DNA from: a phage
NCBI GenBank assembly: GCA_015370545.1
Contig: GCA_015370545.1_3932.1
DNA: 64,000 nucleotides
Reading direction: 5' to 3' (one strand)
The translations under genes were made by a program, and so were the position numbers. This document shows, in pieces, positions 1 through 64,000 of the stretch (positions within the stretch are counted from its first letter, which is position 1; each line of letters begins with the position of its first letter). Below the pieces are notes generated by a model. That model was not told the DNA's origin. It was given only the letters and a program-made list of their open reading frames with translations, and did no database searches.

Positions 1-79
1 GTGCATACGGAGTTATGGCTGAGGTTGCACAAATTGTCAAAGGCAGAAAAGATAAATCACAACAAGAAGGAAATTCTTA

Positions 80-382
80 ATGGCAGTTCTAAATTGGTCT
101 ACAAACGAAGTAGATACTGATGGTAATCAGTTAAAAGTTTTACCACCACCGGAAGTTCAAGAGACAGGTCTTTTAAAGGGTGAGCCTATGGGTAGACAGT
201 GGTTCAACTATATTATCAACTACCTGCTGAATAAAGTAAATGGCACTGTTGGTGAAGTTCGTTCATATGCAACTGAGCAACCAGATTTAGTGGCTAATGG
301 CTGGAACCTCATTAAGTCTGAGACAGGGACTGCATCAACAAGTACAAGAAACCTTTACACATATGAATATGTAGGAGCTTAA
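80..382 (+). CDS. hypothetical protein directly upstream of tail-fibre genes (possibly tail-associated)
   Basis: 100-aa ORF from track; stop 3 nt before the next gene; no recognisable motif. Confidence 0.4.
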
Positions 383-384
383 TA

Positions 385-1560
385 ATGGCAGTAGGTGAAA
401 TTCAAATTAGTGCCTTGCCACAAGCGGCCTTACCAATTGATTTGAGTGATATCTTCCACCTTAAGCAAGGTGTTGAGGATAAAAGATGTACGCTTGAGCA
501 GTTGTTAGCACCTCACGCATCTTTGAGGAATAACCCTCATGGTGTAACTAAATCACAAGTAGGTCTTGATAATGTTATTAACTCTCTTCAATTAGTTGCA
601 GCTAATAACTTGTCAGATGTTGTAAGTGTTGCTGAGGCAAGAGCAAATCTACAAATTATGTCGTCAGAGGAAGTGAATAACTTAATTCAGCAACATATTG
701 ACGACAAAAGTAACCCACACAATACAACGAAAGCACAGGTCGGTTTAAGTAATGTTCAGAACTGGACAACATCCAATCTGTACAATGAAGATGCTGATAA
801 ATATGCTACCGCGAAAGCAGTTAATAATTTATACAAAGCTATCCAAGCGTCATATCCAGTAGGGACTATTCACCTGTCTGTTAACTCTGCTAACCCATCC
901 ACTTACTTACTTTGTGGAGGTACTTGGGAGTTAGTTTCTAAAGGTAGAGCACTAGTTGGTTATGATACAGATTCTAGACCTGTTGGTTCAACGTTTGGTT
1001 CTCAGACTGTAGCATTAACAAATAATAATTTACCAGCACATACACACTCTATCTATTTAACAGGTGGTGGTCACACACACTCTGCAAGCGTATCTATCTC
1101 TAGTTTTGATTATGGTTCAAAAAGTACATCAACTTTTGATTACGGTACAAAAACGACTAATAGTGCTGGTGCTCATACTCACACGTTTAGTGGCACAACA
1201 AGTAATGCTGGTAACCACAACCATAGAGTACCTATGAGGGGTAATGATAGAGGTGGTACAAATGCTATTACTGCATCTGCTGATGCTGGTGTTGGTAATG
1301 CTATGTATACTGATTTAGCTGGTGCTCACACCCATAGCTTCTCAGGCACAACTGCATCATCTGGTGCTCATAGTCATACTGTTGCAATTGGTGCTCATAG
1401 TCACACTGTTAATATTGGTTCACACAGCCATACAGGTACTGTTACTGTTTCTAGCTCCGAGCATACACACTCAGGAACATCTGGTTCTGTTGGTGGTGGT
1501 CAAGCTTTCAGTGTTGAGCAGCCATCTTTTGTAGTGTATGTGTGGCAGAGAACAGCTTAA
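385..1560 (+). CDS. tail fibre protein with His-x-His repeat receptor-binding tip
   Basis: 391-aa ORF; C-terminal third is full of HTHS/HSHT/GAHSHTV repeats like the metal-binding tips of T4-type fibres; C-terminal module shared with the next ORF (ends ...AFSV...W.RTA). Confidence 0.7.
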   Translation: MAVGEIQISALPQAALPIDLSDIFHLKQGVEDKRCTLEQLLAPHASLRNNPHGVTKSQVGLDNVINSLQLVAANNLSDVVSVAEARANLQIMSSEEVNNLIQQHIDDKSNPHNTTKAQVGLSNVQNWTTSNLYNEDADKYATAKAVNNLYKAIQASYPVGTIHLSVNSANPSTYLLCGGTWELVSKGRALVGYDTDSRPVGSTFGSQTVALTNNNLPAHTHSIYLTGGGHTHSASVSISSFDYGSKSTSTFDYGTKTTNSAGAHTHTFSGTTSNAGNHNHRVPMRGNDRGGTNAITASADAGVGNAMYTDLAGAHTHSFSGTTASSGAHSHTVAIGAHSHTVNIGSHSHTGTVTVSSSEHTHSGTSGSVGGGQAFSVEQPSFVVYVWQRTA

Positions 1561-1570
1561 GTTCTTTACA

Positions 1571-1590
1571 GGGGCTTTATAGCCCCTTTT
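1571..1590 (+). terminator. rho-independent terminator
   Basis: GGGGCT-TTAT-AGCCCC hairpin followed by TTTT, just after the stop at 1560. Confidence 0.6.
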
Positions 1591-1606
1591 AAGAGGAAAA
1601 TTCATA

Positions 1607-4156
1607 ATGGCAGATTACAAATTGAGTCAATTAAACTCAATCGACACAATTCGTTCAGAAGACCTATTGCACATCAGAGTTAAGAAAAGACCTGAAATGT
1701 TGGGTGATGAAGACCGTAGAATGACCTATCAAGACTTCTTGGCTTCCTTCAAACTAGAAAGGTTTGTTCAGATTGCTGGAAGCACTATGACTGGGGATTT
1801 AGGTATTGTCAAGTTACTTTACGGTGGAAAGTCTGTATTTGACCCTACAGGCTCTTCTGAGATTACTATTGGGGATATTTTAAAGACTTTTAAAATTAAC
1901 GCAAATGGTCTTAAACTAACTATTGCAGATGCTTCAAGGTCAGCAACTGTTTATCATACTCTGAATAAGCCAAGTCCTAATGAGCTTGGTATGAGAACTA
2001 ATGAAGAGAATGATACAAGATACGCAAGACTTGCTATCACAAACACATTCTCTGGAACTCAAAATATTCAAGGTGATGCTAACTTACTTCGCCTTAGAAA
2101 CCAAAATGCAAATAATGCACAATATATCGAAGGTGTAAACCTAGATGGTTCGGCTAGATGGTGGGTTGGTATTGGTAGTAATGGCTCTGACGAAGTAAAG
2201 CTGTACAATAACAAATACAACTCAGCCTTGACTGTTGCAAGTAATGTCTCTGTTAATAAGTCTTTAGCAATCACTGGTCAAGTTCAACCTTCAGATTTCT
2301 CTAACTTAGATGCTAGATACTTCACTCAGACAGTTGCTAATCAGAGATTTGCACAGTTAGCTGGTAATAACACCTTTACAGGTGCTAACACATTTAGGAC
2401 TATGAGTGTTATCTCAAATGCTGCTGCTATCACACTGCAATGTGCATCAGCAAACGAATCCCTGTATCTACTTGCAAAAGATTATGAAGGTGGAAACTTA
2501 TGGTATCTTGGTAAAGGTAGTTCAGGTGCTGGTGTAACTATCTACAACTATACCACTAACACCTCTTTAGTCTTAGATGCTGCTGGAGTATCAGCAAATA
2601 AAAATGTCAGAATCACTGGTCAAGTTCAACCTTCAGATTGGGCTAACATTGACTCTAGATATATTCCGGCAGCAACATTAAGTACAATTGCAAGAACTAA
2701 TGCACAAAATGCTTTTAATGGTGTACAGAAAGTTGTTACGGATAATGAAGCCCTAATTGTGAAAAACTCTACTCAGAACAGACCATTGTATATCCGTGGT
2801 GTGGACACTGCTAATGTGTCAAGGTGGTGGGTAGGTGTTGGTGGGGCAGATACTAATGATGTAACCCTAAATAACAGTTTTTCTGGCACTCAGTTAGTTC
2901 TCGGGAATACAACATCATACATTAACAAAACATTGACTATTGCTGGACAAGTTCAACCTTCAGATTTCTCTAACTTAGATGCTAGATACTTTACGCAAAG
3001 TGCTAGTGATAGTAGATACCTAAGAATCAGAAGCACTAGCTTCAATGTGGGAAACACTGATAAGTGGGCTAAAATTGCCACTGTTGTGATGCCACAATCA
3101 GCATCCACTGCTGTTATTGAGGTATTTGGTGGGTCAGGTTTTAATATTAATACACCAAACCAAGCAGGTAAATGTGAAATTGTTCTGCGAACTTCAAATA
3201 ACAATCCAAAGGGCTTAAATGTTGTTGCTTGGAGAACATCAGAGAACACCATTGTCAGGGATATTGGTTATGTGAATACTTCTGGAGACACCTATGATAT
3301 TTACTATCTTGCTGGTACGTATCAAAACAGCACAACGACAAGGGTTCAGTCTTCTAGTAATGCAAGTGTACAGTTGTTTGAAGTCCCACAGACATTTGAT
3401 GATGCTCCACAAGGTATTGTGAAGGGTACAATTGCAAAATACTACACAAGTTTGCAAAAACCAACCCCTTCAGATATTGGTGCATACACTAAAGCAGAAA
3501 CTGACCAGAAGATTGCAGAAGCAATTAGTGACTCTACAGACCTGAATAAAATCTATCCAGTAGGTATTGTGACGTGGTTTAACAGTAATGTTAACCCTAA
3601 TACAGCACTTCCTGGTCTAACTTGGACGTACCTGAATAATGGTGTTGGTAGAACTATTAGAATTGCAGCAGCAAACGGTTCAGATGTTGCTACAACTGGT
3701 GGTTCAGACTCTGTAACGTTGTCTGTTGGTAACTTGCCTTCACACACGCACAGCTTCTCTGCTACTACTTCATCATTTGACTATGGTACTAAGACTTCTA
3801 GCACAACTGGTAACCACAACCACAACAGAGGTACTATGGAGATTACTGGTTCATTTGGTTACTTCAGAAGTGACGCTAGTAGCTTCTACACAGCAAGTGG
3901 TGCATTCTACCTCGGTAGTCAGGCAGGTTCTAAAGGGTATACTGGTAACAACTTTACTAATGGTATCCCTGTCAACTTCAACGCATCAAGAAACTGGTCT
4001 GGTGTAACGAATACAACAGGTAACCACAGCCACACTGTTGGTATTGGTGCTCACAGCCACACAGTTAGCGGTAACACAGGTGGTACTGGTTCTGGTTCAG
4101 CATTTAGTGTTACTAACCAGTTCTATAAGTTAATGGCTTGGGTAAGAACTGCTTAA
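1607..4156 (+). CDS. long tail fibre protein
   Basis: 849-aa ORF; threefold internal repeat ITGQVQPSD(F/W)(S/A)N(L/I)D(A/S)RY; C-terminal HxH repeats (HTHSFS, GNHNHN, GNHSHTVGIGAHSHTV) and ending shared with ORF 385..1560. Confidence 0.75.
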   Translation: MADYKLSQLNSIDTIRSEDLLHIRVKKRPEMLGDEDRRMTYQDFLASFKLERFVQIAGSTMTGDLGIVKLLYGGKSVFDPTGSSEITIGDILKTFKINANGLKLTIADASRSATVYHTLNKPSPNELGMRTNEENDTRYARLAITNTFSGTQNIQGDANLLRLRNQNANNAQYIEGVNLDGSARWWVGIGSNGSDEVKLYNNKYNSALTVASNVSVNKSLAITGQVQPSDFSNLDARYFTQTVANQRFAQLAGNNTFTGANTFRTMSVISNAAAITLQCASANESLYLLAKDYEGGNLWYLGKGSSGAGVTIYNYTTNTSLVLDAAGVSANKNVRITGQVQPSDWANIDSRYIPAATLSTIARTNAQNAFNGVQKVVTDNEALIVKNSTQNRPLYIRGVDTANVSRWWVGVGGADTNDVTLNNSFSGTQLVLGNTTSYINKTLTIAGQVQPSDFSNLDARYFTQSASDSRYLRIRSTSFNVGNTDKWAKIATVVMPQSASTAVIEVFGGSGFNINTPNQAGKCEIVLRTSNNNPKGLNVVAWRTSENTIVRDIGYVNTSGDTYDIYYLAGTYQNSTTTRVQSSSNASVQLFEVPQTFDDAPQGIVKGTIAKYYTSLQKPTPSDIGAYTKAETDQKIAEAISDSTDLNKIYPVGIVTWFNSNVNPNTALPGLTWTYLNNGVGRTIRIAAANGSDVATTGGSDSVTLSVGNLPSHTHSFSATTSSFDYGTKTSSTTGNHNHNRGTMEITGSFGYFRSDASSFYTASGAFYLGSQAGSKGYTGNNFTNGIPVNFNASRNWSGVTNTTGNHSHTVGIGAHSHTVSGNTGGTGSGSAFSVTNQFYKLMAWVRTA

Positions 4157-4235
4157 TCCCTTGTTGACTGATTGTTAAGATGGTGTTAATATTCTTTATG
4201 GGTATTCTCACCATCTTGGCTGATGAGGTGATTAA

Positions 4236-4433
4236 ATGCCTACAATCCTAGCAATTCTTCTAAAAAATCTAGGTAGCTTCTTCTGGAAACTCATTTTATC
4301 CCTTCTAAGTGAATACATGATTGAGAAGGTGTTCTTTAAGCTTGCAAGATATCTTGCGAGTAAGACAGACACACCTATTGATGATGAGTTCGTAGATAAC
4401 TTAGAAAAAGCTTTTAAGGGGGAGAATAAATGA
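4236..4433 (+). CDS. hypothetical small protein
   Basis: 65-aa ORF, hydrophobic/amphipathic N-terminus, ATGA overlap with next ORF. Confidence 0.4.
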   Translation: MPTILAILLKNLGSFFWKLILSLLSEYMIEKVFFKLARYLASKTDTPIDDEFVDNLEKAFKGENK

Positions 4434-4801
4434 AGTGGCTAGAGGATGCTTTTAAAAATAATATTGGTGCAATTGTAGTTGGTATTTTTAGTGTTATTGG
4501 GATGTATACCACGATGCAAGTTTCAAGTGGTAAGCAAGAAGTGTCTGTCACAACGAAGTTACAGCAGCTAGATAATTACACCAAAAGTAACTATTCAGCT
4601 ATTCGTGATTTACAGTCTGACATGAGACTCATTCAGTTAGGAATGGAGAACCAGAAAGTTCAGTTAGAGAATGTTAAGGGTGAGAATGCAAAACTTACCA
4701 AAACTCTTGATAAGTTCTCTGACAGTGTAAATAATCTGGCTCAATCAGTATCAGCCCTCCAAGCTATTACTGAGAAGAACACAAAAAGTACTGAAAAATA
4801 A
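4430..4801 (+). CDS. membrane-anchored coiled-coil protein
   Basis: 123 aa; N-terminal hydrophobic segment IGAIVVGIFSVIGMY followed by heptad-like Q/E/K-rich region. Confidence 0.45.
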   Translation: MKWLEDAFKNNIGAIVVGIFSVIGMYTTMQVSSGKQEVSVTTKLQQLDNYTKSNYSAIRDLQSDMRLIQLGMENQKVQLENVKGENAKLTKTLDKFSDSVNNLAQSVSALQAITEKNTKSTEK

Positions 4802-4808
4802 AGTTTAA

Positions 4809-4834
4809 GGCTCCCGTAAAAAGGAGCCTTTTTT
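4809..4834 (+). terminator. rho-independent terminator at convergent junction
   Basis: GGCTCC-CGTAAAAA-GGAGCC followed by TTTTTT. Confidence 0.65.
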
Positions 4835-4838
4835 GTTT

Positions 4839-5738
4839 CTACTTACCTACTGACAAAGGTGCTTCAATCTTTCCTGCATGTTGGTAGTTGTAAATGCCAC
4901 CAATAAAATCACTTGCAGTAAGGTGTTTTAGGTCACTTAGTGTGTTAAGTGGTACACCAATCTCAAAAGTAGGTGCATGGAACTCTTCATTGTTCATCAG
5001 TTCATAAACCTGTTTCATATGGTTCTGATAAATCTGAGTATCTCCAAAGACACCTATCAAGTACCGTGGAGTGTATCCAGTCATCTTACAAAGAACTTCC
5101 AGAATAAAACCGTAAGATGCAATATTAAACGGAAGTCCTAAAAAGGTGTCTACTGAACGTTGATACCACTGTAAGTCAACTTCACCCTCATTAGTGATAT
5201 AAATCTGAAACAGAACATGACAAGGTGCTAAAGCCATCGAGTTGGATGCAATATCTGCTGCATTCCAAGCATTAACAAGCATGTAGCGGTCTGTAATATC
5301 ACCCTTCATCTTCGTTACTAAGGTCTCTAACTGGTCTACAACACAACCATTATGACCTTCAAAGTTTCTCCACTGAACCCCGTAGATTCTCCCACCTGCA
5401 TCCTCTAACCAATCTTGTTCAGAGGAATAATTAGAGCTTAACCAACGTTTAAAATCATCTGACCAGATTGTCCAGCGTTCTCCGTCATTTTCATCCCAAG
5501 TACGGTAACGAAGTTCACCAAGCTTATTCTCACCATTCAGGAACCATAAAGCTTCCCCAATAACTTGCCGTGTAAACACCTGTTTAGATGTCAAGAGTGG
5601 GAAACCAGTTCTCATATCAAAACGAAACTTAGGTGGGGCAAATGCAGAGATAACATCTCCAGTTCGTGTAGTACGCAGTTCACCAACGGATAAAACATGG
5701 CTTAGGATATTTTTGTAACTTGTATCTGCTTGTGACAT
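4839..5738 (-). CDS. td: thymidylate synthase
   Basis: 299 aa; active-site context LAPCHVLFQIY, overall ThyA-like length; uninterrupted ORF. Confidence 0.9.
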   Translation of the reverse strand: MSQADTSYKNILSHVLSVGELRTTRTGDVISAFAPPKFRFDMRTGFPLLTSKQVFTRQVIGEALWFLNGENKLGELRYRTWDENDGERWTIWSDDFKRWLSSNYSSEQDWLEDAGGRIYGVQWRNFEGHNGCVVDQLETLVTKMKGDITDRYMLVNAWNAADIASNSMALAPCHVLFQIYITNEGEVDLQWYQRSVDTFLGLPFNIASYGFILEVLCKMTGYTPRYLIGVFGDTQIYQNHMKQVYELMNNEEFHAPTFEIGVPLNTLSDLKHLTASDFIGGIYNYQHAGKIEAPLSVGK

Positions 5739-5739
5739 A

Positions 5740-6285
5740 TCAAAAGTGTCCTTTTACTTGTGGAACATAAATTTCAAAGGTTGCTTTACCATCCTCTGAT
5801 GGTTTTGACTGTACCTTTGTAAATACACGGTTATCATACAGCTTCTCAAAGAAGTTTTCAAAAGGTAAATACACAGTGGCCTCTTCAGTAACTTTATGGA
5901 AAACTGTATGGAAAACTACATCAGCATACGGTAAAGCATTGACAAGGACACCTGCACCACCAATTACAAAGACATCTTCATCAATAGAGCTATCGAGATA
6001 CTTCAAAAATGCTCCAAAGGATTCTTTGCTGGCCTTAGCATACATTACCTCATCTTTGCCAAAATCTATACCTAAGTATGGTACAGAATTTGTTAAGATG
6101 AGGTTTGCACGTTCTGGTAAAGGTTTACTACCCAGAGTCTTGAAAGTCTCATTCCCCATTACTACTAAGTTGTTTTTAGTGAGCCTCTTAAACTCTTGCA
6201 TATCCTGTTTATGTCGAGGCCACGGCATACCAGTTGGAGTACCAAACTCCCCATTTTCACCACTTGCAAAGATTAATTTAATCAT
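5740..6285 (-). CDS. frd: dihydrofolate reductase
   Basis: 181 aa; N-terminal MIKLIFASGENGEFGTPTGMPWP typical of DHFR; adjacent to thymidylate synthase. Confidence 0.85.
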   Translation of the reverse strand: MIKLIFASGENGEFGTPTGMPWPRHKQDMQEFKRLTKNNLVVMGNETFKTLGSKPLPERANLILTNSVPYLGIDFGKDEVMYAKASKESFGAFLKYLDSSIDEDVFVIGGAGVLVNALPYADVVFHTVFHKVTEEATVYLPFENFFEKLYDNRVFTKVQSKPSEDGKATFEIYVPQVKGHF

Positions 6286-6542
6286 TTTGTAAATCCTTTC
6301 TTAATGAACCAGTTGATAACATTCTTCACAGCTTTATTGCTATGGTAGATTAAGTGTGGTGCAGGTTGGTATGAACCATAGGCCCAGAATGATAGATGTT
6401 CACCACAACCAACACATGTAGTACTTTCTTCAGCTATATGACCATTAACAATCACATGAACTTCACCTTGCAAGTCTGTACTCCCACAATGTGGACAACG
6501 GATAGGTGTTCCATCAGACTCATAGCAGTGTTCAATTTTCAT
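6282..6542 (-). CDS. zinc-ribbon protein
   Basis: 86 aa with CPHCG...CVGCG cysteine pairs; 4-nt overlap with DHFR start. Confidence 0.5.
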   Translation of the reverse strand: MKIEHCYESDGTPIRCPHCGSTDLQGEVHVIVNGHIAEESTTCVGCGEHLSFWAYGSYQPAPHLIYHSNKAVKNVINWFIKKGFTK

Positions 6543-7058
6543 CTATTTAACCTCAAAAACTGGTTCAAGAACCAATATAAAGTCTACACAGTCATCTTCT
6601 TCATCCAGAATACCATCAAAGTTCTTAGGAACGAAGTCGAAGAGGCTCATCACAAAGCAGTCAGAAGTAACCCTGATAGTTCCCCCGATGTTCTCTACAG
6701 TTAATACTGTACGACTTTCTTTTACCTCTCGCAAAAGATTACTCACAAAGTCATCTAAGAAGTACTTCATCAGTGACTTAAAACCTTTAGGGTAATCTGT
6801 GCCAGAGTATGTTTCAATCTGAGGTACAAGCTTAACATTGATACTGGTCTTTGTTAAGAATGTGCTAGAGAACATGCTATCAGGTAGCTTACAAACAGTC
6901 TTTCCAGTACCTTCATGTTCAATCTCAACAAAACCAGCTTCGTCGCCACATGTAACTATTTTAAAAGATGCTTCATTCTCACACTGTGAAGTCATAAACT
7001 TTTTAAGCATCACTTTAAGGAAATCTGCATGAGCATCTTGTAAGTAGATATCAATCAT
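6543..7058 (-). CDS. hypothetical protein
   Basis: 171-aa ORF tightly packed in minus-strand operon. Confidence 0.5.
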   Translation of the reverse strand: MIDIYLQDAHADFLKVMLKKFMTSQCENEASFKIVTCGDEAGFVEIEHEGTGKTVCKLPDSMFSSTFLTKTSINVKLVPQIETYSGTDYPKGFKSLMKYFLDDFVSNLLREVKESRTVLTVENIGGTIRVTSDCFVMSLFDFVPKNFDGILDEEDDCVDFILVLEPVFEVK

Positions 7059-7071
7059 AATTACTCACCTA

Positions 7072-7431
7072 TTATGGGAACAAACATTTAATGTCATCGT
7101 TTTTGAAAACGAAGCTTGTGTAGTTGTGACCGTCAACATCCAGCCAAACAGCCTGAACATCTACACCATCAAGATTTTGGTAAAGCTCTTTGATGAAGTG
7201 GTCTTTCACAATCTGGCTGCTAGTTGTCTCCAGCTTAATGTTTGAGATTGCTGAACCTACAGCCATATAACCCATGACACGTTTCTTCTCAGTATGCTTA
7301 ATCTTACCATCTTTGTAAGCCATAATGAGATTGGAAAGAATCTTCACACCATAATACTTTTCAAGGTGAGTCGGTACACCATAAAAGCCTAATGCGAAGT
7401 TTTCAGAGTGGATAATGTTTTCACGTTTCAT
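7072..7431 (-). CDS. hypothetical protein
   Basis: 119-aa ORF. Confidence 0.5.
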   Translation of the reverse strand: MKRENIIHSENFALGFYGVPTHLEKYYGVKILSNLIMAYKDGKIKHTEKKRVMGYMAVGSAISNIKLETTSSQIVKDHFIKELYQNLDGVDVQAVWLDVDGHNYTSFVFKNDDIKCLFP

Positions 7432-7432
7432 A

Positions 7433-7762
7433 TTAATCTGCCAGCCTTAAATTAAAATTAACACCAAATTTTTCGCATATTTCCAACATATACTCAAGGG
7501 AGACATTACCAGTGAGGTGGATTATGTTGGATACGCGAGCCTGAGAGATACCACAAATTTTAGCAACTTGCTCTTGAGAAAGACCTCTGGATTTAATCTC
7601 TCTCTTAAAACGATGTGCAACGAAGTCTCTCATTTCGTCTACATCCATTGGACAAATATAACTCTCCATTTCAGCCTCTCTGTCAGCCTCCCAATCATCT
7701 TGTGGAGCATAAGGGTCAAAAGTCTCATTCATCTTTCTTCTTCCGTTTGCGTGAAGTGTCAA
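7433..7762 (-). CDS. helix-turn-helix DNA-binding protein
   Basis: 109 aa; LSQEQVAKICGISQARVSNI resembles an HTH motif. Confidence 0.5.
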   Translation of the reverse strand: MTLHANGRRKMNETFDPYAPQDDWEADREAEMESYICPMDVDEMRDFVAHRFKREIKSRGLSQEQVAKICGISQARVSNIIHLTGNVSLEYMLEICEKFGVNFNLRLAD

Positions 7763-7937
7763 TCAATGAATCTATGTTTGTTGCCCTAACCTTTTCACGT
7801 TCATCGTTAAGATAATCGTCAAGAACCTTTTCAATCTGTGAATCATCTTGACAGATAACTGTAAAGACTGTAAAGCCATCTGTATCGTCAATTATCTTAC
7901 CATAACCGCTTCTGGGATGTAACTTTTTAAGAGCCAT
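7725..7937 (-). CDS. hypothetical protein
   Basis: 70-aa ORF with basic C-terminus, overlaps neighbour start. Confidence 0.35.
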   Translation of the reverse strand: MALKKLHPRSGYGKIIDDTDGFTVFTVICQDDSQIEKVLDDYLNDEREKVRATNIDSLIDTSRKRKKKDE

Positions 7938-7938
7938 A

Positions 7939-8322
7939 TCAAATACCTATGCAGCTTCTGTTTTCTAAGAAATACTCAACACCATACATAGCTTTTTGCA
8001 TCAAATCTTCTTTAAACTGGATGCGATGATTGAGCATAGCCTGTACATCAATATCATCATGGTGCTTCTCTTTAATATTTGCAGATTGCAGGAAATACTC
8101 TGCAAGAACGCGATATTGATAGTCAGTCACCTTATCAGTCATCTCTGTTAAAGACTCTTCAGAGATTGGTTTAAGTAGCTCGCCATTAGCTAGAGCAACA
8201 CCTTTAACAATCTGACAAGTGTCTTCTGGAACACCTGATAAGTCCACATTTGGAAGTTCTGTTGCATTGACTGGTAAATTCATTGCCATAACCATTGCAG
8301 CAGCTAATAAAATCTTTTTCAT
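7939..8322 (-). CDS. secreted/periplasmic protein
   Basis: 127 aa; N-terminal signal peptide MKKILLAAAMVMAMNLPVNA. Confidence 0.5.
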   Translation of the reverse strand: MKKILLAAAMVMAMNLPVNATELPNVDLSGVPEDTCQIVKGVALANGELLKPISEESLTEMTDKVTDYQYRVLAEYFLQSANIKEKHHDDIDVQAMLNHRIQFKEDLMQKAMYGVEYFLENRSCIGI

Positions 8323-8754
8323 AATGACCTCAAAGTTATATTAAATTTTGTATTACATTGAGTATAAAAATAAGCTATAACACCTGACTTGTCAACAGAT
8401 TTTATAGCTTATCTGGCAGATTTTTTATAAGGCTACTGCCATCCTTCCATACCAGACCACACCATGCAAAACCAGACTTCACATCGCCTTGCCGTGCAAT
8501 ACATTACTTAAAAACCCTCTTAAAAGACTCTTAAGTGATTCTGGTGAGTACCTGTTGGTTTATGCTGCTCAGTATACTCACCAAATTTTCTATGTCAACA
8601 ACTTTTATATAAAAGTTCTGATAGCTATATGTGTTACAAAACAGAAGATTGTGAACAAGACACCCATTGCAAAGGATGTGTTCAAAAGTTTACTTGTTAT
8701 GTAAGACAATACAAAGACAACTAATGCAAACAGAATGATTGTGCTTAACATAGT

Positions 8755-9855
8755 TTACTCATAATCCCTAATAACTAGCCCAACAGGAAACTGTAAAGAA
8801 CCCTTACGAGTCATCTTCTGGAACTGTACCGTCAAAGGTTTCCCGATAAACTCTTCAGGATGCTCAGCAAGATACTGTTTCTTCTCATGAGTAGTCTTCC
8901 ATGAGACATCTACAAAGACGTTAGGAAGAGTCTCTACAACGAACTTGCCATGACCACGCTTATCAGTCTTTACACCAGTCACTTTAAACTCTTCAGTGTG
9001 CATCTTCTTGTGCTTAATCAAGAAGTATGAACGGTGACAACACTCATAGAAGGAGTCTTCAGAGATTGAACGGTACATTGCACCTTCAAACTTAGCTTCA
9101 ACCCACTTATCATGAGCTTCATCAAACTCTTCCCAAGAATTTACACGGATAGTCTGTACAGGAACAACTCTACAGGTATCCCCAAGCTCAACAATAGGTG
9201 AGTTATCAATAACTTCACGACGTTCAGGCCAAGATTTTGAATTGTCGCAGATATCATACCAGTAGAATTTAAGAAGGTGACGGTCTGGATTGTCAGCATT
9301 CTTAATCATAGACACGATGTCTTCTAAGTCCCAACCATGAGCATAAATCTCTCCATCAAAGTCTTCGACTTGTGGATGCAATTTAAGCAACAAAAGCAAA
9401 TCTGGGATTAGTTCTGCTGGTACATTGTAAACAGTATTCTCACGAGAATAAGCCGTGAAGCTAACTAAATCAGCATCTCTTGAAATTCTACAACGTACAC
9501 CATCAAGCTTCGGTTGAGCATCAGCAGGGAATTTCAGATACTTTGCATGGCTAACCTTTGCAGCATCATGAGCAAGCTGTACACCTACCTTCTCAGTGTT
9601 CTGTGCAGACTCTTTTGTGTAAGCATAACCTTTGCGGTCAACTTGCTTTTTATACTTAGCAGCAACTTCAAAGAGAGCTTGCTGTTCAGCATTACGCTCA
9701 TTCTTTTTACCGATGTTTTTAGGTTCTGCTGTATACTCTTCAAACATCATCTTGCCATTTTCTTTACCGTAGGTTGTAACAACTTTATCACCTACAGCAA
9801 CGCATGACCAAACGTTGAAAGAGCCGTCTTTATTTTGTTTGTATAGAATTGTCAT
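8755..9855 (-). CDS. ATP-dependent DNA ligase
   Basis: 366 aa; nucleotidyltransferase motif I PKLDGVRC (KxDG); size like T7-type ligases. Confidence 0.8.
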   Translation of the reverse strand: MTILYKQNKDGSFNVWSCVAVGDKVVTTYGKENGKMMFEEYTAEPKNIGKKNERNAEQQALFEVAAKYKKQVDRKGYAYTKESAQNTEKVGVQLAHDAAKVSHAKYLKFPADAQPKLDGVRCRISRDADLVSFTAYSRENTVYNVPAELIPDLLLLLKLHPQVEDFDGEIYAHGWDLEDIVSMIKNADNPDRHLLKFYWYDICDNSKSWPERREVIDNSPIVELGDTCRVVPVQTIRVNSWEEFDEAHDKWVEAKFEGAMYRSISEDSFYECCHRSYFLIKHKKMHTEEFKVTGVKTDKRGHGKFVVETLPNVFVDVSWKTTHEKKQYLAEHPEEFIGKPLTVQFQKMTRKGSLQFPVGLVIRDYE

Positions 9856-9860
9856 TCAAA

Positions 9861-10409
9861 TTACCTTAGCATGTGTGATTTTACTGGAATAAAGATACCA
9901 AATTGTGAGACTGCTAAACCAGATAGTGACATACACTGTTCAGGTAAGTACACAAAAGCCCCTGTGTAGAAGTCTATAAAAGAACCATCATCTTGTTTGC
10001 AGGCTAGTTTTCCATAACCATAGTTGTACAACTTTAATGAACCATCATCATACTTTGAGTAGTTCTTGAACTGAACATTAAAAGCATATTCAGAGAACCT
10101 TGTGTACAGGTCATAAAGCAATCCAATACTGTCGTCGACTATTGCTACACCAAACTTTTTACAAATATCCACATAGTTTTTGTATAATTTATTATGATTT
10201 TCAGGTGTTGCAAAGTTTGTATACCAATGTTCTAAGATAGATAACTTAATTGGCTGATTTTTAGAATATTCTAATACCTTCATGTCATACCAAGATTTCC
10301 TAAGTCTGACATCATCTAGCCTTAAATTTTGAGACACTTCACGGAAGTTTTTGATGATTATATTTCTGCGCCTATTGTCAATCATAATCAGCCCTCTGAG
10401 TGATACCAA
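9861..10409 (-). CDS. hypothetical protein
   Basis: 182-aa ORF. Confidence 0.5.
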   Translation of the reverse strand: MVSLRGLIMIDNRRRNIIIKNFREVSQNLRLDDVRLRKSWYDMKVLEYSKNQPIKLSILEHWYTNFATPENHNKLYKNYVDICKKFGVAIVDDSIGLLYDLYTRFSEYAFNVQFKNYSKYDDGSLKLYNYGYGKLACKQDDGSFIDFYTGAFVYLPEQCMSLSGLAVSQFGIFIPVKSHMLR

Positions 10410-10579
10410 GTATTACAAGCATTACATGCGTAAAGCTCTAAGTCATTTTTATCTGGTTTATGAAAACAGTTTGCTCCGCAGTGGCAACGAAACGGCTTTC
10501 CACCAACTGTCAGGATGAAGGATTGAACCTTTCCATCTGGAGTTCGTACAGCATTTTTATGCTTATCTTCTTTGTTCAT
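10388..10579 (-). CDS. small zinc-finger protein
   Basis: 63 aa; CHCGANC...CNACN. Confidence 0.45.
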   Translation of the reverse strand: MNKEDKHKNAVRTPDGKVQSFILTVGGKPFRCHCGANCFHKPDKNDLELYACNACNTWYHSEG

Positions 10580-10782
10580 TTTCTCTTACCACCAATGTCT
10601 ACGTCAATAACTTGAACATCACCAGCAACATCAAACTTATGAATGATGCTTTCCACAGTGTAAGTCCAACCCTCGATTCGAACCAACTCACCTTCTCGTG
10701 GGACGATTGGGTTACGTTGAGCTACGGTTGTAGTGGAGTGAACAACATCATAACAGTAGATATAGTTTACTAGGACTTCCAT
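10576..10782 (-). CDS. hypothetical protein
   Basis: 68-aa ORF, 4-nt overlap with neighbour. Confidence 0.4.
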   Translation of the reverse strand: MEVLVNYIYCYDVVHSTTTVAQRNPIVPREGELVRIEGWTYTVESIIHKFDVAGDVQVIDVDIGGKRK

Positions 10783-10792
10783 CGTAAAAACC

Positions 10793-11050
10793 TCACTCTA
10801 TAACAGTAGTGTGTGATTGACCATTTTTGCCATAGCTATAAGATGTTGTTGTTTGAGAGTTTGGACATCTGACAACAACAATATCTCTGCTTATGGCATC
10901 ACCATGTAACTTATAGACTTTGCAATCTTGCATCTCTGGTGGGAGGCTATAAGAAGCGTTTTTGTCCTCGTAAGAGGGGTTGCAGCCAGATAGAAAAATT
11001 ACTCCAAGTGCAACCATTGCTTTCACACAACTCTTAACCTTATTGTTCAC
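10793..11050 (-). CDS. putative lipoprotein
   Basis: 85 aa; signal peptide with lipobox-like FLSGC. Confidence 0.5.
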   Translation of the reverse strand: MNNKVKSCVKAMVALGVIFLSGCNPSYEDKNASYSLPPEMQDCKVYKLHGDAISRDIVVVRCPNSQTTTSYSYGKNGQSHTTVIE

Positions 11051-11182
11051 GATAGTCTACCTCTCTGTATGTTTTTAAATAGTGAGTAATGAGTTCTGGT
11101 AATTCACTACGTTTAACGTTTGAACGAAGAAGTGTCCAGTCAAAACCTTTACCAACCCTTCCCCAGAGACTGTACATTTTCT

Positions 11183-11416
11183 TCATAGCAACTCCAGAAT
11201 ATCAATACGTTCACCTTTAAGTACTCCAGTACGGTCTTTTGCAAACTTACCGTCAACGATAAGGATGTGTGTAGACCTTAAAGCGTCGTTGTTAAAGGTT
11301 TTTACGAACTTGCTAGGCATGACTACAATGGACATCTCCTGAATTAACTCTGGAGTGTAGCAGTTATCATGAAGTTGCTGAATAACGTCTGCAAGTGTCA
11401 TTTTTGATGTCTCCAA
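11183..11416 (-). CDS. hypothetical protein
   Basis: 77-aa ORF. Confidence 0.4.
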   Translation of the reverse strand: METSKMTLADVIQQLHDNCYTPELIQEMSIVVMPSKFVKTFNNDALRSTHILIVDGKFAKDRTGVLKGERIDILELL

Positions 11417-11607
11417 TATTCAATATCTACAAGTTCTTGTGCAATGCTTTTCAGATTACCTTTCAAGAAAACCTTCTCAGAACCTGAAAGAGATGAATTG
11501 TCAATTAACCTGTTCATTCTCTCAAACAACTTCTGCTTACGATTTTTGATAGTCTCCTTTGAAGCACCTTTCATCATCGCTGCATGGGTTCTTCCACGAT
11601 GGCTCAT
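11398..11607 (-). CDS. hypothetical basic protein
   Basis: 69-aa ORF, K/R-rich. Confidence 0.4.
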   Translation of the reverse strand: MSHRGRTHAAMMKGASKETIKNRKQKLFERMNRLIDNSSLSGSEKVFLKGNLKSIAQELVDIEYWRHQK

Positions 11608-11668
11608 AAGCCCTCCTATATAAGATATAGTATAAGGTACTCTTCCATGAGCACCTTGTCAATACTAA

Positions 11669-14368
11669 TTAGTGTACTTCAAGCCAGCTTTTACCAACCT
11701 TACCAGTACCTGTTACAAGTGTTTCTTTCTTAAGACCTAAGTTCTTAGAAGCTTGTCCATAATACCAGTCAGTAACTGATTTCACTTCTGCCGTCATACT
11801 TTCTGGACATTCCCAGCTTGTTTCATCGTGATATGCACAGAGTAAACGAGCACCAATAGCTGGTTGACGACCATTCAACTTCATCAAACCTTCGTCAATC
11901 ATACGACGACAAGCAAGGTTAATTGCCTCATTTTGAATCTGAGCCTCTGAACCCATCAAAAGATAGTTCAACAGTTTGTGTGGAGATTTACACCACAACC
12001 AAGCTCCAGCAACCTTTACAAAACCCCCTTTAGAGATTGCAGCGGTCTTACCAAACACCTCTTCAAGTGCCTTCTTAGTCGCTTTGTAGTCAGCTTCCAA
12101 GTCATCCAGCAGCTTCTTAATTTTAGGCAAACGAATAAAGTAAGTCTGTTTAGTCAGTGCACCTTCCTGAGTAGTTGCAGCTTTAATTGTCTTAGCAAAC
12201 TTCTCATCACCTGCACCGAACAGCAGTGCATAGATACCATTCTTAGCTTTTTTACGACCCTTACTAATCTCATGGAGAAGATTCTCATCCTGAGTGGCTC
12301 GACAAGTCAAGATATCCTGCTCATCATTCAAGCTAAAGTAAATACTGTTCAGTGTGTGTGCATCAGTCCCTGAATAGACAACGTACAGGTCATTCTCAGA
12401 GTCATAGCGAAGGTACTTATCAATCTCTGGGTTTAGGTACTCATCAAAGTGTTTGCAGTAATAGCGTCCATCTTCTTGACGAATAAACTCAATTTCTTCT
12501 TTACCTTGCGTTACCGCTTTGGTGAAGTCTTTGTCACCCATAAAGTTACAAAGGAGAACTAGCTGGGCTGAGTTCATGTCTACAGAGACAACATTAGTAC
12601 CTTCTTCACAAATCCACACTGCCCTCATTGGCTCCCCATAGACAGCAGCACCAGACGGTACGTTTACAATACCATATTGTGTCATACGTCCAGTTGAAGT
12701 ACCAAATACCATTGCACCAGCACTAAGGCGACCATCTGGACGAATCTGGTTCAGCCAACCTTTCTCGTCATCCTTTGAGTTCTCAATAGTTCTGCGTCGG
12801 TGCATCAAAGTATAGTACTTCGCAATCTTCTGTCCAAGCTCACCTTCAATCGTATCATAAGATGATTCAGTAAGTTTTGGTGAAGTACGGATTAAGCAAG
12901 GCTCAAGCAAATCTGTGTATTTCTTCACAGACCAGTTATGCTCGATGTACTGTACACCTTCATGTTCAACATAACTCAAACCACACCGCTCAACCATTTC
13001 CTGCCACTTAGGATGCTTTGTAATCATCTTTTTATTGTCTTTGAAACGACAAACTTTGACAGGGCGACCATCTGAGTCTTTCTTGTAATTCCAGTCATCT
13101 GGAATCCAACCAACTGATTTCAAGTAGTCTTTAACAACTGCTACCTGAGTCATACGAGAAACTTCAAACTCAATTGGTGTATATGGTGCATCAATCAATC
13201 CTGTGTAGCGACTTGACTCCAGTTCAAAGTGGTTAACAACATGGCTGTTATAGTACTTCACAGTTTTAACAGTTTTTACTGGCTTCCAGTCTTTGCATTT
13301 CTTACCAATCTTTGCATTCAACTCGTTGCAAATTGCACGAGCATCCTTCATTGCTACAAAGCCTTCCTTGTACTCTTCACCAGTTACAGAGTTGGTTGGT
13401 GTATAGCAATTTCTCTTTTCAATGTTAAAAATCTTTGTAGTTGGCTTACCAAATGGCTTGATTTCGTATGTCTGCATCTCACCGTTACGTACCTGCTGAC
13501 GATACTTTGTTTTAGGGTACTTGGTAATTCTCTTCAGTCCATCTGCATGACCGAATGTTTCAACATACTCATTCCAAGCTTTTGCAAACTCTTCTCCAGT
13601 GACTTTACCTTTGGTCTTAATAGTTGGAGGTAGATGTGGTTCAACCTCTGAAGCAAGTTCATTAGTCAATTTGTCAAGTTCCTTTACATGGAACTCCATA
13701 AGCTCTTTATCAGCTTTCCAACCATTGATAGCTTGTTGACTCATCCAGAAAGATGTTTCTTTAGCTCGCATATAGGTTTCATAGGTATCTATGCCACACT
13801 TCTTCAGCTTGAGATATTCATTATCTAGTGCACGTTTAGTTTTGGCGTTAATACGGATATCTTCTACAACACGAGTGAAGATTTCTGCATTCCATACACC
13901 CCAATGTTCAATCTCTGGTTTACGTACACCAACACGAGCACCCCATGCTGCCAAGCCATGAGCACCTTTATAACCTTTTGGAGTTGGTCTATCCATCCAC
14001 TGAACACGAGACTGGATAAGAGAATCCTGAAAGAAATTACTCCACGGCTTACACTTTGGATTATCAAAATTCCACAAATCAGGTGCAATGTGATTGAAAA
14101 CCCACCAGTCATACCCTAAACCATTATGGATGCAAAGTCGTTTTGCCTTTAACGCAAACTCAATACCTTCACGTAAGCCACCCTTAATGTACTTGGTATA
14201 CTTGTGACCGAGGATAGGCTCATCTGTAAAGACCCATACAGGTGGCTCTTCATCGTCAGATTTATAGTCTGCGAAAGCCATTACGTGCACTTTAGTGAAC
14301 TCAAGGAGTAAACCATCAGTTTCTGTATCACCAACTAAATGTAAGTTTTTAAAATCTACGTTTTCCAT
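11669..14368 (-). CDS. DNA polymerase, family A (Pol I-like) with 3'-5' exonuclease domain
   Basis: ORF 11669..14398; exo motif DTETDG; family A motifs DMNSAQL..., RRKAKNGIYALLFGAG and YHDE; start moved to the ATG at 14368 (MENVDF) because GAGGGAG sits just upstream. Confidence 0.9.
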   Translation of the reverse strand: MENVDFKNLHLVGDTETDGLLLEFTKVHVMAFADYKSDDEEPPVWVFTDEPILGHKYTKYIKGGLREGIEFALKAKRLCIHNGLGYDWWVFNHIAPDLWNFDNPKCKPWSNFFQDSLIQSRVQWMDRPTPKGYKGAHGLAAWGARVGVRKPEIEHWGVWNAEIFTRVVEDIRINAKTKRALDNEYLKLKKCGIDTYETYMRAKETSFWMSQQAINGWKADKELMEFHVKELDKLTNELASEVEPHLPPTIKTKGKVTGEEFAKAWNEYVETFGHADGLKRITKYPKTKYRQQVRNGEMQTYEIKPFGKPTTKIFNIEKRNCYTPTNSVTGEEYKEGFVAMKDARAICNELNAKIGKKCKDWKPVKTVKTVKYYNSHVVNHFELESSRYTGLIDAPYTPIEFEVSRMTQVAVVKDYLKSVGWIPDDWNYKKDSDGRPVKVCRFKDNKKMITKHPKWQEMVERCGLSYVEHEGVQYIEHNWSVKKYTDLLEPCLIRTSPKLTESSYDTIEGELGQKIAKYYTLMHRRRTIENSKDDEKGWLNQIRPDGRLSAGAMVFGTSTGRMTQYGIVNVPSGAAVYGEPMRAVWICEEGTNVVSVDMNSAQLVLLCNFMGDKDFTKAVTQGKEEIEFIRQEDGRYYCKHFDEYLNPEIDKYLRYDSENDLYVVYSGTDAHTLNSIYFSLNDEQDILTCRATQDENLLHEISKGRKKAKNGIYALLFGAGDEKFAKTIKAATTQEGALTKQTYFIRLPKIKKLLDDLEADYKATKKALEEVFGKTAAISKGGFVKVAGAWLWCKSPHKLLNYLLMGSEAQIQNEAINLACRRMIDEGLMKLNGRQPAIGARLLCAYHDETSWECPESMTAEVKSVTDWYYGQASKNLGLKKETLVTGTGKVGKSWLEVH

Positions 14369-14428
14369 TTTTACTCCCTCTAAAATCATTAACCTCATAC
14401 ATTACTGCAAAAAATTATAAAAAGCAAG

Positions 14429-14457
14429 TTGACAATGTACTTGACAAGGTGTTAATC
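14429..14457 (+). promoter_or_regulatory. sigma70-like promoter with tandem TTGACA boxes
   Basis: TTGACAATGTACTTGACAAGGTGTTAATC; 17-nt spacing from first TTGACA to TTAATC; same motif recurs at 60374 and 49873. Confidence 0.45.
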
Positions 14458-14625
14458 TTTGCGAAGTGGGTTTTTACTTAAAAGGTCACTTAACAGTTTA
14501 ACTATACAGATACTTTAAAACTCTTAAAAGATTATTTAATAGCTTTTAAAAAGCTTTAAAGTATAACGTATAGAATACGTTAAGATAAAAGATTAAAACT
14601 TAATAGTTACTTAAAAGAGGCTTAC

Positions 14626-15048
14626 ATGCAGAAAATGTTTGTTCACCCAGACATAGCTGACTTTGTTAGAGCTTTGCAGAAGTTGGAAGAACTTGACATT
14701 GCTGCTCAACGGGAATATGCTCACCATCACAGGAGAATGGTTGATATACAACATGAAATAGAGTTGTCTGAAAACTATGAAGATGACTTAAAATGCTCTG
14801 TATTTGAGCATATGAAAGATGTTGCTACAGCTAGACGTAAAGCTAAAGACACAGTTGCTTTACTAGATTCTCTTAAAAAGAGGTTGCAAAGTGGTACAGA
14901 CCTGTGTAATCTAGCGTCACTGATTAACGATGTTGAAACTTCTTGGGATAGGCACTATTATCCACGTTCTGAAAAGACACTTGACTTTTCTTCACCAGAA
15001 AACTTAAAATGTTCTAGAAAGAAACTTAACCAACTGAGAGAGAAATAA
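14626..15048 (+). CDS. hypothetical protein
   Basis: 140-aa ORF, first gene of plus-strand block. Confidence 0.5.
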   Translation: MQKMFVHPDIADFVRALQKLEELDIAAQREYAHHHRRMVDIQHEIELSENYEDDLKCSVFEHMKDVATARRKAKDTVALLDSLKKRLQSGTDLCNLASLINDVETSWDRHYYPRSEKTLDFSSPENLKCSRKKLNQLREK

Positions 15049-15049
15049 T

Positions 15050-15862
15050 ATGAATACTACTGTAGACCAGATGCTTGAAGAAAAAGGTATTGACGAAGCT
15101 TTCTTAATCAATGCCGTAGAAAGCATGGCTATGATTCTTCGTGGAAACAACTACACAGAACAGTTTATGCCTGCAAGCTATAACCTGCCTAAAGACAAGT
15201 CTGATAACGGTGCTTTTGCAGAACAGGTTAATATGATGCTGTGTGACAAAACACTTGCTTTAGCATCTATTGTTGTAGGTGTTGATGCTCTTGCAGAGTT
15301 CATTTTTTATGAGATGCAGAAAAATGACTATATTGCCATGACCTCTGAAGAAAAAGACTCGCTATTGCTCTTAGATAATAATGAGCTAGTTGACCTGTTA
15401 ATTTCGTCAACGAGTGCTGTTATGGCTGCTCTTGAGAAGCGCATGGAAGAGAAGCTGTCACGATATGAAAAACTTGATTGGGGTGTAGAAGAGTTAAACC
15501 CACGAATCAAAGAGATTATCCAGCAAACTAAAGATTCTTTAGAAGAAGCTGTGAAAGATGATTCTGTAGCTGATGTAGAACCACTACAGGTGAAGGTTGC
15601 TCTGATGATTCCAGCTATTTCTACAATGATGAATATCGTTGCACTAATCCAACTTTCTCAGATGTTGGGAGTAACCATTGAGTTCGTTGAGGAAATGACT
15701 GGCGGTGTGAGTATGCAAGCAATCAATGATGTTTTGGTAAGCATCGGTGCTTCAATCATTGAAGAGAAGCTTCGCATTAACTTCGGTGATGATTTTGTTA
15801 AGCAAATCTCAGCTATGGCTGAAAAAGAACACTCACAGATTAATACTAACCAACTGCACTGA
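15050..15862 (+). CDS. hypothetical protein
   Basis: 270-aa ORF. Confidence 0.5.
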   Translation: MNTTVDQMLEEKGIDEAFLINAVESMAMILRGNNYTEQFMPASYNLPKDKSDNGAFAEQVNMMLCDKTLALASIVVGVDALAEFIFYEMQKNDYIAMTSEEKDSLLLLDNNELVDLLISSTSAVMAALEKRMEEKLSRYEKLDWGVEELNPRIKEIIQQTKDSLEEAVKDDSVADVEPLQVKVALMIPAISTMMNIVALIQLSQMLGVTIEFVEEMTGGVSMQAINDVLVSIGASIIEEKLRINFGDDFVKQISAMAEKEHSQINTNQLH

Positions 15863-15880
15863 GTTTTTATAAATCTTACA

Positions 15881-15904
15881 AGCCTCCTTAGTTGGGGGCT
15901 TTTT
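15881..15904 (+). terminator. rho-independent terminator
   Basis: AGCCTCC...GGGGGCT hairpin followed by TTTT. Confidence 0.55.
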
Positions 15905-15923
15905 AGTAATTAAGGGAGATAAA

Positions 15924-16667
15924 ATGAGTAATATTATCGCATTTACTGGAAAGGCACGTTCTGGAAAAGACACCTCATGTTCTATTGTGAAGAACATCTT
16001 AGAGGATGAGTATGGCTACAATGTTGCTGTAATGGCCTTTGCAGACAACCTTAAACTATCTGCATCAAAGATATTTGACTTGACTTGGAATGACCTGTAC
16101 GGTGAAACTAAAGAGACTCCACAGGTTTTTGACTTATCATATCCTGAACTGATGTTTAAAGTTACGGAAGCTATGGAGTTCACCTTCAGAGATGAACGTT
16201 ACCATATGGACTTCAAGCTTATGTCAGAGTTAACCGGACGATTAATCATGGAGCTTAAGAAGGTTGCTAAACCGACTCTATTGACACGTCTGGGGTTTAG
16301 CAAAAAGTATAAATTCTCATCAAGACAAATTCAACAGATTTGGGGTACTGAAGTTGTCCGTAAAGTAATGGGCGACAAGTTCTGGTCTAAAGACCTTGAA
16401 AAAAGAATGGTTAGATTCCATGAAATGTGCTCACTTAGAAATCAATATGGTTTTGTCTTAATCAGTGATTTAAGATTTGACTCTGAAGCTGAATGGTTGA
16501 GTAGATTTGCACACCAAACTATTGAAGTAAAAAGAGACAATGTGGACAAAGTTTCATCACATGTTTCAGAAAATGGGATTTCTACAAAATATGAGCGTGA
16601 CATTATTCATAATAATGGTACTCTTGCAGACCTTGAGAACAAGCTAAGAGCCATCATTAAAGTTTAA
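15924..16667 (+). CDS. deoxynucleoside monophosphate kinase-like P-loop kinase
   Basis: 247 aa; N-terminal P-loop FTGKARSGKDT as in T4 gp1-type dNMP kinases. Confidence 0.6.
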   Translation: MSNIIAFTGKARSGKDTSCSIVKNILEDEYGYNVAVMAFADNLKLSASKIFDLTWNDLYGETKETPQVFDLSYPELMFKVTEAMEFTFRDERYHMDFKLMSELTGRLIMELKKVAKPTLLTRLGFSKKYKFSSRQIQQIWGTEVVRKVMGDKFWSKDLEKRMVRFHEMCSLRNQYGFVLISDLRFDSEAEWLSRFAHQTIEVKRDNVDKVSSHVSENGISTKYERDIIHNNGTLADLENKLRAIIKV

Positions 16668-16675
16668 AAGAGATA

Positions 16676-16876
16676 ATGAAGATGAGAGTAAAAGACAATT
16701 TTAAAGTTATTGACCACCGTTTAGTGGAACTCTCATCTCTTTCCAATGAGGTAATGATTGAACGTCTTAAGAGAGTTGAATCACGAAGGGAAGAGATTGC
16801 AGATGAAATTCATGAACTGGACAAGATTGAAAATGGATTGAAGGCAGAACTACAACGAAGAGGTGCTAATGTCTAA
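16676..16876 (+). CDS. hypothetical small protein
   Basis: 66-aa ORF, charged/coiled. Confidence 0.4.
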   Translation: MKMRVKDNFKVIDHRLVELSSLSNEVMIERLKRVESRREEIADEIHELDKIENGLKAELQRRGANV

Positions 16877-18854
16877 AGGTCGTAAATTGAAAGAGGCTGG
16901 TCAGTTTATTGGTCATTGTGCATGTCCACGTTGTGGTTCATCAGATGCTGGTTCCATCTATCATCATGACGATGATTCTTATTCGATGACTTGCTTTAGT
17001 TGTAACAAAGGTTTCCCAGAGTGGGATTTTGATAAAGGACAAATCGTGAGCACTTATTCTACTGGTCCAGACAATAAAAACCGTACTTTCCGTGGAATGG
17101 ATTTAGACGATGTAAAAGAAAACCTTGAAGCAATGGACTTAAAAGACAGGAAGATTCCTGCAAAAGTTCTTGAGCGTTTGGGTATCAAGGTTGACATTGA
17201 CAGTGACGGTGAAATTGACGCACATTTCTACCCAACTTACAAACGCAATGAAGATGGCAAGCTAGAGCATGTTGGCTACCGTGTTCGTCACCGTTACCCA
17301 GAAGACCATCCAAAAGAACACCTACGAGGTAAGCTAAAAGACTTTTCTGGTGGTGTTGGAGACATTAAAGGTGAACTGGCAATGTTCGGCTCATGGATTG
17401 CTCCAGAAGGTGGTAACCGTCTATTCATCTGGGAAGGTGAGATGGAATGTGCGACAGCAATCTACATGACTTCTTTGGCGATTAAAGATAAGTCTCGTCG
17501 TAAGAATTACTGTCACGTATCTGTTCCGTCAGGTGCAAACATTAAGTCTATCAAAGATAACTATCAGTACATTACATCATTTGATGAAATTTACTTGTGC
17601 TTTGATAACGATGAAGCAGGTGCTAAAGCTACCAAAGAGGCTGCTGGTATCCTACCTATTGAGAAGGTTCGTTTATTCCAGTATCCAGAGGGTGTAAAAG
17701 ACCTAAACGAATGGTGGACAAAGTTCTATAAAGAGAAAGATACAGTTCTGGAAGGATTTAAGCAGCGTATCTACAACGCACCTCGTTATTGCCCTGCTGG
17801 TATCAAGAACTTTGCAGATGGTTTTGAGGCAATGAAGAATCGTGGTCAGATTCCTTTGATTCCTTTCCCAGAATCTTTCGGGGATTTGAACAGACTAACT
17901 TACGGTGGTTATGGTTTAGGAGAGATTACAACTCTGGCAGCACCATCTTCAGTAGGTAAATCAGCTTACACTCGTGAGATGATTTATTCAGCTTGGAAGG
18001 AAACCGATTACAATATTGGTGTAATTCCGGTAGAAGATACCTATGAAGAGTTGATGGAGATGCTCTGTGCAATTCACCTGAGCAAACAGATTTCTGAGAT
18101 TCCTTATGACGAACGTGATTGGGATGAATTAAAGGAAGCACACGCAGAACTATCTAAAGGTCGTCGTATCCACATCGTAGACCATCAAGGGGCGATTGAC
18201 CAAGACAACCTGCTGGAATTTGTTGACTATCTTGTTAACAGTTTAGACTGTAAGATTATTATTCTTGACCCTATTACGTTGGCTCTGTCACGTTCAGATA
18301 CGGATGAAGAGGAAGTTTTGTCTGAGCTATTGCGTCGTTGCAAACGCTACCAGTATGCACAGGTTAACGTCTGTCACGTTCGTAAGAGTGCAGGTGGTCA
18401 GAAAGCCAACTCTGAAGGTGGAGACATCTCTGAAGAGGATATTAAAGGCTCTGGTGCGTATTTCCAGATTTCCATGAACAACATTCTGTTAATGCGTAAC
18501 AAGGTTGACCCAGACCCTGTTAAGAAAAACTTGACAAAAATAAAGTTAACTAAGTGTCGTCGTCATGGTAAGTCAACAGGTATTGCTGGTCATACTTGGT
18601 ACAATCCAGACACAGGGCGTCTTATCAAAGCTTCTGGGTGTGGTGTTGACATTGATGGTGCAGCAGAAAATATCCGTCAACAGTTTGGTATTGGTGAAGC
18701 TGAAGACCATTATGACGACTCTTTACCTCATTATGAGGATGAAGTGTTTGACCGTGAGACTGGTGAAGTCTATACTGAAGAACAGCGTCAAAGCTCAATG
18801 ATTCCACCTGTATTAAGCGAGGATGCAGATGACTGCCCATTCGAAACTGAGTGA
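16863..18854 (+). CDS. bifunctional primase-helicase (T7 gp4-like)
   Basis: 663 aa; N-terminal zinc ribbon CACPRCGS...CFSCN, TOPRIM-like centre, DnaB-type Walker A APSSVGKS. Confidence 0.85.
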   Translation: MLMSKGRKLKEAGQFIGHCACPRCGSSDAGSIYHHDDDSYSMTCFSCNKGFPEWDFDKGQIVSTYSTGPDNKNRTFRGMDLDDVKENLEAMDLKDRKIPAKVLERLGIKVDIDSDGEIDAHFYPTYKRNEDGKLEHVGYRVRHRYPEDHPKEHLRGKLKDFSGGVGDIKGELAMFGSWIAPEGGNRLFIWEGEMECATAIYMTSLAIKDKSRRKNYCHVSVPSGANIKSIKDNYQYITSFDEIYLCFDNDEAGAKATKEAAGILPIEKVRLFQYPEGVKDLNEWWTKFYKEKDTVLEGFKQRIYNAPRYCPAGIKNFADGFEAMKNRGQIPLIPFPESFGDLNRLTYGGYGLGEITTLAAPSSVGKSAYTREMIYSAWKETDYNIGVIPVEDTYEELMEMLCAIHLSKQISEIPYDERDWDELKEAHAELSKGRRIHIVDHQGAIDQDNLLEFVDYLVNSLDCKIIILDPITLALSRSDTDEEEVLSELLRRCKRYQYAQVNVCHVRKSAGGQKANSEGGDISEEDIKGSGAYFQISMNNILLMRNKVDPDPVKKNLTKIKLTKCRRHGKSTGIAGHTWYNPDTGRLIKASGCGVDIDGAAENIRQQFGIGEAEDHYDDSLPHYEDEVFDRETGEVYTEEQRQSSMIPPVLSEDADDCPFETE

Positions 18855-19110
18855 TAGTTATAAAAGAGAGGGGCTTATACCCTTCTTTGAAGAAAAAAGT
18901 TTAAATGAATTTCAGGAAGAGTGTTTGACAAAGGTTGATAGGTTCTATAGAATGCTCTACATGAAATGTGATGGAGGCGTTGAGGTAGAAGAAAAGTTCC
19001 ATCACAGCATAATCACAGTCACTATTACTATACCTAAACATAATATTGGTTGGCTGTTTGTAATAAAAGAAAATGTGTTTGAATATCAAGTATATCGGAG
19101 AATATCATGA
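18823..19110 (+). CDS. hypothetical protein (doubtful)
   Basis: 95-aa ORF overlapping primase-helicase 3' end; weak support. Confidence 0.25.
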   Translation: MQMTAHSKLSDSYKREGLIPFFEEKSLNEFQEECLTKVDRFYRMLYMKCDGGVEVEEKFHHSIITVTITIPKHNIGWLFVIKENVFEYQVYRRIS

Positions 19111-19328
19111 AACACTCTAAAGCATTTGAAAAAGTTTTTGGGGATTCCTTAAAAGCCACTGCTGGAAAACCAGCAAAATACTATGAAGAGAAGCGTGTAA
19201 GAACTGGAAAAACTGCACGTAAAGCAGCTTCTAAAGATAAGCACAACTTCCAGTAATTAATGTTTGACAATAGAGTATCAACAAACTAGAATTGGTACTC
19301 TTCATAAATTGAGATAGAGGTTTAAATA

Positions 19329-20186
19329 ATGTCTAAAGTTGTTAAAATGAAAGCTCCGGTAGAGAAATACAATGGCACTGAACGCCAAACTCTGCGATAC
19401 CTGCTGAAAGATGTCTGGTTTTATTACCTGAACACTTCACCACGTCCGGGAAAAGGTAAGTCTATTGATAAGAAATTCCCAGGCAAAGACTGTAACTACA
19501 GCGTATCAATTCTGGCAGAAGACGGTAACAAACTGTTTAAAGAGTTTACTAAGTCTAAGAAAAATCCAGAAGGTTGGGATAAAGTCACTACTGAAGCAGT
19601 TGATGCAGACGACTTCGAAGAGAAGTTTGGTTGTAAACCACCTTTTGAAGCAGACACTTACTACATCTTGAAAGTAAGTCGTGCAGCAGCTTATAAAGAT
19701 GGTGCTGTATGGACAGCTAAACAGTCATTCCCTGTTATGCTTATTGAAGAAGTAAATGGTAAGCGTGTAGCTGTTAAGCAGCCGATGAAGAAAATCAAAG
19801 CTCAAGCATCTGATAAACATGAAGATGATAAGAACTATGATGTAATTCATCCAGATATTGCAGTTGGTAACGGTTCTTTTGGTAGTGTGATTCTTTCTAC
19901 TCACTTCTACACTTTTGAGAACAATGTTCTGACAAAACCTATTCAGGAACAGTTTATCATTGATACTCTTGTACCTTACACTGGTGGTAACGGTGCTAAC
20001 GGTGAACCTGAACTGGATGAAGACGAACTGGCTATGCTTGGTCTTGATGGTGTCGAAGATAACGGTGAAATCACTGAAGAAGACGCAACAGACCATAAAT
20101 CTTCGAATGAGTCTGATGATGGTGATGATGAAGATTTGCCAGACCCAGATGACGAAGAAGATGAAGACTTCGATACAGAAGACTAA
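19329..20186 (+). CDS. putative ssDNA-binding protein
   Basis: 285 aa; strongly acidic C-terminal tail DDGDDEDLPDPDDEEDEDFDTED as in T7 gp2.5-type SSBs; sits in replication module. Confidence 0.5.
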   Translation: MSKVVKMKAPVEKYNGTERQTLRYLLKDVWFYYLNTSPRPGKGKSIDKKFPGKDCNYSVSILAEDGNKLFKEFTKSKKNPEGWDKVTTEAVDADDFEEKFGCKPPFEADTYYILKVSRAAAYKDGAVWTAKQSFPVMLIEEVNGKRVAVKQPMKKIKAQASDKHEDDKNYDVIHPDIAVGNGSFGSVILSTHFYTFENNVLTKPIQEQFIIDTLVPYTGGNGANGEPELDEDELAMLGLDGVEDNGEITEEDATDHKSSNESDDGDDEDLPDPDDEEDEDFDTED

Positions 20187-20204
20187 TCTCTAAAAGTTAC
20201 TTTA

Positions 20205-20233
20205 AAGCCCTGTACTTAGTATGGGGCTTTTTC
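20205..20233 (+). terminator. rho-independent terminator
   Basis: AGCCC...GGGGCT hairpin followed by TTTTT. Confidence 0.5.
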
Positions 20234-20248
20234 ATATGGAGAGCCATA

Positions 20249-21289
20249 ATGGAGAAGTACACATTAACAAAGCTTCCCGATTCAGTTACACATGTTTTTA
20301 TTGACTCTGACAGTATTGCCTATAAAGGTGCTTGTGTAGTTGAGAAAGCAAAATATAAATACGTCAATAAACTCACAGCAGAAGAGTCTGAGCCATTTGA
20401 TAATGCGAAAGATGCTGCAAGATGGTTAGCAGACCAGAGAATCCTTGTGGAAGAACTTGGCCTGACATTTGATGAAGATGAATGGGAAAGACAGACTTGG
20501 AAAGAAGCTAAGAGTGAAAAAGAAGCTATCATGGCTACTCAACAGGTGCTTCAGGAATGGCTTAAGATTGTTGGTAAAGAGAGAACTTGGGTAGGTTATT
20601 TAACAGAGAAAGGTGTGCATAAACATAAAGACATTAAAGGTCTTGAGCACCAATATCAAGGTAACCGTAAAGATGCTGTCACGCCAACACACTTAGTCGC
20701 TTGTCGTGAATACCTTCTGTCAAGACCAGAGTTCAAACTCTTAAAGGGAGGATTCGAAGCCGATTCAATCGTAATTGCTAAAGCTGAAAAGATGGGTAAG
20801 AAGGCTGCTCTTATGAGTATTGACAAAGACCTTCGACAAGCTGAAGGAACTTATTGTATTGATATGACTTATGAAAAATCACCACTAATCTTTATCGCTG
20901 ATAACAATGTTGGTGATATCTGGGATTGTCCTATCAAGTCAAAACCAAAAGCTGCAAAAACAGTTGGTGTAGGTTTTAAATTCTTGTGCTATCAGGCTGT
21001 TGCTGGAGATAATGCAGACAACTACTTCGGCCTTAAAGGTGCTGGAAAAGTAGCTGTGATGAATGCTTTAGATGGTAAAGAGACCTATAAAGAGTGTCTT
21101 GACGCTATCTATGAACTCTATGCTAAAAAAGACTCTTATACCTATGTATCATGGGATGGACAGACTGTTACAAAGACACCGTTAGAGCTAATGGAACAGC
21201 ATTTCTGGATAGCATATCAAGAGAGAAATCCAAAAGATAATTTCTCTTTCAAGAAATATAATTGGGAGCCGTGTATGAATGAAGATTAA
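20249..21289 (+). CDS. 5'-3' exonuclease / flap endonuclease (RNase H-like)
   Basis: 346 aa; N-terminal FIDSDSIAY and helix-3-turn-helix-like GDNADNYFGLKGAGKVA. Confidence 0.7.
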   Translation: MEKYTLTKLPDSVTHVFIDSDSIAYKGACVVEKAKYKYVNKLTAEESEPFDNAKDAARWLADQRILVEELGLTFDEDEWERQTWKEAKSEKEAIMATQQVLQEWLKIVGKERTWVGYLTEKGVHKHKDIKGLEHQYQGNRKDAVTPTHLVACREYLLSRPEFKLLKGGFEADSIVIAKAEKMGKKAALMSIDKDLRQAEGTYCIDMTYEKSPLIFIADNNVGDIWDCPIKSKPKAAKTVGVGFKFLCYQAVAGDNADNYFGLKGAGKVAVMNALDGKETYKECLDAIYELYAKKDSYTYVSWDGQTVTKTPLELMEQHFWIAYQERNPKDNFSFKKYNWEPCMNED

Positions 21290-21776
21290 AGGATTTGGCA
21301 ATTGCCCCACCTATGGTCATTGGGTGTCTTTATGTGGGGAAGTTGACCCCACTAAACATTTTGGTTTTGTCTATTTAGTACACTGTAAGAAAACCGGACA
21401 ATATTATATCGGAAAGAAACAGCTTAATAGTGTGACTAAAAGAAAAGTTGCTGGCAAGACTCGGAAGAAGGTAGTCACTAAGGAGAGTGATTGGATGACT
21501 TATGAAACTTCTTCTGAGTATATTAAAAAAGATATTGAGAGCTTTGGAAAAGAATTTTTTGACTTTTACATTATCCAGACCTACTACACAAAAGGTGGTC
21601 TAGTCTATGGTGAAGCAAACCTTCAACATAAATTCGATGTAATGACAAAAAGGATTGACTCTAAGCTCAGACTCTTCTACAATGCCAATATTGCAGCAAT
21701 TAAGTTTATTACTAAAGAAACTTATGAAGATGCTGAAAAAAGAATCCATAAGGTAATGAAAGCAAACTGTGCTTGA
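21279..21776 (+). CDS. putative GIY-YIG-like endonuclease
   Basis: 165 aa; FVYLVHCKKTGQYYIGKK fits GIY..YIG spacing; weak. Confidence 0.35.
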   Translation: MKIKGFGNCPTYGHWVSLCGEVDPTKHFGFVYLVHCKKTGQYYIGKKQLNSVTKRKVAGKTRKKVVTKESDWMTYETSSEYIKKDIESFGKEFFDFYIIQTYYTKGGLVYGEANLQHKFDVMTKRIDSKLRLFYNANIAAIKFITKETYEDAEKRIHKVMKANCA

Positions 21777-21782
21777 TAACTA

Positions 21783-22046
21783 TTGAGAGAGAATAAAATG
21801 TTTAATAAAAGCAAAGCTGTGAGTCATGTAGCAAAAGTTGACAGTAAGATTGAAGAACTTGAGCGCATTCTTGCAAATGCTAGAGAGTCGATAATTAAAG
21901 AAGTTGAAGCTGTTGAATCTCAAATGCAGCACCTAATGCTTAAACGCCAAGAGCTACGTGAACATCTGGAATATATTGAAACACGAGAGCTAAAGGTTAA
22001 CAGATATTTTAAGGAGTCCGAATGTTTAACTCAAGAGAATCAGTAA
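21783..22046 (+). CDS. hypothetical coiled-coil protein
   Basis: 87-aa ORF. Confidence 0.45.
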   Translation: MRENKMFNKSKAVSHVAKVDSKIEELERILANARESIIKEVEAVESQMQHLMLKRQELREHLEYIETRELKVNRYFKESECLTQENQ

Positions 22047-22777
22047 AAAACTGGAATCTTCGTTGCGGAAAAACTCAAAAACAACCATACAGTAATGAGT
22101 ATTGGGAGTCTTTGAAATCTCAATCTCTGTGTATGCTTGAAGAAGCAAAAGAGCTTGTAAAAGCAATTGAAGAGAAAGACCCCATTGAGACACTGGATGC
22201 TCAGGCAGATTTGCAATATGTTCTTGACGGTTTGATTTACCTGTCACAACATGACCATAATGGTGCTATGAAAGCTGTTTGTCATAATAATGACCTGAAA
22301 TACACAGACGATTATGAAGAAGCTTTAAAACGTCTTGCAGATATTGAGAAGCGTACTGGTCAAGATTGTATTGTCAGAATGTCAGTAGTTGATGGTAAAG
22401 AGTGGTACGCAATTGTTCGTGTAGCCGATGGGAAGATTATGAAGCAATCGAATCTCCCAAAAGTACAGCTTGGTGAATACATTGTAGAACTTGAAAGCCA
22501 AGAACTTTTTGTGGTAGTATCTGATACATGCGTTATCTGCAAAGGTATTGTAGGTAGCTTAAAGGATTTGGGTGTAGATGGTTTTGTAGAAGTTAATCCA
22601 ATTACCTCTAAAGCAGATAAAGATTTCTGTAAAGAGAACGGACTATGGATTGCAGATATTGTCTACTATGATGGTGAGCAGTTCCATGTAACCTCATACC
22701 CGAAACTGAATTATGATGCTAATAACCTGAAGTGCTGGTTAAAAGGGGTTGGTTATAATGGATTCACAGAACATTAA
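22022..22777 (+). CDS. hypothetical protein
   Basis: 251-aa ORF. Confidence 0.5.
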   Translation: MFNSRESVKNWNLRCGKTQKQPYSNEYWESLKSQSLCMLEEAKELVKAIEEKDPIETLDAQADLQYVLDGLIYLSQHDHNGAMKAVCHNNDLKYTDDYEEALKRLADIEKRTGQDCIVRMSVVDGKEWYAIVRVADGKIMKQSNLPKVQLGEYIVELESQELFVVVSDTCVICKGIVGSLKDLGVDGFVEVNPITSKADKDFCKENGLWIADIVYYDGEQFHVTSYPKLNYDANNLKCWLKGVGYNGFTEH

Positions 22778-23081
22778 TAAAGAAGGTGTGGCTCAGAAGA
22801 GCCACTTCTCAAACTATAATATTTCTATGACGGTGTTTATGTATGACCCGTTACTTGAGAAGTATGGTGAGACTCCAGATACACTTCTGGATAATGAACA
22901 AGTTTTAAAAGCAGTCCTGTACAAATACGGGATTGACATTGAGAAAGAGTATTCTTTTGAAATCTGCCAACACAGGAATACTTTCGGTAAAGTTGTGATG
23001 GCTCCGCTCTTTATGGGTGTAGAAAGGACTGACTATGGTTGGCTGTATCTGAAAAGAAACTTGGAGAAATACCGTGTTTAA
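22749..23081 (+). CDS. hypothetical protein
   Basis: 110-aa ORF. Confidence 0.45.
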   Translation: MVIMDSQNINKEGVAQKSHFSNYNISMTVFMYDPLLEKYGETPDTLLDNEQVLKAVLYKYGIDIEKEYSFEICQHRNTFGKVVMAPLFMGVERTDYGWLYLKRNLEKYRV

Positions 23082-23409
23082 AGCAAAAAAGCTATCTTAT
23101 GATGATATCATTTCTGGCGCTAAATTAGGTGTTGACAGTCTCGGACAAGACGTTAAACACGGAGACACAGTGATGTACTGTGATGACCGAAGAGGAAGAA
23201 GTGCAATCTTGTTTGGAAAAGTTGTATGTAAAATACGCGGTAATTATGTTGTTTCAGATATGGATGTCAACGTCGCACAAAAGCTCAAAACAATCATGGA
23301 TAGCAAGATTTCATCATGGCTCTTAAATTGTATGCACGCATCGTCAATCACAAAGGTAAGTGATAAGTTTTACGATATGTGGCAGAATGAGCAAATTTTC
23401 AAGATTTAA
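23074..23409 (+). CDS. hypothetical protein
   Basis: 111-aa ORF. Confidence 0.45.
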   Translation: MFKAKKLSYDDIISGAKLGVDSLGQDVKHGDTVMYCDDRRGRSAILFGKVVCKIRGNYVVSDMDVNVAQKLKTIMDSKISSWLLNCMHASSITKVSDKFYDMWQNEQIFKI

Positions 23410-23414
23410 ACTAG

Positions 23415-23437
23415 GGAGCCTCTTCGGAGGCTCTTTT
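23415..23437 (+). terminator. rho-independent terminator
   Basis: GGAGCCTC-TTCG-GAGGCTC followed by TTTT. Confidence 0.65.
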
Positions 23438-23455
23438 CATCTGTAGGATTTAAAA

Positions 23456-25690
23456 ATGATTAAGACAATTAAAAAATCAAACGGTACAGTAGTAAGCTTT
23501 GACCCAGAAAGACTGAATAAATGGGCATCATGGGCAGATAAGCGTGGAATTATCTGGTCAGAAGTCACTATGGAAGCTATGAAACGTGTCTATGAAGGTT
23601 GCACCACAAAAGAGATGCACCAAGCCATGATTGATGTTTGTGTTGATAAACAAACTCAAGAGTACTCAGACATGGCTGGACGGCTACTTCTGGGGATTAT
23701 CTACAAAGAAGCCTTTGGAGGCTTTACTAAGGTTCCTACACTGATTACCTTCGTTAAAAATATGGAGAGAGCAGGACTTTGGGAGAAGATGGATTATTCA
23801 CAGGAAGAGCTTGAATACCTGCAAGGTTACATCGTGCACTCAAAAGATATCTCTTACGGTTATGCAGTCTTGAAACAGTTCAGAGACAAGTATGGCATCC
23901 GTGATATTAAAACGGGAAGACTTTTTGAGTCACCACAATTTATGTTCATGGGTATGGCTATGAAAGCCTTTGAGAAGCAACCAAAGCACCGTAGACTGCA
24001 AGATGTTATCAAGCTGTACACTTACCTATCTGACCTAAAGATTAACGCTCCTACGCCCTATTTAAACGGTTTAAGAGCAACTAAATCGGGCTATGCGTCA
24101 TGCTGTTTGATTAAGGCAAATGATACTGCTGAATCACTTGGTATTGCTGCAAAGGTTGCTTATGATATGACTACAAAGCAAGCTGGTATTGGTATGCTGA
24201 TGGAGACTCGCACTATTGGTGATGGTATCCGTCAAAATACGATTGAGCACATGGGTAAGCTACCTTATTACAAGCTTGTACGTTCATCTGTAGAGGCAAA
24301 TAAACAGAAGAGTCGTGGTGGTTCAGCTAATAACTTCTACACTGCTCTAGACCCGCAGATTGAAGATTTACTGCGTTTGAAGCACCCTACAACGGTTCCT
24401 TCTAAACGTATTAATGAGATGGACTACTCATTCGGTACAAACGATTATTTCTGGCAGTGTGTTCAGTATGATACAGATTGGTTGCTATTCTCTTACAAAG
24501 ATGCACCAAAACTCTATGACATGTTCTACACAGCATCTGCTGATGAGTTTGCTATGGCAGTTGGTCACGCAGTACATTCAGGAGTTAAGCACAGACGAGT
24601 CAAGGCTCGTGAAATTGCTAAGCTGTTTATTCAACAGCGTTATGCTACAGGTCGTGTGTATCCATTCTTCACTAACAATGCAAACACACATACACCATTT
24701 AAAGAACCATTGAAGATGTCAAATCTTTGTATGGAAATTGTATTGCCAGTGTATGGTTTTGAGAAAGAGACAGACCTTTACAGAGACGATGCTGTGAAAG
24801 AGGATGGTGAGGTTGCTCTTTGCTTCCTAGCTAGTTTGGTTGCAGGGAGAATTTCAGAAGATGAATACGCTGACGTTGCTTATTATGCTCTTGCAATGGT
24901 TGACTCCGTTATTGACCTTATGGATTATCCGTATCCGTCGATGCGTAACCATGTTCAGAAGCGTCGTTCTGTTGGGATTGGCCTTACAAATGTGGCTCAC
25001 TACCTTGCGAAGAACTACGTGAACTACTCTTCACGAGCAGGTAAAACGAAGCTTCATGAGCTTGCTGAAATGCACTCTTACTACTTACACGAAGCTTCTT
25101 TAAGACTTGCTAAAGAACGTGGTGTGCCTGAGTATATGCAGTTCACTAAGTATCCTGAAGGATGGGTTCCTCCAAAGACAGCTAACAGGAAGATTGATGA
25201 GAAGCATGATGCAAAGCTAAGATATGATTGGGATGACTTAGCACAACGTATCAAAGAGAACGGTGGAATCCGTAACTCTGTATTAGAGGCTTACATGCCT
25301 AATGAGAGTTCTTCTCTGGCGACTAATACAACTAACGGCTTGTACCCAATTCGTGACTTTATTTTAACTAAAAAGTCTGCAACTGGTAACGTACTGTTTA
25401 TTGTTCCAGATTATGAAGAGTTGAAGTATGTATATGAAATTGCTTGGGATATTGATACCTTTGACCTGATTGATTGTTATGCAATTGTTCAAAAGTTCAC
25501 TGGTCAAGCTATCTCTTCAGACTTCTATGTTGACTATGCAAAGTCTAAGAAGGTATCATTGGCTCAAGCTCTGAAGTATATGATTTATGCCAACTCGGTA
25601 GGTATGAAAACCATGTACTACCTTAACAGTCGCATCGGTGTAGGTAAGTCTGCACTGCAAGATGCTTATTGCGAGGGCTGTGGTGTTTAG
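23456..25690 (+). CDS. nrdA: ribonucleotide reductase large subunit (class I)
   Basis: 744 aa; ATP-cone-like N-terminus, active-site SNLCMEI, C-terminal CEGCG tail. Confidence 0.85.
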   Translation: MIKTIKKSNGTVVSFDPERLNKWASWADKRGIIWSEVTMEAMKRVYEGCTTKEMHQAMIDVCVDKQTQEYSDMAGRLLLGIIYKEAFGGFTKVPTLITFVKNMERAGLWEKMDYSQEELEYLQGYIVHSKDISYGYAVLKQFRDKYGIRDIKTGRLFESPQFMFMGMAMKAFEKQPKHRRLQDVIKLYTYLSDLKINAPTPYLNGLRATKSGYASCCLIKANDTAESLGIAAKVAYDMTTKQAGIGMLMETRTIGDGIRQNTIEHMGKLPYYKLVRSSVEANKQKSRGGSANNFYTALDPQIEDLLRLKHPTTVPSKRINEMDYSFGTNDYFWQCVQYDTDWLLFSYKDAPKLYDMFYTASADEFAMAVGHAVHSGVKHRRVKAREIAKLFIQQRYATGRVYPFFTNNANTHTPFKEPLKMSNLCMEIVLPVYGFEKETDLYRDDAVKEDGEVALCFLASLVAGRISEDEYADVAYYALAMVDSVIDLMDYPYPSMRNHVQKRRSVGIGLTNVAHYLAKNYVNYSSRAGKTKLHELAEMHSYYLHEASLRLAKERGVPEYMQFTKYPEGWVPPKTANRKIDEKHDAKLRYDWDDLAQRIKENGGIRNSVLEAYMPNESSSLATNTTNGLYPIRDFILTKKSATGNVLFIVPDYEELKYVYEIAWDIDTFDLIDCYAIVQKFTGQAISSDFYVDYAKSKKVSLAQALKYMIYANSVGMKTMYYLNSRIGVGKSALQDAYCEGCGV

Positions 25691-25745
25691 TTTTAATAAC
25701 TATGAGGGTCGTAAAAGACCCTCTAAAATTAACTTTGGAGAGACT

Positions 25746-26003
25746 ATGAAAGACTTAATAGCAAATCACGAGTGGCCTATATACTTGCTCCACAAACCTC
25801 GAAAAACGCTGTACTATGTGAGTAGCACAGATATGATGATAAAACAAAATGATGACTCATGGGTCGCTGGTGTCTCTTACATCTCTACAGCAGATGGTAA
25901 AATCTATGCAAGACCTTATGACATGTTTAATAAAGAAAATTGGGAAGTTTTAGACAGAAAACAAGCCTTAGAGATGATAAAGAAAGGAGAAATCACATTA
26001 TGA
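25746..26003 (+). CDS. hypothetical small protein between nrdA and nrdB
   Basis: ORF 25662..26003 trimmed to the internal ATG at 25746 (GGAG upstream); ATGA overlap with nrdB start. Confidence 0.4.
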   Translation: MKDLIANHEWPIYLLHKPRKTLYYVSSTDMMIKQNDDSWVAGVSYISTADGKIYARPYDMFNKENWEVLDRKQALEMIKKGEITL

Positions 26004-27073
26004 TTAACCAACACCCAATCTTTTTAGGTGGTGAGAGAAAGACATTTGACTCACTTAACAAGCACTACCCAAAAATCTTTGAGCTATATAAACAACAAAA
26101 AGCGCAAGACTGGTCAGAAGATGAGTTCCCTTTTGAACAATCACGTCTTGATTTTGAAAGTGTGCCAGCATCAATGTCAGGTGTAATGCTTGAGATTCTT
26201 AAGTGGCAGTGGGAAGCAGATACCCAAGTTGCTAAAAGTTTAGCGTTTGCTTTTGCACCATTCATCTCTGATGACATTTATGCAACTGCAATTATGAAGC
26301 AGTCTGAGATTGAAAACCTACACGCCCTGACTTACTCGGAGATTGTAAGGCAATGTATTAAAAATCCTGAAACAATCTTAGATGAGATTAACCAGAACAT
26401 TGCTGTACAAGACCGATTAAAAACTGTGAATCGTGTTCTTGAAGAATTGCTGGATGAAGGTATAAACTATCGACTGAGTTATGTCCGTGACTCACTTCTG
26501 GACAAAGACCCTTTACACTTCCATAAAGTGATTCTGAAAGGTCTATTTGCAGTGACTGCACTGGAAGGTATATCTTTTATGGCATCCTTTGCATGTACTT
26601 TTGCACTTGATGCTCAAGATAAATTTCAGGGTATTGCTCAAGCTGTGCAGAAGATTATGCTTGATGAAATCCTTCACACTAAAATTGATATTGAAGTTTT
26701 AAAAGAAACTTTAAGAGATGACGAGTGGCAGAAAGCTTTTCAACAAATTCTTCCAGAGATTAAAGTAATCTTAGATGAAGTAGTTGAAAGTGAAGAGAAA
26801 TGGTCGTATTATATCTTCTCTGAAGGACGTGCTGTAGTTGGGTTAAATACAAAACTTCTTCATGAGTGGGTTTACTATAATGCTGCCCCACTGTATGATA
26901 TGTTTGGCATTCCCAGAGATTTTGTAGCTCCTAAAGAACCACCTTTGAAGTACATGATTAAGAAGATGGAAATTGATAAAGAGCAGAATGCTAATCAGGA
27001 GCAACAGAACGGTGCGTACCTATTGAATACTGTTGTAGATGATTTGAATAGTGGATTTTTAGAGGTTCCTTAA
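26000..27073 (+). CDS. nrdB: ribonucleotide reductase small subunit
   Basis: ORF 25940..27073; start placed at the in-frame ATG at 26000 preceded by AAAGGAG; ferritin-like di-iron protein, follows nrdA. Confidence 0.8.
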   Translation: MINQHPIFLGGERKTFDSLNKHYPKIFELYKQQKAQDWSEDEFPFEQSRLDFESVPASMSGVMLEILKWQWEADTQVAKSLAFAFAPFISDDIYATAIMKQSEIENLHALTYSEIVRQCIKNPETILDEINQNIAVQDRLKTVNRVLEELLDEGINYRLSYVRDSLLDKDPLHFHKVILKGLFAVTALEGISFMASFACTFALDAQDKFQGIAQAVQKIMLDEILHTKIDIEVLKETLRDDEWQKAFQQILPEIKVILDEVVESEEKWSYYIFSEGRAVVGLNTKLLHEWVYYNAAPLYDMFGIPRDFVAPKEPPLKYMIKKMEIDKEQNANQEQQNGAYLLNTVVDDLNSGFLEVP

Positions 27074-27315
27074 TGACTTATGTAATTTACTCCAAAACTG
27101 GATGCCCTCAGTGTGAGACCGCAAAGAATTTTGCAAAAGCTCGTGGTATTGACCATGTTGTGAGAATGTTAGGGTATGACTATGAGCTATCAGACCTGAT
27201 GGATATTGCACAGATGCCAGTTCGTCAGATGCCATTCATCATGAAAACTGATGGACAAAACCTAAAACCTGTTGGAACGCTACAGAATTTTATGGCAGAG
27301 GTGAATAATGCTTAA
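27073..27315 (+). CDS. glutaredoxin/NrdH-like redoxin
   Basis: 80 aa; CPQC active-site motif near N-terminus; follows nrdB. Confidence 0.6.
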   Translation: MTYVIYSKTGCPQCETAKNFAKARGIDHVVRMLGYDYELSDLMDIAQMPVRQMPFIMKTDGQNLKPVGTLQNFMAEVNNA

Positions 27316-27514
27316 ACGCCTTTGGGAAGGTTTGGTTGTTGATGCACCAGCCATTGTGATTGGTATGCTTGTTGTTAACCTATTTACTGATTTTGAACAA
27401 GGTTCATTGTTTGGGGCCATGCTATTATGGGTTATCTTTGAAATATTAGAGATACAGCTAGGCATCACTGAAAAACTAAGAAAACTCGTTTCAAAGTTTT
27501 CTAAAAAGATTTAA
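27308..27514 (+). CDS. small membrane protein
   Basis: 68 aa, two hydrophobic segments. Confidence 0.4.
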   Translation: MLKRLWEGLVVDAPAIVIGMLVVNLFTDFEQGSLFGAMLLWVIFEILEIQLGITEKLRKLVSKFSKKI

Positions 27515-27521
27515 AATGAAA

Positions 27522-27543
27522 GGGTCTCTTCGGAGACCTTTTT
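27522..27543 (+). terminator. rho-independent terminator
   Basis: GGGTCTC-TTCG-GAGACC followed by TTTTT. Confidence 0.65.
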
Positions 27544-27562
27544 AGCATGTAAAGGGGCAATA

Positions 27563-29707
27563 ATGAACAAAGTACAGATTATTAAAAAGAATGGCTCACT
27601 TGAAGAACCTGATATCAAAAAAGTTTTAGCAGCAGTAACTAAGTCAGCTAACAGGGTTGGGTATAAAGAACTTCCACCAGATGTTACCCAAGCTCTTGAG
27701 TCAGCATTCATGAGGATTCTGGTGAAGTCCACTAAGCAGAATAATTTGCTCATCTCGGTAAATGACATTCACAGTATTGTTGAGGGTGCTTTGGCAGAAG
27801 TCAATCACGAGATTTACGAGTCTTACTCAACATATAGAAATTACCGTAAAGAGGTTGCTCAAAATTGGGATGAGCTTTACCAAAAGACTAGAGACACACT
27901 CTTCTTAGGTGACCGTGAAAATGCCAACTTTGACAGCAGTTTAATTTCTACAAAAGGTTCAATTATTCGTGGTTATCTGACTAAAGAAATCTTTAAACAA
28001 TACCATTTAACACCAGAGGAACTTGAAGCCATTGAAAAAGGGTTTATCTACATCCATGACTTAAGAGACTTAATTTTTGGTGGTATTAACTGCTGCTTGT
28101 TTGACATTGGTAAAGTACTGAAAGGTGGCTTTGAAATGTCTGGCATCGAATACTGTGAACCGAAGTCTGTACTGTCAGCCTTACAGGTTATTGGTGACGT
28201 AGTACTTTCAGCAACTGCACAGCAATTTGGTGGTTTTACTTTAGCAGAGATTGATAAGGTACTTGTACCGTATGCTAAGAAGTCTCTACGCTATCATGCT
28301 GAGAAAGCATCATCTTATGGTATTCCTAAAGAGCATTACCACAATTATGTAATGGAGCAGTTACAAATTGAACTGACTCAGGGTTTTCAGTCACTTGAGA
28401 TGAAACTAAATACCGTACCTTGTAGCCGTGGTGATTTTGCATTCACAACTTTAACATTTGGTTTACTTGACTCAGATATGTCTAATGAGGATAATCGACT
28501 CCAATACATGATTGCAAGTACTCTCCTAGATGTTCGTATGAATGGACAAGGCAAGAGCAAAAAACCTGTTGTATTCCCTAAACTGGTTTATATTTATGAC
28601 CAGAAGAGACATGATGAAAATATCTGTCAAGGCCACCTGTACAGTAAAGCTATCGAGTGTTGCTCTAAAGCGATGTATCCAGATTTCTTAAGTGTGTCTG
28701 GTCATGGTGCTGTAGCAGAGGCTTTTGAGCGTTCTGGTAAGGTAATTTCACCGATGGGTTGCAGAGCCTTTTTATCTCCATATCTTAATGAGGGTGGAGA
28801 AGAGTTCTACGTTGGTCGTGCTAACATTGGTGCTGTATCTTTGAACTTACCAATGATTTACCAGTATTCTAAAGAGAATGGTTTAGATTTCTGGAAAGAG
28901 CTTGATAAGTACCTAGAGATGATTCGTAGTTTCCATAAGAAACGCTACGAAATGATTGCTAATATGCCAGCAAGTTCTAACCCTCTTGCATTCACACAAG
29001 GTGGTCTGTACAAAGGAACTAAGAAACCTACTGACAAGGTTGGTTGGGATATTGTGAAGTCCTTCACAGCTTCTTTTGGTGTTACTGCGCTTGATGAGTT
29101 GTCTGTTCTTGCTGAAGGTAAACGACTTCATGAAGTTGGAAGCTATAGTTTTGCATATGATGTTCTGGCATACATCAACATGAAAACCGAAGAGTTTAAA
29201 AATGAAGATGGCTTCTTATATGCCGTCTATGGTACTCCAGCAGAATCACTATGTGGGACTCAGCTAAAACAGTTCAGAGATATGTTTGGCGTTATCAAAG
29301 GTGTTTCTGACAAGGAATACTTTACAAACAGTTTCCATATGAATGTTGCAGCAGACATCTCACCATTTGAGAAGCAGGACTTAGAAGAACCATTCTTCCA
29401 TATCTGTAGAGGCGGTAGAATCCAGTATGTAAGAGTAGCTAACCCAGAAAACTTATCAGCACTTAAAAGTTGTATTACAAGAGGGATGTTGAAAGGTTTC
29501 TATCAGGGACTTAACTTTGACTTAGCAATCTGTGAGCATTGTGGTAACAGACCAAAGGCTGATGTTGAAGAATGTGAGGTTTGCCATTCACATGATATCT
29601 CTGTGATTAACAGGGTGTGTGGGTATCTTGGATGGACTAAGATTAAAGGTGAATCCCGAATGAACGATGCAAAAATCGCTGAGATTCGTGACAGAGTTTC
29701 TATGTAA
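27563..29707 (+). CDS. nrdD: anaerobic ribonucleoside-triphosphate reductase
   Basis: 714 aa; C-terminal Cys cluster CEHCG...CEVCH and glycyl-radical motif RVCGYLG. Confidence 0.85.
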   Translation: MNKVQIIKKNGSLEEPDIKKVLAAVTKSANRVGYKELPPDVTQALESAFMRILVKSTKQNNLLISVNDIHSIVEGALAEVNHEIYESYSTYRNYRKEVAQNWDELYQKTRDTLFLGDRENANFDSSLISTKGSIIRGYLTKEIFKQYHLTPEELEAIEKGFIYIHDLRDLIFGGINCCLFDIGKVLKGGFEMSGIEYCEPKSVLSALQVIGDVVLSATAQQFGGFTLAEIDKVLVPYAKKSLRYHAEKASSYGIPKEHYHNYVMEQLQIELTQGFQSLEMKLNTVPCSRGDFAFTTLTFGLLDSDMSNEDNRLQYMIASTLLDVRMNGQGKSKKPVVFPKLVYIYDQKRHDENICQGHLYSKAIECCSKAMYPDFLSVSGHGAVAEAFERSGKVISPMGCRAFLSPYLNEGGEEFYVGRANIGAVSLNLPMIYQYSKENGLDFWKELDKYLEMIRSFHKKRYEMIANMPASSNPLAFTQGGLYKGTKKPTDKVGWDIVKSFTASFGVTALDELSVLAEGKRLHEVGSYSFAYDVLAYINMKTEEFKNEDGFLYAVYGTPAESLCGTQLKQFRDMFGVIKGVSDKEYFTNSFHMNVAADISPFEKQDLEEPFFHICRGGRIQYVRVANPENLSALKSCITRGMLKGFYQGLNFDLAICEHCGNRPKADVEECEVCHSHDISVINRVCGYLGWTKIKGESRMNDAKIAEIRDRVSM

Positions 29708-29861
29708 AACTTGACATGGTGGTGTGAGTCTTGATAGGCTTACATCACCTTTTTTATTGGATGTTAGATATGGCAGAGAGTATTATTGGGTTGTTCATAG
29801 GTTCTGTCTTACTAGGGTTCTTTTTAGGACTCTCTTATTGTGAATTAAGAGGCAAGTTAAA

Positions 29862-30062
29862 ATGTTTAAAATATCAAAAGCGTTGATATACATTCTCCAC
29901 ATTCTAATCTTCTTCTTTGGGGTTAGTGTTATGGTATGGGGTTTTTCAGACCCACAATGGAGTTTCGCATATCAGGGTCAGATGGATTTATGGTCATGCT
30001 TCAAACCATTTTTAGGGTTAGTCATAGCATTCAGTGCATTGCCAACTAAGGTGAAATTATGA
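29862..30062 (+). CDS. small membrane protein
   Basis: 66 aa, hydrophobic. Confidence 0.4.
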   Translation: MFKISKALIYILHILIFFFGVSVMVWGFSDPQWSFAYQGQMDLWSCFKPFLGLVIAFSALPTKVKL

Positions 30063-30454
30063 TTAAGTTGAACAAAAAACAGTTAGAGTGGATTAAAGAT
30101 TATGCCTCAGAGTGTGGCTCTTGCGAAAAGAATCACGTAAGATATTCAACATTCCATACGACCTTCACATTGTACATCAGCGACAACGTTCTAAGTGATT
30201 CCGTAGAAGATGGTGTAGCGTTACCTAATGAATTGCTTGACAAATTAGCTGTAGTCTCTGGAACTTGGTCTGAAGAAGACGGTCATGAATTATCTAACGA
30301 TGTTGTCTTCTACACTCTTGAAAATATTATGAATCCAGAGTACATTATGCTAATGACTTGTGCACAAGATTGTGTGCCATTACAAAACTTCATTAAAGAA
30401 CACTGCGAAGAATTTATTACTAAACAGGTTCCTTGTCAGGTGGTGTTTGAATGA
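30059..30454 (+). CDS. hypothetical protein
   Basis: 131-aa ORF, Cys-containing. Confidence 0.45.
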   Translation: MIKLNKKQLEWIKDYASECGSCEKNHVRYSTFHTTFTLYISDNVLSDSVEDGVALPNELLDKLAVVSGTWSEEDGHELSNDVVFYTLENIMNPEYIMLMTCAQDCVPLQNFIKEHCEEFITKQVPCQVVFE

Positions 30455-30750
30455 GTAAAACAATTCGAAGAAAAGGTTTAAAGAACGTTCATGGACTCTA
30501 TGAGTGGAGAAATGAGGTACGTAACAGAGAAAATGCTTCAGATGTCTACTTCCATTCTGATATGATGTCCAGAAAAGGTGGCTCTTACGACTTCACAAGC
30601 CAGCCTTGTAGAGAGATTAAGAAGGCCACTAAACGTCTTACAAGAACACAAATAAGGCAGCTTTCTAAGACATCCTTCTTAGATGAAGATTTTGATATTG
30701 ATAGCAAGTCTCCAAAGAAAGCCGCTAAGAACACTTATATGTATTGGTGA
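30451..30750 (+). CDS. hypothetical basic protein
   Basis: 99-aa ORF. Confidence 0.45.
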   Translation: MSKTIRRKGLKNVHGLYEWRNEVRNRENASDVYFHSDMMSRKGGSYDFTSQPCREIKKATKRLTRTQIRQLSKTSFLDEDFDIDSKSPKKAAKNTYMYW

Positions 30751-30759
30751 GGTAACTAG

Positions 30760-31245
30760 ATGAATTACATGGAGATTCGACCATTTGACACAGCTAATGG
30801 TGAAGGGGTTCGTGTAAGCCTCTTCGTAGCTGGTTGTAAGCATCACTGTGAAGGTTGCTTTAATAAGGAATCTTGGAAGTTTAATGCTGGTAAAGAGTTC
30901 ACTTATGCAAACCTTTATGGCATCATTAAGTTAATGAATGATAATGCCATCAGTGGGCTGTCAATACTTGGTGGAGAACCTCTGGATGATAGAAACATTC
31001 AAGAGGTTACCAACATATGCAAACGTATTAAAACCGTTTACCCAGAAAAATCTATCTGGCTCTGGACAGGTTTTCAGTTACACGAAAAAATTCACCTAGA
31101 TGTGATGAAATATATTGACGTGGTGATTGATGGTAAGTATGATTCATCTAAACCAACAGTTAAACCATATCGTGGTTCTGATAACCAAAACCTCTGGAGA
31201 AAAGAGTATGGGTGGCAAGGTGATTGTCAGTGGCGAGCCGAGTAA
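30760..31245 (+). CDS. nrdG: anaerobic ribonucleotide reductase activating protein (radical SAM)
   Basis: 161 aa; CKHHCEGC (CxxxCxxC) cluster near N-terminus; downstream of nrdD. Confidence 0.75.
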   Translation: MNYMEIRPFDTANGEGVRVSLFVAGCKHHCEGCFNKESWKFNAGKEFTYANLYGIIKLMNDNAISGLSILGGEPLDDRNIQEVTNICKRIKTVYPEKSIWLWTGFQLHEKIHLDVMKYIDVVIDGKYDSSKPTVKPYRGSDNQNLWRKEYGWQGDCQWRAE

Positions 31246-31369
31246 GTCTCGTCGTAAAGTAGGTTATCGGTAAAGGCCACTTTACAATGTTCTACAGAAC
31301 AAACTTAACCGTTTTGGTGTCACTGAAGAGCAACTTAAAACCTTTTGTGAAAAGATTGAGAGATATGAA

Positions 31370-31627
31370 ATGGGACTTTGGAATAGTTTTAAATTAAAAG
31401 TAAAAGCAGCACTAGCTTCATTAGGTATGCTCACTGGTGTTGATGTGACTCATCTTATGCAGAATTTTAAGATGGATGAGAGGCTGGCTAATGAGATTAT
31501 GGAAAGTATCTATGTAGGCCGTGGCAAAGGTGGTAAGAAACAAGCCCACCGCCAATCCGGTGCAGCAGCTATTAAACGAGCAGCTAAGAAAGCTCGTAAC
31601 CGTAAACGTAACAAGAAGGTTAAATAA
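31370..31627 (+). CDS. hypothetical basic protein
   Basis: 85 aa, K/R-rich C-terminus. Confidence 0.4.
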   Translation: MGLWNSFKLKVKAALASLGMLTGVDVTHLMQNFKMDERLANEIMESIYVGRGKGGKKQAHRQSGAAAIKRAAKKARNRKRNKKVK

Positions 31628-31629
31628 CC

Positions 31630-31950
31630 ATGAGCAAAGTTTATAACACTCGTAAATTACAGATTTTCGTACTGTGCCAGTTTATGGCTAAAGAATACAA
31701 CTTCTACTATTGTGGTACAGGTTTTATTAGTGATGATGATGGCTCATACCTCCCATTCAAAGAGGCTGTAAAACTCTTCAATGAAGAGAAAAGCTCTAAG
31801 AAAGATATTGAAAAGGTTAAGCTAACCTACAGCAAGAGAGATAAGAAGATTATCTGCCTAGATAACTTTGTGAAAGTTACTGGAGAAGCAAAAGAGTTTA
31901 TGGATGAGAGTGAGATTTCATTCACAAGCATCTTGAAAGTAGCTCAGTAA
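31630..31950 (+). CDS. hypothetical protein
   Basis: 106-aa ORF. Confidence 0.45.
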   Translation: MSKVYNTRKLQIFVLCQFMAKEYNFYYCGTGFISDDDGSYLPFKEAVKLFNEEKSSKKDIEKVKLTYSKRDKKIICLDNFVKVTGEAKEFMDESEISFTSILKVAQ

Positions 31951-32001
31951 ACAGATACTATAAGGGGACTGTAAAGGTTCCCTTTTTATTTTGGAGATAA
32001 C

Positions 32002-32517
32002 ATGTATCTGTCAAATCTGAAACGTTCGGCTGCAATGTCAGTTCTAAGACTCAGCTTTGAGGAACGTCAAGAGTTCATTGACTCCCACCAATACGACCCT
32101 TCTAACTCAAATCACATGATTCTCTGGAATCGTGAGAGCACTCGTGAAAGAGCACTATTCCGCTATTACCCACACTACACTATAGATAATTTGTATGAAT
32201 GTTTTGTTGTGAAGAACACCATTACAGTTCTCAATAAACTTTGCAGATACACAGATAGTCAATCCTTCACATTAGGTCACCACAAGCCTGTTACAAAAGG
32301 TGGTGAACATCACTGTGCAAACTGGTTTATTCAGACTAAAGCTGATAATCAAAAGCAAGGAGATAGCCTTCTAAGCACTCCCAAGATGACCTATGAAGAG
32401 CAAGAGAAATATATCAAAAATAATATGCCAGATGTGCTTGACAACAACTATACAGATTTGGCAATATCTCTCCTGTTGAAGTTCGAGACAGTTTATAGGG
32501 CAACTTACAATGGCTAA
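32002..32517 (+). CDS. putative HNH-family endonuclease
   Basis: 171 aa; LGHHKPVTKGGEHHCANW resembles an HNH core; weak. Confidence 0.4.
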   Translation: MYLSNLKRSAAMSVLRLSFEERQEFIDSHQYDPSNSNHMILWNRESTRERALFRYYPHYTIDNLYECFVVKNTITVLNKLCRYTDSQSFTLGHHKPVTKGGEHHCANWFIQTKADNQKQGDSLLSTPKMTYEEQEKYIKNNMPDVLDNNYTDLAISLLLKFETVYRATYNG

Positions 32518-32788
32518 AGAAAAGTGGGAGATTTTACCACTAGTCAGTGAGGGTGGTAATGGTTGTGAAATGTACATGATACGTGGTCATGTCCCAGAAC
32601 CAATTGCACTTGAGATGGTAAACAATTTTACAGATGGCTCTTACAAAGACTTGGGAGAACCAACTGTCAAGCAACAATGGGTTAAACCTGTACCAGACAG
32701 CACAGGTAACTGTAGTGTACTTTATCACGTTGTAGACCCTGCAAAATGCAAATCTGCAATGGCAGTAACAAACGTAACTTTTGATTGA
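32510..32788 (+). CDS. hypothetical protein
   Basis: 92-aa ORF. Confidence 0.4.
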   Translation: MAKEKWEILPLVSEGGNGCEMYMIRGHVPEPIALEMVNNFTDGSYKDLGEPTVKQQWVKPVPDSTGNCSVLYHVVDPAKCKSAMAVTNVTFD

Positions 32789-32803
32789 GAGAGAGAGAAA
32801 ACT

Positions 32804-33268
32804 ATGATTTTTTGCAATTCCCAGAAGCATGTAATAGAGATTCTATATAAGGAGTTTGGTACAGAGAACACCTTTGACTCAAATGAAGCAATTGATGTAC
32901 TAAGAGAAAAAAGCCTCTTTATAAGAGGTCAATCAATTAACAATGCTCGTGGCTACCTAACAGTGCTAAGGCAATCCGGTGTACTGATAACTGTAGGCCA
33001 AATAAAAAGTAAGGGGAGACTAAGCATCAACCAGATTAACCGAGCTTTTATGGAGAAACACCCACAACTATCACGAATGTTAGATGATGGACATGGGGAG
33101 GTAAAGAGCCTTCAAAAAACAACCTCGACCGATGTTAATTCAGTTGACATACAACCAGATGTTAGGTATTTTATTGAGGATGTGATGTTTAAAACAATGG
33201 ATGAAGCAGTTGAACACTGTAAAAAACATCTGATTAAAGTTAAACGTGCAAAGATTGTTTGGGAATAA
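32804..33268 (+). CDS. hypothetical protein, tandem paralogue A
   Basis: 154 aa; shares EILYKEFGT..FDSNEAI...PQLSR(M/L)LD...(V/A)KYFI(E/D)...AVE(H/Y)CKK..IK.KR.KI.WE with next ORF. Confidence 0.5.
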   Translation: MIFCNSQKHVIEILYKEFGTENTFDSNEAIDVLREKSLFIRGQSINNARGYLTVLRQSGVLITVGQIKSKGRLSINQINRAFMEKHPQLSRMLDDGHGEVKSLQKTTSTDVNSVDIQPDVRYFIEDVMFKTMDEAVEHCKKHLIKVKRAKIVWE

Positions 33269-33301
33269 TACTTCAAAAACTTCTATTGAGAGAAAAAGAA
33301 C

Positions 33302-33754
33302 ATGTTAAGTTCATTTTACATAGCACTGACTGAGATTCTATATAAAGAATTTGGTACAGATACCATCTTTGACTCTAATGAGGCTATAAAAGCTCTCAGA
33401 AGTGGAAGTGACTGCCTAAGTAAAAGCCCTATAGCAAACATTCGGTATTACTTGACCACAATGCGTAAAATGGGGCTACTGATGGCTGTAAGTCAGGGAA
33501 CAAAAGACTGTGCTTCTCTATACCTAAACCAACTAAATAAAATGATGATAGAGAGCGACCCACAACTATCAAGACTACTTGATAGTGTTGACAAAACTAA
33601 TAGGAATACAAGAACATCAAAACCAAAAGGTGAGTTCCTCCCTGATGCAAAATACTTTATTGATGAACTAATGTTTGATACCATAGAAGATGCAGTTGAG
33701 TATTGCAAAAAGAATATTATTAAGTTGAAAAGAAAGAAAATTATTTGGGAATAA
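33302..33754 (+). CDS. hypothetical protein, tandem paralogue B
   Basis: 150 aa; paralogue of 32804..33268. Confidence 0.5.
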   Translation: MLSSFYIALTEILYKEFGTDTIFDSNEAIKALRSGSDCLSKSPIANIRYYLTTMRKMGLLMAVSQGTKDCASLYLNQLNKMMIESDPQLSRLLDSVDKTNRNTRTSKPKGEFLPDAKYFIDELMFDTIEDAVEYCKKNIIKLKRKKIIWE

Positions 33755-34662
33755 AACTACCATTATCGAGAGAGAAAACTATGAAAACATCTATCCGTGT
33801 TACAGTTCATTCACCAACTAAAGGAACTCATGAAGAAGAGTTTAACATCATCCAATTTCCTTCTGGTGAGATTGGTGGACACTTTTCGCCAGAGTTTGTT
33901 GATTTCACTGCTTATGCAGCATCATCCATCAACAATGTGATTATGATTGTAAAAGGTTATGATAAGGATACATTGTTTGCTGTGGCACTTGCTAAAGAAG
34001 CAATTGATGATTTAATTCCTCATGGTTATGCTTTAAAGACTGTCATCTTTTACTACTTACCAAATGCACGTTATGACCGTCACATGTTTAAAGGCGACGC
34101 AGCAGCTTTAAAGGTTTTTGCTAAACAGGTAAATGCAATGGGATTTGGTGCAGTCTGTGCAGTTGACCCTCACAGCTATGTACCAGATAACCTGTTTAAC
34201 TGCTTCCAGAGTATTCCTCAAAAGGAAATTGCAGTCCACTATGCAAATGACCCACTGATTGATTACTTAGTAGCCCCAGATGCAGGTGCTGCTAAGAAGA
34301 TTGCAGAGACTGCTAAAGAGGTGGATAAACCATATATCACAATGTCTAAAGTACGCAACCTTAAGACTGGTGAAATTACTGGTATGCGAATCCTTGATGA
34401 TGTTGATTTGACAGATAAAACCGTCATGATTCTGGATGATATCTGTGATGGTGGTCGAACCTTCATAGAAGCAGCTAAACATCTTCGTGAAGCAGGTGCA
34501 AAACGTGTGGAACTCTATGTAACACACGGTATCTTCTCTAAAGATGTTGAAAACCTTCTTGACAATGGCATTGACCACATCTACACTACAAACTCTTTAG
34601 GGGAAGCTAAAGACCGTGGCTTAACACATTATGGTCAAGTTACTGTAGCAAACCTTGATTGA
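33745..34662 (+). CDS. ribose-phosphate pyrophosphokinase-like (PRPP synthetase fold) protein
   Basis: 305 aa; type I PRTase-type PRPP-binding loop VMILDDICDGGRT; divergent N-terminus; immediately upstream of NAMPT-like gene. Confidence 0.75.
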   Translation: MGIKLPLSREKTMKTSIRVTVHSPTKGTHEEEFNIIQFPSGEIGGHFSPEFVDFTAYAASSINNVIMIVKGYDKDTLFAVALAKEAIDDLIPHGYALKTVIFYYLPNARYDRHMFKGDAAALKVFAKQVNAMGFGAVCAVDPHSYVPDNLFNCFQSIPQKEIAVHYANDPLIDYLVAPDAGAAKKIAETAKEVDKPYITMSKVRNLKTGEITGMRILDDVDLTDKTVMILDDICDGGRTFIEAAKHLREAGAKRVELYVTHGIFSKDVENLLDNGIDHIYTTNSLGEAKDRGLTHYGQVTVANLD

Positions 34663-34671
34663 AACTTTATA

Positions 34672-34692
34672 GGGGCTTAAAAGCCCCATTTT
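34672..34692 (+). terminator. hairpin/partial terminator between PRS-like and NAMPT-like genes
   Basis: GGGGCTT-AAA-AGCCCC followed by ATTTT. Confidence 0.55.
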
Positions 34693-34707
34693 GAGAGAGA
34701 TTAAAAG

Positions 34708-36489
34708 ATGACTAAATCACTTTATGCAGTACCAGCAGGTTTAAACGCAGATGCTTACAAATCTGGTCATGTTTACCAGTACCCTAGTGCAACAGAGTAC
34801 TTGATGTTCAACCTGACACCACGTAGTGACAAATGGTTTAACAGCCCCTTAGCAATTGATGGTGTAGTAGCTTTTGGTATTCAACGTTTCGTTAAAGATT
34901 ACTTGATAGACCACTGGAACGCCACTTTCTTTGAACGTGATAAAAAAGAAGCCATTGATGAAATCTTAGAAGTCATGAATGGTGTTCTGGGTAAAGATGC
35001 TATCGGTCGAGAGCATTGGGAAGCACTTCACGACTTAGGTTATCTACCAGTTGAAGTATACGCTGTAGAAGAAGGTACAGTTGTTCCTATGCGTGTACCA
35101 ATGATTGTCTTCCAGAACACTGTTTCAGGTTTCCATTGGGTAGCGGGATATCTGGAAGATGCTTTCTCTGCTGAGATTTGGAAGGCTTGTACCATTGCAA
35201 CTATTGCATTGCATTATAAACGCATCTGTAAGAAGTGGGCTGACCTTACTTGCGACAATGACTTACATTTACCTTATCAGTGCCATGACTTTGCTATGCG
35301 TGGTATGTCCGGCTTTACTGATGACGCATTTAACGCTGTAGGCCACTTAACCAGCTTTAAAGGGACTGATAGCTTCCCTGCTGTATATACAGCTAAACGC
35401 ATCTACGGACAGTCTTACCAAGTCTCTGATATTGGTGGTTCTGTACCAGCCACTGAACACTCTGTAATGTGTGCAAACATTGCTTGGGAAGGTGGTAATG
35501 AGTTGGTTGAAGAAGAAAGACGCTTTAAAGGTGAGTTACAAACCTTCCGTCGTTTCTTAACAGAAACTTACCCAACGGGTATTGCAAGTGTTGTTTCAGA
35601 TACTTATAACTTCTGGAGAACTGTGTCAGAAATCTTACCAGCACTCCGTAAAGAAATTATGGAACGTGATGGCAAACTGGTAATTCGTCCTGACTCTGGA
35701 GACCCTGTACACATTGTCACAGGTTATAAAACAATCCACTTAGAGTGTGCTAAAAAGGCTTATTACGAGCACCTAAGTAAGCTGGAAGCCAGTGACGCAA
35801 TGCTGAATGCTGTTCTGAACATGAAGCTTGAAAACATCAGCTATGGTATTGCTGGATGGCTACTGTCAGAAGGCTACGAAATGGTTGTTGACAGAGAAGA
35901 CTTTGAAGTTGCTGATACAGTGCTGTTGAAGAACGCTTATATGGTTGGCTCTGCAAACGTTGTAACACGCCCTGTAGCAGAGATTGATGGAGCTATTAAG
36001 ACCTTGTATAACATCTTTGGAGGAACTATCAACTCTAAAGGTTTTAAGGTACTGGATGAGCACATTGGACTTATCTATGGTGACTCTATCACGTTGGAAC
36101 GTGCAAACGAAATCCTGAAGCGTCTGTATGAAATGGGGTTTGCAAGCTCTAACGTGGTGTTTGGTGTAGGCTCTTACACTTACCAGTACATGACTCGTGA
36201 CACCTTTGCATTTGCTGTCAAAGCAACTCTTGCAAGCATTGGTGGCAAAGAGATTATGCTTGCAAAAGACCCTAAAACAGATAGTGGTGTTAAGAAATCT
36301 GCCTTTGGTGGTGTAGCACCTATGTGGGATGGTGAGAATTTGAAAGCTGTAGATGGCTACGGATTCCAGAGCTTTGCAGATGCACTTGACCACCCAGCTT
36401 GTGCTTTACGTTTAGTCTTTAGCAACTCTGAGCAGTTCGGTTACACATCTCTTGGTGATATTCGAAATAATATTGACAAGCAGCTTTAA
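34708..36489 (+). CDS. nicotinamide phosphoribosyltransferase (NAMPT) family protein
   Basis: 593 aa; HLTSFKGTDS and GLIYGDSITLERANEIL...VVFGVGSYTYQ correspond to conserved NAMPT active-site regions. Confidence 0.85.
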   Translation: MTKSLYAVPAGLNADAYKSGHVYQYPSATEYLMFNLTPRSDKWFNSPLAIDGVVAFGIQRFVKDYLIDHWNATFFERDKKEAIDEILEVMNGVLGKDAIGREHWEALHDLGYLPVEVYAVEEGTVVPMRVPMIVFQNTVSGFHWVAGYLEDAFSAEIWKACTIATIALHYKRICKKWADLTCDNDLHLPYQCHDFAMRGMSGFTDDAFNAVGHLTSFKGTDSFPAVYTAKRIYGQSYQVSDIGGSVPATEHSVMCANIAWEGGNELVEEERRFKGELQTFRRFLTETYPTGIASVVSDTYNFWRTVSEILPALRKEIMERDGKLVIRPDSGDPVHIVTGYKTIHLECAKKAYYEHLSKLEASDAMLNAVLNMKLENISYGIAGWLLSEGYEMVVDREDFEVADTVLLKNAYMVGSANVVTRPVAEIDGAIKTLYNIFGGTINSKGFKVLDEHIGLIYGDSITLERANEILKRLYEMGFASSNVVFGVGSYTYQYMTRDTFAFAVKATLASIGGKEIMLAKDPKTDSGVKKSAFGGVAPMWDGENLKAVDGYGFQSFADALDHPACALRLVFSNSEQFGYTSLGDIRNNIDKQL

Positions 36490-36504
36490 AAGTATATGAT
36501 AAGA

Positions 36505-36525
36505 GGCTCCTACGGGAGCCTTTTT
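36505..36525 (+). terminator. rho-independent terminator
   Basis: GGCTCC-TACG-GGAGCC followed by TTTTT. Confidence 0.65.
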
Positions 36526-36542
36526 AATTTCTGGAGAAGATT

Positions 36543-36878
36543 ATGAAAATCAAAGAGATGAACATCAACATTGTCTTAGAAGAACGTTGGGAGAATATTA
36601 AGAAACCTGAAGATGGTAAAAAGCTCCTTAACAAAATTTTAGTAGCAGCTAAAGAAGAACTGAATGGCAAGATTGCAGCAGCAGTCACAATAAAAGTTTG
36701 TGTAAAAGGTCTTCCAGACAACCACCAATTTGCGCTTGACGAGTTTAAAAAAAGCTTCTACAATCCAAACAAACAGATGCTTGAAAGTAACTTTGCAGTA
36801 TCTACAAGTATCGTCCATGACAGAAGCTTTATCCTTTACAAAAATATGAGAGGTGAGTCATGCAAGCATATTGGATAG
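36543..36878 (+). CDS. hypothetical protein
   Basis: 111-aa ORF. Confidence 0.45.
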   Translation: MKIKEMNINIVLEERWENIKKPEDGKKLLNKILVAAKEELNGKIAAAVTIKVCVKGLPDNHQFALDEFKKSFYNPNKQMLESNFAVSTSIVHDRSFILYKNMRGESCKHIG

Positions 36879-37064
36879 AAATTTTACTGTCACTTGGTAG
36901 CGTAGCAGTGTTTGTTTACCTTCTTTGCAAGTACTTTGCAGAACACAAGAAGTGTGACTACTGTAACGGAGAAGGGTATACAAGAGCAGGTTGTTGCCCT
37001 ATGTGTGGCGGTTCTGGTAAGATGTTTAATAAGTAATTTAACAGTAAACTAAGAGGAAAGTATT

Positions 37065-39431
37065 ATGCGCATGGTAAATGACCACGCAGAAGTGATTAAG
37101 AGTTCGACTTCTTTAGAGACGTCTCAAGCACAGATTACAATGACACCTGAGATGTTCAGCCTTTTGAGTTCTGGTGTATATACATTTAAAGAAAGGGCAG
37201 TGATTCGTGAACTGTCATGTAACGCAGTAGATGCTCAGAAAGAAGCTGGAAAAGAGAAAATCCCATTCCATGTGCATTTACCTACTCGTTTTGAGCCTTA
37301 CTTCGAAGTTCGTGATTTTGGAACTGGATTGACTCATGATAAAGTTATGAGTTTGTACCTAAACTACGGGGCTTCTACGAAGAATGACTCTAATGACTAC
37401 ATTGGTGCAATGGGTATCGGCTCAAAGTCACCATTTGCAATTGCTCAGTCATTCACAGTATCTAGCTATGTTGACGGTGTTGTTAATAAGTACTCTGTTT
37501 ATCTTGAGAATGGTATCCCTCAAGTAACTAAGCTGACAACTAACCCAACAAAAGAACCTAATGGTTTAGCTGTACGTGTGGCAGTTGCTGACCACCGTAT
37601 CTCAAAGTTCTTTGAAGAAGCTGGGAATGTGTACTCATACTTCACTGTAAAACCAGAAAGTAATATTGAGTACGACGATGTATTAGCAGATATGAACGTC
37701 ATTGCCCGTGAAGAAGGTGTTTATGATGCCATGATTCATAAGCAAAGCTGGCGTTCTGGCGCTAACAGAACAGAGTTTAATGTGGTGATGGGTAACATTG
37801 CCTACCCTGTTAACATGGAAGCATTACTTGGAGATGATTTCTTCAAAGTATTGCCAGAATTTTTCCGTAGGAGCGTAGACCTTGTAAACATCTACATGCC
37901 TATTGGTTCAGTTGCTATTGCAGCTTCTCGTGAAGCATTGCAGATGAATGACACGACAAAAAATGTTATCATCGAGGCTACTAAAAAGATAACTGAAGCA
38001 ATTACAAAGGATGTTATCAAGAAAGTTAATAGTCAACCTACACTCATGGATGCTGCACAGGCTTATGCTGAGTTACGCTTGAACTCACGAGAGATGTTTA
38101 ATGCTGTGTGTCCAAAGCTAGAGTGGGGAGGCGTTAAGCTTGATTCTCTGGAAGAAGAATTACTAAACATTCGTCGTGGAATTATCTACGCAGAAGACGG
38201 CTCAGTTATTTATGAACGTGATGGTAAAGGTAATATTAAGGTTGATAGGAACGGAAACAACATCCCTAAAGTAGATTATCTTTATAATCCAGTTGCTTAT
38301 GTTAAGTTCAACTCTTTAGAAAGTAAGATTCGTGCAACAGCACTTTCCTACACTCAAGAGGCAAGTATGTTCAATATCTTTGGCGTAATGCGCAAAAGCC
38401 AAATTGAACAGTTTTTGTTTGTTATCAATGACCGTCGCAATAAAAATGGTACTGAGAAGACTGTAGGACGCAACCAAATCTTGCGTGGTGCATGTCGAGA
38501 CTATGCCAGTGAGTCAAGTCTGTTTCACAGATATAATGGTATTGTCTTTGTATTCCCTAATGAGGAAGAGCTAGATGATTTAATCAATCTGCACAAACTT
38601 GATAAAAGCTTGTTAAAGATTGTGAAGATGTCTGATAAGGAACACCATTACCAGCGTAAAGAAGCTGTAAGAGGTGTTGTAAAACTCTGGAAAGCTGTTC
38701 CAGCAGAAGGTGTAGCTTCCTATAAAGAGGTTTCAGAAGACTTAGATACGATTGAAGAGCCTCAACTTTATATTAAGGCAGTAGGTGACACAGTTGATGG
38801 CGAATGTTTTTGCTCATCTCCAGAAGATGTAGCTAAGTCAGTTGCCAATGTCATTGAAAAGACAGTCTATGTTTTCCGAAAAGCAAATTGGAAAAAGATA
38901 CCAGAAGACTGGATTGAAGTAGATGAGAAGCTCTTGAACGACAGCTTAACTGATGTTCACTGGATTAATCATAACAGGTATATGACACGTATCTATATGA
39001 ATGGTGTCCTAGACCTTACAAGCAGTTGGATTATTGCCAGAAACTTTACGTTCAATAACAGGAAGATTTCTCGCGGTTATTGCTATTCACGAGACACAAA
39101 CAAAACTATCTTCTTAGAAGGTAATGAAGATGCTGTTGAGGCAATGTTTGGTAAAATCCAATACGTTGCTGCACCGTTTGCATACACTTACACTATTAGT
39201 CGGTTGCAAACTTTGAAAGAGTGCCTTGACAACGATACAAAGCTGTACAAGAAAATTAAGAAAGCTGGTGACCGTATGGTCATTAAGGTGACAAACTATC
39301 TTTCAAAAAGAAAACAAGAAAACTTCTTGCTTTCTCATTTAGATTGGAATAAAGTGTCACCCATCGAAGTGAGTAAGTTCTTAGGCTTTGATGTGAAGTG
39401 TGTTCCAGAAGGGACTACAATTTACGATTAA
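37065..39431 (+). CDS. rIIA: rIIA-like protein (GHKL ATPase domain)
   Basis: 788 aa; N-terminal RAVIRELSCNAVDAQ...RDFGTGL...DSNDYIGAMGIGSKSPF matches the histidine-kinase-like ATPase region of T4 rIIA. Confidence 0.75.
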   Translation: MRMVNDHAEVIKSSTSLETSQAQITMTPEMFSLLSSGVYTFKERAVIRELSCNAVDAQKEAGKEKIPFHVHLPTRFEPYFEVRDFGTGLTHDKVMSLYLNYGASTKNDSNDYIGAMGIGSKSPFAIAQSFTVSSYVDGVVNKYSVYLENGIPQVTKLTTNPTKEPNGLAVRVAVADHRISKFFEEAGNVYSYFTVKPESNIEYDDVLADMNVIAREEGVYDAMIHKQSWRSGANRTEFNVVMGNIAYPVNMEALLGDDFFKVLPEFFRRSVDLVNIYMPIGSVAIAASREALQMNDTTKNVIIEATKKITEAITKDVIKKVNSQPTLMDAAQAYAELRLNSREMFNAVCPKLEWGGVKLDSLEEELLNIRRGIIYAEDGSVIYERDGKGNIKVDRNGNNIPKVDYLYNPVAYVKFNSLESKIRATALSYTQEASMFNIFGVMRKSQIEQFLFVINDRRNKNGTEKTVGRNQILRGACRDYASESSLFHRYNGIVFVFPNEEELDDLINLHKLDKSLLKIVKMSDKEHHYQRKEAVRGVVKLWKAVPAEGVASYKEVSEDLDTIEEPQLYIKAVGDTVDGECFCSSPEDVAKSVANVIEKTVYVFRKANWKKIPEDWIEVDEKLLNDSLTDVHWINHNRYMTRIYMNGVLDLTSSWIIARNFTFNNRKISRGYCYSRDTNKTIFLEGNEDAVEAMFGKIQYVAAPFAYTYTISRLQTLKECLDNDTKLYKKIKKAGDRMVIKVTNYLSKRKQENFLLSHLDWNKVSPIEVSKFLGFDVKCVPEGTTIYD

Positions 39432-39510
39432 AGTGTTTGACAAGGGGCTTCAAAGCCCCTTAGAATAGCCTCACAAATTGATTGATTAACTAGCAAGAGA
39501 GAGTAATAAG

Positions 39511-40620
39511 ATGACTACTAAAACTAAAGCACAGATTGACGCAGAAATTTACAAACTGGTAAAAGAAGGTAAGCTGACCAAAACAGCTATTGCACAGAAA
39601 TTTAACACTTCAACCCGTTCAGTTGGTCGTGCTGTAGAGCGTCATGAAGCAACCCTAAAAGGGAATAAAAAGGCAACTTCTACACCAGCTACGAAGACTT
39701 TGAAACAAGTTGCTAAGACTTTTAAAAAGAAAGCTGGCAAACAAGTTGAAAAGGTCGTTAAAGACACTGTACAGAAAGCTCCAGTAAATAAACTGCACGA
39801 AGCTATGCAGAAAGATGACAAGATTGAGTACATGATTACTGGTGATTCTGTAATTATGACTTATGGTTCAGAATCTGAAATTGTTGAGTCTACTCATCCG
39901 AACTATCAAGAGATTGTAGTTCATGTTGTGAAAGGTGAGTTCAAGAAAGCATTTGAACTGATGAACATTCGTAAGTCTATCGAAAACTTCACTCAGGGTG
40001 CTATCACAATCAAAGGCGACAAGCTATTCTACGGTGCTGTTGAGATGCGTTCTACTCTGGTTGACCGTATTCTTCACATGATGAAAACTGGTGATAAAGG
40101 TTTTGAACGACTTGTAATGTTCTTCGAAAAACTGATGGAAAACCCATCTAAAGATTCTGTAGAACAACTTTGGGGATTTGTATCTCACCTTGATGTTGAA
40201 ATTGATGAAGAAGGTTACATCATTGGTTGGAAGAAAGTCTCTACTCGTGAAGGAAAGCTGGTTGACTCTCACACCTACAAAGTGCCTAATGATTTGGGTA
40301 ACATTGTAGAAATGCCACGTTGGATGGTTGATAATAACCGTAACGTAACTTGCTCTCAAGGTCTTCATGTTGGCGCTTGGGATTATGTTCGTTGCTTCTC
40401 AGGTGATACCATCCTGAAGGTTCGTGTCCATCCACGAGATGTTGTATCCGTACCAACTGATTACAACGATATGAAGATGCGTTCCTCTCGTTATGAAGTT
40501 GCAGCAATCGTTGATAATCAACGTAAAGTGCTGGAAGCATGGGACGGTAAGACTGAAGCTTTGCATGTCATCGTTGGCACTGCTGGTGAACTCATCTCTC
40601 AACGTAAACGTGAAATCTAA
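39511..40620 (+). CDS. rIIB: rIIB-like protein
   Basis: 369 aa directly downstream of rIIA; call rests mainly on synteny and size. Confidence 0.55.
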   Translation: MTTKTKAQIDAEIYKLVKEGKLTKTAIAQKFNTSTRSVGRAVERHEATLKGNKKATSTPATKTLKQVAKTFKKKAGKQVEKVVKDTVQKAPVNKLHEAMQKDDKIEYMITGDSVIMTYGSESEIVESTHPNYQEIVVHVVKGEFKKAFELMNIRKSIENFTQGAITIKGDKLFYGAVEMRSTLVDRILHMMKTGDKGFERLVMFFEKLMENPSKDSVEQLWGFVSHLDVEIDEEGYIIGWKKVSTREGKLVDSHTYKVPNDLGNIVEMPRWMVDNNRNVTCSQGLHVGAWDYVRCFSGDTILKVRVHPRDVVSVPTDYNDMKMRSSRYEVAAIVDNQRKVLEAWDGKTEALHVIVGTAGELISQRKREI

Positions 40621-40636
40621 TAAGTAATTTCTTAAA

Positions 40637-40660
40637 AGGCTGCTTCGGCGGCCTTTTTTA
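40637..40660 (+). terminator. rho-independent terminator
   Basis: AGGCTGC-TTCG-GCGGCCT followed by TTTTTTATTT. Confidence 0.65.
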
Positions 40661-40720
40661 TTTGTATTTTGTGCAGAGTGCTGTATAATTGTTGTCACGA
40701 TAAACTAAACAGGAGAACCA

Positions 40721-41269
40721 ATGAAGAAATTGATTCTAGGTTTGTGCTTAATGTTTACAGCACACTTATCTTATGCAGTTGACTGCCCAGAGCTATCAAT
40801 TAGCCAAAAAGTGAACATGTTAAAAGCTTACCAGTATGGTGAGAATAACATGGGTAAAGGTTGGGGTATCACTCTAGCAGCTATAGCCTTACAAGAGTCA
40901 GAGTTAGGTCTGAAGGTAGAAAATAAAAAGACCCATGACTATGGTATCTTCCAGAATCACTTGAAGACTGTTGTAAAGCGTAACAAAATTAGTCCTAATG
41001 TTGCTAAAAAGAAACTCTTAAAAGATTTTGACTATGCCGCAAAAGAAACACATAAAGAGCTTGAGTTTTGGACGAAGGTACATGGTCAGCCAAAGTCAAA
41101 GAAGACTTTACAAAAAGTTTTAGCATCATATAATGCTGGGTATTCGTACAAAATCCCTAAAGCTAAGAAATACTCTCAAGATGTCTATAACAATATGAAA
41201 GTTATCGCTCAATGTGAATTTGCAACAAACATTTCTAAGGTAAATCATGAAAAAATTAAGAAAGTCTGA
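40721..41269 (+). CDS. secreted lytic-transglycosylase-like protein
   Basis: 182 aa; signal peptide MKKLILGLCLMFTAHLSYA; AIALQESELG and DYGIFQN resemble SLT-domain motifs. Confidence 0.5.
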   Translation: MKKLILGLCLMFTAHLSYAVDCPELSISQKVNMLKAYQYGENNMGKGWGITLAAIALQESELGLKVENKKTHDYGIFQNHLKTVVKRNKISPNVAKKKLLKDFDYAAKETHKELEFWTKVHGQPKSKKTLQKVLASYNAGYSYKIPKAKKYSQDVYNNMKVIAQCEFATNISKVNHEKIKKV

Positions 41270-41942
41270 TGAAGTCCTGTGCCACGCTTATGACTTGCAT
41301 CCTCATGAGTTAGGTCTTGATTCCTGTGTATGGACTCCAGAACAGTGCAGGGATTTTGAAGACACTGCAAGAGAAGTTGTATGTTCACTGGAAGAGTTCC
41401 ACACATCAGAACCAATTGTGAACGTTGTGGACAAAGAGACTGGACAAACTATAGGTGTAAGGCGTGATAGTTTAGTCATAGTCAATAAAGACCTTGTAGA
41501 AAAAGGTAACCTCATCTTAGCAGATATTGATGGTGTTCTTACAAATTTTAATCACGAAGATTGCTCAACGGAATTGACTGATGGGTCATTCTCACAGTAC
41601 ACTAATCTTCTTGACTCTGTAAGAGCAAAACCAACATATGTTTTTAGTATTATTGATGCAATTGCTAGTCATGCTGCCATTGGACTCTTGACAGCGAGAG
41701 GTGAATCTCAGAGAATACCTACTGAGATGTTTTTAAGGCATAACATAGAGCATGATTACATGCTTTTTATGCGTGGTTTTGGAACTAACTCTATAAGTGC
41801 AGAAAGTTTAAAAGTGAGGATGATTCAGTCTTGCATTCTTCCTTATTTTAATATAGTATGCTTTATAGAAGATACAGAGAAGAATGTTCAGAAGGTTAAC
41901 AGAATCCTTCCACACATTAAAACCATGTTAGTTAAACATTGA
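41247..41942 (+). CDS. hypothetical protein with HAD-like DxDG motif
   Basis: 231 aa; LADIDGVLTNF resembles HAD phosphatase motif I; weak. Confidence 0.35.
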   Translation: MKKLRKSDEVLCHAYDLHPHELGLDSCVWTPEQCRDFEDTAREVVCSLEEFHTSEPIVNVVDKETGQTIGVRRDSLVIVNKDLVEKGNLILADIDGVLTNFNHEDCSTELTDGSFSQYTNLLDSVRAKPTYVFSIIDAIASHAAIGLLTARGESQRIPTEMFLRHNIEHDYMLFMRGFGTNSISAESLKVRMIQSCILPYFNIVCFIEDTEKNVQKVNRILPHIKTMLVKH

Positions 41943-42418
41943 GAGAAAAACTTATGAACAATATCATTACGGTAGCACTGGACGATACGGCAAACAAATC
42001 TGAAGTAGTTCGTAAAATGATTCAAGGTAACTTTGAAGGTAAAATTTTCCGTGCTGTTAATGTAAAAGCTGATGGTAGTATTCGTGAATATCGTGCATTG
42101 TTGAATGTTAAAAAGCACGTAAAAGGTGCTGGTTCAACGACTGCACACAAAGAAAACCTGATGACTATCTATGATATGGGTAAGGCTTCAGAGTTAGGTG
42201 CTGAAGGTATCGTTAAAGAAGGTGCTCCGTATCGCTCTTTCAATCTGGAAACTACTCTTATGCTTTCCTTTACAAGTGGTTCTAAAACAATCACTTATCT
42301 CTTTACTGATGCTGCAACGGTATCTGCTATTAAGGATAGCACTGTCAAAGCTGGCGTAGTTGCTGCTGCAAAAGCTTCTTCGATGGCTGCAAATATCCTT
42401 GCTAAAGTCCTCGGTTAA
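41939..42418 (+). CDS. hypothetical protein
   Basis: 159-aa ORF. Confidence 0.45.
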   Translation: MREKLMNNIITVALDDTANKSEVVRKMIQGNFEGKIFRAVNVKADGSIREYRALLNVKKHVKGAGSTTAHKENLMTIYDMGKASELGAEGIVKEGAPYRSFNLETTLMLSFTSGSKTITYLFTDAATVSAIKDSTVKAGVVAAAKASSMAANILAKVLG

Positions 42419-42430
42419 GGTTAAGATACA

Positions 42431-42451
42431 GGCTCCTTCGGGAGCCTTTTT
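42431..42451 (+). terminator. rho-independent terminator
   Basis: GGCTCC-TTCG-GGAGCC followed by TTTTT. Confidence 0.65.
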
Positions 42452-42470
42452 CATTTCAGGAGATTGTTAA

Positions 42471-42818
42471 ATGACATTTAAAGAGTTCTGTCAAGCTACT
42501 TTCATAATTGTTTTCTTAGTTGGGGCAGGTGTCTGGGGAGGATACTCTTACAGAGACTACCAAGTTGCTGAAGCTGAGTTAAGCAATGAGAAACTAATAA
42601 GTGTTGCTAAAGATGCTTATCAGGAAGGTTTAGCCACACTCAGCACCAATTACAAAAATGATTTGAAAGATGTGCTTGCTAAGAATAAGCATACAAAAGA
42701 GGTACTAACATATGAAAAAACTAAGCCAGAGTTTTATAATGTTTGTGTTACTGATAATTATGTCAGGGTGTTCAACGAACAAAGTGAACAGTACATTCAA
42801 AAACTCCCAAGTAAGTGA
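42471..42818 (+). CDS. i-spanin-like protein
   Basis: 115 aa; N-terminal TM segment then charged periplasmic region; overlaps lipoprotein ORF in another frame. Confidence 0.4.
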   Translation: MTFKEFCQATFIIVFLVGAGVWGGYSYRDYQVAEAELSNEKLISVAKDAYQEGLATLSTNYKNDLKDVLAKNKHTKEVLTYEKTKPEFYNVCVTDNYVRVFNEQSEQYIQKLPSK

Positions 42819-42981
42819 GAGTGACAAGTACACTCAAGAAGAGTCAAGATTCACTGTCAAAGGTAATACTGGTAGTGATGTGGCAGCAGCCCTTGAGTTT
42901 TATCGTGATGGTTTTTACCAGTGCACAATCAAAGCTAATAACCTTATTGATATGATTTTATTAGGAAACAAACAGCAATGA
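42712..42981 (+). CDS. o-spanin-like lipoprotein
   Basis: 89 aa; signal peptide with lipobox IIMSGC; starts inside the 3' end of the upstream gene in a different frame. Confidence 0.45.
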   Translation: MKKLSQSFIMFVLLIIMSGCSTNKVNSTFKNSQVSESDKYTQEESRFTVKGNTGSDVAAALEFYRDGFYQCTIKANNLIDMILLGNKQQ

Positions 42982-43247
42982 CAGAGAATGAAGACACTTT
43001 CTATGTAGAAGGGTACTTACTGCTACCACGACCAAAAGAAACTTATATGCGGGTTGATTTCTCACCAACCATTATGGATAATGTGATGTGTCATATCTTT
43101 ATGCAAGGTGTCACAGCACAGCTTAAGCACGTTGGTAAAGAGTGCAAAATAAAGGTTGACACTCATCCAGAAATCAAAGAGAATCACTACACATGGTTCT
43201 TACCAGATTCTAAAGAAATCTTAGCAGTTCTTAAAACGAGGAAATGA
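42978..43247 (+). CDS. hypothetical protein
   Basis: 89-aa ORF. Confidence 0.4.
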   Translation: MTENEDTFYVEGYLLLPRPKETYMRVDFSPTIMDNVMCHIFMQGVTAQLKHVGKECKIKVDTHPEIKENHYTWFLPDSKEILAVLKTRK

Positions 43248-43558
43248 TTATGCAATTCCAGCCAACCAATCGTGGATTTTCTTATGCAGAATTTAAAGAT
43301 GCTAAAGGGGAAATTTGTACTTTACAAGAGAGTTCATCATATGAACCATGTATTTGGTTAGGTGCTAAAGAGGTCTCTGTTCAGTACCTAGATGGTGGCT
43401 GGAAAACACTTGATATCCCAGCATTAGTAGGCAAAGATTTTGTAGGTAACCAAAGAATGAAACTCAACCAAGAACAGGTGAAAGAGTTATTGCCATACCT
43501 TCAGTACTTTGCTGAAAATGGTGAATTACCAACAGAGGAACTTACAAATGCAGATTAA
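43244..43558 (+). CDS. hypothetical protein
   Basis: 104-aa ORF. Confidence 0.4.
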   Translation: MIMQFQPTNRGFSYAEFKDAKGEICTLQESSSYEPCIWLGAKEVSVQYLDGGWKTLDIPALVGKDFVGNQRMKLNQEQVKELLPYLQYFAENGELPTEELTNAD

Positions 43559-43874
43559 TGGAAGAGACTTTGTAGCCGTTTACTACGAGAAAGATAAAGA
43601 AGTTGGCGTAGCACAAGTATCTTATGGTAATGGTAAGTGGTTGTATGGGACAATCGCAGTAGTCGGAACAAGAAGTGATACAAAAACTTTTAAAGATTGT
43701 GTTGACCTCCTTGAAGAATCCATTCAGAATCATTGGTGTCTGATATGGATGACTGACAACGAAGTGATAGAACGCTTCAAAAAGATTGATATCAACATTG
43801 ATAGTATTGAGCATGTTGATTTATATGAGCTAACTGAGAAGGTAAACTATGAGAGTAATTCTAGCCAGAGATAA
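43548..43874 (+). CDS. hypothetical protein
   Basis: ORF 43509..43874 trimmed to internal ATG at 43548 (MQINGRDF) preceded by AGAGGA. Confidence 0.4.
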   Translation: MQINGRDFVAVYYEKDKEVGVAQVSYGNGKWLYGTIAVVGTRSDTKTFKDCVDLLEESIQNHWCLIWMTDNEVIERFKKIDINIDSIEHVDLYELTEKVNYESNSSQR

Positions 43875-44076
43875 AAAGACACGGAAACTCATCCGGTCAG
43901 CAGTATTCATTGGAAGAAATGAAGTCATCCCGTTTACAGCAAACGATGTGATAGCCTACAGGAAAAACTTAGTGTTTAGTGATTGCTTGCGTGGCTTCAT
44001 CTCCCAACCGTTGGAAGACTTTAAAAGCCGTTGTGGTAAAGGTATCATCATTCAAGAGGCAATTATCAATGGCTGA
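43849..44076 (+). CDS. hypothetical protein
   Basis: 75-aa ORF. Confidence 0.35.
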   Translation: MRVILARDKKTRKLIRSAVFIGRNEVIPFTANDVIAYRKNLVFSDCLRGFISQPLEDFKSRCGKGIIIQEAIING

Positions 44077-44269
44077 CTTCTGCAAAGACTGTTCTATCGA
44101 AATGTTCGGACGTGATACAGGTGACTTAAAAGGTCTTATCACTGAAGATGACTTTAAAGCTGGTTATGCAATGCCAGTAATCTGTGAAGGTTGTGGGTGC
44201 ATCTGGGTAGACCACGAAGGACAACGTGTAAAACCTTCAGAAGACAAAGAATCTTGGGAGAGATGTTAA
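44069..44269 (+). CDS. small zinc-ribbon protein
   Basis: ORF 43979..44269 trimmed to ATG at 44069; CKDCS...CEGCGC. Confidence 0.35.
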   Translation: MADFCKDCSIEMFGRDTGDLKGLITEDDFKAGYAMPVICEGCGCIWVDHEGQRVKPSEDKESWERC

Positions 44270-45055
44270 ATGGGTATTGTAAAAATAATTAATGGTGATA
44301 TCTTTGCCGCATTTGATAAAGGTAAGTTTGACATCATCGGTCACGGTTGCAACTGTATGAATTTAATGAGTGCAGGTATCGCTGACAAGATTTCTAAACT
44401 TTACCCAAAAGCATATGAGACCGATACAGAAGTTTATCTGTATGCAGGTGGTATAGGACACAAACCCTGTGAAAATTTACTAGGTAATTTCTCTGTAGCA
44501 CGTTTAAAACAAGGTCGTATAGCTAATCTTTACACTCAGCTTAAGACTGGTAAAGATGCCCGATACAGTGCTTTAGAGTCATCTTTGAAACAGCTTAACA
44601 GATACTGTGAAGTTAATCAGTTGAAGAAAGTTGGGTTACCTATGATTGGTGCAGGTATCGGTGGACTTGACCCTCAAGCCGTTACCGTTATCATTAATCA
44701 GGTGATGAAGAGTGTAGATGTGTATCTGTATGTCTACGAAGGAGAGATGTACCACAAGTTACGCTCAGGTTGGAATAACTACTGCGAACCAGAATACTTT
44801 GCAGGTGTAGTAACGTTCACAGACAATGCAGTTACCCTCTTCAGACGAAGAAAAGGTAAGATACATCAAAGTAACCCTCCGGTTGAAAAGATGTCTCTAA
44901 GTAACGCTCTAGTTACCCACCTGTCGAAGAGCAATCACAGAATTGCAGTAACATTTGGCAGTGATGCAGACACATATATCTATGCAAGGACTGATGAAGA
45001 TATCGAGGAGATTTTCTCATCACAAGAAGTTACCTTCTTAGACGCAAAGAACTAA
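44270..45055 (+). CDS. macro-domain-like (ADP-ribose binding/processing) protein
   Basis: 261 aa; N-terminal GDIF...DIIGHGCNCMNLMSAGIA and glycine-rich VGLPMIGAGIGGLDP fit the macro-domain pattern; extra C-terminal region. Confidence 0.5.
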   Translation: MGIVKIINGDIFAAFDKGKFDIIGHGCNCMNLMSAGIADKISKLYPKAYETDTEVYLYAGGIGHKPCENLLGNFSVARLKQGRIANLYTQLKTGKDARYSALESSLKQLNRYCEVNQLKKVGLPMIGAGIGGLDPQAVTVIINQVMKSVDVYLYVYEGEMYHKLRSGWNNYCEPEYFAGVVTFTDNAVTLFRRRKGKIHQSNPPVEKMSLSNALVTHLSKSNHRIAVTFGSDADTYIYARTDEDIEEIFSSQEVTFLDAKN

Positions 45056-45085
45056 TAAACTCTGTAGAATATTCACAATAGATTA

Positions 45086-45130
45086 AGCCTTCCTTATCTG
45101 GTAAATTTTTCAGGTAAGGAAGGCTTTTTT
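45086..45130 (+). terminator. rho-independent terminator
   Basis: 10-bp stem GCCTTCCTTA/TAAGGAAGGC followed by TTTTTT. Confidence 0.6.
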
Positions 45131-45320
45131 ATTTCAAGATTGTGCAGGTAGAGTTCTGTAGAGAAATCTGTAGAGAAAATTTTGAACTCCAAAGAGAAAA
45201 TTCATTTTCAAACTGTGCAGGTAATCTCCAAAGAGCTTTTTCATTTTCAAAACGTGCAGACCCCGCTCAGGTCGGGCAAGAAAAATCATTTTAGAATTGT
45301 GCAGGTAGGTGGATGCAGGT
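45120..45320. repeat. four direct repeats of TTTTCAAAnTGTGCAGGTA-type unit in ORF-free DNA
   Basis: copies near 45125, 45205, 45245 and 45290; flanking CTCCAAAGAG also repeats. Confidence 0.5.
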
Positions 45321-45484
45321 GGGGATGTCGCCATTTCTCACAAGGCTAACACATCTGGAAATAAAAGTCAACAGAAAAATTTGTAGCGGATTGAAAAATA
45401 ATTCTTGATTGTAGTTCTGTTTTGTGGTAGTCGCGTGCGCCCGTTTCATTACAATTTTTGCAAAAATATTTTTAAAATTCCTAT

Positions 45485-45575
45485 TGACTCTTTGAGTATG
45501 GTTATCTAATATTTGCATCAACGGGGAGGGAATGACCTTCCCCACTAAGTAAAGTCCTAAACTGGAGATTCTAAA
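45485..45575 (+). promoter_or_regulatory. promoter + conserved 5' hairpin leader + RBS
   Basis: TTGACT-17 nt-TAATAT, then CAACGGGGAGGGAATGACCTTCCCC hairpin, then AAACTGGAGATTCTAAA ATG. Confidence 0.55.
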
Positions 45576-45956
45576 ATGGCATACCGTGCACCTAAATTCA
45601 TCAACAAAGACAACTTCCGCAACGCACTGGAGAAGTCACTTGATGAAAAATTTAACGGCAAATTGATTGTTGTTCACGCATTCAATTTTAAGTATGATAT
45701 TAACGGGAATAAAATCAACCATTACACGGCAACCATGTTAGATGGTACGCTATCAAGTGAAAAAGCCGTACTGAATGCACTTGCAGGACGTGGTAAAAAC
45801 CTGATAAGCTGCAATAAGAGACGTTATCAAGGTGGCGCATATGGTTATGATGATGCTGTTTACCATCTTGAAAATATGGGCTATTCAGTGGAGAAAGCTG
45901 GAGCGTCTCAAATAATTGGTAGTGATGGTTATGTGACAATCTTCAAAATTAAATAA
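45576..45956 (+). CDS. small cassette protein 1
   Basis: 126-aa ORF behind conserved leader. Confidence 0.55.
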   Translation: MAYRAPKFINKDNFRNALEKSLDEKFNGKLIVVHAFNFKYDINGNKINHYTATMLDGTLSSEKAVLNALAGRGKNLISCNKRRYQGGAYGYDDAVYHLENMGYSVEKAGASQIIGSDGYVTIFKIK

Positions 45957-46042
45957 AAGTACTTTACAAGGGGCTTATAGTTCGATAAAGTAAGCCCCAG
46001 ATAAAGAGCTTTATCACTCAATCCTAAATTGGAGATTCAAAA
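45957..46042 (+). promoter_or_regulatory. conserved intergenic cassette (hairpin + palindrome + RBS)
   Basis: AAGTACTTTACA-GGGGCTTA...TAAGCCCC-AGATAAAGAGCTTTATC-...TGGAGATTCAAAA; one of four near-identical units. Confidence 0.55.
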
Positions 46043-46300
46043 ATGGCTATTATCAAAAACGTTGTAGTTCCTGCAAAAACTCGTGATGACGCTCGCATCA
46101 TGGCGAAAAAGTTAGGCGGGAAAGTGGTTGACAACGGAAAACAATCTGCTGTAAGATGGAGCGTGAAGGCTGATAAGCAACTAACCTTAAAACGCAGTTC
46201 AAACAATCTTTTTAAAGGTGTAAAATCACTCGGTAAAGTGAACGTGTTTACCAAAAAAGGCTATAAAATGCACTTATCATTAACTGGCAATTTAATCTGA
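46043..46300 (+). CDS. small cassette protein 2 (basic)
   Basis: 85-aa ORF behind conserved leader. Confidence 0.55.
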   Translation: MAIIKNVVVPAKTRDDARIMAKKLGGKVVDNGKQSAVRWSVKADKQLTLKRSSNNLFKGVKSLGKVNVFTKKGYKMHLSLTGNLI

Positions 46301-46390
46301 TAAAGTACTTTACAGGGGGCTTAAAAGCTGATATCTTAAGCCCCAGATAAAGAGCTTTACCACTCAATCCTTAAACTAGGAGATTCAAAA
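46301..46390 (+). promoter_or_regulatory. conserved intergenic cassette
   Basis: same unit as 45957..46042. Confidence 0.55.
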
Positions 46391-46903
46391 ATGAAAACTG
46401 TAGAAGCTACCTTTGAAGTTGTAAAAGAAAAATTTTCCATCATTTACGAAGCTGTTAATTGCTTTGAAGCAAGCCATAACCTTGATAATTGGGAGTTTAC
46501 AGATGACCATCAAGGCGGCGTGACTATTAAAAACCCCAACTGTCAGCGTAATGATTTTAAATATGCAATCCCTTTACATTACAGCCTTAAACAGCTTTCA
46601 AGTGACTATGCAAAACAAGGCCGGGAAAATCCATCAAAAGAGGCTTACATAAGCTTACAGAAAGAACTAGAAAGAGATTTAGAGGCTTCAGAATACAACC
46701 TTGCCGCGAAAGTTGTCGATGCAAATGGTCAAACAATTTTAGATAGTTTTTATATTGGTTACGCTTTCGATTGGTGCTATAGTGACGGCGATGATTTAGA
46801 GGATAGACTAAAAGAAGAGGTGAGCAATTCAGACGCAGAATCTGAAGTATTAGAACGCTTGGAAGCATTAAAAGATTCAGTGATGAATATCTTTAAGAAC
46901 TAA
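46391..46903 (+). CDS. small cassette protein 3 (acidic C-terminus)
   Basis: 170 aa; D/E-rich C-terminal region. Confidence 0.55.
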   Translation: MKTVEATFEVVKEKFSIIYEAVNCFEASHNLDNWEFTDDHQGGVTIKNPNCQRNDFKYAIPLHYSLKQLSSDYAKQGRENPSKEAYISLQKELERDLEASEYNLAAKVVDANGQTILDSFYIGYAFDWCYSDGDDLEDRLKEEVSNSDAESEVLERLEALKDSVMNIFKN

Positions 46904-46990
46904 ATAGATTTCTTTACACGGGGCTATCAAGCTGATAAGATAGCCCCAGATAAAGAGATTTATCAACTATCCTAAACTGGAGATTCAAAA
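46904..46990 (+). promoter_or_regulatory. conserved intergenic cassette
   Basis: same unit (GGGGCTATCAAGCTGATAAGATAGCCCC hairpin variant). Confidence 0.55.
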
Positions 46991-47287
46991 ATGAAATTAT
47001 CAAATAAAGTCCGTGAAAATCTAAGCAAGTTACTCAACAAAATTGATTTTATCGAGACATCAAGGAATAGTCATGATGTTATGGAATGGTTACACGGAAA
47101 AATCAAAGGCCGTCGTGTAGTGATTTGCTTATGGAATAGTTGCAGGGAATATAAAAAACCTGTATTACAAGTCAATATCTATGATGATACTTTTAAAAGC
47201 CCTGTAAAGTCTAAAAGTGATTTATTAGAATCCTATGAGATAACTGTAAATGGCAAAGTATCAAGTAAAGAGGAAACACCATGTTAA
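46991..47287 (+). CDS. small cassette protein 4
   Basis: 98-aa ORF. Confidence 0.5.
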   Translation: MKLSNKVRENLSKLLNKIDFIETSRNSHDVMEWLHGKIKGRRVVICLWNSCREYKKPVLQVNIYDDTFKSPVKSKSDLLESYEITVNGKVSSKEETPC

Positions 47288-47613
47288 TGACTGGTATCAC
47301 TGCAATCATTGCCATTTTCGCGCTATATAAGGCATATAAAGCCTATAATCTAGCAAATAAGGCAATCACACAGCAGGTTAGCAATAGCCTTGTAGAAAGC
47401 TTTCTAGGGCGTCTCAGTGATGAGCAAATAAAGCGGTTAGAAATGAGCTTCAGATTCAAAGCGAAAACCTATCAGATAAGTGACATCTTCAAGGATGATT
47501 TCCAGTTAGTCGATGATTATAATTCTCTGATAAATGCTTTAAATATCAGTGACTTAAAAGACTACTACGCTGTAATTGTTCAAGAGTTGAGCAAACGAAA
47601 ACAAAACTGTTGA
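47281..47613 (+). CDS. small cassette protein 5 (membrane anchor)
   Basis: 110 aa; N-terminal hydrophobic segment ITAIIAIFALY; overlaps previous stop. Confidence 0.5.
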   Translation: MLMTGITAIIAIFALYKAYKAYNLANKAITQQVSNSLVESFLGRLSDEQIKRLEMSFRFKAKTYQISDIFKDDFQLVDDYNSLINALNISDLKDYYAVIVQELSKRKQNC

Positions 47614-47702
47614 CACTGATTTTTAGATAGATTAAATTACACATCAACGGGGAGGGAACAACCTTCCCACTAAATAAAGTCCTTAAACTAGGAGATTCTA
47701 AA
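47610..47702 (+). promoter_or_regulatory. promoter + conserved 5' hairpin leader + RBS
   Basis: TTGACA-17 nt-TAAATT, CAACGGGGAGGGAACAACCTTCCC hairpin, TAGGAGATTCTAAA ATG. Confidence 0.6.
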
Positions 47703-47975
47703 ATGTATACTACTAACAATGGCCTCACTTTGAACGTCACACTACGTCACTATGTAGATGGTGTCATGCACTTTGAAGATTTACAAGCTGAACAACATAT
47801 CTTAGATTGGCAAGTCGCAGGACTCCAAAAAACTGCTACGGGATACGGTAAAAAGATTCCAACTAGTTGGAAAGTTCACTATGAAGGACGTTTGCGCAGA
47901 ATTTATCAAGATGTGCAAAGCAATAGCGCATCGAGTTACATTATAGTAAAAGGTGAAAAACTGCATTTAGTATAA
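47703..47975 (+). CDS. small cassette protein 6
   Basis: 90-aa ORF. Confidence 0.55.
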   Translation: MYTTNNGLTLNVTLRHYVDGVMHFEDLQAEQHILDWQVAGLQKTATGYGKKIPTSWKVHYEGRLRRIYQDVQSNSASSYIIVKGEKLHLV

Positions 47976-48060
47976 AGTACTTTACATGGGGTTTAAAAGT
48001 TGGTATCTTAAGCCCCAGATAAAGAGCTTTACCCCTAAATCCTAAATTGGAGATTCAAAA
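47976..48060 (+). promoter_or_regulatory. conserved intergenic cassette
   Basis: same unit as 45957..46042. Confidence 0.55.
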
Positions 48061-48465
48061 ATGGCTATTAATAATCGTGAGTTATCAATCTTAAAAGCAC
48101 GTTTAACCGTTAATCGAATCAATGTTATCACGTCATCAGCACCAGACGAGACATTACACAACATTATCGGGAAGATTCAAGGTGTTATCTTAGACGTTGA
48201 GAATGTAAAAAACTCATTAGCAGACGTTGCAGCAGGTGTTACACTAGACGGCGCACAATATGAAATGATTGACATGTTAGGCAAATCAAAGGTTATGAAT
48301 AAAGAGTTAGACTTAAAAATGTTTCGATTTGCCGTGAAAGTATGGCTATCTGTCGAGTATGATGCTAATTTTGCAATTGCTGATTTCTTTGCCACTTGGT
48401 TGCAACGTAACTTAACAAATCATGATTTTCGTGATATCTGTGATGCAATTTACGCAGAACTTTAA
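48061..48465 (+). CDS. small cassette protein 7
   Basis: 134-aa ORF. Confidence 0.55.
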   Translation: MAINNRELSILKARLTVNRINVITSSAPDETLHNIIGKIQGVILDVENVKNSLADVAAGVTLDGAQYEMIDMLGKSKVMNKELDLKMFRFAVKVWLSVEYDANFAIADFFATWLQRNLTNHDFRDICDAIYAEL

Positions 48466-48473
48466 AAATTTTA

Positions 48474-48565
48474 TTGACACTGATTTTTAGATAGACTAAA
48501 TTACACATCAACGGGGAGGGAACAACCTTCCCACTAAATAAAGTCCTTAAACTAGGAGATTCAAA
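48474..48565 (+). promoter_or_regulatory. promoter + conserved 5' hairpin leader + RBS
   Basis: TTGACA-17 nt-TAAATT; near-identical to 47610 copy. Confidence 0.6.
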
Positions 48566-49108
48566 ATGAAATGCTTTCACGGTACTACTCAAGAAAACTT
48601 TATCAACCTGATTAATAACGGTGATAAACCATCAGGTGTATGGAATTGTTCGGATATGGACGGCAATTTTTACGTGTACCCAGAAAATAAACTCTATGGT
48701 GATGATGAGGAAGAGATAGCATCGGAAGGTATCCAGCAAGCTCTAGGAAATGCCACTATCACGGCAGCTTTTCAGATGAAAACTCAAAATATTGTTATCT
48801 TAGAACTTGACATTCCAGAGGATGAGCTAAATGATGATTATTCTTGTGATAACATGTCAAATATAGCAAGCTTTACAGAGTACTTTGATGTAAATTGGAT
48901 TAAAAAGGTCTATACAACAGAGTTCAACGCTATGTATTCACCTTTTTGTCTCCCTTCACTGGATAACCCAAATTTGAATTATCTTGATGAAACATTGGAG
49001 CTACTTGCTAAAAGTATCCAACAATCCGACAGTATTCAGGTTTTTTGTGACATCATGGATACACTGACAGAAAACATTGTAGAGAGTGATTTAAAGGTCT
49101 TTTTCTAA
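48566..49108 (+). CDS. small cassette protein 8 (highly acidic)
   Basis: 180 aa; very D/E-rich with almost no Arg. Confidence 0.55.
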   Translation: MKCFHGTTQENFINLINNGDKPSGVWNCSDMDGNFYVYPENKLYGDDEEEIASEGIQQALGNATITAAFQMKTQNIVILELDIPEDELNDDYSCDNMSNIASFTEYFDVNWIKKVYTTEFNAMYSPFCLPSLDNPNLNYLDETLELLAKSIQQSDSIQVFCDIMDTLTENIVESDLKVFF

Positions 49109-49142
49109 AAACCTATACATTCACCTTATAAACACTGATTAA

Positions 49143-49160
49143 CCCCTTACAGGGGCTTTT
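49143..49160 (+). terminator. rho-independent terminator
   Basis: CCCCT-TACA-GGGGC followed by TTTT. Confidence 0.5.
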
Positions 49161-49174
49161 AGAGGGCTTAAATC

Positions 49175-49408
49175 ATGCTTACAACCATTTATCTCATCCT
49201 TTCTATCTGTAACGGTCATTCATGTGACTTTAAAGGGCTTGAAGAGTTTACAGGAAGTAAAGAAAATGCTATTCAGGTTTGCCAGATAGCAAGACAAGAC
49301 TATCCCGCCAGTGACGACATTCAATGCTACTTTAAGACAGAAGATGAAGACGGCATCTATTTTGACAGCGTTGACGGTCAATATGAAATTATCATTGAAA
49401 AAGACTAG
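49175..49408 (+). CDS. small cassette protein 9
   Basis: 77 aa; hydrophobic N-terminus, acidic body. Confidence 0.5.
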   Translation: MLTTIYLILSICNGHSCDFKGLEEFTGSKENAIQVCQIARQDYPASDDIQCYFKTEDEDGIYFDSVDGQYEIIIEKD

Positions 49409-49499
49409 ACAAGCCTGATAAAAGTCTGTAAATTGTCAATCAACGGGGAGGGAATGACCTTCCCCACTAAATAAAGTCCTTAAACTAGGAGATTCAAAA
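49406..49499 (+). promoter_or_regulatory. promoter + conserved 5' hairpin leader + RBS
   Basis: TAGACA-17 nt-TAAATT then CAACGGGGAGGGAATGACCTTCCCC hairpin. Confidence 0.55.
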
Positions 49500-49841
49500 A
49501 TGGCTTATGTAACCGTAATTACCGATAAAGCTGGCTCATCTTGGTCAACTCAGGTTAGTGATAAGATGTCGCCTATGCAGTGCCTAAAATACTTTGAGCA
49601 GTGGAACAAAGGCGAGGATGTAAGCCCCTTTCAAGTGATGCAAATCATCCATACAGATAACGAAGGGAATAAAACGACCTTGAACAGTGAATACTACGCA
49701 AGCCGTTTTGAAACGAGAAGTAAAACAATGAAGCTTTTACGTGAATCCGGCTATTCTCATATTGCCGCGCTAATCTGGGATGACCTGCTAAAAAGCCAGC
49801 GTATCAGCTATGTAAAACCTGAAAAAATATTCATCAGTTAA
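49500..49841 (+). CDS. small cassette protein 10
   Basis: 113-aa ORF. Confidence 0.55.
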   Translation: MAYVTVITDKAGSSWSTQVSDKMSPMQCLKYFEQWNKGEDVSPFQVMQIIHTDNEGNKTTLNSEYYASRFETRSKTMKLLRESGYSHIAALIWDDLLKSQRISYVKPEKIFIS

Positions 49842-49872
49842 TCAATAACTTACAAAAAACTTTTAAAAAAGT

Positions 49873-50062
49873 GTTGACAATACCCCTTGACATTGGTAAC
49901 TTTGTTCGAGGGGGTTTATCTAAAAGGGATTCACTTAATAGATTCTTTATAGATAAACTTAAAAAATTGCTTGCAAAGGCAAATCAAAACAAGTAAATTA
50001 CTAATCAACGGGAAGGGATTAACCTTCCCACTAAGTAAAGTCCTTAAACTAGGAGATTCAAA
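49873..50062 (+). promoter_or_regulatory. tandem promoters + conserved 5' hairpin leader
   Basis: TTGACAATACCCCTTGACA at 49873, then TTGCAA-17 nt-TAAATT at 49971, then CAACGGGAAGGGATTAACCTTCCC hairpin. Confidence 0.5.
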
Positions 50063-50593
50063 ATGAACAAGTTTCAAGCTATCAACTATATTCGCTCATC
50101 CAACGTTATGACTAAGCCCGTTAAAGATACCTTCGAATTTCGTTGCAACGGTGTACACTTTGCAACTATCACTAAATCAGAAAACGGGGCTTATTATATA
50201 CATCGTCGTAATGCCTCTACTGTTGTAGTCTCTCACTTTATGCAAGCTGTAGCAGAACTGTTACCGCTATTCTTAGGTATTTACTTAGATGAGTGCAAAA
50301 ACGTTCGCAACCACGTTAAAGACCTTTTAAATGGTTATAAAATGGCTTATGAACGTTCTATCAAGAATCTTAACAAGTTCTATAAAGCCCCTGAAAATAC
50401 TGTTTCAATGGCTTACAGTGTAAGCGGTGAGTTGGTTAGCCTCTTTGAAGTGGAAGAAATCGCGTTGCATGACTTACGCCCTAGCGGTTACTCTAAGACA
50501 CTAGAGGAAGGTTTAACGTTCAATATCAAGAACTTAGAAAAAACTTTAAAAGATATTGAAAAAGATATTGACGAGACAATCAAAAATCTGTAA
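50063..50593 (+). CDS. small cassette protein 11
   Basis: 176-aa ORF. Confidence 0.55.
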   Translation: MNKFQAINYIRSSNVMTKPVKDTFEFRCNGVHFATITKSENGAYYIHRRNASTVVVSHFMQAVAELLPLFLGIYLDECKNVRNHVKDLLNGYKMAYERSIKNLNKFYKAPENTVSMAYSVSGELVSLFEVEEIALHDLRPSGYSKTLEEGLTFNIKNLEKTLKDIEKDIDETIKNL

Positions 50594-50655
50594 ATTGTCA
50601 ATCAACGGGGGATAACCTCCCCCACTAAACAAAATCCTAAACTGGAGTTATCAAG
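50566..50655 (+). promoter_or_regulatory. promoter-like + conserved 5' hairpin leader
   Basis: TAAATT box at 50591 then CAACGGGGGATAACCTCCCCC hairpin; -35 uncertain. Confidence 0.45.
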
Positions 50656-50919
50656 ATGGAAAACGTAGAATTAACCACACTTTTACAAATTGCAACCGAC
50701 AAAGAAGATGTAGCATTATTCCACCGTATCGAAAGCGATTTGTTCAATGGTGAAATCATTAAAGAATCTTACGAAGTTGTCGGATTCAAAGATGGTAAAG
50801 CATTTGGCTTTTTTGACCTCGACAAAAGCAAAGCGGTTACAATGTACGATGTTCTATCTTGTGAAATTCTGACAAAATACAACGAAAAAAGGCTTGCAAC
50901 CTACGCCAATATGCAGTAA
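50656..50919 (+). CDS. small cassette protein 12
   Basis: 87-aa ORF. Confidence 0.55.
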   Translation: MENVELTTLLQIATDKEDVALFHRIESDLFNGEIIKESYEVVGFKDGKAFGFFDLDKSKAVTMYDVLSCEILTKYNEKRLATYANMQ

Positions 50920-50986
50920 ATTACTAATCAACGGGGAGGGAATGACCTTCCCACTAAACAAAGTCCTAAACTGGAGAATCTAAATT
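50894..50986 (+). promoter_or_regulatory. promoter + conserved 5' hairpin leader + RBS
   Basis: TTGCAA-18 nt-TAAATT then CAACGGGGAGGGAATGACCTTCCC hairpin. Confidence 0.5.
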
Positions 50987-51235
50987 ATGTCAACTATCCG
51001 CGTAACTGTTAATGCTTATGGCTGCCACAAACTTGATGCAAAATTCGATATCGGTGGAACAGATAACACCTTTGACCTTATCAAAATGCTGATTCAGCAG
51101 GTGATACCAGATTATAACCCTACTGATGACTTCTGGAAAGATGCCGTAAAAGAAGCCATAAACGAGGAATCTCACTACCATTATTGGGGTGACTTGATTG
51201 TCTCTCTATACTACAGCAAACAAGGCTACAACTAA
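50987..51235 (+). CDS. small cassette protein 13
   Basis: 82-aa ORF. Confidence 0.55.
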   Translation: MSTIRVTVNAYGCHKLDAKFDIGGTDNTFDLIKMLIQQVIPDYNPTDDFWKDAVKEAINEESHYHYWGDLIVSLYYSKQGYN

Positions 51236-51273
51236 TCGACGCAACGGGGCTAAATAGCCCCAGATACCTTTAC

Positions 51274-51296
51274 AGCCCCTTAAATGGGGCTTTTTT
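51274..51296 (+). terminator. rho-independent terminator ending the cassette array
   Basis: AGCCCC-TTAAAT-GGGGCT followed by TTTTTT; preceded by a second GGGGCTAAATAGCCCC hairpin. Confidence 0.65.
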
Positions 51297-51299
51297 ACG

Positions 51300-52860
51300 T
51301 CTATCGAATCCTTATACAATCCCTTTCCCTTTCCTTTCTAGAATCTTATCAGACCTTAAAAAGCAATAACTCTATAGTCTACTCTATAACCTCTTATCAA
51401 ATCAACTTAAATATAAGCCAATAACCCCAGAAAGGGGATGGCCCATTAAAACGCTCTATAAAGCTCTATAACAGCCTTATCAACCTAACTTAAGCAATCA
51501 TATTAACCCACTCTAAAAAGCCCTTTATAGAGCTTCCCAGAGCCTTAAAAGAATCTTATAAGGGTGAAAGCTTATAGGCTGGCTAGTATCTTGTGAATAA
51601 CTAAACAATCCCCTTGATAGTCACTAAAAAGCATGTTATAGGGGCTATAAAGTTACTTCAAAGTAACGTAAAAAAGGCTATAAAGTTACGTAAATGCTAG
51701 CCCCCTTAACATTTTCTTAACAATTTCTTAACAATCCCTACATAGTTATGCTTGTTAGAGACTTGTTAGCCCCTTGTTAAATCTCTGTTACAACCATGTA
51801 AAAGCCTTGTAAGAACCTTTGACATAGCCTTAAAAGCCCTGTAAAGCCCTATAAAGAGCTATCCATACAGTTGGGCTGTAGTTACTAGGGAGAGACTTAA
51901 AAGGGGCTATACAGAGCTATAGAGGGCTTTTAAGAGGTATGTTTAAAGAATCACTAAGAATCAAAGGGAACGATAAGAAAAGAGATAGTGACCATGTTAA
52001 TAGCTTGTTAAAAAGATTAAACACTTGTTAGAAACTTGTTAATTATCCCTACAAAATAACTCTTTAAAATTAACTTGTTAGCTCTTGTTAGTCATCTGTT
52101 AAGACTCTGTAAAGACTATTCAGCACTTGTTAGAAAACTGTTAAGTTCTTGTTAGTTCTGTTAAGAAACTGTTAAGACCTTTGGAGAGTTGTTAAGAGCT
52201 TGAGAGAGTTGTTAAGAGATTGTTAAGGATATTTTAAAATTCTGCAAAGTACTTGTAAGGGAGCTGTTAAGGGCTACCAAGCAGATATACATCTTCTACA
52301 GATATTTTTCAGTTCCTTCAAAGACCCTAAAAAATGACTTGATAGCCCTATTTTATAAAAATTTTAAAATTCTGAATAATTACCTAGACAGTCTTTTAAA
52401 AATACAGGTAGAAACAGGCTTATAAGATACCTTGTTAGTACCGTGTTAGACCTTGTGAGATAAGGTCTGTGAAGATATTCCTGTTAAGTTTGTTAAAACA
52501 GTCTATATAGAGGCTTAGTAGTACCTAGTGAACATCTATAGAGGGTATCATAGCTAACCTAGAGATTAAGAGGTGTATAGGGGCTTCTAAGAGGGTATAG
52601 AGAGATGGTTAAGGTGATTGTATAGGTTGTTAAGAAGGATTGTTAGAAGAGTGTTTAGAGGGCTATTTAGAAGGGTTATACAGAGGGCTATTAAGACCAC
52701 TAGATAGTTACTAAGATACTATATAGTACTATATAACTATATAGAGAGTAAGATTAAGAAGGTTGTTAAGAAGGATAGATATCTTATTCACATATGATGG
52801 TGACCCAGAGGTTGGGACAACCGATAAAATTTTATAAAAATATAAATTTCGTAAATTTTA
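51300..52860. repeat. ORF-free iteron-rich region (candidate origin or packaging/regulatory locus)
   Basis: no ORF of 60 aa or more; dozens of (C/T)TGTTA(A/G) units at about 10-11 bp spacing (densest 52010-52260); repeated TATA(A/C)AG(A/C)GCTAT and GGCTATAAAGTTAC units; ACTATATA triple near 52720. Confidence 0.6.
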
Positions 52861-52901
52861 CTCAATAAAAAGCCCCCAATTAAGGAGGCTCTTAAGATAT
52901 T

Positions 52902-53525
52902 TTAAATCAGTGTTTCCAGAACTGTTTTTAGTGATGACTTGGTTGTCTGATAAAAATGAGTAAAGCCGTTGTTGTTATCAAATACCTGCATCATGATATC
53001 ATCTCCCTTGATTGGGTACACTCGGATATCATAGTGAAAACCATTAAAGACACAAGAGCCATTACAGAATGCACTAAAGTCATCCACTGAGATATACTCT
53101 TCATGTCCTGTGATTTTTATACAGATACCTTTACTCGGTCTCTTAGGATTAATATCTTCCATCACAGACATATTCTGTCCGCCAAGAGATACCATAGTGA
53201 CCACTTTACGGTTCTTCTGTCTAAAGTACATTTTAACTTTCTGCAAAGTGTCTTCATAGAACGGATAAGACTTCTCTACAAAGATTCCTTCAAGTGGCTC
53301 TTTACCATTTTCAACTTCTCTGTTATGCCGTACTGCAAAGATAATTTGTTCGAACCAGTCAAGATTTTCTTCGGAGAGTGCTTCTCGAATATCCTTCCAG
53401 TCAAGGACTAGATAGTTACCTTCAACTTCTTTTAAGTTATCTTTTTCCATGTTTATCACACCATTATCGTAAAACTTGATATTCTGGTACTGCGAATTTA
53501 TTACTGTTGTTCTTGATGAGGTCAT
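52902..53525 (-). CDS. hypothetical protein
   Basis: 207-aa ORF. Confidence 0.45.
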   Translation of the reverse strand: MTSSRTTVINSQYQNIKFYDNGVINMEKDNLKEVEGNYLVLDWKDIREALSEENLDWFEQIIFAVRHNREVENGKEPLEGIFVEKSYPFYEDTLQKVKMYFRQKNRKVVTMVSLGGQNMSVMEDINPKRPSKGICIKITGHEEYISVDDFSAFCNGSCVFNGFHYDIRVYPIKGDDIMMQVFDNNNGFTHFYQTTKSSLKTVLETLI

Positions 53526-53928
53526 CTTCTGAAACTAAAAATGTAATCCCACATAAGTGTCTGTAACGACTATCATACTCGAATATCTTAAACAGATATT
53601 TACCATCATGATAAACCTGTTGCACTTCACCTTCTGCAACAATCTCGCCTGTAATAAAATTTTTTAGTTTATACACATTACCAACTTTAGGTACTGTTTT
53701 CATCTCAGGCTCTTTTAGTGCTACATCTATTTTTGCATCACTGAGTAGATGAGAACTCTCAAAAGCTACGTGTTTCATATAAGCTTCTGAACATTCCCAG
53801 ATAAAACAATGTACAAGAACCTTAGCAGCATGTCTTGAACAGTTCAACTTATCACAAATTTCTGTGTACATCTCATCTTTAGTTGAGTTGTCAAGCATTG
53901 CTTTTCGAACTGTTTCTTTAATTTTCAT
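53464..53928 (-). CDS. hypothetical protein
   Basis: 154-aa ORF. Confidence 0.45.
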   Translation of the reverse strand: MKIKETVRKAMLDNSTKDEMYTEICDKLNCSRHAAKVLVHCFIWECSEAYMKHVAFESSHLLSDAKIDVALKEPEMKTVPKVGNVYKLKNFITGEIVAEGEVQQVYHDGKYLFKIFEYDSRYRHLCGITFLVSEDDLIKNNSNKFAVPEYQVLR

Positions 53929-54340
53929 AAGCTCTCCGAATAACCCTATTAAGCATCTCTAAAGTCAGCTTTCCAGATTCTAAATGCGGCATAACAAGCT
54001 TTAAAGCTTTTTCAACATCATGCACAATATCAATTATACCTTCTTCATAGGCTTCTACGAGGATATCTTTTACACCAATATAGCCTTCATTGATAAGGAT
54101 TTGCATATCAAAATCTTCTGATTGCTTGTTTAACTTACCTCTCCAATACCCATCAGCATTAAAAGATATCACTTCACACTCTTTAAAATCCATATCATCT
54201 GCATGGAATGGAGTAATTATTGTGCATTGGATTGGGTACTCTACACCAGTGGTGTCAACATCAAAGACCTTCACAGAAGTAAGTGGTTTCTTTGTTTTAG
54301 AGCAGTAAACTGTCAATCTTTTACCAATAAGCTCTTTCAT
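53918..54340 (-). CDS. hypothetical protein
   Basis: 140-aa ORF. Confidence 0.45.
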   Translation of the reverse strand: MKELIGKRLTVYCSKTKKPLTSVKVFDVDTTGVEYPIQCTIITPFHADDMDFKECEVISFNADGYWRGKLNKQSEDFDMQILINEGYIGVKDILVEAYEEGIIDIVHDVEKALKLVMPHLESGKLTLEMLNRVIRRAYEN

Positions 54341-54393
54341 TTCGCTACCTTCTAAGTTTCTACAAAGGGGCTATCAAGTAACCCCTCAAGTTA

Positions 54394-54618
54394 TTACTCA
54401 GACTTTTCAGTCTTCTTGTCGGATTTCTTACTAGTCTTCTTCTCAGCTTTCTGCTCAGGCTCCTTCTCAGAAGTTGCCTTAATAACCATATCAAGAAGCT
54501 CTGATAAGTCACTCTTCAGCAAAGTAACAGGCTGCTCATTGTAGAAGTTTTTGTCAAGATAAACTTTGAACTCTTCTATAGAAGGAAATCCAAAAATTGG
54601 TACAGGTGTCTTAATCAT
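54394..54618 (-). CDS. hypothetical protein
   Basis: 74 aa, K/E-rich C-terminal tail. Confidence 0.4.
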   Translation of the reverse strand: MIKTPVPIFGFPSIEEFKVYLDKNFYNEQPVTLLKSDLSELLDMVIKATSEKEPEQKAEKKTSKKSDKKTEKSE

Positions 54619-54694
54619 TACTTAGTTTCTCCATAGGCATCTTTCAAGATTGCCTTGTTAATCATTTCAGCGATTGCAAAACGAACACATACAG

Positions 54695-55228
54695 CTATAA
54701 TTGTAGGTTGCATTCTTTACTTACCTCTTCAAGTTTAACCTCAGAATCCTTAAGTCGCTTCTTATGAACTCTGAATCTTAGTAGTGAGATGATGATACCA
54801 ACTAAAGGAGCAGCATACAAGTACCAAACATCATATACCTTTGCAGTAATCTGTGTAATTGTTAAATCTTGAGCTATGTAGCTGATTGCTGATACGGCTA
54901 GTAATGTTGCTAAGAAGAAAACCAGTATCATAGCAATATTCAGACAACCTCTGGCATGGTATTCATTCTTAATGCACTTATTCTTCTCTTCAACAACTCT
55001 GTTGTAGTCATTTGTAAAGTCTCTGTAGAAAGCTTTCAAGTATTCTTGACTGTAGCCTTCAAAGCAACCTGTACCGTACCAATAATCACCACCGAAATGT
55101 GCTATGATACCAGTATCTCCGTTTGGTTTTGTTACTCTTAGGGAGACATGATGACCAGTCTTCTGGTAATCTATCTTGTATCTTTCTTCGTAAATCATTT
55201 TCCAATCCCTCTCAATCGTTTGTTCCAC
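54695..55228 (-). CDS. membrane protein
   Basis: 177 aa; central TM segment(s) NIAMILVFFLATLLAVSAISYI. Confidence 0.45.
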   Translation of the reverse strand: MEQTIERDWKMIYEERYKIDYQKTGHHVSLRVTKPNGDTGIIAHFGGDYWYGTGCFEGYSQEYLKAFYRDFTNDYNRVVEEKNKCIKNEYHARGCLNIAMILVFFLATLLAVSAISYIAQDLTITQITAKVYDVWYLYAAPLVGIIISLLRFRVHKKRLKDSEVKLEEVSKECNLQL

Positions 55229-55413
55229 TCAAGGTCAACAAGTCTTTGTAGTACTTTGCCTCTAGGTGTTACACCTTTTAAATCTGCATCGTAACAATGG
55301 TAAAAGTCACCTTCAGCGTGTTTACCATAGCATTTTCTGATATTCTGGCTTCTGCGATACTGTTCTAACAAGGACAGTTTGTAGTAATCTTCAACTGTAG
55401 TTAGTCTTTTCAT
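55195..55413 (-). CDS. hypothetical protein
   Basis: 72-aa ORF. Confidence 0.4.
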   Translation of the reverse strand: MKRLTTVEDYYKLSLLEQYRRSQNIRKCYGKHAEGDFYHCYDADLKGVTPRGKVLQRLVDLEWNKRLRGIGK

Positions 55414-55496
55414 TCTTTCACCGTAGTGTTTGTCTAGAAACTAAAAAGGGAACTACCTCTCGATAGCTCCCATCATAATCAATGTTGTATACTCGG

Positions 55497-56078
55497 TCAA
55501 GAGTATTTTTTAGGCAGTAATGCACTGCGCTTGTTGCTCTCTTCACTCAATAGTGCGATAAATTCATCACCTTTGCCTTTCCACGGGCTAAATGTAGGGA
55601 TGTGTTCTCTGATAGCCTCAATCACTGTCTTCAGTGCGTTATTCTTTAACCACCAATCAGATACTGCCGATGCTACAACATAGTAAGCACCATCATCTGT
55701 GAAGATTGGCTCAGAGATACATGGTGAAATCATGGTAGTGATGATTGAGCCATTATTCATGTAATATGTTCTTTTTTCAACCTTATCAAGAAGCTTATGA
55801 AGGTCTGCAAAGAGACTCACCACCTCTTTATGGTCAATATCTTTTTCAAGATTTGCTCTGTACTTTAATAGTGCAGCATCAACCTCTTTATCATTGAATT
55901 TGAAGTACTGGACTTCTTCATTCACACATACACTGATATTGTTGGTGTTTATCGTCAATTTGCACAGTTTGACTGGAGAATTGATGTTGGTTTGAAAAAG
56001 TGCTACACAGCCTTCTACATTTCCGAAATGTTTTACTAATGTAACTTCTGGTTGGATATGCTCATGTTCTTCTGACAT
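55497..56078 (-). CDS. hypothetical protein
   Basis: 193-aa ORF. Confidence 0.45.
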   Translation of the reverse strand: MSEEHEHIQPEVTLVKHFGNVEGCVALFQTNINSPVKLCKLTINTNNISVCVNEEVQYFKFNDKEVDAALLKYRANLEKDIDHKEVVSLFADLHKLLDKVEKRTYYMNNGSIITTMISPCISEPIFTDDGAYYVVASAVSDWWLKNNALKTVIEAIREHIPTFSPWKGKGDEFIALLSEESNKRSALLPKKYS

Positions 56079-56422
56079 TACAGTTTCCTCATTAAATACT
56101 TTTTAAGTTGTGTGTTAGGTTTCTCAAAAACTTCTATAGAAGATATCTTAACAGACTCACCACGCATACCAGTATGTTTGAATATGTAGTACTCTAGCAT
56201 CCCTATGTACTTTGCTGGTAAGTCATGCTTGACATATACCGTCACAGAATCTTCAAACTCAACAACCTTTGTACCATCTTTGTAGTTAAACTCTTTAGGA
56301 TGGTTGTAGTTGTCTATGTCATACATTAAAAAGAGTCTTTTACGTTGTAAGTCAAGCTTATTTGTTAAAGACTCTTTGATATCTGAGAAGTTTTTGTATA
56401 CTGTGACATGGAGCTTACTCAT
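56078..56422 (-). CDS. hypothetical protein
   Basis: 114-aa ORF. Confidence 0.45.
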   Translation of the reverse strand: MSKLHVTVYKNFSDIKESLTNKLDLQRKRLFLMYDIDNYNHPKEFNYKDGTKVVEFEDSVTVYVKHDLPAKYIGMLEYYIFKHTGMRGESVKISSIEVFEKPNTQLKKYLMRKL

Positions 56423-56708
56423 CGTTAAACTCTCTGACGAAGAAATAGTTGACTTTGTTATTACCTACCATAAGGTCAAAGCAGGTATTTTCAAAAGGCT
56501 TGTTGTAGGCATCATATGAAGTATATGTATCAGCTACTTGTTTAGTGTTGAGCTTTTTACTTGATGGATTTAAGAGGCCACCATACAGCTTCTTGATAGC
56601 CTCTTCTACAACAGACCAGATAATTTCGTCAGTAATTTCTTCGTACAGGTCAAGTTCACGCTCTAGTGAGAAGTCACAAATAGGGAAAACAACCTGTACT
56701 TTACTCAT
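56415..56708 (-). CDS. hypothetical protein
   Basis: 97-aa ORF. Confidence 0.45.
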   Translation of the reverse strand: MSKVQVVFPICDFSLERELDLYEEITDEIIWSVVEEAIKKLYGGLLNPSSKKLNTKQVADTYTSYDAYNKPFENTCFDLMVGNNKVNYFFVREFNDE

Positions 56709-57106
56709 TAACGGATAACCTGTGAGACTTGAATTGCTTCGGTTACTGACAAGTCACCTACTTTCTCTTCTTTGATAAAGGTGAAGGTAAGTTCAACAGG
56801 TTCTTGCTTTTCTTGCTCAACTGGAATGCCATTAAGCTCATCACGGATTGATTGAGTTGTCCAGTCTTCTCCACCATCTGGATAATGGATGGCGTAAAGA
56901 GGGAACTCCATATCATACCAGCCAAATACAGGGCAGCCATCTGCATCATCTCGCATCCTACGTAGTGTGCTACCTGAGCCTGTAAAACGAAGGCAGATAT
57001 TACCATTACACTCAAAGATTACTGCATCAGCAAGACCAGCGTCTTCACGGCCATCATGCCCAAACGTGTCAACTTTTACTTGAATATCTCTAACATCTTT
57101 ATTCAT
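56708..57106 (-). CDS. hypothetical protein
   Basis: 132-aa ORF. Confidence 0.45.
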   Translation of the reverse strand: MNKDVRDIQVKVDTFGHDGREDAGLADAVIFECNGNICLRFTGSGSTLRRMRDDADGCPVFGWYDMEFPLYAIHYPDGGEDWTTQSIRDELNGIPVEQEKQEPVELTFTFIKEEKVGDLSVTEAIQVSQVIR

Positions 57107-57497
57107 AAAAACCTCTCTCTGCTTGTTCGATTTTTGCTCTTAAAGTTTCGCAATGCTGTAAATGGTAGTTAGCTTCTTGTTCATGTGTTGCTAACTGCCT
57201 TTCAAGAACAGTTTTATAGTAACCTGCAAGTTGCTCTTTTGTCAATGGGTGCTCTGAAATAATATCAAGTCCACTTTCACCAAGAGGATTGAATTGTCCA
57301 TACTCATTGACATTGTAAGTCTCAAACTTGAACATACCATTGTTCACAGACTCAATAGGTGACAGTTCAACAAGCTCTACAGTAAACCGTGTATACACCT
57401 TGTCGCCTCTTGAAACTACATTGTTTCCAATGATGCGTACAAGCGAACCATTACGAGTGTATTTAAAAGTCCCAAAATCACTAGCCCAAAGCTTCAT
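57099..57497 (-). CDS. hypothetical protein
   Basis: 132-aa ORF. Confidence 0.45.
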   Translation of the reverse strand: MKLWASDFGTFKYTRNGSLVRIIGNNVVSRGDKVYTRFTVELVELSPIESVNNGMFKFETYNVNEYGQFNPLGESGLDIISEHPLTKEQLAGYYKTVLERQLATHEQEANYHLQHCETLRAKIEQAERGFYE

Positions 57498-57512
57498 AGT
57501 TTTCTCCTTAGA

Positions 57513-57538
57513 AAATAAAAAAGGCTCCCGAAGGAGCC
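57513..57538 (-). terminator. rho-independent terminator downstream of endolysin
   Basis: minus-strand reading GGCTCC-TTCG-GGAGCC followed by TTTTTTATTTT. Confidence 0.6.
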
Positions 57539-57548
57539 TATGAAGATA

Positions 57549-58013
57549 TTACTTTGGATATACACTGTCAAGATAAATGTCAGCTTCCATTCTACGTCTG
57601 TTTTTCAGACCGTTTGAAGTGACCTTCTTACCTTTGACTGTAACCTTGTTCCACCACTGCATAGCTTCTGCACAACCTACCTTATTACCAGCATTGTGGC
57701 GCTTGATAAATGTGGAATCCTGCATAGCTGTGATACCGATGTTGTATGTTTCACTTACAAGTGCATCGAACTCATTCTGAGTAGTTGGAACCTTGATAGC
57801 TTTGTTCACTGCTGCAACAAACTTCTCAACATCCGCGAGAAGATACTGTTCAGCTTGTTCAGCGGTGATTTTCATTCCCATCTTAACAGGTTTTCCGTCA
57901 ATACGGATTGTACCATACCCGATTGTTGGGATTCCGGCAGAGTCTTCGTAAGCCTCTAACTCCAGACCTTCGAAGAACTTAATAGCTTCTAAACCTTTTC
58001 TTGAGAGTTGCAT
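57549..58013 (-). CDS. endolysin, lysozyme (GH24 / T4-lambda lysozyme family)
   Basis: 154 aa; FEGLELEAYEDSAGIPTIGYGT catalytic-region pattern. Confidence 0.85.
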   Translation of the reverse strand: MQLSRKGLEAIKFFEGLELEAYEDSAGIPTIGYGTIRIDGKPVKMGMKITAEQAEQYLLADVEKFVAAVNKAIKVPTTQNEFDALVSETYNIGITAMQDSTFIKRHNAGNKVGCAEAMQWWNKVTVKGKKVTSNGLKNRRRMEADIYLDSVYPK

Positions 58014-58897
58014 TATGCCTCCCCTGCTGGGTTAACTGTAACTGTTGCCGCATTAGATGTTACAGAGCCACCTGCACCAGTAACTACACAAGTGTAGCTT
58101 CCTGCATCAGAAGCAGTTGCACCTTCTTTGGTGTAAGTTGCAGCAGTTGCGTCTGGGATGACTTCCTCACCTTTCTTCCACTGATAACCTGTTGCACCAG
58201 TTGCAGTCACTGCTAAATTGATGTTTCCACCTTCATTAATGGTCTGATTAGAAGGTTGCTGTGTAATCACAGGCAGCGCGTTCACAGTAACTGTTGCTGC
58301 ATCTGAGGTGACACTTGTTCCACCATCTCCAGATACAACACAAGTGTATGAACCAGCGTCAGAAGGTGCTACGGATTGTTTTGTGTAAGTTGCAGAAGTG
58401 GCACTAGAGATGTCCTCACCATCTTTCTTCCACTGATAACCAGTGGCATTAGATGCAACAACACTCAGAGTAAGAGTTCCACCTTCATTGACTGTTTGGT
58501 TTGTTGGTTGCTGAGTGATTGATGGTGGTGTGATGGCATCTTTCAACTTAGCATTCAACATTGAGAACGGCTTAACTCTTGCCAACCATTCACAGTAAAT
58601 TGTGTCAACATCTTTACCGTTGATGATTGCATACTGTAAATCCATGAAGAAATCAGCAGTTCTCATCTGTGCACCAACACTGTAAAGGAGTTCATCACTA
58701 AAAGGAACTTTGTAGTCTGGTTTGTAGTCAAACTTCTTAACTTCTGCGATATCAGCTTCAGGCCAATATGAGCTATAGGTGAGTGGTAAAATAGCTTCTT
58801 GATATGTTCTAAAATCATATCTCTTACCAGCCTTTACATTTGCGATGAAGCCCTTCACAAATTCTTTGAAGTCTGGGTAAGTCTTTGCTTTAATCAT
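58013..58897 (-). CDS. protein with two Ig-like domains
   Basis: 294 aa; N-terminal domain paralogous to next ORF; two tandem repeats TQQP(T/S)NQT(V/I)NEGG..L.V.A...TGYQWKK...AGSYTCVV.G. Confidence 0.55.
   Translation of the reverse strand: MIKAKTYPDFKEFVKGFIANVKAGKRYDFRTYQEAILPLTYSSYWPEADIAEVKKFDYKPDYKVPFSDELLYSVGAQMRTADFFMDLQYAIINGKDVDTIYCEWLARVKPFSMLNAKLKDAITPPSITQQPTNQTVNEGGTLTLSVVASNATGYQWKKDGEDISSATSATYTKQSVAPSDAGSYTCVVSGDGGTSVTSDAATVTVNALPVITQQPSNQTINEGGNINLAVTATGATGYQWKKGEEVIPDATAATYTKEGATASDAGSYTCVVTGAGGSVTSNAATVTVNPAGEA

Positions 58898-64000: not shown

What the first reader, a model, noticed from the sequence alone, without database searches (positions are those of the whole stretch)
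51300..52860. 1.6-kb ORF-free region packed with helically phased TGTTA(A/G) iterons and other direct repeats
Between the convergent cassette island and the minus-strand block there is no ORF of 60 aa or more. The DNA contains dozens of (C/T)TGTTA(A/G) units, often 10-11 bp apart (for example ACTTGTTAGAAACTTGTTAAT and AACTGTTAAGTTCTTGTTAGTTCTGTTAAGAAACTGTTAAG), plus repeated TATA(A/C)AG(A/C)GCTAT, GGCTATAAAGTTAC and ACTATATA units. Phased iterons like this are typical of replication origins, packaging sites or partition-like protein-binding arrays; the region could also encode small RNAs.
Basis: seen in the sequence. Interest (0 to 1): 0.7.

Follow-up and report, generated by a model that had tools for sequence, protein, structure and literature searches.

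The report
Phage genome-end repeat with phased sites
The ORF-free repeat-packed stretch is where the linear chromosome of a Felix O1-like phage begins and ends (its ~580-bp terminal repeat plus flanks), and its phased TGTTA repeats look exactly like binding sites for the host regulator ArcA, which has not been reported and can be tested.

Summary
Window 51236-52901 has no ORF over 46 aa and holds 29 of the window's 137 TGTTAR copies, mostly 11 bp apart.

The window is a Felixounavirus (Felix O1-like myophage). The gap is its genome-end region. Positions 51700-52278 are the single, assembly-collapsed copy of the direct terminal repeat (DTR). Six deposited relatives start at exactly this nucleotide. 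Two carry or annotate a 581-613-bp DTR that aligns to these coordinates. The ends of a congener were mapped experimentally.

The TGTTAR units lie almost entirely inside the DTR and reach both cut sites. They are more conserved than their spacers. Units are gained or lost in 11- or 22-bp steps. The array survives in Kolesnikvirus and a Pectobacterium phage, where the rest of the gap has diverged.

The gap is 83-85% identical between genera; the flanking genes are 65-68%.

New lead: the array matches the E. coli ArcA-P site (TGTTA direct repeats, 11 bp apart). Nine boxes score at least 15 bits, and two score 22.5-22.7, above every box used to build the matrix. Binding is untested, and a Cellulophaga-phage-like contig gives similar scores.

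Packaging and genome-end reading: supported. Origin: not supported. RNA: no evidence.

The parts
50987..51235 (+). Last gene of the rightward block (82 aa, homologue of Felix O1 ORF23/gp23). On the virion chromosome it is the last gene before the right end.
   Evidence: ORF list. Felix O1 annotation. PHROG 4559, function unknown. No Pfam domain. Felix O1 gp23 (9.7 kDa) was detected in virions by mass spectrometry (PMC3185647).
51274..51299 (+). Intrinsic terminator that closes the rightward gene block.
   Evidence: AGCCCCTTAAATGGGGCT followed by TTTTTT.
51300..51699 (.). Subterminal non-coding flank that lies just inside the right-end repeat copy on the virion chromosome. It is C-rich on the + strand (GC skew -0.27) and carries CTCTATA, CTATAAAG and GGCTATAAAGTTAC repeats.
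   Evidence: Composition and k-mer counts. CTATANAG family. 85% per-site identity within the genus and 75% to Mooglevirus/Suspvirus.
51700..52278 (.). Direct terminal repeat (DTR), 579 bp, present once in this permuted assembly.
   Evidence: The annotated 581-bp DTR of Pr103Blw aligns end to end to 51700-52278 at 92.3% identity. Ro111lw carries an exact 613-bp repeat at both record ends that maps here. Six records begin at the homologue of 51700. The annotated DTR of UAB_69 agrees within 2 nt. 27 records hold two copies. The window holds a single copy.
51700..51735 (-). Left DTR edge: GCCCCC followed by three CTTAACA units 11 bp apart (TGTTAAG on the - strand, reading towards the end). These are the two best ArcA-box matches in the window.
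   Evidence: Positions. PWM scores of 22.7 and 22.5 bits at 51706 and 51717. Nearly invariant across three genera. The same layout occurs in Moogle, SUSP2, ESh21, KPS64, SB18 and L112.
51752..51816 (+). First + strand array: TGTTAG, TGTTAG, TGTTAA, then degenerate TGTTAC, TGTAAA and TGTAAG units, all 11 bp apart.
   Evidence: direct-repeat elements at 51752, 51774, 51785, 51796, 51807.
51829..51934 (.). Central DTR segment without TGTTAR. It holds AAAGCCC and CTATANAG units and an imperfect inverted repeat.
   Evidence: Repeat families D2, D3 and inverted repeat I5. CTATANAG at 51849, 51907, 51917. The inverted-repeat arms change without compensation in other genera, so a hairpin is not supported.
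51994..52271 (+). Main array of 16 TGTTAR units, phased at 10.25 bp and reading towards the right DTR edge.
   Evidence: Positions and spacing. Phasing test. Seven ArcA-box matches of 14-19 bits. 52167-52249 is the only part of the gap that still matches Kolesnikvirus and Arno18 by blastn.
52264..52291 (.). Right DTR edge and cut-site context: TGTTAAGGGCTACC|AAGCAGATATACA.
   Evidence: DTR ends of Ro111lw, Pr103Blw and UAB_69. The block is invariant in Felixounavirus, Mooglevirus and Suspvirus. AAGCAGATATACA follows the record end of Hafnia phage SPARTY when mapped on SB18.
52279..52860 (.). Subterminal non-coding flank that lies just inside the left-end repeat copy. It is G-rich (GC skew +0.29) and carries TATAGAG and ACTATATAG repeats, a few more TGTTAR copies, and AT-rich stretches at 52340-52400 and 52825-52870.
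   Evidence: 90% identity within the genus. It shares 7-8-mers with the DTR in direct orientation (z = 5-6).
52873..52887 (-). Intrinsic terminator that closes the leftward gene block.
   Evidence: CTCCTTAATTGGGGG followed by CTTTTT on the - strand.
52902..53525 (-). First gene of the leftward block (207 aa, Felix O1 ORF24 homologue), transcribed towards the left genome end.
   Evidence: PHROG 4330, function unknown. No Pfam domain.

Best explanation
The 1.67-kb ORF-free gap is the genome-end (concatemer-junction) region of a Felix O1-like phage.

Positions 51700-52278 are the direct terminal repeat. In the virion this repeat is present at both ends of the linear chromosome. In replicating concatemers, and in this circularly permuted assembly, it is present once. 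The two flanks (51300-51699 and 52279-52860) are the subterminal leaders of the right and left chromosome ends. Both neighbouring gene blocks terminate facing them.

The TGTTA(A/G) units are phased protein-binding sites. There are about 22 per repeat, all on one face of the helix. Three inverted copies lie at the left edge and the main array runs to the right edge, so each chromosome end shows the same polarity.

I infer that a protein which binds direct repeats 11 bp apart coats and bends the repeat. This nucleoprotein complex would mark the two boundary sequences (TA|GCCCCCTTAACA and TGTTAAGGGCTACC|AAGCAGATATAC) where the terminase cuts. The repeat would then be duplicated during packaging, as in T7-type DTR phages. 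The complex may also shield the ends after injection.

The best candidate binder is the host response regulator ArcA-P, whose site definition the array meets. I give that about 0.3. Otherwise the binder is an unidentified phage protein.

Shown: the location of the ends, the clustering, the phasing, the conservation and the match to the ArcA matrix. Inferred: that a protein binds, which protein it is, and that the role is in cutting or end function.
For: Identity of the phage and region: 256 phage records match the region. All but one are enterobacterial phages with Felix O1-type names and the best identity is about 91%. In Felix O1 the homologous stretch is the unannotated gap between ORF23 and ORF24.

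Genome ends:
- Ro111lw has an exact 613-bp repeat at both record ends, mapping to window 51700-52278. Its PhageTerm result is published (PMC6454146).
- The annotated 581-bp DTR of Pr103Blw aligns to the same coordinates (PMC8303462).
- Six records start at the same nucleotide.
- UAB_69 has a DTR annotated here.
- Bal31 digestion and run-off sequencing gave a 608-bp DTR in the congener UAB_Phi87 (PMC4837284).
- 27 records hold two copies.

Functional constraint:
- Inside the DTR, motif positions are 94% conserved in Mooglevirus/Suspvirus against 75% for spacers. None of 20000 random placements reaches this.
- Between genera the gap is 83-85% identical, while the flanking genes are 65-68%.
- DTR indels are 1 nt, or 10-11 nt, or 20-23 nt. 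The unit number stays at 19-23.
- The arrays and both boundary sequences persist in Kolesnikvirus and Arno18, where the remaining gap has diverged.

Phasing: a 10.25-bp period with R = 0.74.

ArcA match:
- A matrix built from 115 ChIP-supported E. coli ArcA boxes (PMC3798270 Table S3) gives 9 boxes of at least 15 bits in the DTR, against 3 in the other 63 kb.
- All six boxes of at least 17 bits are in the DTR. The top scores are 22.7 and 22.5, above the 21.5 maximum of the training boxes.
- 12 of the window's 14 TGTTA-N6-TGTTA occurrences are in the DTR.
- The site definition was checked in PMC4173790 and PMC3798270.
- No ArcA homologue is encoded in the window.
- Felix O1 has no recognised small terminase.
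Against: - The ends of this particular phage were not measured. They are placed by homology, although the boundary sequences are identical.
- No binding data exist for any protein.
- The role in cutting is inferred from position alone. In Kolesnikvirus the right end has no TGTTAA unit flush with the cut, so the edge symmetry is not universal.
- Against ArcA specifically: a metagenomic contig related to Cellulophaga phages also has triple TGTTA-N6 arrays that score 20-23.7 bits. From my own knowledge that host is a Bacteroidota bacterium without an ArcA system; I did not check this here. A matrix match therefore does not prove ArcA binding.
- ArcA binds DNA only when phosphorylated, that is, at low oxygen. 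From my own knowledge these phages plate well in air, which argues against a strict requirement for ArcA-P.
- The single-repeat matrix is weak in AT-rich DNA, giving only a 3-5-fold enrichment.
- The CTATANAG family and the strongly conserved flanks are not explained by this model.
Confidence: 0.6

Rival explanations
1. Host-factor decoy or physiological sensor. The arrays exist to bind host ArcA-P for its own sake, not for packaging. Hundreds of replicating genomes with about 22 near-consensus sites each would soak up ArcA-P and lift its repression of respiratory and TCA-cycle genes. Alternatively they would report host redox state to the phage. Under this reading the position in the terminal repeat is secondary.
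For: The ArcA-box scores exceed those of the chromosomal sites used to build the matrix, and the site density is far higher than the 2-5 repeats of natural sites. All hosts named in the matching records are enterobacteria. The window encodes no ArcA homologue. The phage relies on host RNA polymerase (PMC3185647 abstract).
Against: A decoy has no need to be flush with both cut sites, to be confined to the repeat, or to have inverted polarity at the two edges. Similar arrays occur in a Cellulophaga-phage-like contig. Nothing shows that ArcA binds.
Confidence: 0.12
2. Replication origin. The TGTTAR units are iterons for an initiator, and the AT-rich stretch just right of the repeat (52340-52400) is the unwinding element.
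For: Clustered phased direct repeats lie next to 75-80% AT stretches. The region is non-coding yet strongly conserved. There is a local C-rich to G-rich strand switch within the gap.
Against: - No initiator-like or DNA-binding domain is found in the ten flanking genes.
- Only two relaxed DnaA boxes are present, which is no enrichment.
- The large-scale GC skew changes from + to - across the gap. That is the polarity of a terminus rather than an origin, although it is confounded with gene orientation.
- Both gene blocks converge on the gap, so forks leaving it would meet transcription head-on.
- The arrays coincide exactly with the terminal repeat, which the end function already explains.
Confidence: 0.1
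3. Non-functional satellite. The repeats are by-products of replication slippage in dispensable DNA at the chromosome ends, and the ArcA resemblance is coincidence.
For: Indels occur in whole 11- or 22-bp units, as slippage would produce. Within the genus the gap evolves at about the rate of fourfold-degenerate sites of the neighbouring gene (0.896 against 0.859 identity).
Against: Between genera the gap is far more conserved than the flanking genes. Motif positions are conserved over spacers. The unit number is held at 19-23. The array survives in Kolesnikvirus and Arno18.
Confidence: 0.06
4. Hidden genes: small proteins or non-coding RNAs are encoded in the gap.
For: A few ORFs of 30-46 aa exist, and some depositors annotated short hypothetical proteins here.
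Against: No ORF is conserved, and three homologues have none of 30 aa or more. There is no Rfam match below E = 0.37, and every score is well under its gathering threshold. Only 9-of-12 promoter-like matches occur, and they arise because TTAACA resembles TTGACA. Terminators face inward. The central inverted repeat lacks compensatory changes.
Confidence: 0.04

Closest known systems
Short exact direct terminal repeats of T7-type phages (concatemer junction cut and duplicated by terminase)
   Same: A repeat of a few hundred bp at both ends of a non-permuted linear chromosome. There is one copy per junction. Assemblers collapse it into the middle of a contig (PMC10438801). The ends are fixed at a unique nucleotide. 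The same class was assigned to Felix O1-like phages by PhageTerm and by Bal31 mapping.
   Different: - The repeat is longer (567-658 bp against 160-180 bp in T7-like phages).
- It sits between two gene blocks that are transcribed towards the ends, not at the head of an early operon.
- It is filled with about 22 phased copies of one motif that reach both cut sites.
- No small terminase is recognised in Felix O1.
- From memory, and not checked here: T7 has short repeat arrays beside its terminal repeat rather than inside it.
ArcA-P binding sites of Enterobacterales (ArcA box, OmpR/PhoB-family direct repeats)
   Same: The TGTTA core, direct-repeat orientation, 11-bp (also 22-bp) centre-to-centre spacing, an A-rich 3' half and multiple adjacent repeats are all shared. 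The left-edge box TTGTTAAGAAAATGTTAA differs from the matrix consensus TTGTTAATAAAATGTTAA at one position.
   Different: Chromosomal sites have 2-5 repeats at promoters and act in transcription. Here about 22 repeats lie in promoter-less DNA at a phage chromosome end. Binding is untested.
Terminase-recognition arrays at cos and pac sites (lambda cosB with IHF, SPP1 pacL/pacR), recalled from memory
   Same: Several phased binding sites next to the cut site would build a bent nucleoprotein complex. In lambda a host architectural protein (IHF) takes part, which is the precedent for a host factor such as ArcA.
   Different: Those systems have a known small terminase that binds the repeats, and they give cohesive or headful ends, not an exact duplicated repeat. 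No IHF consensus is present in the gap.
Large repeat-rich non-coding region in the T5 terminal repeat (proposed injection stop signal), recalled from memory
   Same: A kilobase-scale ORF-free stretch full of direct and inverted repeats, associated with a terminal repeat.
   Different: In T5 it lies at the inner end of a 10-kb repeat that carries pre-early genes. Here no gene lies between the chromosome end and the repeats, so there is nothing for a first transfer step to express.

Membership tests
Short exact DTR genome end (T7-type packaging class) | The same sequence is present at both ends of the virion DNA. | tested here: met
   Met by homology. Ro111lw positions 1-613 equal 86338-86950 exactly and map to window 51700-52278. 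27 records carry two copies. Bal31 and run-off sequencing were done in UAB_Phi87. This phage's own virion DNA cannot be tested with these tools.
Short exact DTR genome end (T7-type packaging class) | The ends are unique and non-permuted, at a fixed nucleotide. | tested here: met
   Six independently deposited records begin with GCCCCCTTAACATT..., which is window 51700. The right ends of Ro111lw and Pr103Blw both read ...GGGCTACC, and UAB_69 differs by 2 nt.
Short exact DTR genome end (T7-type packaging class) | There is one copy at the concatemer junction or in a collapsed assembly. | tested here: met
   The 579-bp segment matches only itself in the 64-kb window.
Short exact DTR genome end (T7-type packaging class) | The large terminase belongs to a DTR-generating clade. 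| not tested
   TerL lies outside the window. The literature places Felix O1-type TerL in a DTR cluster (PMC4837284).
ArcA-P binding site (ArcA box) | Two or more direct repeats with a TGTTA core, 11 bp centre to centre. | tested here: met
   12 TGTTA-N6-TGTTA occurrences lie in the DTR, out of 14 in the window. The definition comes from PMC4173790 and PMC3798270.
ArcA-P binding site (ArcA box) | The score with the 18-bp matrix falls within the range of ChIP-supported boxes (9-21 bits, mean about 15). | tested here: met
   Nine boxes of at least 15 bits and six of at least 17 bits lie in the DTR, with a maximum of 22.7. The same holds for eight relatives from five lineages. The matrix was rebuilt by me from 115 of the 128 published boxes.
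ArcA-P binding site (ArcA box) | The match is specific to phages whose hosts have ArcA. | tested here: inconclusive
   All Ounavirinae hosts named in the records are enterobacteria. However, a contig related to Cellulophaga phages also reaches 20-23.7 bits.
ArcA-P binding site (ArcA box) | Phosphorylation-dependent binding by ArcA in vitro or in vivo. | not testable with these tools
   This needs EMSA or footprinting, or ChIP in infected cells.
Iteron-type replication origin | The initiator gene is adjacent to or overlaps the iterons. | tested here: not met
   The ten flanking genes have no Pfam domain above threshold, and their PHROGs have unknown function.
Iteron-type replication origin | An AT-rich unwinding element lies beside the iterons. 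| tested here: inconclusive
   52360-52399 is 80% AT and 52040-52079 is 80% AT, but the whole gap is 55-80% AT.
Iteron-type replication origin | DnaA boxes are present, or the strand skew has origin polarity. | tested here: not met
   Two relaxed DnaA boxes occur in the gap, out of 7 in the window. The large-scale GC skew changes from + to - across the gap, though this is confounded by gene orientation.
Iteron-type replication origin | Replication initiates here. | not testable with these tools
   This needs marker-frequency analysis or 2D gels.
Known non-coding RNA family | A match to an Rfam covariance model at the gathering score. | tested here: not met
   The best hits have E = 0.37-0.77 and score far below their gathering thresholds.

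The most novel reading that the evidence does not exclude
A whole subfamily of virulent enterobacterial phages (Ounavirinae) builds its chromosome ends out of super-consensus binding sites for the host redox response regulator ArcA. ArcA-P would then serve as the architectural or recognition factor for cutting or protecting the ends, possibly standing in for the missing small terminase. Packaging or end stability would thereby be tied to host oxygen status. This would be the first case of a two-component response regulator recruited to a phage terminal repeat.
Probability: 0.25. Interest if true: 0.8.

Novelty: new member of a known kind. Interest (0 to 1): 0.5.

Why it matters
Practical value: most of the roughly 250 deposited Felix O1-like genomes leave this stretch blank or fill it with spurious small ORFs. 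It can instead be annotated as the terminal repeat, with exact boundaries taken from two invariant edge sequences. That also fixes the true gene order of the virion chromosome.

Biological value: how DTR phages without a recognisable small terminase find their cut sites is an open question. Here the cut sites are embedded in a conserved, helically phased array whose sequence points to a specific candidate protein that can be purified, ArcA-P. Gel shifts, plating on arcA mutants with and without oxygen, and motif-mutant phages would settle it. Several members of this group are described in the papers read here as candidates for phage therapy or food biocontrol. An oxygen- or ArcA-dependent step in their growth would be relevant for use in the gut.

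Tried and rejected
- Rfam scan of 50900-53000 at permissive E-values gave only chance-level hits.
- The promoter scan gave only 9-of-12 matches inside the gap, caused by TTAACA resembling TTGACA. I rejected promoters as an explanation.
- The central inverted repeat (51829-51840 and 51923-51934) was considered as a hairpin for repeat duplication. Its arms change without compensation in Mooglevirus, so I rejected it.
- Dyad symmetry between the two flanks is only weak (z about 2).
- There is no Chi site and no IHF consensus in the gap.
- PmrA/BasR, CpxR and PhoB-type direct repeats have zero matches in the DTR.
- A search for a phage-encoded ArcA or OmpR-family protein among 555 six-frame ORFs found nothing better than E = 0.5.
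- Pfam and PHROGs searches of the ten flanking genes were uninformative.
It yielded only one more Kolesnikvirus contig end (L112) and the cautionary Cellulophaga-phage-like contig.
- Literature: the Felix O1 genome paper, a Felixounavirus comparative paper and the UAB_Phi87 paper do not describe the gap or its motifs. No paper in the library links ArcA with these phages. One search returned nothing relevant.
- The PhageMaP Bas63 preprint was checked for intergenic fitness data near the repeat, and none was reported in the text.
Full report
What is there. The stretch between the stop codon of the last + strand gene (51235) and that of the first - strand gene (52902) has no ORF longer than 46 aa. 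It is bracketed by two intrinsic terminators that face inward, at 51274-51291 on the + strand and 52887-52873 on the - strand. TGTTAR occurs 26 times on the + strand within 51300-52860, which is 16.7 per kb against 0.86 per kb elsewhere. It occurs three more times as CTTAACA on the other strand. The count for the whole window is not above chance (137 against 128.6 +/- 10.3), so the signal is local clustering only. Ten of 25 successive distances are exactly 11 bp. A second repeat family, CTATANAG, is also real: 26 copies against 8.6 expected, 15 of them in the gap.

What the window is. The region matches 256 phage records, the best at about 91% identity. All but one are enterobacterial phages with Felix O1-type names. 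In Felix O1 the homologous stretch is the unannotated gap between ORF23 and ORF24. The Felix O1 genome paper does not describe the gap and only infers 'short terminal repeats' from genome size.

The chromosome ends are here. In the hit tables several records begin inside the query, at query position 401, which is window 51700. Ro111lw carries an exact 613-bp repeat at both ends of its record, and this repeat maps to window 51700-52278. Its authors obtained it with PhageTerm (PMC6454146). Pr103Blw has an annotated 581-bp 'short direct terminal repeat' that aligns end to end to 51700-52278 at 92% identity (PMC8303462). Six records from different laboratories start at the identical nucleotide with GCCCCCTTAACATT... 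The right ends read ...TGTTAAGGGCTACC, followed in the genome by AAGCAGATATAC. UAB_69 has a 'DTR' feature at the same place, within 2 nt. The same laboratory mapped a 608-bp repeat in the congener UAB_Phi87 by Bal31 digestion and run-off sequencing (PMC4837284). When the 579-bp segment is used as the query, 27 records hold two copies. The window holds one copy, as expected when an assembler collapses the two terminal copies and opens the circle elsewhere (PMC10438801). So 51700-52278 is the direct terminal repeat, and 51300-51699 and 52279-52860 are the subterminal leaders of the right and left chromosome ends.

Anatomy of the repeat. Of the 29 TGTTAR copies in the gap, 22 lie in the repeat. 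The left edge is GCCCCC followed by three CTTAACA units 11 bp apart; these are TGTTAAG reading towards the left end. From 51752 onwards all units read towards the right end, and the last one ends 8 nt before the right cut. Each virion end therefore shows 5'-...TGTTAAGGG(GG)C...-3' in the same polarity, and the two boundaries form an imperfect inverted repeat: TA|GCCCCCTTAACA on the left and, for the complement of the right end, TT|GGTAGCCCTTAACA. The main array (51994-52271) keeps a common helical phase over 280 bp, with a 10.25-bp period and R = 0.74; none of 5000 random placements reaches this. The middle of the repeat (51829-51934) has CTATANAG and AAAGCCC units instead.

Evidence of constraint. 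I aligned 27 distinct homologous gaps: 23 Felixounavirus, counting the window itself, plus Moogle, SUSP2, ESh21 and KPS64.
- All 27 are ORF-free.
- Within the genus the gap changes at about the rate of fourfold-degenerate sites of the neighbouring gene (0.896 against 0.859 identity), which alone shows little.
- Between genera the gap is 83-85% identical over about 1600 aligned positions, while the two flanking protein genes are only 65-68% identical.
- Inside the repeat, motif positions are 94% conserved in the other genera and spacer positions 75%. None of 20000 random placements of 22 hexamers reaches that value.
- Indels in the repeat are 1 nt, or 10-11 nt, or 20-23 nt. The repeat length varies from 567 to 658 bp while the unit number stays at 19-23 on the + strand. 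These counts come from non-independent pairwise comparisons.
- The edge blocks are invariant across three genera.

Deeper relatives. A sensitive blastn search finds Erwinia, Hafnia and Salmonella Kolesnikvirus phages and Pectobacterium phage Arno18. They match only window 52167-52249, the densest part of the array, and the match lies near their record ends. These phages have the same layout: convergent gene blocks, an ORF-free gap of about 1.4 kb, inverted TTAACA units on the left and a TGTTAAG array on the right. Erwinia phage Prophecy starts at AGCCACTTTTACATTTCGTTAACA. Hafnia phage SPARTY ends at ...CCACT, and on the collapsed SB18 genome this is followed by AAGCAGATATAC. Both boundaries are therefore homologous to those of the window, and the repeat is about 440 bp. 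An IMG/VR Kolesnikvirus contig also starts 2 nt before that left boundary. The repeats in the flanks differ between genera. In Kolesnikvirus the right edge has no unit flush with the cut, so the edge symmetry is not universal.

What binds the array. TGTTA direct repeats 11 bp apart are the published definition of the site for phosphorylated ArcA, an OmpR/PhoB-family response regulator. That definition is two 10-bp repeats ATGTTAAAAA at 11 bp centre to centre, with TGTTA as the conserved core. Most sites have 3-5 repeats at 11 or 22 bp, and binding is cooperative and bends DNA (PMC4173790 and PMC3798270).

I rebuilt the 18-bp matrix from the 115 boxes readable in Table S3 of that paper and scanned the window.
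- Of 12 hits of at least 15 bits in 64 kb, nine are in the 579-bp repeat.
- All six hits of at least 17 bits are in the repeat.
- The two left-edge boxes score 22.7 and 22.5 bits, above the best training box (21.5). One of them differs from the consensus at a single position.
- The same confinement holds in Felix O1, UAB_69, Moogle, SUSP2, ESh21, KPS64, SB18 and Arno18, with scores up to 23.4 bits, always starting about 7 nt from the left boundary where that boundary is known.
- Direct repeats of the PmrA, CpxR and PhoB types are absent from the DTR.
- The window encodes no ArcA-like protein, and the ten genes nearest the gap have no recognisable domain.
- The library holds no paper that connects ArcA with these phages.

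Cautions on ArcA.
- A contig related to Cellulophaga phages carries triple arrays that score 20-23.7 bits. From my own knowledge that host has no ArcA system; I did not check this here. The matrix match is therefore not proof.
- ArcA binds only when phosphorylated, while from my own knowledge these phages grow in aerated culture.
- The single-repeat matrix is weakly discriminating in AT-rich DNA.
I put host ArcA-P as the binder at about 0.25-0.3.

Mechanism. What is shown: the ends lie at the borders of the array-filled repeat, and the arrays are phased, conserved and kept in whole-turn units. What is inferred: a protein that binds direct repeats coats one face of the repeat, and this complex positions or licenses the terminase at the two invariant edge sequences. 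If the enzyme nicks the strand that reads ...|GCCC(CC)TTAACA at each edge, the nicks fall on opposite strands. They would leave recessed 3' ends that can be extended to duplicate the repeat. That is the standard model for T7-type phages, which I recall from established knowledge and did not test here. Felix O1 has only a large terminase recognised, which leaves room for another recognition factor. End protection after injection is an alternative or additional role for the same complex.

Rivals.
- A pure ArcA decoy or sensor would not need flush edges or confinement to the repeat.
- An origin is not excluded, but it lacks an adjacent initiator and DnaA-box enrichment, and the large-scale skew has the wrong polarity.
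- Neutral slippage DNA is contradicted by the between-genus conservation.
- RNA or small-protein genes find no support.

Comparison with what is known. The region is a member of the short exact DTR class. The features of that class that I could test are met by homology. The terminase clade was not tested because TerL lies outside the window. The DTR of this genus is already published. What I did not find described is its internal architecture and the ArcA-type identity of its repeats. I therefore rate the finding as a new member of a known kind that carries an untested but specific new lead.

Unexplained. I cannot say what the CTATANAG family does. I also cannot say why both flanks, especially the right one at 90% identity within the genus, are kept so well. 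The location of the replication origin is still unknown.

Noticed in passing
window 1-64000: GATC is completely absent: 0 matches against 185.6 +/- 12.2 expected from dinucleotide-preserving shuffles. Many 6-bp palindromes are also absent, for example CTGCAG (0 against 20.8), ATGCAT (0 against 15.6) and CAGCTG (0 against 13.1). This is broad avoidance of restriction, Dam, SeqA and MutH sites.
   Followed up: partly
window 50987-51235 (+): The 82-aa protein encoded right next to the right chromosome end is the homologue of Felix O1 gp23. That protein was found in purified virions by mass spectrometry although it lies far from the structural gene block (PMC3185647). It has no Pfam domain. It could be a DNA-end-associated or ejected protein.
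   Followed up: partly
L127:6290-9230 (IMGVR_UViG_3300032607_001506, related to Cellulophaga phages): Several intergenic triple arrays of TTAACA/TGTTA at 11-bp spacing score 20-23.7 bits with the E. coli ArcA matrix. From my own knowledge the presumed host is a Bacteroidota bacterium. This is a convergent motif of unknown meaning and a caution for the ArcA reading.
   Followed up: partly
window 51370-52744: A second repeat family, CTATANAG (with CTCTATA on the left flank and TATAGAG on the right), has 15 of its 26 window copies in the gap against 8.6 expected for the whole window. Several copies are invariant across genera: 51370, 52503 and 52719. Its function is unknown.
   Followed up: partly
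window 52281-52306: Immediately outside the right repeat boundary, CAGATAT occurs twice 18 bp apart within a block that is 92-97% conserved. Its first copy belongs to the AAGCAGATATACA motif that is also kept in Kolesnikvirus. It is a candidate part of the terminase cut-site recognition sequence.
   Followed up: no
L037:1200-1560 and 2290-2480 (Salmonella phage SB18, Kolesnikvirus): The subterminal flanks of Kolesnikvirus carry their own repeat families (CTTCTAA on the left; GTTAAGA and CTTCTCAG on the right) in place of the CTCTATA/TATAGAG family of Felixounavirus, while the array inside the repeat is shared.
   Followed up: no
window 62557-63972: A cluster of eight tRNA genes (Pro, Glu, Met, Asn, Tyr, Asp, Lys, Met) lies on the + strand, as expected for Felix O1-like phages.
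   Followed up: no
public records matched: Several deposited genomes annotate short 'hypothetical proteins' of 25-54 aa inside the terminal repeat or its flanks (for example H12 CDS0001 and CDS0002, UAB_69 gp027 and gp028, and ESh21). None is conserved, so they are probably over-predictions. A few records also label these linear DTR genomes as circular (NBSal004 and NBEco005).
   Followed up: partly
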